Shown here one piece after another: positions 1 through 20,000 of a DNA stretch of 20,000 bases. Location of the stretch: IMG/VR virus record IMGVR_UViG_3300030019_000024; one strand, given 5' to 3'. Positions within the stretch are counted from its first letter, which is position 1; each line of letters opens with the position of its first letter. The DNA is from an uncultured virus (IMG/VR IMGVR_UViG_3300030019_000024). Its lineage: Duplodnaviria > Heunggongvirae > Uroviricota > Caudoviricetes. The notes beneath the pieces are model-generated. The model had not been told where the DNA came from. It was given only the letters and a program-made list of their open reading frames with translations, and ran no database searches. The position numbers and the translations under genes are program-made.

Positions 1-60
1 CCATTTTCGATTATTATTGTAATTTTCATTACTTAATAATATAATTTTTCTTCTTTCCAT
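1..60 (-). CDS. 5' end of a hypothetical protein running off the window (MERRKIILLSNENYNNNRKW...)
   Basis: ATG at 60-58 overlaps the TAA of the upstream ORF (TAATG coupling); frame open to the window edge. Confidence 0.6.
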   Translation of the reverse strand, partial: MERRKIILLSNENYNNNRKW

Positions 61-1259
61 TATGTTTGTATCTTTTCTTTTAATTTTACTAATAATAATC
101 TTCTTTTTAGAAATATTAATGTTTCTATTATAGAATTTAGTATATATTCTTTTCTGTTATTATAACTCCACATATAGTTGTTTCCACCACCTAAAGTTTT
201 AAATTCATTGTGTGTTTTTGAATATTCTTTTATTAATAAATTAATATCCAATCCTTGTGATAAGAAAATTTGATATATTTCTAAAATATCTTTCTTATGA
301 TAACCATCAACCTTATATACAAATTCATTATACAATGATATTTCTTTAAAAATGATAGTAGAATTACTATCATTTAGTAATCCAACTTCTACAAGTAATT
401 TAAAATAAGATAAAAATTCACTATAATAACCACGTAAGTTATGCAAACCCCTTATCATAAACGTAATATGTGATTTTTTATTTTTTACTATATTTATGTA
501 ATTTATAATATCTGAATCGTAAAATTTTTTGCGAACATCCAAATATTGTGATGGTGTAATAGTATCAATCACATAATCAAATAACATAGTATATTCAGAA
601 CATAAACTATAATTATCAAGTTTTATTAATAACTTTATTATCTGTGACTTAGTTAATGTTTTAATTATAAGTAAACTAAAAAATTCAATTAAATTTCTAT
701 CTGAATGATAATATAAATTTGAGTTAACTGATAATAATGAACTTAATAATTCATATAATCTTATCTGATTGTTTTTAATTGTTACTTTATCCCTTGGGTT
801 TATAATATTATCAGTTAAATATCTATCTATTAATTTCAATGAATTAATTGTAGACTTTTTCGAAATATTATAATAAAGCAAAAGTGCTAAATTTCTTAAT
901 TCACCAAGTTTTTCTACCCTTTTGTAATAATCATAAAATGAATTACCTCTATCATATAGTTTTAATATTTCATAATTGTATTTTATAATTCCTTTATACT
1001 TAGTATAATCAACTATCGGTTTTATACTAAAATATGAATCTTCTATATTTATATGCTTATCAAAAATATATTTAAATACAGTATCATCTTTTTCTAATAT
1101 AGAATCTATCCCTCTTTGATATCTATCTTGCGTAAATTTAGTAATATCTTGGGATTCTAATATTTCATCTATTAAATCAATATCAGTTGTTCTACCAATA
1201 CTTCCTAATAATAAATAAGGGTATTCTTTAAGTTCTTCTACTGCTTTATATTTGTACAT
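60..1259 (-). CDS. hypothetical protein, 399 aa
   Basis: Long ORF preceded by an AACTTTT-N14-TATTAT motif; no recognisable domain; basic C-terminus. Confidence 0.8.
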   Translation of the reverse strand: MYKYKAVEELKEYPYLLLGSIGRTTDIDLIDEILESQDITKFTQDRYQRGIDSILEKDDTVFKYIFDKHINIEDSYFSIKPIVDYTKYKGIIKYNYEILKLYDRGNSFYDYYKRVEKLGELRNLALLLYYNISKKSTINSLKLIDRYLTDNIINPRDKVTIKNNQIRLYELLSSLLSVNSNLYYHSDRNLIEFFSLLIIKTLTKSQIIKLLIKLDNYSLCSEYTMLFDYVIDTITPSQYLDVRKKFYDSDIINYINIVKNKKSHITFMIRGLHNLRGYYSEFLSYFKLLVEVGLLNDSNSTIIFKEISLYNEFVYKVDGYHKKDILEIYQIFLSQGLDINLLIKEYSKTHNEFKTLGGGNNYMWSYNNRKEYILNSIIETLIFLKRRLLLVKLKEKIQT

Positions 1260-1283
1260 AAAAAAAGATTATTTAATTCTACT

Positions 1284-1310
1284 ATAATATACAAATATAC
1301 TATAAAAGTT
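1284..1310 (-). promoter_or_regulatory. putative phage promoter AACTTTT-N14-TATTAT
   Basis: One of four copies with identical 14-nt spacing. Confidence 0.55.
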
Positions 1311-1343
1311 TTAAATAACCTTTCTATTTTATTAAAATTAATC

Positions 1344-1448
1344 TTATTTAACGATAATTAATAATGTACAAGTTGGACATATATAATATACACCATCACC
1401 CGTTTGTATTAAAGTCATTTCAATTTGACAATTTGGACATGTTTTCAT
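1344..1448 (-). CDS. 34-aa zinc-ribbon microprotein (MKTCPNCQIEMTLIQTGDGVYYICPTCTLLIIVK)
   Basis: Manually translated ATG..TAA ORF with two CPxC motifs; absent from the ORF track. Confidence 0.7.
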   Translation of the reverse strand: MKTCPNCQIEMTLIQTGDGVYYICPTCTLLIIVK

Positions 1449-1466
1449 TTCGTTAAATATATTTTG

Positions 1467-1540
1467 TGATCTGGAAGGGATTCAAACCCTTGACATTTTC
1501 ATTAGAAGTGAAATGCTCTATTCAACTGAGCTACCAAACC
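1467..1540 (-). tRNA. tRNA-Arg(UCU)
   Basis: Cloverleaf; anticodon arm TTTCA-CTTCTAA-TGAAA; T-loop TTTGAAT. Confidence 0.9.
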
Positions 1541-1547
1541 ATTTTTG

Positions 1548-1618
1548 TTGTCCAACAAGGATTCGAACCTTGACACCAAGAACCAAAGACTTGTGTGCTA
1601 CCATTACACCATCGGACA
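1548..1618 (-). tRNA. tRNA-Gln(UUG)
   Basis: TGTCCGA/TTGGACA acceptor; loop CTTTGGT; GGTTCGAATCC. Confidence 0.9.
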
Positions 1619-1640
1619 ATTTAATGTTGTTACTATTATA

Positions 1641-1667
1641 TATATATTATTCTTTTGGTCAAAAGTT
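1641..1667 (-). promoter_or_regulatory. putative phage promoter AACTTTT-N14-TATATA upstream of tRNA-Gln/Arg
   Basis: Same motif and spacing as the copies at 1284, 4753 and 8411. Confidence 0.5.
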
Positions 1668-1676
1668 TAATAAATA

Positions 1677-1725
1677 GTAAAAATAGTTTGTTCTTTTCTA
1701 TTTAGAACAAAAAAGAACAAACTAT
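1677..1725 (-). terminator. hairpin / possible intrinsic terminator after the Gly tRNAs
   Basis: Inverted repeat ATAGTTTGTTCTTTT...AAAAGAACAAACTAT followed by TTTT on the minus strand. Confidence 0.55.
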
Positions 1726-1729
1726 AAAG

Positions 1730-1815
1730 AGCAGAAAAAGGGATTCGAACCTTCGGTGTGATATTATCTTTCCAGCTTGGAAGGCTGGCGAAATCGACCA
1801 CTATGCGACTTCTGC
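1730..1815 (-). tRNA. tRNA-Gly(UCC) with long variable region
   Basis: CCAGC-CTTCCAA-GCTGG; about 17-nt variable region; U73. Confidence 0.8.
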
Positions 1816-1834
1816 ATATAACATTTACATGTTG

Positions 1835-1906
1835 AGCAGATAACGGTAATCGAAACCGCATCCTCGGTATGGTAAACCGATGCACTAACCATTGTGCTAT
1901 ATCTGC
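1835..1906 (-). tRNA. tRNA-Gly(ACC)
   Basis: TCGGT-TTACCAT-ACCGA; GCAGATA/TATCTGC acceptor; U73. Confidence 0.88.
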
Positions 1907-1921
1907 ATATAATATTTAAAG

Positions 1922-1993
1922 AGCAGGTGAACAGAATCGAACTGTCATCCTGAGTTTGGAAAACTCACGCACTAACCATTGTGCTACACCTGC
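1922..1993 (-). tRNA. tRNA-Gly(UCC)
   Basis: TGAGT-TTTCCAA-ACTCA; GCAGGTG/CACCTGC acceptor. Confidence 0.92.
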
Positions 1994-2109
1994 GGTATTT
2001 TACGTCCTGGAAAGGACGGGTTCTACTGTTTTCCTTCATCCTGCAAAATCATTTATAAATCATACTTATAAACATAATTGCAATACTTTAAAATTATTAC
2101 TTTATATAA

Positions 2110-2853
2110 TTAAACTTTAATCCATTTTCTTATTGTATTATCACAAACACCATATTTTCTACCTGTTCCACAATATCCTAATATTTCAACATCTTTAATT
2201 AATTGACTATGTTGGGGTCTATTTTCATTAGATTTTTCTAATCTGAATATTCCTTCACATTTTTTACATTTCATTGACCGTTTATCTATTTCTTTACCAC
2301 AAGAACAAAAATTATTAGACTTTACTTTTGAATTATTTTTTGTTTTTTTTGTCACTATTGTTTTTAATTTTATTTTTGATTCTATTTTATTTATTTTATT
2401 TTTAGAACCAAAATTATCTGTTTGACTATGACAATTTGGACAAAGAACTTTTAAATTATTTAATTCATGATTTCTATTATCACCATCAATATGATGTAAA
2501 TGTAAAGATATATCTTTATCACACCATTTAATTATACCACAATTTTCACATTTATTTTCTTTAAGACCATTTTTTATTAATTTAATTCTTAATAAACCAA
2601 TATTTGTATATGTGGATTTTTTTATTAAAATATCATCTAACGACATTATTTTACCAGGGTATTTATATTTTTCCCCTTTGTTCCATCCTTGACCTATAAA
2701 GTGTGAAATATCAATACTATATTTATTAATTAAATTATGTACTCTTTTATAATTTCCACCTACTGGTCTTATATTTAACATTCTACAAACATCTGCAATC
2801 GAGAAAGATTCTTTAAATATTTTTTTTATTTCTTCTATATCAATAATTTTCAT
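2110..2853 (-). CDS. HNH endonuclease (free-standing homing endonuclease-like) inside the tRNA array
   Basis: CENC...LHLHHIDGDNRNHELNNLKVLCPNCH HNH motif; C-terminal Cys cluster and HTH-like tail. Confidence 0.9.
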   Translation of the reverse strand: MKIIDIEEIKKIFKESFSIADVCRMLNIRPVGGNYKRVHNLINKYSIDISHFIGQGWNKGEKYKYPGKIMSLDDILIKKSTYTNIGLLRIKLIKNGLKENKCENCGIIKWCDKDISLHLHHIDGDNRNHELNNLKVLCPNCHSQTDNFGSKNKINKIESKIKLKTIVTKKTKNNSKVKSNNFCSCGKEIDKRSMKCKKCEGIFRLEKSNENRPQHSQLIKDVEILGYCGTGRKYGVCDNTIRKWIKV

Positions 2854-2922
2854 ATTTTTTTTTAATTATATATTATATAATTAATAGTCAAAAAAAAATA
2901 TACATTTTGCGTTTATGCTTTG

Positions 2923-3003
2923 TACTTGTAGACGGGATCGAACCGTCACGCTTTTCAGCATATGTTCCTAAAACATAGGTGTCTACCATTCCACCATACA
3001 AGC
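2923..3003 (-). tRNA. tRNA-Leu(UAG)
   Basis: TATGT-TTTAGGA-ACATA; class II variable arm. Confidence 0.92.
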
Positions 3004-3008
3004 ATATG

Positions 3009-3095
3009 TACTGATGATGGGAGTCGAACCCACACGCACCTTACGATGCAACAGATTTTAAGTCTGTCATGTATTTCCAGTTTCATCACATCAGC
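3009..3095 (-). tRNA. tRNA-Leu(UAA)
   Basis: ACAGA-CTTAAAA-TCTGT; long variable arm. Confidence 0.92.
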
Positions 3096-3104
3096 ATATT
3101 ATAG

Positions 3105-3187
3105 TAACTTAGATGGGATTCGAACCCATACGTCTTTCGACACTACATTTTGAGTGTAGCATGTTCTACCAATTTCATCACTAAGCC
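3105..3187 (-). tRNA. tRNA-Leu(CAA)
   Basis: CTACA-CTCAAAA-TGTAG; long variable arm. Confidence 0.92.
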
Positions 3188-3193
3188 ATTTTG

Positions 3194-3256
3194 TCGAAGG
3201 GTGAAGATTCGAACTTCAACAATAGCTAAATGCACCGCTATTTCCACATACCTCCG
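3194..3256 (-). ncRNA. D-arm-less tRNA-like element or pseudo-tRNA
   Basis: Acceptor CGGAGG/CCTTCG-A, T-arm TGAAG-TTCGAAT-CTTCA, AATAGC/GCTATT stem with 10-nt loop, no D-stem. Confidence 0.55.
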
Positions 3257-3262
3257 TTATTG

Positions 3263-3349
3263 TACCTAAAGTGGGACTCGAACCCACACACCTACTTTAT
3301 TCGGTAATAGCCTCTTAAACTATCGTGTCTACCATTCCACCATTTAGGT
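3263..3349 (-). tRNA. tRNA-Leu(AAG)
   Basis: ATAGT-TTAAGAG-GCTAT; D-arm nearly identical to Leu(UAG); long variable arm; A73. Confidence 0.85.
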
Positions 3350-3359
3350 ATTTATATTG

Positions 3360-3442
3360 TTGCGAAAATGGGATTCGAACCCATGAAATCTTACGATAAC
3401 ACCTTATGAGAGTGTCCTATTTGACCGCTTTAGTACTTCGCA
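3360..3442 (-). tRNA. tRNA(CAU), Met or Ile2, with long variable arm
   Basis: ACACT-CTCATAA-GGTGT; variable hairpin ATC-GTAA-GAT. Confidence 0.8.
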
Positions 3443-3451
3443 ATATATTTG

Positions 3452-3524
3452 TTCCCCAACCAGGGTTCGAACCTGGATTACTGCATCCAAAGTGCTGTGT
3501 GGTTAGCCATTACACTATTGGGGA
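3452..3524 (-). tRNA. tRNA-Gln(UUG)
   Basis: TCCCCAA/TTGGGGA acceptor; loop CTTTGGA. Confidence 0.88.
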
Positions 3525-3534
3525 ATATTTAAAG

Positions 3535-3618
3535 AGCCTTCTGTCAGATTCGAACTGACGTGTCTTATTCAGATCTTGATTACAAGTCAAGCGCAATCGA
3601 CCACTATGCGAAGAAGGC
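3535..3618 (-). tRNA. tRNA-Thr(UGU) with long variable arm
   Basis: CTTGA-CTTGTAA-TCAAG; variable hairpin TCT-GAATA-AGA. Confidence 0.88.
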
Positions 3619-3630
3619 ATTTTTATTTAA

Positions 3631-3708
3631 TGGTGGAGAATATCGGGTTCGAACCGATGACCCCTTGCTTGCAAAGCAAGTGCTCTAAGCCAACTGAGCT
3701 AATCCCCC
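3631..3708 (-). tRNA. tRNA-Ala(UGC), CCA encoded
   Basis: CTTGC-TTTGCAA-GCAAG; G3-U70; ends ACCA. Confidence 0.95.
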
Positions 3709-3728
3709 ATTATTTACTTTTTAAAGTG

Positions 3729-3800
3729 TGGAGATGTGGGTAATTGAAACCCAATTTATTGGTTGCAAACCAATTGTAATAGCCGTTATACGACACCCCC
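3729..3800 (-). tRNA. tRNA-Ala(UGC)
   Basis: ATTGG-TTTGCAA-CCAAT; G3-U70. Confidence 0.88.
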
Positions 3801-3847
3801 TTGTTGAATTTTTGTTTTTTTATAGAAAAAATTCTAAAATCTACTTG

Positions 3848-3922
3848 GGTGAAAGGCGGGTCTCGAACCCGTGACCTTCTGAACCACAATCAGACGCTCT
3901 AACCAACTGAGCTACAATCACC
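3848..3922 (-). tRNA. tRNA-His(GUG)
   Basis: TCTGA-TTGTGGT-TCAGA; G-1 and C73. Confidence 0.9.
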
Positions 3923-3949
3923 ATATATACTTATTTTTCAATAAGTTTG

Positions 3950-4023
3950 TCGGGATGAAAGGACTCAAACCTTCAATAACCTTGTGACCAAAACAAGTAA
4001 CCTCATCAATGGATCGCATCCCG
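3950..4023 (-). tRNA. tRNA-Pro(UGG), divergent D-arm and U37
   Basis: CGGGATG/CATCCCG-A acceptor; CTTGT-TTTGGTC-ACAAG. Confidence 0.7.
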
Positions 4024-4031
4024 ATATTTAG

Positions 4032-4104
4032 TAGAGTAGACAGGGCTCGAACCTGCGACCTCAACATCCCAAATGTTGTAATCTTCCAACTGATATACTA
4101 CTCT
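4032..4104 (-). tRNA. tRNA-Pro(UGG)
   Basis: CAACA-TTTGGGA-TGTTG; atypical A1-U72. Confidence 0.85.
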
Positions 4105-4109
4105 ATGTG

Positions 4110-4199
4110 GGTGAATAACGAGGCTCGAACTCGCAGGGACCTTTTTTAAAGGTTCAGGGGCCACAACCCTATCGGATACCATTACCGTTTATATTCACC
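4110..4199 (-). tRNA. tRNA-His(GUG) with long variable arm
   Basis: TAGGG-TTGTGGC-CCCTG; G-1/C73; variable hairpin ACCTT-TAAA-AAGGT. Confidence 0.82.
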
Positions 4200-4226
4200 A
4201 TATTAACTTATTTTACAATAAGTTTG

Positions 4227-4299
4227 TCGGGATGACAGGGCTCAAACCTGCGACTTCTTGCTCCCAAAGCAAGCACTCTTTCCACTGAGCTACATCCCG
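4227..4299 (-). tRNA. tRNA-Pro(UGG)
   Basis: CGGGATG/CATCCCG-A; CTTGC-TTTGGGA-GCAAG. Confidence 0.9.
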
Positions 4300-4338
4300 T
4301 TATATTTGTCCAAAATGTCAAAGAACTAATTTTTTTTG

Positions 4339-4410
4339 TGTTTCCAAAGGGATTCAAACCCTTATCGTCTGGTCCGTAGCCAAGTGTTCTATTCGTTGAA
4401 CTATGGAAAC
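4339..4410 (-). tRNA. tRNA-Arg(ACG)
   Basis: GTTTCCA/TGGAAAC acceptor; loop CTACGGA. Confidence 0.88.
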
Positions 4411-4416
4411 ATATTT

Positions 4417-4458
4417 AAAAAAGAAAAACCCAATTCAAGTTTCGTTGAATTGGGTTTT
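4417..4458 (-). terminator. intrinsic terminator (attenuator) between the leader ORF and the first tRNA
   Basis: AAAACCCAATTCAA-CGAAAC-TTGAATTGGGTTTT followed by TCTTTTTT, ending 6 nt before tRNA-Arg(ACG). Confidence 0.85.
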
Positions 4459-4482
4459 GCATATTTCGTTTTATAATCTATC

Positions 4483-4599
4483 TTACATAATAATTATGTT
4501 TTTAGTTATACGATTACACGTACCCAATCCAGTGCCACGACCTCCTTGAGGTAGTTGTGTTGGTTGTAAATGCGCCATATGTAATCTAACTGTTGTCAT
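4483..4599 (-). CDS. putative attenuator leader peptide, 38 aa (MTTVRLHMAHLQPTQLPQGGRGTGLGTCNRITKNIIIM)
   Basis: ATG preceded by an A-rich initiation region; codon content mirrors the downstream tRNA set; contains a segment complementary to the terminator 5' arm. Confidence 0.75.
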   Translation of the reverse strand: MTTVRLHMAHLQPTQLPQGGRGTGLGTCNRITKNIIIM

Positions 4600-4680
4600 A
4601 ATATTAATTTTTACTTGTTTTGTTATTTTTATATATTTAATCAGAAAAGTCGTTTTTTTCCATTTTTTCTGATTGTGATA

Positions 4681-4712
4681 CAAAGGTAATACAAATTTTC
4701 CGAATTACCAAA
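4681..4712 (-). promoter_or_regulatory. Bacteroidota primary-sigma-type promoter TTTG-N20-TACCTTTG
   Basis: Matches the -33/-7 consensus TTTG-N19-21-TAnnTTTG. Confidence 0.75.
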
Positions 4713-4752
4713 TGTTTTTCAATTTATTTTCATTTATTTTAAAAATATACTT

Positions 4753-4779
4753 ATTATAGTATGTTTAATTTAAAAAGTT
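4753..4779 (-). promoter_or_regulatory. putative phage promoter AACTTTT-N14-TATAAT
   Basis: Repeated motif with fixed spacing. Confidence 0.6.
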
Positions 4780-4842
4780 TGATTTATTATTGAATAAATA
4801 CGTTTTATTTTTGAAATAGACTTTTTATTTCTATTTTCTTTA

Positions 4843-4874
4843 CAAAGATAATACAAATAATTGGATTATACAAA
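4843..4874 (-). promoter_or_regulatory. Bacteroidota primary-sigma-type promoter TTTG-N20-TATCTTTG
   Basis: Matches the -33/-7 consensus. Confidence 0.7.
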
Positions 4875-4881
4875 TATTATA

Positions 4882-5661
4882 TCAATCAATACCTAAATTA
4901 AATTTTCTTGCCCAGAAGCATCCTTTATTTAATGCTACTTTTACATCAAACCCATCTAAAATTTTTGGGTGGTGTTTATTTTCTGACCAATCTATATAAC
5001 GTAGGTTATTATTTACGATTGTGTCTTTAAAATCGGAATTCATCAATACTGTTTGGAAATACATTTCATCGGGTATTTGTGAAAATTTAAAAAAATCATA
5101 AAAATATTCTTTTTTTGAAAAATCTTCATATAAAAATAATAGACAGTCATGTGTTATCGAAAACCATTGTGATCCATCATAATATTTTATATTGATATTA
5201 AAAATCCTTTTATCCCCTAAAAATTTCCAAGATTCATCAATATCCCATGATTTAGAAATTCTACTAAACTTTGGTTTATTTGGTAATAAATCATGGTATT
5301 CTATATAATTTTTTCCATTATTTTTTATGAAAAAATCATCTATTACATTTCTACTTACGATAGGTAGACATGAATTACTTAATAGGTGTATATAATCAGC
5401 ATTAAATCCACTTTTTAAATATTCGTCAAATAATTCAAAGGTAGCTTCAATCATACTGAATCCACCCCATTTTACTTGAACACGTTTTTTTATAAATATT
5501 ACATTATCTGAAAATTCAGATAAAGCACTTTTAAACACATCAATATATGATTTAGCATCTATATGTATAAAAATTATATCATTTTTATTAGTTAGTGTTG
5601 AAATCAACTGTCTTAATTGATTTGGTTTATCATGTGCTAAAATTAAGTAAGCAAATTTCAT
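4882..5661 (-). CDS. GT14 / Core-2/I-branching family glycosyltransferase
   Basis: AYLILAH, FIHID, V.WGGFS, GSQWF, PDE..FQT, NLRYIDW, ARKF motifs. Confidence 0.9.
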   Translation of the reverse strand: MKFAYLILAHDKPNQLRQLISTLTNKNDIIFIHIDAKSYIDVFKSALSEFSDNVIFIKKRVQVKWGGFSMIEATFELFDEYLKSGFNADYIHLLSNSCLPIVSRNVIDDFFIKNNGKNYIEYHDLLPNKPKFSRISKSWDIDESWKFLGDKRIFNINIKYYDGSQWFSITHDCLLFLYEDFSKKEYFYDFFKFSQIPDEMYFQTVLMNSDFKDTIVNNNLRYIDWSENKHHPKILDGFDVKVALNKGCFWARKFNLGID

Positions 5662-5679
5662 TCTTAATCTTTTTTTTTA

Positions 5680-6453
5680 TTACATCCCTAAATCAAATTT
5701 TCTCCCCCAAAAACAGCAAGTATTTAATGCTATTTTTAAATCATCATCATTCAATGTTTTAGGATGTTTATTTTTTTCAGACCAATCTATATAACGTAAA
5801 TTATTATTTACTATTGTGTTTTTAAATTCCGTATTTAATAGTATTGTTTGAAAATACATTTCATCTGGTATTTGTATATACTTAAATTTTTCATTATATA
5901 CACCATTATTATATATATTATATAAATATTCTAAACACTCATTTGTTATAGAAAACCACTGTGAACCCTTATAATATTTAATATTGTTATCATATTTTTC
6001 ATTTATTCCATCATATATAATTTCACTATCTTTTAAAATCCATTTATATAAATATCTATAAGAAAAATTATCATATATATTTACCAATTCATAATTTAGA
6101 TAATTTTTATTATTGTTACAGAAGAATTTTTTAATTTCATCATTTGGTTTTATCGGTAAGCATACACCACTTATTAGATGAATATAATTAGCATTAAATT
6201 TACTATTTAGATAACATTCAAAAAGTTTTATAGTTGCTTCTACCATACTGAATGTACCCCAATGTATATCAATTCTATCATCAAGAAAAATAACATCATT
6301 TTTATATTTTTCTAATGCATTATGAAAAATATTAATATCACATTTTTTATCAAGGTGTATAAAAATTTTAGTATCTTCATTTAAAATTGAAGATACTAAA
6401 TAATTTAATTGATTAGGTTTTTCATGTGCTAATATTAAATATGCAAATTTCAT
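5680..6453 (-). CDS. GT14 / Core-2/I-branching family glycosyltransferase (tandem paralog)
   Basis: Same motif set; clearly paralogous to 4882..5661. Confidence 0.9.
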   Translation of the reverse strand: MKFAYLILAHEKPNQLNYLVSSILNEDTKIFIHLDKKCDINIFHNALEKYKNDVIFLDDRIDIHWGTFSMVEATIKLFECYLNSKFNANYIHLISGVCLPIKPNDEIKKFFCNNNKNYLNYELVNIYDNFSYRYLYKWILKDSEIIYDGINEKYDNNIKYYKGSQWFSITNECLEYLYNIYNNGVYNEKFKYIQIPDEMYFQTILLNTEFKNTIVNNNLRYIDWSEKNKHPKTLNDDDLKIALNTCCFWGRKFDLGM

Positions 6454-6468
6454 GTTACTATATTGTTT

Positions 6469-7152
6469 TTATATGTCTAATATTCTTTTAGCTATTTGCA
6501 TGGTGGAATACACATCTTTTTCACAGTATGTTTTAATACGTTCTAAATCATTGTTATACCAATACGTATGATGAACTTCACTTCCATTTATGTCATCTTT
6601 TGGTGATTCTATACCTAATTCATAACAAACTTCATCTAAAGAATTATAATATTTTGCACCGAATTTCCATTTATCAGCTAAATCAAATGTTCTTACTTCC
6701 CAAGGTTTCTTATCATATACATTCAATATAGATGGTATTGGTAAATCATATTTATGTAATTTATGTATTAACCAAGGAATATCGAACCCATTTATAACAT
6801 ATCCCGATAATAACATGTCTTTATCAGAAACTTTACTAAATAATTTTGAAACTTGTCTCATTATTTCATATTCTTCATCACCATATATTGAATTAACTGT
6901 ATATCCATCTTCATTTTTATTTGTAAAATATCCAAATGATACACACACAACTTTACCAAAAGTAGAAAACAAACCAGCATATTCTTCATATGCTTCTTCG
7001 ACAGTTGATTTATTTTCTTTCATCCAATCATTTTTATTATACTTCTTTTCAAAAAGTTCTGCACCCTTTGCATCAGCATTTTTATAACTTATGAAATCTT
7101 TAAACTTACCAGTTGTTTCTATATCGAAATAAAATAAATTTTTATATTCCAT
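6469..7152 (-). CDS. stand-alone DEDDy 3'-5' exonuclease (PolB proofreading-like)
   Basis: ExoI FDIET, ExoII NGFDIP, ExoIII YCEKDV. Confidence 0.88.
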   Translation of the reverse strand: MEYKNLFYFDIETTGKFKDFISYKNADAKGAELFEKKYNKNDWMKENKSTVEEAYEEYAGLFSTFGKVVCVSFGYFTNKNEDGYTVNSIYGDEEYEIMRQVSKLFSKVSDKDMLLSGYVINGFDIPWLIHKLHKYDLPIPSILNVYDKKPWEVRTFDLADKWKFGAKYYNSLDEVCYELGIESPKDDINGSEVHHTYWYNNDLERIKTYCEKDVYSTMQIAKRILDI

Positions 7153-7627
7153 TTTTAACTTTATTAATTTTTTTGCTTCTTAAATATATTTTAGTGAAGT
7201 AGTCTTTTTCTATTACTTCATCGCTTATATAACTAATACAATCACTACATGGTGTACATGAATCATCATAACGTTTTTTTATTCTACATGCATCATAAAA
7301 ATCATGATCTTCAATTGAGTCATGTCTATGTGGACAATTCTTTTTAATAAATCCAATAAATTTAATTTCATCATTTATTGAAGTGGTTCTATCCTTAGCA
7401 GTTTTCAAATCTATTTTAACAGTAAAGTCAGATAAACTACTAACTTTAACTTCTATATCACTTTCATTATCTTTTAAAATATTGTTCACTTCATTTGAAC
7501 CTTTAACGTGTATAACAGTGAATTCGTGATATTGAGTAAAGACACAATATTCTATTCTTATTTCCTTTAGTGATATAACAATATCACCTTCAATTACTTT
7601 CATGTTTTTATAAATTGGTATAATCAT
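7142..7627 (-). CDS. hypothetical protein with Cys-rich C-terminal part
   Basis: ORF within the tmk-exonuclease gene run; overlaps the next start. Confidence 0.75.
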   Translation of the reverse strand: MIIPIYKNMKVIEGDIVISLKEIRIEYCVFTQYHEFTVIHVKGSNEVNNILKDNESDIEVKVSSLSDFTVKIDLKTAKDRTTSINDEIKFIGFIKKNCPHRHDSIEDHDFYDACRIKKRYDDSCTPCSDCISYISDEVIEKDYFTKIYLRSKKINKVKNGI

Positions 7628-7647
7628 AATGTACTTTTTATTTTATA

Positions 7648-8391
7648 TTAAATACTAATTAGATTTTTATAAGTTTCAAATAAATCAGTTGGTGTTAATA
7701 CTTCACCCTTATTATTTATACATTTTACTATTTTATAGTTTGCGAAATCAACCAAACCTAAGTACAAATCCCTTACTCTTGATTGTAATTCTAAATCTTG
7801 TTCATGTATATCAGCAGTACCGTTTAAATAATCCCTATCTTCACCTGTGCGATTTGATTCTAATCTTTCTTTTATTACATCAATTGGTAAATCAAAATAT
7901 ATAATTAAATCGGGATATGGTAATTGTAAGAATTTAAATTCAAAGTCATCAATCCATTTAACAATACCTTGTTTCTTTTCATCATCTTCATATTTAGCAC
8001 CTTGAAATGCCATGTTTGAAAAAACGTATCTATCTAATACAACGTAATCATATTCATCTAAGTGTTTTAATAGTTCTATTTTATACTTATATCTATCCAT
8101 TGCATAAATGTTTGCTACAAATAAGGGATCAACTTCATCAGCAGAACCATATTCACCTCTTAGAAATGCACTGATTACATCTGAAAATTCATTTGCACCG
8201 TACATTGGAAAATGGATATGTTTATAAGATTTACCAATACTTGTTATGTAATCTGTAATCTGCTTTAACTGAGTTCCTTTACCTGCTCCATCATTTCCTT
8301 CAATATTTATTAAACGTCCTTTATGTTTTCTTTTATAAAAACCATTCAAGTGTGAATAATCATTATTTGCATTATAACTTACTTCATTCAT
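7648..8391 (-). CDS. tmk: thymidylate kinase
   Basis: P-loop IEGNDGAGKGTQ, HFP, LDRY..SN.AFQ, P.PDL motifs. Confidence 0.92.
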   Translation of the reverse strand: MNEVSYNANNDYSHLNGFYKRKHKGRLINIEGNDGAGKGTQLKQITDYITSIGKSYKHIHFPMYGANEFSDVISAFLRGEYGSADEVDPLFVANIYAMDRYKYKIELLKHLDEYDYVVLDRYVFSNMAFQGAKYEDDEKKQGIVKWIDDFEFKFLQLPYPDLIIYFDLPIDVIKERLESNRTGEDRDYLNGTADIHEQDLELQSRVRDLYLGLVDFANYKIVKCINNKGEVLTPTDLFETYKNLISI

Positions 8392-8410
8392 ATTATTTCA
8401 TATTTTTATT

Positions 8411-8437
8411 ATTATAGGTAATAAAACGAAAAAAGTT
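8411..8437 (-). promoter_or_regulatory. putative phage promoter AACTTTT-N14-TATAAT upstream of tmk
   Basis: Repeated motif with fixed spacing. Confidence 0.6.
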
Positions 8438-8446
8438 ATATTTATT

Positions 8447-8478
8447 TTTGTTTTTCTGCTATTTTTTTCTTATCTTTG
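8447..8478 (+). promoter_or_regulatory. Bacteroidota primary-sigma-type promoter TTTG-N20-TATCTTTG
   Basis: Consensus match 16 nt upstream of the ATG at 8495. Confidence 0.75.
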
Positions 8479-8494
8479 TACAAAAATATATCAA

Positions 8495-8824
8495 ATGTAT
8501 AGAAAAGACAAATATTTATCAAGTTTAGATACAAGTTCGTACCTTAGTTTGGTAGTAGGACTTCAAAAATATTTAACAAATTATTATTTAGCTGAGGTCG
8601 GTATAGCTGCTGAATCAATTTCAATAATTGGTATATCAGGTATATGGGAATCAAATACACCATGTTATCAAATTGATGTAACATTAACTAAATGGATAAG
8701 GATTAAAAACCCATGTTTTGTAACAGGGTGGGGGAAAGCTAATATTAGAATGTCAATTGAAGAATTTAATACCTTTTTACGAATTATTAAAATAAAAAAG
8801 TTTTATGGTAAAAATAGAAGATAA
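8495..8824 (+). CDS. hypothetical protein
   Basis: ORF after a host-type promoter; shares E.(N/T).PCY.I and a C-terminal R..K.KK motif with the next gene. Confidence 0.8.
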   Translation: MYRKDKYLSSLDTSSYLSLVVGLQKYLTNYYLAEVGIAAESISIIGISGIWESNTPCYQIDVTLTKWIRIKNPCFVTGWGKANIRMSIEEFNTFLRIIKIKKFYGKNRR

Positions 8825-9095
8825 TAATTTATCAATGATGTTATGCGTGTTTTTAAAAGAATATCATAAATCTGATGATAGTTTTTGTATTACCCATCCT
8901 ATTGTTACATCAATATATTTAGAAAATACTGAACCATGTTATGATATATCATATTATCATGTTACAGTTCTTGGTACATATCAAAATTTTAGATATTATA
9001 TGACAACAAATGAATTGACATTAATTCAAAGAAAATTTAAATTAAAAAAACTTAAAGAAAGGTTAATACAATGCAAGAATTATATGACAGTATAA
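8805..9095 (+). CDS. hypothetical protein (probable distant paralog of 8495..8824)
   Basis: Overlapping operon arrangement; ENTEPCYDI vs ESNTPCYQI. Confidence 0.75.
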   Translation: MVKIEDNNLSMMLCVFLKEYHKSDDSFCITHPIVTSIYLENTEPCYDISYYHVTVLGTYQNFRYYMTTNELTLIQRKFKLKKLKERLIQCKNYMTV

Positions 9096-9502
9096 AGAAC
9101 ACTATAATAGAAAGGATTTTAATTCTTTCTGATGGTGATTCAAAATTTCAAGTAGAATTATTATATAAAAGTATGTACGAAGCATTGCTATCTAAATGTG
9201 TTAAAACTGATATTTTTACATTCAATCATTACATTCAAAATGGAAGTCCAAGTATTCAAGGTACACCCGATGTATTTATTATGAACCTACCTTACAAGCG
9301 TGATGAACGTGGTAGACTTATTTGTAATACCCAAATAATAATTAATTCTGATGTTATTATAAAGATACAAAATTGCGATTTAATAATACTTAAACACAGA
9401 ACAGCATCAAATGACCTTGTGCATAGATACACGCACTTTGATATTAGTTTCTTATCATTGATTCATAAATTTTTACATATAAGAAAAAATATATATATGT
9501 AA
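9071..9502 (+). CDS. hypothetical protein
   Basis: Overlapping operon arrangement. Confidence 0.7.
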   Translation: MQELYDSIKNTIIERILILSDGDSKFQVELLYKSMYEALLSKCVKTDIFTFNHYIQNGSPSIQGTPDVFIMNLPYKRDERGRLICNTQIIINSDVIIKIQNCDLIILKHRTASNDLVHRYTHFDISFLSLIHKFLHIRKNIYM

Positions 9503-9515
9503 AAAAACATATATT

Positions 9516-9785
9516 ATGATTAAGAAATTTGATGAATTCAATAAGATAGACGAAGGTGAATCATTTAGACCAATGGGGGTGAAAGCACCTGCATTTTGGG
9601 GAAGTAAGGAAGATTTAAGAAAGATAATAATGAATGAATTAAAAAATGATCCAAATCTAACATTAAATAATTATGTTGAACTGAATAAATCATATTTTAA
9701 TAGGTTAAGTGCAGATGACCAAAAAGAATATAATGAAGTTATAGAAAGATTAAATATACCATATTTTCAAAAAGTAAGAACATAA
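9516..9785 (+). CDS. small hypothetical protein, possible internal virion protein
   Basis: N-terminus MIKKFDEF; TATATA upstream; terminator downstream. Confidence 0.75.
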   Translation: MIKKFDEFNKIDEGESFRPMGVKAPAFWGSKEDLRKIIMNELKNDPNLTLNNYVELNKSYFNRLSADDQKEYNEVIERLNIPYFQKVRT

Positions 9786-9816
9786 AAAAAATCCACTAAT
9801 TATTAGTGGATTTTTT
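9786..9816. terminator. bidirectional intrinsic terminator
   Basis: AAAAAATCCACTAAT-T-ATTAGTGGATTTTTT between convergent genes. Confidence 0.85.
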
Positions 9817-9818
9817 AT

Positions 9819-10970
9819 TTATTTAATTTTAAAGAAGAAGAAATCACAACGTCTGTTTGGTCTATACTTAATGGATGGTTCATTTAATTTACCCAATCCG
9901 TTTGTAACTATTTTTTCTTCTGATAGTTTCCACTTATTAACCAATTCGTTTTTAACGCTTATAGTTCGATTTACGCTTAGTTTTTCATTATATGGAACAT
10001 TACCCATGTAATCACAATAACCTCTGATTTCAACGTATAAATTAGGATTAGACTTCATTATAGATGCTACCTTTCTTATTATAAGTTGTGCATTATTATC
10101 CAAATAATATTTATCAAAATCAAAATACACACTTGGTACATTGTCTATAAAACTATTATCATTTTTAACACTATCACCTTTATTTATATTAATCGTATTA
10201 TTGTAATAATTATTAATTATATAGGTATCACCGCAACATTTAGTAGTATCTTTATAAGGTAATTTTGGTTCATCTATATCAATTTTTACTTTTTTACTTT
10301 TAAATTTATAACGTAAATAAATGGTACCCGCACCAATAGCATCATTAGTATTACTATCATATCCACCACTACTGTAATATTTTCCATTAGGGAATAATAA
10401 TTGTATACCTTCTAAGTTATCCTTATTATTAGACCTATAATGTATTTTAGCACCTATATTAAAATGTTTTGATAGTTCATATTCAAGATAAAATGTAATA
10501 GGTATACTTAATGAATTACCATAATCAGGTATTGCAAATTTTGTAACACTTGGATTCTTAATAATTGGATTAAAAGTATAATGTGATCCACCTATTCCAA
10601 TTGAACCATTAAAAGAAAATTTAGAATTAGAATGTGGGAAAAATGCTTTGGTAAAATTAATAGTAGCATTTAAATCACTTTCATACAATCTTGTTTGAAA
10701 TGACACATAATTATTTTCACCTTTTAATGGGAAGTAATACATATCAAGTGATAAACCTAAAATAGGTGTTAATGTGTATTCGACAGATGCACCTAATGTG
10801 ATTTGTCTAATTGAACCTGGAAATATACTTGTAATTTTTTGGGATACATCACCATCAAAATAATTACATCCTATTTCACCAACTACTGACCATCTATGGT
10901 TATAACTTACTTGTGAATATACCCCAAGACATATAACTAATGATAGAAATAATAACTTAATTTTTTTCAT
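9819..10970 (-). CDS. OmpA family outer-membrane protein (signal peptide, beta-barrel, OmpA-C peptidoglycan-binding domain)
   Basis: Signal peptide; amphipathic strands ending YLRYKF; VYFDFDK, GYCD..G, YN.KLS..R, NRR motifs. Confidence 0.9.
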   Translation of the reverse strand: MKKIKLLFLSLVICLGVYSQVSYNHRWSVVGEIGCNYFDGDVSQKITSIFPGSIRQITLGASVEYTLTPILGLSLDMYYFPLKGENNYVSFQTRLYESDLNATINFTKAFFPHSNSKFSFNGSIGIGGSHYTFNPIIKNPSVTKFAIPDYGNSLSIPITFYLEYELSKHFNIGAKIHYRSNNKDNLEGIQLLFPNGKYYSSGGYDSNTNDAIGAGTIYLRYKFKSKKVKIDIDEPKLPYKDTTKCCGDTYIINNYYNNTININKGDSVKNDNSFIDNVPSVYFDFDKYYLDNNAQLIIRKVASIMKSNPNLYVEIRGYCDYMGNVPYNEKLSVNRTISVKNELVNKWKLSEEKIVTNGLGKLNEPSIKYRPNRRCDFFFFKIK

Positions 10971-10978
10971 AAACTTTT

Positions 10979-11701
10979 TTATTTTTTTAAATGTAAAACT
11001 TTAAATGGTATGTAAATTATTAATAATAAAATTAATATTAAAGTACCATCACCAACGGGAACTGCTGGATTACAATCTTCATCTACCCATTCCCAATACC
11101 CACAAACCCATTCTTTATGATGACCACGATGATATTTCCAATACCCATCAACCCATACATTATGACCGCATTTAACTGGTTCACATTTCGAAGGACCATT
11201 TGCATAATTAACTTCATCAATAGCAGGACTTGAAGTGCTTGTTGTTTCAATATTATAATTGTTAGAAGAATATTTACTATCCGATTCAACTTTATGGTTT
11301 GAACCAAAATATGTTATAGGTACATCTGAATTAAACACATGATTTTCTCTGTGTTGTTCATATTTTCTATTATTTTCATATGCATAGCTGTTATTTTGGT
11401 GTGATATATTCCCTAAAGATTCAATATTACTTGAACCAAAAACAGAATTTGACATTTCAACCATTGGTTCATTATATGATTGACTTGGTGAAATATCTTC
11501 ATTAGTTGGTGTGGATGATACAACATTCATACCATCTTTATGAAATACTGTAATACCATTGTTTATAGGTTTAATATTATAAGTACTTGATGAATAATAT
11601 TTATCAGATGTGTAAAGATTAGGACTACCTATTGGTGAATATAAAAATATCACTAATAGAACACCTATCACAAGTACGCTTATTGCTAAAAATTTTTTCA
11701 T
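10979..11701 (-). CDS. exported protein with WxxGxW repeats and a PEP-CTERM/PID-CTERM-like C-terminal anchor
   Basis: Hydrophobic N-terminus; WVDGYW and WVCGYW; VPVGDG + TM helix + basic tail. Confidence 0.75.
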   Translation of the reverse strand: MKKFLAISVLVIGVLLVIFLYSPIGSPNLYTSDKYYSSSTYNIKPINNGITVFHKDGMNVVSSTPTNEDISPSQSYNEPMVEMSNSVFGSSNIESLGNISHQNNSYAYENNRKYEQHRENHVFNSDVPITYFGSNHKVESDSKYSSNNYNIETTSTSSPAIDEVNYANGPSKCEPVKCGHNVWVDGYWKYHRGHHKEWVCGYWEWVDEDCNPAVPVGDGTLILILLLIIYIPFKVLHLKK

Positions 11702-11970
11702 AATTTTATAATATTATTTTATATATTTAAATTAACTGCTACAAAGATAGTACATTTTTTGCTACAAATCTATTTTTTTTAGTTAAAAAGTATTAAAAAG
11801 GTAATTTTTAGATTGTTTAACACCTTTTATTTAGATATAATGAAAACATTGTTGTATATTTGCACGTTTTATTACAACAAAAAAGAACATTAAAGAATAA
11901 TTAATAACGATAATATTTTTTATGAAAGTAGTATAAAAATTTATATATACTAAAAAACTATAACAAATAA

Positions 11971-12600
11971 ATGGACGAATTATTAAACAAGGGTAAAGAA
12001 CTAATGGATAAAGATATATCCAAAGTTAAAGTTAATTATATTGATTTTGATGGTAATAATAAAATAGGTGAAATTGAAGTACACAAATTATTAGAAAATG
12101 AAGTAAAAGACATATTTGATAAAATTAAAGAAAGTGGGTTTCCTATCGAAAAGATAGAACCTATTGATAAATACAACTATTCTGATGAACTATCAGTAAG
12201 AGCAAATAATACATCTGCTTATAACTTTAGGTTTGTTGGTGCAACTAATAAATTAAGTGACCATGCAATAGGATTTGCAATTGATATAAACCCATATCAG
12301 AATCCGTGGGTACATCCATCTGCACTTAATATAACGTCTTATGATGAATCATTAAAAGGTACAATTTTAAAAAACAGTGATATTGTTAATATATTTGAAC
12401 AACATGGATGGTCATGGGGTGGTAATTGGAGAAACCCTGATTATCAACATTTTTTCAAAGGTGGTGATTTAAATAAAACAGTGAAAAATAAGTTATATGA
12501 TGATTTAGGTATAGAAAATCCTTATATACAAGTAACAGAACCAAAAAAAGAATCAAGGATAGATAAATTTAAAGACTTTATGAAAAAACAATTAAAATGA
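11971..12600 (+). CDS. M15 family metallopeptidase (cell-wall peptidase)
   Basis: AYNFR, SDHAIGFAIDINP (SxHxxGxAxD), WGGNW..PDYQHF. Confidence 0.9.
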   Translation: MDELLNKGKELMDKDISKVKVNYIDFDGNNKIGEIEVHKLLENEVKDIFDKIKESGFPIEKIEPIDKYNYSDELSVRANNTSAYNFRFVGATNKLSDHAIGFAIDINPYQNPWVHPSALNITSYDESLKGTILKNSDIVNIFEQHGWSWGGNWRNPDYQHFFKGGDLNKTVKNKLYDDLGIENPYIQVTEPKKESRIDKFKDFMKKQLK

Positions 12601-13076
12601 TAAATAACATATTAAATAAATTAGAAGGTCCAACGACAGAAGAAGCATTAAGTTATATGAATAACTTATCACCAAAAGATATGTTTGAAAAATCATATAA
12701 TATTTGTTTTAGGGAAGGTATGGAACAAGGTATTATAAATAAATACAATATACATATGTTTGATGATATATACCTTAGAGATGCTGCACTTACAGGTAAA
12801 ACAGAAGCTGTTGAAGTATTATTAAAATATGGTGCAGATATTAATGCATTATATGGTTCACCTTTAGCTAATGCGGTATCTAAAAGTCATTATGATGTTG
12901 TTAAATTATTATTCGAAAACGGTGTAGATATTGAAAATCACGGTGCTAAATTAGCATATAAAAATGCAATGAAAAATGGAAATACATATTATATAAAATT
13001 ACTGAATGAATATAAAAGTAAATCTAAAAGTAAATTGGGTATAATTTTAAATAAGATAACAAAATGGGTATATTAG
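12597..13076 (+). CDS. ankyrin repeat protein
   Basis: AALTGKTEAVEVLLKYGADIN and SPLANAVSKSHYDVVKLLFENGVD. Confidence 0.88.
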   Translation: MINNILNKLEGPTTEEALSYMNNLSPKDMFEKSYNICFREGMEQGIINKYNIHMFDDIYLRDAALTGKTEAVEVLLKYGADINALYGSPLANAVSKSHYDVVKLLFENGVDIENHGAKLAYKNAMKNGNTYYIKLLNEYKSKSKSKLGIILNKITKWVY

Positions 13077-13411
13077 GACATTTAAAAGGACCGAATAATG
13101 AAGAATTTTACGACTTTTTAAGAACTTTGTCATCAATAGATGAAGCATTAATAGTTGGTGTAAATGAAGAAGATATGGATATTATTAAAGCTGCATTACA
13201 GTGTGGTGCAAATATTCATTATGACAGTGATAAAGCAATTGTTAGAGCAATTGCAAATAAATCATATGATATTGTAGATTATTTATTATCTAAAGGTGCT
13301 GATAGAAAAATCGCAATAGTTTCATTGAAGTTAGTAAAAGGTGTATATGATTTTATATTACCACCACATTTAGACGAATTATCTAAAAATCCGTCATATA
13401 TAAGTTTTTAA
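13064..13411 (+). CDS. ankyrin repeat protein
   Basis: IIKAALQCGANIH and AIANKSYDIVDYLLSKGAD. Confidence 0.82.
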   Translation: MGILGHLKGPNNEEFYDFLRTLSSIDEALIVGVNEEDMDIIKAALQCGANIHYDSDKAIVRAIANKSYDIVDYLLSKGADRKIAIVSLKLVKGVYDFILPPHLDELSKNPSYISF

Positions 13412-13479
13412 AATAATTAACCAAAAAAGTATTTTTGTAATAATTATATATAGTAATATAAAAAATAATCTATATTACT

Positions 13480-14091
13480 ATGTTAGAACAAAAAATTATT
13501 GACAAATTAAAAGGTATAATACCTTCTGTTGTCTTAGCACAAATTCCCGAAACCGCAGCAAAATTTAATATATCAACTCCTCTTAGACTTGCACACTTTC
13601 TTTCACAATGTCAACATGAAAGTGCAAATTTCACTGCAACCAAAGAAAACTTAAATTATTCGGAAGATGGATTGAAGAAAATTTTTGGTAAATACTTCCC
13701 AGGTAATTTAAATGAATCTTATGCACATAAACCAGATAAAATAGCAGCACGTGTTTATGGTAACAGAATGGGTAATGGTGATGAAGCATCAGGGGAAGGT
13801 TACAAATATTGTGGTAGAGGATATATAATGTTAACAGGTAAAGATAATTATAAAATATTTGATAAATATGTTGATGAAGATATATTAACATCACCTACAT
13901 TAGTTGCAACTAAATATCCTTTAATGTCAGCAGCATTTTTCTTTGATAAATCAGGATTATGGACAGTGTGTGATAAAGGTTCAGATTTAGCAACAATAAC
14001 AGCAGTTACAAAACGTGTAAATGGTGGTACAATCGGTATTTCTGAAAGGATTAAAAATTTTAATAATTTTTATAAAATATTAAATGCATAA
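13480..14091 (+). CDS. glycoside hydrolase family 19 protein (endolysin-like)
   Basis: RLAHFLSQCQHES, ENLNYS, GRGYIMLTGKDNY, VNGG. Confidence 0.92.
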   Translation: MLEQKIIDKLKGIIPSVVLAQIPETAAKFNISTPLRLAHFLSQCQHESANFTATKENLNYSEDGLKKIFGKYFPGNLNESYAHKPDKIAARVYGNRMGNGDEASGEGYKYCGRGYIMLTGKDNYKIFDKYVDEDILTSPTLVATKYPLMSAAFFFDKSGLWTVCDKGSDLATITAVTKRVNGGTIGISERIKNFNNFYKILNA

Positions 14092-14137
14092 AAAGTATAT
14101 TAAAATTTTAATATATAATAAAAAATAATTATTGAGA

Positions 14138-14395
14138 ATGAAAACAATATCAGATTATAATGAATTTTTAAATGAATCCAAACTACAAGACGATTATAGA
14201 GCATTTTTTCTTCATATGTTAGAATTATATGGTGTTAAATCACCAAGTAGTATTAAAGACGAAAAAAAGAAAAAAGAATTTTTTACTGAAATCAATAAAG
14301 GTTGGGTAAAAGGTCAAGGTCTATCTAAACATGGTGAAAAACTTATGGATTGTGAATCTTTAGAAGATGAATGTGAAGATAAAAAAGACATGTAA
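14138..14395 (+). CDS. small hypothetical protein, possible internal virion protein (start likely ATG 14138)
   Basis: N-terminus MKTISDYNEFLNES; AATATATA upstream. Confidence 0.75.
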   Translation: MKTISDYNEFLNESKLQDDYRAFFLHMLELYGVKSPSSIKDEKKKKEFFTEINKGWVKGQGLSKHGEKLMDCESLEDECEDKKDM

Positions 14396-14414
14396 TAATT
14401 CATTAAAGCAGTAT

Positions 14415-14443
14415 AAAAGGGGAAATTATTTTCCCCTTTTTTT
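14415..14443. terminator. bidirectional intrinsic terminator overlapping the stop of the convergent gene
   Basis: AAAAGGGGAAA...TTTCCCCTTTT. Confidence 0.8.
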
Positions 14444-15238
14444 ATAATTAAATTCTTCTTCTGTTTTTATATATTTTTGGGTGTTTATACACTTTTTTGT
14501 AATACATAAATTATTAATTGATGATATTTCTTCTATTTTTATATTATTATCATATCCATATCTAATAGATATTTTATGATCAATTGTTGGATAGTTTGAA
14601 CTTCTTGAATCAATTATGAAATTATTTTTTATATATTCACCATCATAGTAATCATATCCATCCCAACTATTTAATAATTCTTTTTTTATTTTAAGTGTTA
14701 ACCGATTAACTATTCTTTTGTATAATTTAAAATCTTCAAATTTTTCATCTGATATAATTAATCCTTTCTTAATTTTAGTATTTCTTGTTTTTATAATATT
14801 ATTTTTAATTATATCTTTATTTTGAAATGGATTTTCACAACCATATTTTATTAAATTAGTTTTTGTTCTTTTTTCTAATAAATCTATTGAATTTTCTATA
14901 ACATAATCCGAAATTTTTTTCTTTACTTCATCCAAGAAAGAAACATTATCTACACCATAATTTTCGTTATTTGTTATTTTAGTTTTATGAAATCTACATC
15001 CACTACATGCATAAAAATTTTTATTTTTTAAACATGTATTATAACTTTTATATTCTTTCATTGAAGTTTTGTGACAAATATCACATTCTACTTCTACCAT
15101 TACATGACTATTTATATTTAAATCTTCTATTTTTAAAATGAATATATCATTCATTTTGGTGTACTTATATCCTAAATCCATATAAGTTTTTTTATTATAT
15201 GAATTCCACTTCATTGCTACCACTTTAGTTATTACCAT
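14426..15238 (-). CDS. putative HNH-type homing endonuclease with Zn-finger and YG..N repeats
   Basis: CDIC and CSGC; TNNENYGVDN and TNLIKYGCEN repeats; C-terminal TIDHKIS...NLCIT...N; lone opposite-strand gene. Confidence 0.65.
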   Translation of the reverse strand: MVITKVVAMKWNSYNKKTYMDLGYKYTKMNDIFILKIEDLNINSHVMVEVECDICHKTSMKEYKSYNTCLKNKNFYACSGCRFHKTKITNNENYGVDNVSFLDEVKKKISDYVIENSIDLLEKRTKTNLIKYGCENPFQNKDIIKNNIIKTRNTKIKKGLIISDEKFEDFKLYKRIVNRLTLKIKKELLNSWDGYDYYDGEYIKNNFIIDSRSSNYPTIDHKISIRYGYDNNIKIEEISSINNLCITKKCINTQKYIKTEEEFNYKKRGK

Positions 15239-15311
15239 GAATTATATATAAAAAGATATAAACCAAACCAATAAAACTAACTATATAAGATAAAAGTAAA
15301 ATAAAGCATAC

Positions 15312-18300
15312 ATGAATAATAAAACAATTAGTGATAAATATATAAAACTTTCCCAACGAGAACATGTATTAACAAGACCTGATACATATATTGGTTCAGT
15401 GAATAAAGAATTCAAATCAATTTATGTTGCTACAAATTACAGTGAAAATATTAAAGATACAAAAATGATTTACGAAAGTTATGAATACACACCAGCTTTC
15501 ATAAAGATATTCGATGAAGCAATAACAAATGCTTCTGATCATGCAATTAGAACAGGCGAAGTAACATATATTAAAGTAAATATAATAAATGATATAATAT
15601 CAGTTGAAAATGATGGTCCTGGTGTACCTGTTATAATGCATGATAAGGAACATATTTATATACCCGAACTTGTGTTTGGACATTTATTATCAGGTGAAAA
15701 TTTTAATGATATGGAACAGAGATACTTAGGCGGTAGGAACGGAATTGGAATTAAATGTACTAATATTTATTCCAAATCCTTTTTATTAGAAACATCAGAT
15801 GGTATAAAATCATACAAACAAGAATTCACTGATAACATGTCAGTTGTTAATACACCTAAAGTAAAAAAATGTAAACAATCTTATACTAAAGTTACTTATA
15901 AACCTGATTTTGAAAAGTTTTCAATGACTGAAATTGATGATGTAACGTTATCAATATTAGTAAAACGTATAATTGATATAGCTGCATATAATCCAACTGT
16001 AAAAGTATATTTCAATGAACAAATTGTTCCAATTAAAACATTTAAAGATTATATTAAATTATTTACATCTGAAAATGATGAAATTTTTTATGAAAAGGTA
16101 AATGAAAATTGGGAAGTTGGTGTAATTAAATCACCAATAGATGCATTCACACAAGTTAGCATGGTTAATGGTATTTCAACTATTTTAGGTGGTACACATG
16201 TTAATTTTGTTACTAATAATTTAGTTGTACCATTGAAAGAACAATTAGAAAGAGGTGTTAAAGGATTGAATATTAAAGTAAATGATATTAAAGGAAGGGT
16301 ACTATTATTTGTAAATAGTAGATTACCTAATCCAACATTTGATACACAAACAAAAGAAAACTTAACACTTCGTTTGACATCTCAATTAACTAAAGATGTT
16401 AAGATTAGTGATAGCTTAATAAAGAAATTAAGTAAATCTGATATTTTTACTGATTTGGTTGAACTTTCTTTAATGAAAGAAAAATTAGATGCACAAAAAG
16501 AATTAAATAAACAAGTAGGGAAAAGAATACGTGTAGAAAAATTATTTGATGCAAACAATGCTGGAAAATTAGGTAGATCATCAGGATGCTATTTATTCAT
16601 CACAGAAGGTGATTCTGCAAGAAATTTTGCAGTTGCTGGATTTTCAATTACTGGTCGTGATAATTATGGTTGTTTTCCTATTCGTGGTAAATCATTAAAT
16701 GTTAGAGGGGTAGCTTTACAGAAAATTAAAGACAATGATGAATTAAAAAATATCATTCAGATTTTAGGATTAGAATTTGGTAAAAAATATAAATCTACTT
16801 CTGAACTTAGATACGGTAAAGTAGTACTTACATCGGATTCAGATACTGATGGTTATCATATTAAGGGATTACTTATTAATTTCTTTGAAATATTTTGGCC
16901 AGAATTATTAAAACTTGATTTTATTTATGAATTTGTAACACCAATTATTATTGCAACAAACGGTAAAAGAAAAAAATTCTTTTACAAACAAAATGAATAT
17001 GATAAATGGTGCAGTGAAATAGGTAACTTATCTGCATATAATATTAAATACTATAAAGGTCTTGGTACACTTGGTCCACAGTTAGGTAAAGAATTATTTA
17101 AAGATTTAGATAAACATTTGATTCCATTTCATTATTCAAATCCAGAAAGAACAAAAGATTTAATTGATTTAGCATTTAATAAGAAAAGACCTGATGATAG
17201 AAAAGAATGGTTGAGTAATTATGTTTTAAATGCATCTTTTGATAAATTTGCACAAAAGACAACATTTGAATCGTTTATGGACAATGAATTTATAGAATAT
17301 AGCATGGAAGATAATGTTCGTTCTATTCCTTCTATTGTTGATGGGTTTAAACCAAGTCAAAGAAAAATTTTATATACTTTGATGAAGTTAAATAAAACAG
17401 GTGAAATGAATGTTGGTGAATTATTTGGTTATGTAAAATCAACCGCAGAATATCATCATGGTCCACAATCACTTGAACAAGGTATTATTTCAATGGCACA
17501 AGAATTTATAGGTTCAAATAATTTATCAATTTTAGAACCACTTGGATCATTTGGTACCAGAATCAGTGGTGGAAAGGATAGTTCAGCAGCAAGATATATT
17601 TATACAAAATTAAGAGATATCACAAAAGATATATTTATGAAAGAAGATGGTGATATTTTGAACTATTTAGATGTAGATGGTAAGAAAGTAGAACCAGATT
17701 ATTACTTACCTATTATACCACAAGTATTATTAAATGGTGTTGAAGGTATTGGTACTGGTTGGTCTTCAACCATACCTAAATTTAAATGTGAAGATTTAAT
17801 AGAATATATTGATAATAAAATATCAGGTAAAAAGAAAAATATTGAACTTTTACCATTTTATGAAAATTTTACAGGTACTTCGTATTATGATAAAGAAAAT
17901 AATAATTTCATGACAAGGGGTACTATTAAAAAAATAAATGATTCTACTTTAAATATTACTGAATTACCTATTAATGTATGGAATGATAATTATTATCTTA
18001 CATTAGAAGAAATGATTGATGATAAAATTATTAAAAATTTCCAAAAAAACTGTACTGATGAAAAAGTAAATATTAAAATAAAAATACAAAATGAAATTTT
18101 AAGTAGTTTTTCAGATGATGAATTATATACTAAGTTTGATTTGGATTCTAAAATAAATATGTCTAACATGCATTTATTTAATGCTGATGGTAAAATTAAA
18201 AAGTATAATGACCAATATGAAATAATTGATGAATATTATTCTATTAGATTAGAAGGTTATCAGAAACGAAAAGATAGTTTGTTATCAAAATTTTATAATA

Positions 18301-18620
18301 AAAAAATATGGTATGATAATACCATAAAGTTTATAAAGTTAGTTTTGAAAGATGAAATAAAAATTAACAATGTTGGTATAGATAAAATTATTCAATCATT
18401 ACAAAAAAATGATATAGCAGAAATTGATGGTGGATATAATTATTTATTAAATATTGCAATTTATAAATTAACAAGAGAAGAATTAGTGAAATTACGTGAT
18501 AATTATAGAGAATTAAAAGAAAATATTAAAGAATTAGAAGAAGATACACCCGAAAAAATGTGGCATAATGATTTAATTAAATTAAGAGCGTCATTAAAGA
18601 AATATAGAAACAATAAATAA
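15312..18620 (+). CDS. top2: single-chain type IIA DNA topoisomerase (ATPase + TOPRIM + breakage-reunion fused)
   Basis: EHVLTRPDTYIGS, GGRNGIGIK, TEGDSA, PIRGK, DSDTDG, YYKGLGT, RSIPSIVDGFKPSQRK, YHHG, catalytic AARY. Confidence 0.96.
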   Translation: MNNKTISDKYIKLSQREHVLTRPDTYIGSVNKEFKSIYVATNYSENIKDTKMIYESYEYTPAFIKIFDEAITNASDHAIRTGEVTYIKVNIINDIISVENDGPGVPVIMHDKEHIYIPELVFGHLLSGENFNDMEQRYLGGRNGIGIKCTNIYSKSFLLETSDGIKSYKQEFTDNMSVVNTPKVKKCKQSYTKVTYKPDFEKFSMTEIDDVTLSILVKRIIDIAAYNPTVKVYFNEQIVPIKTFKDYIKLFTSENDEIFYEKVNENWEVGVIKSPIDAFTQVSMVNGISTILGGTHVNFVTNNLVVPLKEQLERGVKGLNIKVNDIKGRVLLFVNSRLPNPTFDTQTKENLTLRLTSQLTKDVKISDSLIKKLSKSDIFTDLVELSLMKEKLDAQKELNKQVGKRIRVEKLFDANNAGKLGRSSGCYLFITEGDSARNFAVAGFSITGRDNYGCFPIRGKSLNVRGVALQKIKDNDELKNIIQILGLEFGKKYKSTSELRYGKVVLTSDSDTDGYHIKGLLINFFEIFWPELLKLDFIYEFVTPIIIATNGKRKKFFYKQNEYDKWCSEIGNLSAYNIKYYKGLGTLGPQLGKELFKDLDKHLIPFHYSNPERTKDLIDLAFNKKRPDDRKEWLSNYVLNASFDKFAQKTTFESFMDNEFIEYSMEDNVRSIPSIVDGFKPSQRKILYTLMKLNKTGEMNVGELFGYVKSTAEYHHGPQSLEQGIISMAQEFIGSNNLSILEPLGSFGTRISGGKDSSAARYIYTKLRDITKDIFMKEDGDILNYLDVDGKKVEPDYYLPIIPQVLLNGVEGIGTGWSSTIPKFKCEDLIEYIDNKISGKKKNIELLPFYENFTGTSYYDKENNNFMTRGTIKKINDSTLNITELPINVWNDNYYLTLEEMIDDKIIKNFQKNCTDEKVNIKIKIQNEILSSFSDDELYTKFDLDSKINMSNMHLFNADGKIKKYNDQYEIIDEYYSIRLEGYQKRKDSLLSKFYNKKIWYDNTIKFIKLVLKDEIKINNVGIDKIIQSLQKNDIAEIDGGYNYLLNIAIYKLTREELVKLRDNYRELKENIKELEEDTPEKMWHNDLIKLRASLKKYRNNK

Positions 18621-18621
18621 T

Positions 18622-18655
18622 AAAAAAAGGATACAATTACTTGTATCCTTTTTTT
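18622..18655. terminator. bidirectional intrinsic terminator
   Basis: AAAAAAAGGATACAA-TTAC-TTGTATCCTTTTTTT between convergent genes. Confidence 0.85.
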
Positions 18656-20000
18656 ATGATAGTACTGGATATATCCGACCCTTATCATCAGGTGGTGTAT
18701 TATTACCTGATGATAATAATTGAAACGGTCTTTTTGTAACACCTACACGATAATCAAAATGAACATAATCACCAACACCAAACCATTTCCATCCCCTATT
18801 TTCAAGATAATTTTTTGCATATTGAAAAACTTCTTCATTAGTAGAATCTTTACCTATTTTTGAACCATCACCCCTATAAACATTAATATCCATTGCTAAC
18901 CCTGCTTCGTGATACGATGTTCCTGGTTTAGCTGCTTTTAAAACATTTGGATCTTTATTTTGCCACCTTTTATATAATTCTTCTTGGTATGCATAATTTC
19001 TATATACTAAATTAACACCAAGATGAGAACCACCATAATTGCTTTTTAAGAGCGCATTTAAATCATTATAGGTAGTTATACCATATTGTCTAATAGATGG
19101 ATGTAATGAGCTTAAACTTGCTGATTTGTATGCAATAGAACCATCACCATTATATATTGTATCTGATGTATTTTCACTACCATCAGGATATGTTATTTGT
19201 TCTGCTTCATATTCACCCGTATATGCTTCTAAAGGAATAGTTGGTTCTCTTTTAATATCAGGTAATTCAGCTAATGAAAACGGTGAATATGGTTTTACTG
19301 CTTCATCTACAAACCCATATCCCATAGTACTTACACTTTCCGATGCACCATCAACAATTTTAGAAACTGGATTTATTAAGTGCGATGGTACAATACTACT
19401 AACTGTTGCAGGTGATGTTACACTTGTTGCTGCTTTTGCTGCTTCTTCTGCTGCTGCTGCTGCTGTTGGAAGGTCTAATGCAACCTTCATTAAATCACCT
19501 ATACCATCTTTTGTTGGTATCTTAAATAACGCTGAAAAAAAAGATATAATTTTATCAAATTTTAATAATGGTAATCCTGTTATAAAATCAACAATACCAC
19601 CTAATAATTTACCAAGTAACCCAATTATCATTTGCATTGGAAAAACCAAGAGACTAATTAACAATTGAATTAATTTTGAACTACTTGCTGCTTCTGGACT
19701 TAGTTTGTTTAATTCTGCTTCTTTTTCCGTTTTTAATTGTTTTAAAGAATCTAACTTATTTTTATCAGATTCATTATCAGTATTATCACTACCTTTTATT
19801 TTTGCATCATTAATCCTTTTTTTGAATTGTGTAATAGCATCTTCTAAAATAGTTATTTGTTCTAATATAGTATCAACATTATTTTTTTGGTTTACAAGTC
19901 TTTCTCTATACCCATCTATTACAAGTTCAGTTACCAATACATCTTCTTTTGGTGCTTCTTGTCCTATTCTTTTATATCCTTCTCGTTCAACATCACTTAA
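18654..20000 (-). CDS. 3' part of a large protein with a C-terminal M15 (VanY-like) peptidase; possibly a virion-associated peptidoglycan hydrolase
   Basis: Frame open to the window edge; YR...Q..LY, AAKPGTSYHEAGLAMDI, DYVHFD; coiled-coil and hydrophobic helices upstream. Confidence 0.8.
   Translation of the reverse strand, partial: LSDVEREGYKRIGQEAPKEDVLVTELVIDGYRERLVNQKNNVDTILEQITILEDAITQFKKRINDAKIKGSDNTDNESDKNKLDSLKQLKTEKEAELNKLSPEAASSSKLIQLLISLLVFPMQMIIGLLGKLLGGIVDFITGLPLLKFDKIISFFSALFKIPTKDGIGDLMKVALDLPTAAAAAEEAAKAATSVTSPATVSSIVPSHLINPVSKIVDGASESVSTMGYGFVDEAVKPYSPFSLAELPDIKREPTIPLEAYTGEYEAEQITYPDGSENTSDTIYNGDGSIAYKSASLSSLHPSIRQYGITTYNDLNALLKSNYGGSHLGVNLVYRNYAYQEELYKRWQNKDPNVLKAAKPGTSYHEAGLAMDINVYRGDGSKIGKDSTNEEVFQYAKNYLENRGWKWFGVGDYVHFDYRVGVTKRPFQLLSSGNNTPPDDKGRIYPVLS

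Follow-up and report, generated by a model that had tools for sequence, protein, structure and literature searches.

The 20,000-nt stretch of the uncultured virus IMGVR_UViG_3300030019_000024 analysed here (the window) carries, on its minus strand, a 38-codon open reading frame ahead of an array of 20 tRNA genes, and the codons of this leader match the tRNAs that follow it. That a codon-matched leader stands ahead of the array is a confirmed observation. Based on comparisons of leaders with arrays and on modelled RNA folds, we consider it likely that the element is a ribosome-mediated transcription attenuator ahead of the phage tRNA operon. The phage would then probably express its additional tRNAs only while the matching codons are being read slowly. 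Phage tRNA genes are usually discussed as supplements to codon usage or as substitutes for host tRNAs that defence nucleases have destroyed. To our knowledge, their regulation is largely unstudied, and leader-peptide attenuators are little known in Bacteroidota-type hosts. We found no description of leader-peptide attenuation of tRNA genes in the literature searched.

The tRNA array and its codon-matched leader

The array encodes, in order, tRNAs for Arg, Pro (three), His (two), Ala (two), Thr, Gln (two), Met/CAT, Leu (four), Gly (three) and Arg. It is interrupted by an HNH endonuclease ORF (2853-2110), and the operon holds only the tRNAs and this endonuclease, with no synthetase gene. An earlier note on this DNA, made from the letters alone, had counted 20 tRNAs with 14 anticodons. 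ARAGORN at its default setting returned 19 tRNAs with exactly the 14 anticodons named, and the 20th, a tRNA-Pro(TGG) at 4023-3949, was seen only at a relaxed threshold. The features of the region are as follows.

4843-4874, minus strand: upstream one of two tandem promoter-like motifs of Bacteroidota type (TTTG-N-TAtcTTTG); consensus scan
4681-4712, minus strand: proximal promoter-like motif (TTTG-N20-TAccTTTG), with the predicted transcript start a few bases downstream; consensus scan
4624-4672, minus strand: 5' hairpin AATCAGAAAA...TTTTCTGATT plus AAATATATAAAAAT, a phage promoter-like cassette; hairpin present in the MFE
4483-4599, minus strand: leader ORF, 38 codons plus stop, reading MTTVRLHMAHLQPTQLPQGGRGTGLGTCNRITKNIIIM
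4540-4596, minus strand: putative sensor zone, codons 2-20, with all nine array amino acids plus one Val
4521-4532, minus strand: region 2, predicted antiterminator 5' strand CTGGATTGGGTA, codons 23-27; duplex and nascent-RNA MFE
4445-4458, minus strand: region 3, terminator 5' arm AAAACCCAATTCAA; hairpin scan, duplex and folds
4412-4438, minus strand: region 4, terminator 3' arm (4438-4425) plus T-rich tail, adjoining the tRNA
4338-4410, minus strand: tRNA-Arg(ACG), with which the array begins; ARAGORN and Rfam
1466-4410, minus strand: array of 20 tRNA genes; ARAGORN and Rfam
4306-4326, minus strand: motif GTTCTTTGACATTTTGGACAA, one match with none expected
1683-1725, minus strand: second hairpin, with an AT-rich stem of 20 bp and a T-run, ahead of the two final tRNAs; no leader ORF

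Re-reading the minus-strand ORF reproduced the earlier list of leader codons 1-27 exactly, and a recount bore out the figures drawn from it. Of these 27 codons, 26 specify one of the nine amino acids for which the array has tRNAs, against 3 of the 11 at positions 28-38. Eleven of the 14 array anticodons have their exact Watson-Crick codon in the leader and two more have a wobble codon (CAT, GCG), so that 13 of 14 are readable. The codon for Leu-AAG, CTT, is missing, and codon 4 specifies Val, for which the array has no tRNA. The note had also proposed weighing the match against genome codon usage. Under the contig's own codon usage, the probability that an amino acid falls in the set is 0.333, which gives P(>=25/26) = 2e-11; coverage of at least 13 of 14 anticodons arose in 11 of 200,000 simulations. 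Among the 19,477 stop-free 27-codon stretches in six frames of the contig, the leader alone reached both 26/27 and 13/14.

The promoter-like motif was scored with a consensus for Bacteroidota-type promoters; it has 6 matches in the window compared to 2.42 expected, and 6 of 200 shuffles reached 6. Matches to the 5' cassette, confined to query positions 17-100, lie ahead of four tRNA arrays in LR756501.1 and one in LR756504.1, the two nearest huge phages, and elsewhere too, including ahead of ordinary protein genes, where 4 of 4 loci examined were without leader or terminator. Within this phage population, other contigs from the same samples share segments 4627-4667 and 4679-4730.

Parts of the array may also be transcribed on their own. 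The motif at 4326-4306 is found in LR756501.1 between terminator and first tRNA and recurs there just ahead of tRNAs. It could act as an internal promoter or in transcript processing, and a promoter here would make 19 of the 20 tRNAs partly independent of the attenuator. The second hairpin and a promoter-like site at 1662-1635 both precede the last two tRNAs, in keeping with the earlier caution that these genes might have a separate promoter.

Terminator, predicted antiterminator and modelled folds

The strong terminator that the earlier note placed between the leader stop and the first tRNA was found at 4458-4412 on the minus strand. Its 14-bp stem (4458-4425) encloses a 6-nt loop and is followed by TCTTTTTTAA, with a predicted energy of -16.2 kcal/mol, and tRNA-Arg(ACG) begins at 4410, only 1-2 nt past the tail. 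A second pairing, between 4532-4521 and the terminator 5' arm at 4458-4445, has a duplex energy of -14.7 kcal/mol compared to -7.1 +/- 1.6 kcal/mol in shuffled sequences (z -4.68), and none of 300 dinucleotide shuffles reached this value. This antiterminator pairing is absent from the earlier description. The note had cautioned that the late Gly codons might be constrained by RNA structure, and Gly, Thr and Leu codons late in the leader do belong to the predicted antiterminator strand.

We modelled the folds for each position of a ribosome on the leader. In nascent RNA, region 2 forms 10 bp with the terminator 5' arm except when the ribosome A site is at codons 20-31. A stalled ribosome would leave all 10 antiterminator pairs free up to codon 18, nine at codon 19 and six at codon 20. 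The matched codons sit upstream of the antiterminator strand, with 18 of 19 residues matching the array in codons 2-20 compared to 10 of 18 in the remaining ORF. CGT (anticodon ACG) occurs only at codons 21 and 30 and TTG (anticodon CAA) only at codon 25, positions at which a stalled ribosome would cover region 2.

In the full-length RNA, the terminator is the MFE structure at 38 of 39 ribosome positions, and the full-length MFE contains, together with the terminator, a long leader hairpin that encloses region 2. The antiterminator forms in nascent RNA without a ribosome and is also preferred when the ribosome is at codons 32-39, the stop codon included; termination upon fast translation would therefore depend on timing or on the long leader hairpin. 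In these models, thermodynamics alone give no switch.

We propose that transcription would start upstream of 4673 and run through the 38-codon leader. Roughly the first 20 codons of this leader sample each of the nine amino acids that the 20 tRNA genes serve. When reading is fast, the ribosome would move onto codons 20-31 and cover CTGGATTGGGTA, the terminator at 4458-4425 would form, and transcription would stop at the T-run just before tRNA-Arg. When any sampled codon is read slowly, as proposed where charged tRNA is scarce, the ribosome would stall upstream and leave the strand free to pair with the terminator 5' arm, and RNA polymerase would continue into the tRNA genes. Since the product is the sensed molecule, the proposed circuit would be a negative-feedback loop on decoding capacity, and because a single leader covers nine amino acids it would act as an OR gate. 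That the ORF is translated, that ribosomes stall on it, that kinetics decide between the pairings and that the feedback operates are inferences, as is whatever depletes the tRNAs during infection; a link to host anticodon nucleases is speculation.

Leaders and arrays in other phages

We compiled comparable units with a rule blind to ORF composition, which asked for a hairpin with a T-run and a same-strand tRNA within 250 nt, and then took the earliest ATG ORF ending at most 110 nt before the stem. The census yielded 45 units, of which the 43 with an ORF were kept for analysis and 25 were non-redundant; arrays were taken from 1.5-kb flanks. Leaders of the 25 units fitted their own arrays better than permuted ones in anticodon coverage (0.941 versus 0.571), amino-acid fraction (0.374 versus 0.212), codon fraction (0.322 versus 0.168) and set-size-corrected z (2.73 versus 0.03); for each of these measures, not one of 200,000 permutations attained what was observed. 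In the two nearest huge phages, the own array was ranked first by 5 of 5 leaders in LR756501.1 and by 8 of 8 in LR756504.1. Thus, the co-variation of leader codons with tRNA sets that the earlier note had proposed to look for in related phages is present there. Several truncated loci gave poor own-array ranks (10, 14 and 19).

The leader peptides of different arrays are not related in sequence, and their make-up mirrors the tRNAs. One leader, MKTIFVQQQQQQT..., precedes two tRNA-Gln genes; another, ...YNDYCIND..., lies ahead of tRNAs for Asp, Tyr, Ile, Asn and Cys; a leader of 22 codons that include all six Leu codons is followed by five tRNA-Leu genes, and ...IIKKKKRD... by four tRNA-Lys genes. 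One leader family is represented by nine distinct DNA versions of 35 or 34 codons, in which residues swap freely and the reading frame is kept. For the best-sampled leader family, the search for a cultured phage returned only a match of 16% coverage, in a Vibrio phage. A tRNA follows the same terminator tail within 200 nt at 33 of 121 viral loci compared to 2 of 121 bacterial or archaeal matches. The leader-headed tRNA operons of LR756501.1 and LR756504.1 include class I (W/Y) and class II aminoacyl-tRNA synthetase genes, and a gene for ribosomal protein L7/L12 is also found in the relatives' leader-headed operons.

The predicted antiterminator recurs as well. Complementarity is significant against shuffles (p <= 0.05) in 19 of the 25 units (mean z -3.0) and falls short of significance in the other 6. 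Residues matching the array make up 215 of 463 upstream of region 2 and 63 of 262 downstream when the 25 units are pooled, and the upstream fraction exceeds the downstream one in 20 of the 25. Co-variation, antiterminator pairing and the position of the matched codons together support, at the level of sequence and models, the earlier proposal that the leader senses a panel of tRNAs.

The window leader itself has few close counterparts. There was no match to 4380-4900 by blastn among 50,697 phage records, no exact leader 20-mer in viral contigs, and no hit to the leader peptide in a protein search of LR756501.1 and LR756504.1. A back-translated leader pattern found six loci in metagenome contigs, consisting of two identical copies and four unrelated sequences. 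Across the viral, relative and metagenome searches, the two identical copies were recovered and no diverged homologue. Searching for related loci through the neighbouring glycosyltransferase found none, and the topoisomerase II led to one contig, which was without a tRNA. Reads of four DNA runs showed no variant letters in 4307-4591, which includes the leader, and three small insertions at 4279-4283, in tRNA-Pro. We also considered a eukaryotic giant virus as the source, given the fused topoisomerase II and ankyrins, and rejected it because of matches to tail sheath and tube proteins.

Known RNA families were sought with cmscan across 1200-5000, where no Rfam family besides tRNA reached threshold. 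At E values up to 10, the leader families of Rfam (Trp_leader, His_leader, Leu_leader, Thr_leader and others) and the T-box covariance model had no match in this interval. The leader body likewise had none at E up to 10, and two matches far below threshold touch the terminator only. On this evidence we dropped the idea that the leader contains a decayed tRNA or another known RNA.

Alternative readings and relation to known systems

The same architecture could report general translation status, such as amino-acid starvation, ribosome availability or late-infection timing, instead of specific tRNAs, or stalling could take effect by way of RNA cleavage or stability, with no antitermination involved. 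That the folds alone predict no termination on fast translation would fit, as would timing control through a promoter cassette shared with structural-looking genes. The synthetase and L7/L12 genes in the relatives' operons also raise the prospect that charging, beyond tRNA amount, may matter. Array-specific codons would be superfluous in a general sensor, yet the leaders differ by array within a genome, as the 5/5 and 8/8 rankings show, the match reaches the codon level, and antiterminator complementarity is significant in most units. We regard this reading as unlikely.

It is very improbable, in our judgement, that the small ORF encodes a micropeptide in its own right, as a separate gene complete with promoter and terminator, and that the array is transcribed separately, for example from 4326-4306. 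Promoter, ORF and terminator do make up a complete transcription unit, the terminators are followed by a conserved motif, and an RGTGxGTC motif is common to the window leader and its homologous counterpart in LR756501.1. However, that stretch falls on the RNA strand predicted to pair with the terminator; tRNA-Arg(ACG) directly adjoins the terminator tail, with no promoter-like site in consensus scans of 4482-4411; the peptide matches no Pfam or PHROG family and the protein search of two relatives was empty; and peptides unrelated between arrays have a composition that tracks the tRNAs. An ORF arisen by chance in a structured spacer of higher GC content, for instance a decayed tRNA or a different non-coding RNA, beside an ordinary terminator would fit the leader's 40-48% GC in a background of 10-27%, a fold of the region better than that of shuffles (z -4.4), and the bias of GC-rich codons towards Gly, Ala, Arg and Pro. 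Even among the 1,422 six-frame stretches with GC of at least 0.38 the leader is the sole match, its body matches no Rfam family, and the arrangement recurs with different sequence and array-specific content in 25 non-redundant units; the chance reading is disfavoured, and we give it almost no credence.

Returning to attenuation, we lean towards the broader view that phage tRNA operons carry a widespread class of decoding-capacity homeostats. The leader would be a panel of the array's codons, shortage would open the whole set, and accumulating phage tRNAs would close it again; the window would be a nine-amino-acid OR gate, and the huge-phage relatives would hold amino-acid-specific modules with cognate synthetase genes. 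If attenuation is correct, the phage senses decoding capacity codon by codon and doses tRNAs on demand, in a closed loop without a described counterpart for tRNA genes in the literature searched. Textbook attenuation would extend to RNA genes as output, to phages and to Bacteroidota-type hosts. The content of a leader would be a readable label that predicts which tRNAs a phage treats as limiting, and such elements could provide synthetic biology with compact, codon-specific sensors of tRNA availability. If the homeostat class holds, phages measure the loss of host tRNAs through host shut-off or tRNA-cleaving defences and respond in real time.

Leader-peptide attenuators are known from the amino-acid operons trp, his, leu and pheA and, in multivalent form, from thr and ilvGMEDA. 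The window element resembles these in its short ORF rich in regulatory codons, its intrinsic terminator and a pairing that overlaps the terminator 5' arm, and ribosome position would likewise choose between two pairings; like the thr and ilv leaders, it would sense multiple amino acids. In contrast to those operons, the regulated genes are tRNA genes and not biosynthetic enzymes, so that the product is the sensed molecule, and nine amino acids occur mostly once or a few times each instead of in runs of one or two. The element also resides in a phage and matches no Rfam leader family, and no clear 1:2 anti-antiterminator is established for it. T-box riboswitches, whose specifier loop and conserved T-box sequence are both part of the covariance model, bind uncharged tRNA directly and need no translation. 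They too sense tRNA status through a terminator/antiterminator switch before translation-related genes, whereas the sensor here is a putative translated ORF, without a T-box match.

Attenuation of genes for the decoding apparatus has precedents. In E. coli, a Phe-rich leader controls the pheST aminoacyl-tRNA synthetase operon. A His leader precedes hisS paralogues in bacilli, according to the part of the source available (PMC2965389). As far as these accounts go, both share with our element leader-peptide attenuation of a decoding-apparatus gene, whereas the window operon has no synthetase and one leader would serve many tRNA species. A possible attenuator-like leader ahead of E. coli pheU/pheV finds no support in the portion of the source at hand, which describes these tRNA-Phe genes as monocistronic with leaders of 3-4 nt. 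Theta (HDV-like) ribozymes, in the sections of the report available, are also cis-acting RNA elements adjoining viral tRNA genes in uncultured phages, where they are tied to suppressor tRNAs and recoding (PMC10879173); those self-cleave, whereas the window element is a leader ORF with a terminator. Finally, phage tRNA arrays have been reported to make good the loss of host tRNAs to defence nucleases (PMC10264068, PMC11464382). The accessible parts of these studies treat the tRNAs themselves and describe no regulatory leader, and they give a reason both for tRNA shortage during infection and for a phage response to it.

A leader whose codons mirror a tRNA array

All parts of the element lie on the minus strand, in the following order.

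4874-4843 and 4712-4681, minus strand: two tandem promoter-like motifs of the TTTG...TAnnTTTG type (consensus scan)
4672-4624, minus strand: 5' hairpin and AAATATATAAAAAT box, downstream of the tandem promoter-like motifs
4599-4483, minus strand: leader ORF of 38 codons, MTTVRLHMAHLQPTQLPQGGRGTGLGTCNRITKNIIIM
4458-4425, minus strand: 14-bp hairpin followed by TCTTTTTTAA, between the leader and tRNA-Arg(ACG)
4410 (start), minus strand: tRNA-Arg(ACG), the first gene of the array
1725-1683, minus strand: second hairpin, ahead of the last two tRNAs

ARAGORN identified 19 tRNA genes between 4410 and 1466, and a twentieth, tRNA-Pro(TGG) at 4023-3949, was seen at a relaxed threshold. The array carries 14 distinct anticodons for Arg, Pro, His, Ala, Thr, Gln, Met/CAT, Leu and Gly. 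An earlier note had proposed that the leader codons mirror this array, and its codon list proved to be exact. As claimed, 26 of the first 27 leader codons encode the nine array amino acids, and 11 anticodons have a Watson-Crick codon and two a wobble codon in the leader; CTT, for Leu-AAG, is absent. The leader has one Val codon, with no cognate tRNA in the array, and only 3 of codons 28-38 encode array amino acids. The strong terminator placed by the note between the leader stop and the first tRNA corresponds to the 14-bp hairpin, and consensus scans found no promoter-like site between this hairpin and tRNA-Arg(ACG). The caveat that the last two tRNAs may have their own promoter also holds: a promoter-like site and the second hairpin precede them.

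Across the ORFs of the contig, the nine array amino acids account for a fraction of 0.333 of all codons, which gives P = 2e-11 for at least 25 of 26 codons. At least 13 of the 14 anticodons were covered in 11 of 200,000 random draws. The ORF core is 40-48% GC within surroundings of 10-27% GC. A non-coding stretch rich in GC could produce a similar match, so we scored every stop-free 27-codon window in six frames. The leader was the sole window with both 26/27 codons and 13/14 anticodons, among all 19,477 windows and likewise among the 1,422 with GC of at least 0.38. In an Rfam search of the array region, nothing but tRNAs passed the threshold, and E values up to 10 brought up no leader, T-box or riboswitch. 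The observation of a tRNA-mirroring leader is confirmed.

Several tRNAs of the array have long extra arms, which are unusual in their isotypes: tRNA-Gly(TCC) (87 nt, 1729-1815), tRNA-Met/CAT (84 nt, 3359-3442), tRNA-Thr (85 nt, 3534-3618) and tRNA-His (90 nt, 4109-4198), all on the minus strand. The Rfam tRNA model missed the tRNA-His gene. The array is split by an HNH endonuclease ORF (2110-2853, minus strand; PHROG E 2e-46), and a second homing-endonuclease-like ORF (14426-15238, minus strand) adjoins the topoisomerase II gene. Directly upstream of the leader's promoter are tandem paralogues of a Core-2/I-branching-type glycosyltransferase (4882-5661 and 5680-6453, minus strand; Pfam Branch, E 7e-36 and 2e-29), a family that is unusual in phages.

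Leaders in related phages and other viral contigs

The window belongs to a 41,387-base viral contig of 25.7% GC, and runs holding its DNA are labelled peat metagenome. Genes for a tail sheath (PHROG E 2e-80) and a tail tube identify the contig as that of a tailed myophage. Its other products include ankyrin-repeat proteins, peptidoglycan hydrolases, homing endonucleases and a fused topoisomerase II, by which the closest records are the uncultured huge phages LR756501.1 (735 kb, 49.8% identity) and LR756504.1 (636 kb, 40.4%). The topoisomerase gene (15312-18620, plus strand) encodes the subunits fused into one protein of 1,102 aa, whereas in most annotated isolate phages listed the match splits over separate large and medium subunit genes.

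Searches of phage records, viral contigs, the two relatives and metagenome contigs found no diverged homologue of the window's leader. In both relatives, the matches of a DNA search were confined to the promoter and hairpin segment (query positions 17-100), and several of these matches sit just upstream of tRNA arrays. We retrieved all tRNA-bearing regions of both genomes and inspected the sequence upstream of every block. A recurring layout emerged, in which the promoter cassette is followed by a short ATG ORF, a GC hairpin with a T-run, and tRNAs. Each leader ORF spells out the amino acids served by its block.

Leaders in the relatives and the tRNAs behind them
LR756501.1, MNFRIINMIQEQMQQIQNLIGGTISY: Met, Gln, Ile, Glu
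LR756501.1, MKNMVRKYNDYCINDKLKMLIG: Asp, Tyr, Ile, Asn, Cys
LR756501.1, MNNILHINLLNSLCLLGIKLIG, with all six Leu codons: five tRNA-Leu
LR756501.1, MLQTSKHSKHFSSSSKWF...: Trp, His, Phe, Lys, Ser
LR756501.1, ...TPAPAVAFRRGTGTGTGTCVPAG...: Arg, Thr, Val, Ala, Gly, Pro
LR756504.1, MRTILIIKKKKRD... (one of eight such units): four tRNA-Lys

The expectation that leaders co-vary with their own arrays in related phages held within each genome, where codon usage is constant: the own array ranked first for 5/5 leaders of LR756501.1 and 8/8 of LR756504.1, sets that include three units admitted under a relaxed distance rule. Aminoacyl-tRNA synthetase genes, of class I (W/Y) and class II (core with HGTP anticodon domain; D/K/N), and a gene for ribosomal protein L7/L12 also lie within the relatives' leader-headed operons, close to tRNAs of the corresponding kind; in the retrieved loci these are L017 2435-3148, L023 2216-3376, L028 749-1885 and L015 2960-3331.

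We then looked in viral contigs for the generic terminator tail of the relatives' units and obtained at least 121 loci. A same-strand tRNA lies within 200 nt downstream in 33 of the 121 viral loci listed, compared with 2 of 121 matches to the tail pattern in bacterial and archaeal genomes. Among the matches listed, nearly all 33 have a similar short ORF, for example MKTIFVQQQQQQT... ahead of two tRNA-Gln. Units were defined by a rule blind to ORF composition: a perfect-stem hairpin with a T-run, a tRNA within 250 nt, and an ORF from the earliest ATG of at least 10 codons, ending no more than 110 nt ahead of the stem. Among the loci examined this yielded 45 units, one without an ORF. The window's second hairpin was left out because its ORF overlaps tRNA-Gly genes, and the 43 units kept formed 25 clusters at 50% peptide identity.

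Arrays were permuted among leaders 200,000 times. Fractional coverage of an array's anticodons by readable codons of its own leader was 0.941 (permuted, 0.571), the amino-acid fraction 0.374 (0.212) and the codon fraction 0.322 (0.168); the set-size-corrected z-score was 2.73 for the own array versus 0.03. No permutation reached any of these values. Own arrays were ranked first by 12 of 25 leaders and in the top three by 18. Poor ranks (10, 14 and 19) came from very broad panels or a unit with two merged arrays, and others from loci cut to one or two tRNAs.

The TTTG...TAnnTTTG consensus, that of Bacteroidota, had 6 matches versus 2.4 expected. The hairpin and AATATATAAAA cassette (4624-4672, minus strand; also at retrieved loci L007, L009, L010 and L012) behaves like a phage-specific promoter. 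In the relatives it stands before tRNA leaders and before ordinary protein genes; structural-looking genes behind it had no leader in 4/4 loci examined. This shared cassette hints that the tRNA arrays are expressed alongside those genes. Segments 4627-4667 and 4679-4730 are present in other contigs of the same samples with 4-5 differences. A further conserved motif, GTTCTTTGAC.T.TTG, follows the window's first tRNA (4326-4306, minus strand), lies between terminator and tRNAs in LR756501.1, and may be an internal promoter or processing signal. Its extended form, GTTCTTTGAC.T.TTGRAA, recurs 10-25 nt ahead of tRNA genes, downstream of terminators (L014, L015, L019 and L034).

Endonuclease-family ORFs (PD-(D/E)XK, DUF559) interrupt the relatives' arrays too. 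In LR756501.1 (L014 4815-5300, L016 and L017), ARAGORN missed several tRNA-like genes with apparent ~50-nt insertions sharing a recurring ...ACAGCAAACAAAAC... core, which may be introns in the anticodon region. The same genome carries two tandem CTA-anticodon tRNAs (L020 2086-2239), amber suppressors labelled Pyl by ARAGORN, which lack a leader ORF and have a promoter-like TATATTTG box.

Predicted alternative pairings in the leader RNA

The 3' part of the leader, CTGGATTGGGTA (4532-4521, codons 23-27), is complementary to the 5' arm of the terminator. The predicted antiterminator duplex has an energy of -14.7 kcal/mol, versus -7.1 +/- 1.6 for 300 dinucleotide shuffles, none of which was as good. 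Across the 25 units, p was at most 0.05 in 19 and at most 0.01 in 12 (mean z -3.0); the other 6 fell short of p 0.05.

Folds of the nascent RNA extended as far as the terminator loop, and 30 nt were masked as the footprint of the ribosome. With the A site at codons 1-18, the 5' arm paired with the antiterminator strand over 10 bp; this pairing was partial at codons 19-20, absent at 21-31 and back at 32-39. In the full-length RNA, the terminator was the minimum-energy structure at 38 of 39 ribosome positions. The nascent fold also favoured the antiterminator without a ribosome or with one at the stop codon, so termination must rely on timing or on a long leader hairpin, which appears in the full-length fold. 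As modelled, equilibrium folding does not predict which of the two pairings forms; that choice is kinetic.

Matched residues are concentrated upstream of the antiterminator strand (215/463 versus 63/262, pooled over 25 units), with a higher upstream fraction in 20 of 25 units and 18/19 versus 10/18 in the window. All nine amino acids occur within codons 2-20 of the window's leader, as do codons that 12 of the 14 anticodons can read. Arg-ACG and Leu-CAA have their exact codons in the ribosome-covered zone.

Proposed attenuation with tRNA genes as output

The element has the anatomy of the textbook trp/his-type attenuator. It is most likely an attenuator of this type with tRNA genes as its output, a reading supported by strong evidence from sequence comparison and predicted structure. 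A ribosome stalled in codons 2-20, when a charged cognate tRNA is short, would leave 4532-4521 free to capture 4458-4445; the terminator would then not form and polymerase would enter the array. A ribosome running on would cover 4532-4521 while the terminator is being made. Phage tRNAs, once made, would let ribosomes translate the leader faster and would thus close the gate. Because one leader covers nine amino acids, shortage of any one would suffice. Host anticodon nucleases are a plausible cause of such shortage, and host shut-off or heavy late translation would serve as well.

An attenuator-like leader may exist ahead of E. coli pheU. Our search of the full-text literature, covering few subscription journals, found no phage or bacterial tRNA gene described as controlled by a leader peptide. 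The portion of a 2010 attenuator survey available to us mentions leader peptides ahead of synthetase genes and does not mention them ahead of tRNA genes (PMC2965389). The closest parallels in logic are the multivalent leaders of thr and ilv and that of pheST. The proposed mechanism is of the same class as that of textbook attenuators, but the output, tRNA genes, differs.

Follow-up and report, generated by a model that had tools for sequence, protein, structure and literature searches.

Nineteen tRNA genes on an uncultured-virus contig stand behind a short open reading frame (ORF) and a strong terminator-like hairpin, and the question that this locus raises is whether the position of a ribosome on the ORF decides if transcription passes into the tRNA genes. 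A preliminary description of the leader RNA, read from the letters of the sequence, had proposed exactly such an attenuator, with segments 1 to 4 of the minus-strand transcript entering into mutually exclusive 1:2, 2:3 and 3:4 pairings. The window that we analyzed is a stretch of 20,000 nt and comprises bases 10541-30540 of a 41,387-nt IMG/VR virus record (25.7% GC; completeness rating 7%).

A domain search of the window identified a fused type II topoisomerase, a thymidylate kinase, M15 peptidases, an OmpA-family protein, ankyrin-repeat proteins and two Branch-type glycosyltransferases. The closest relative of the topoisomerase II is encoded by the 'uncultured phage' LR756501.1 (735 kb; 50% identity), and the next closest by LR756504.1 (636 kb; 40% identity). 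Judged by these protein matches, the window is a piece of a huge low-GC phage that is kin to the Bacteroidetes 'Mahaphages' LR756501.1 and LR756504.1. Genomes of this size have been assigned to the 'Mahaphage' clade, for which Bacteroidetes hosts are predicted (Al-Shayeb et al. 2020, PMC7162821), and the word stems 'attenuat' and 'leader' are absent from that article. A search with the topoisomerase II for related loci returned one 16-kb contig, which is without tRNAs.

An origin from a giant virus (NCLDV) was suggested by the fused topoisomerase II, the ankyrin repeats and the Branch-type glycosyltransferase. We rejected this origin because the nearest relatives are huge phages and because the region carries peptidoglycan peptidases, an OmpA-family protein and U-tract terminators. 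The two tandem Core-2/I-branching glycosyltransferase paralogues that lie directly upstream of the leader (4882-6453, minus strand) are 54% identical to one another; a pattern search of IMG/VR, with a single glycosyltransferase or with an alignment of both paralogues as the query, found no relatives of them.

The features of the locus are collected in Table 1.

Table 1. Promoter-like sites, leader elements and tRNA array of the locus, in order of transcription (window coordinates).
Feature	Position	Strand	Basis or remark
Bacteroidota-type promoter-like site TTTG-N20-TAtcTTTG, upstream twin	4843-4874	-	pattern scan
Bacteroidota-type promoter-like site TTTG-N20-TAccTTTG	4681-4712	-	pattern scan
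Candidate phage promoter module GAAAAAANNGACNTTT-N7-AATATATAA	4629-4660	-	sole strict copy in the 41-kb record
Leader ORF, 38 codons + TAA, MTTVRLHMAHLQPTQLPQGGRGTGLGTCNRITKNIIIM	4483-4599	-	sequence reading
Codons 2-19, zone where a stalled ribosome would free the antiterminator	4543-4596	-	ribosome model
Segment 1 (GAUUACAU)	4579-4586	-	in fold, at chance level
Small hairpin ACCUC-AAG-GAGGU	4540-4552	-	folding
Segment 2, antiterminator 5' strand (core 4531-4522; inner helices 4519-4503)	4503-4531	-	pair list; duplex p = 0.004
Segment 3, antiterminator 3' strand (core 4455-4446)	4446-4480	-	folding
Intrinsic terminator (stem 4458-4445 / 4438-4425, loop CGAAAC, U-tract 4424-4417)	4417-4458	-	folding
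Array of 19 tRNA genes	1466-4410	-	ARAGORN, 19; Rfam tRNA model, 18
Unusually long tRNAs	4109-4198, 3359-3442, 3534-3618, 1729-1815	-	ARAGORN

Promoter-like sites of two types precede the leader. The two sites of the first type form a near-identical tandem pair (…ATTTGTATTAyCTTTG) and match what we take to be the Bacteroidota-type promoter consensus, a pattern with 10 full sites in the whole record against 4.3 ± 2.2 expected. Look-alikes of positions 4679-4730 are present on other contigs from the same metagenomes. The second type, the module that stands closest to the ORF, precedes four leaders in LR756501.1 (three strict copies and one variant ending in AATATATAG) and was found in at least 124 IMG/VR stretches. 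We examined 81 instances of this module and detected tRNAs within the 600-nt downstream flank in 27, nearly all of them behind a short ORF. Since other instances sit before genes for tail sheath, head maturation protease and TnpB/IS-type transposases, the module probably represents the structural (late) gene promoter class of this phage clade. Neither type of promoter motif was found between the leader ORF and the first tRNA gene, a tRNA-Arg(ACG) that begins 14 nt past the terminator stem.

The terminator consists of AAAACCCAAUUCAA-CGAAAC-UUGAAUUGGGUUUU (4458-4425; 14 bp; -16.2 kcal/mol) followed by UCUUUUUU. According to the preliminary description, its 5' arm can be captured by a segment of the leader ORF, with UGGAUUGGGU (4531-4522) forming 10 bp, one of them G-U, with ACCCAAUUCA (4455-4446), and with adjacent short pairings extending the helix. 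We find this duplex on the minus strand, and the adjacent pairings, UCGU (4513-4510) with ACGA (4469-4466) and AUAA (4509-4506) with UUAU (4476-4473), both occur in the minimum-energy fold of 4533-4445 together with a further GUGUA/UAUGC helix. The core of segment 3 takes up 10 of the 14 bases of the terminator 5' arm, so that antiterminator and terminator are mutually exclusive.

Neither helix is expected by chance. The antiterminator region 4533-4445 folds at -21.7 kcal/mol, compared to -9.7 ± 2.7 for dinucleotide shuffles, none of which does as well (z = -4.42; 0/200), and the strongest duplex that the ORF can form with the terminator arm reaches -16.1, compared to -9.1 ± 2.0 (p = 0.004). 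The same duplex test gave p = 0.11-0.99 at five other strong terminators in the window. In a transcript that ends before segment 4, the bases of the arm pair upstream with a probability of 0.85-1.0. An 'arm docking' ddG statistic is weaker than the duplex test, with 10/200 for the window and two units not significant. On these statistics and on the related units described below, the terminator and the antiterminator are real, non-random and part of a recurrent design in huge phages.

The same data bear on the reading that the terminator simply insulates and that what precedes it is an unremarkable small gene or a spacer that is not translated, in which case the array would be transcribed by constitutive leak-through and the pairings would have no regulatory role. 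Other genes in the window do end in intrinsic terminators, and the chance-level 1:2 pairing and the equilibrium preference for the terminator, both described below, suit this reading as well. However, the ORF-to-arm match is specific to the leader terminator among the six tested in the window and is unit-specific across the 25 units compared below, and there is neither room nor a motif for a separate promoter of the array. We therefore regard an insulating terminator as unlikely.

The preliminary description further had GAUUACAU (4586-4579) pairing with GUGUAAUC (4519-4512) as the 1:2 element, and an ACCUC/GAGGU hairpin between the two. The hairpin is found where it was placed, and the 1:2 pairing exists and occurs in the fold, but the region 4599-4506 folds no better than its shuffles (-19.4 vs -18.0 ± 3.0; z = -0.47), 56 of 200 of which fold equally well. 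A test of how well segment 2 docks onto the ORF sequence upstream of it gave p = 0.40, and across the family a 1:2-type sequestration of segment 2 has p ≤ 0.05 in 8 of 24 units. The inner stretch of segment 2 (4519-4503) also contains the 1:2 partner, and the direct-path (findpath) barrier from the 1:2 state to the 2:3 state is 12 kcal/mol, an upper bound. Of the classical 1:2 / 2:3 / 3:4 arrangement, then, the antiterminator and the terminator stand, but the 1:2 pairing is at the level of chance; a specific 1:2 element and the three-state logic that goes with it are plausible as a model.

We modeled a ribosome on the leader by removing all RNA up to a point 12 nt beyond the first base of the codon in the A site, an assumed footprint size, and by letting only the RNA 3' of this point fold. 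With the footprint placed at each codon in turn, the antiterminator is intact at codons 1-19, weakened at codons 20-21 and gone from codon 22. The loss at codons 21-22 agrees with the earlier estimate that a ribosome stalled before about codon 20 frees the antiterminator.

The companion proposal, that full translation and no translation would each favor termination, is not a consequence of the thermodynamics. As long as segment 4 is still to be made, the antiterminator has a probability of ~0.97 even without a ribosome, and a ribosome at codons 32-39 leaves it at ~0.97 when the RNA on either side of the ribosome is permitted to pair. Once segment 4 is present, the terminator is favored at equilibrium in every state, and the equilibrium probability of the terminator computed with ribosome footprints is flat, ~0.46 at all positions, and hence uninformative. 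With a ribosome at codon 10, the antiterminated and terminated states are nearly isoenergetic (-30.9 vs -31.8 kcal/mol) and are separated by a direct-path barrier of ~17.6 kcal/mol; the other direct-path barriers from the antiterminated to the terminated state are 11.8-14.8 kcal/mol, and all of these findpath values are upper bounds. Once formed, the antiterminator is thus competitive with the terminator. Because the terminator wins when segment 4 is present and the antiterminator wins earlier even without a ribosome, we infer from this model that the switch must be kinetic and steric in nature. The decision in classical attenuators is likewise kinetic.

Between the end of segment 2 and the stop codon lie 29-37 nt, and a ribosome that waits at the stop codon does not cover segment 2 in the model. 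Since a ribosome parked there leaves segment 2 unmasked, termination of transcription during fast translation would have to come from timing, from steric hindrance or from RNA that refolds once the ribosome has passed.

Codons 2-19 read TTVRLHMAHLQPTQLPQG, and 17 of these 18 codons specify amino acids within the set served by the array (p = 9.7e-8 against a background of 0.334 taken from the long ORFs of the phage). This set comprises nine amino acids, namely Arg, Pro, His, Ala, Thr, Gln, Met, Leu and Gly. None of the array's tRNAs matches the Val at codon 4, and the leader contains no codon for tRNA-Leu(AAG). Codons 20-27 (GRGTGLGT) likewise match the tRNA set, yet they lie in the zone where, in the ribosome model, a stall favors termination; they are partly dictated by the need of this stretch to pair with ACCCAAUUCA. 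Synonymous codons are not tuned to the anticodons of the array beyond the general usage of the phage (P = 0.23 and 0.79).

Covariation among homologs had been suggested as a check on the pairings. At the level of the individual leader this check found nothing to compare, as the searched collections (GenBank phages and metagenomes) contain no diverged homologue of the window leader. A blastn search of 4300-4900 against GenBank phages gave no match, and a metagenome scan with a back-translated GGRGTGLG pattern returned 80 stretches, 78 of which are GC-rich and unrelated and two of which are identical to the window. Four DNA sequencing runs that cover the stretch contained no variant letters in the leader, and a search for RNA runs that include it returned none. 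At the level of the family, by contrast, 24 analogous units from LR756501.1, LR756504.1 and IMG/VR contigs, each with the same promoter module, an ORF of 16-44 codons and a terminator, allowed the match between ORF and arm to be compared.

These units were assembled as follows. Behind the module, 35 IMG/VR instances have a short ORF, 21 of which have a perfect-stem terminator by a strict finder; the other 14 were dropped before the duplex tests. The IMG/VR units, eight units that head tRNA blocks in LR756501.1 and LR756504.1 and the window itself make up 25 distinct units, and nine of these (the window, three in LR756501.1 and five in LR756504.1) have full arrays. Within the DNA read, a tRNA was detected downstream in 21 of the 24 further units. 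For three of the 25, the flank that was read yielded no tRNA, and in one of these three an L7/L12-like ORF follows. In all 25 units the ORF is intact and its stop codon lies 15-47 nt ahead of the terminator, and their sequences are unrelated.

The duplex between ORF and terminator arm reaches p ≤ 0.01 in 16 of the 25 units and p ≤ 0.05 in 21. When each ORF is paired with its own arm, the duplexes total -370 kcal/mol, compared to -218 ± 14.5 kcal/mol when the arms are reassigned, and none of 20,000 reassignments is as good. For the window, its own arm ranks second among the 25 for its ORF, and its own ORF ranks first for its arm. A set of homologous K/H/S/F/W leaders has three different terminator arms (CCCCGAAC, AUCCGAAC and CCUCUAAGUC), each matched by its segment 2. 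This unit-specific match between ORF and arm is, as read from the predicted duplexes, covariation at the level of the family.

The leaders have entirely different sequences, yet each draws on the amino acids of its own array. Among the nine full-array units, the unit's own tRNA set is the best match for eight leaders, and the ninth leader fits the overlapping set next downstream. For example, a leader containing MKTIAMIIRMRIIR stands before Arg/Ile/Met tRNAs, a leader containing IFWHFHF stands before His/Phe tRNAs, and a leader containing KQQYKQYQPQY stands before Tyr/Tyr/Gln/Lys tRNAs. The corresponding test is weak for the IMG/VR units, whose tRNA sets are truncated at the 600-nt flank, and only 9 of 22 own sets rank first. 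Leaders whose composition follows the tRNA set of their own unit, in peptides that otherwise bear no relation to one another, also speak against the insulating terminator considered above.

In all nine full-array units, the ribosome model places the same step at the end of the matched codons, where a stalled ribosome would begin to mask the antiterminator. This observation is pertinent to a switch that works without a ribosome, in which a tRNA (as in a T-box) or a phage or host protein would pick between the 2:3 and 3:4 helices and the ORF would be incidental. Two alternative helices could indeed serve any ligand, and a phage-specific promoter class could bring phage factors with it. However, matched amino acids that stop where the ribosome would begin to mask segment 2 make sense only if the ORF is read, and an ORF of 16-44 codons is kept in 25 of 25 units despite their unrelated sequences. 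Moreover, an Rfam search at the gathering score and at E ≤ 10 returned only tRNAs and noise far below threshold, with no T-box and no leader family. We consider a ribosome-free switch quite unlikely.

It is also conceivable that the peptide itself is the product, as a small regulator or an arrest peptide, and that its Gly/Thr/Arg-rich sequence matters rather than the speed at which it is decoded. An 'RGTG.GTC' stretch is in fact common to the window leader and to the Arg/Thr/Gly leader of LR756501.1. However, leaders of different units resemble one another only in the part that encodes segment 2, and a tblastn search with the window peptide against 50,697 GenBank phage records gave a single match, which we dismissed (E = 1). 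A function of the peptide as such therefore appears very improbable.

Taken together, it is probable, from sequence statistics and modeling, that the unit is a leader-peptide transcription attenuator that gates the phage tRNA array and acts kinetically. This scheme presumes that the leader is translated, that the terminator functions and that the two are coupled with suitable timing, and any part played by the 1:2 pairing is presumed as well. Transcription would start at the phage module (4660-4629) and possibly also at the host-type promoter (4712-4681), and the polymerase would cross the 38-codon ORF into the strong terminator 14 nt short of the first tRNA gene. If the lead ribosome were delayed in codons 2-19, segment 2 would be free to capture the emerging segment 3, and transcription would continue into the tRNA genes. 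If decoding were fast, the ribosome would cover segment 2, or would just have unwound it, as segment 3 appears, and the terminator would form. Since the tRNA products would speed decoding of the leader, the loop would be self-limiting.

The closest parallels to the proposed attenuator are trpL, hisL, thrL and ilvL (of ilvGMEDA), multivalent leader-peptide attenuators that control amino-acid operons in enterobacteria. Like these, the window unit combines a short ORF rich in regulatory codons with a terminator and with an antiterminator that uses the terminator 5' arm, such that ribosome position would pick the fold. As in the thr and ilv leaders, several amino acids would be read together, and the window leader samples nine. 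Unlike the enterobacterial leaders, its 1:2 element is indistinguishable from chance, its segment 2 sits a good distance ahead of the stop codon, and its phage probably has a host in the Bacteroidota, which lack Shine-Dalgarno-led initiation. The genes behind it also differ, being 19 tRNA genes rather than genes for biosynthetic enzymes or synthetases, so that the product would feed directly back on decoding of the leader.

Other known systems share single traits with the window unit. The pheST operon of E. coli, in which phenylalanyl-tRNA synthetase is attenuated through the pheM leader, is likewise a case of leader-peptide attenuation of a translation-apparatus gene that answers the supply of charged tRNA, but it concerns a synthetase and one amino acid and is cellular rather than viral. 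T-box riboswitches likewise choose between terminator and antiterminator to report tRNA status upstream of translation-related genes; they differ from the window unit as proposed in recognizing uncharged tRNA by direct contact with a specifier codon and the T-box bulge and in working without a ribosome. To our knowledge, the leader-peptide attenuators described so far all control amino-acid biosynthesis or synthetase genes. With tRNA genes as targets, the window unit would be a variant in mechanism and would fall outside any described leader family. Judged by titles and the openings of abstracts, a full-text search of openly accessible literature found no description of attenuation of tRNA genes.

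We know of essentially no description of how phages control their own tRNA genes. An attenuator read by a ribosome would mean that a phage gauges decoding speed for each class of codons and tops up only those tRNAs that run short, so that the machinery of translation would itself be under feedback control. Leader-peptide attenuation would moreover gain RNA genes as targets and would be extended into viruses and, probably, into hosts of the Bacteroidota. At ~250 nt the units are compact. They are also modular, with a promoter, a test ORF and a switch, and come in many codon-set variants, which makes them easy to test with reporters, and they could act as natural sensors of tRNA supply.

Three further observations in the related units concern their arrangement and their genes. 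One locus of LR756504.1 (L017, oriented 2508-2956) has two leader-terminator units in series, the first with an Asp/Gln/Tyr/Lys leader before tRNA-Asp and the second with a Tyr/Gln/Lys leader before two tRNA-Tyr, a tRNA-Gln and a tRNA-Lys. In another unit (L070; MKNMVYNINDCIYNDKRKMLIG), an ORF located ~170-470 nt past the terminator resembles ribosomal protein L7/L12 by eye, and leader-terminator units may therefore gate translation genes besides tRNAs. An adjacent pair of tRNAs in LR756501.1 (L012, 690585-690737) has the anticodon CTA, which ARAGORN labels 'Pyl'; these are probably amber suppressors, which would fit stop-codon recoding in this 735-kb phage.

A broader and more doubtful proposal is that huge Bacteroidota phages place each of their tRNA blocks, together with one or more L7/L12-like genes, under the head/tail promoter class and behind self-referential 'test strip' ORFs composed of the block's own amino acids. 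Such ORFs might serve as on-demand sensors of decoding failure, switching on exactly the tRNAs that are missing and switching them off once these have accumulated. If so, the triggers could include host defenses that cleave tRNAs and the decay of host tRNAs late in infection.

The array itself has several unusual features. A 247-codon ORF (2110-2853, minus strand) interrupts it between tRNA-Leu(TAG) and the Gly block. This ORF has no Pfam match at E ≤ 0.001 and carries, by eye, an H-N-H-like motif (HHIDGDNRNH…CPNCH), and it is possibly a homing endonuclease. A second terminator-like hairpin (1683-1725, minus strand), AU-rich and of 20 bp, lies within the array between tRNA-Gly(TCC) and tRNA-Gln/Arg and has no leader ORF ahead of it. 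Several tRNAs (His, 90 nt; Met, 84 nt; Thr, 85 nt; Gly, 87 nt) are unusually long, apparently because of an additional arm or insertion, and the 90-nt tRNA-His is recognized by ARAGORN and not by the Rfam tRNA model. Finally, the array includes the A34 anticodons Gly(ACC) and Leu(AAG), which are unusual in bacteria.
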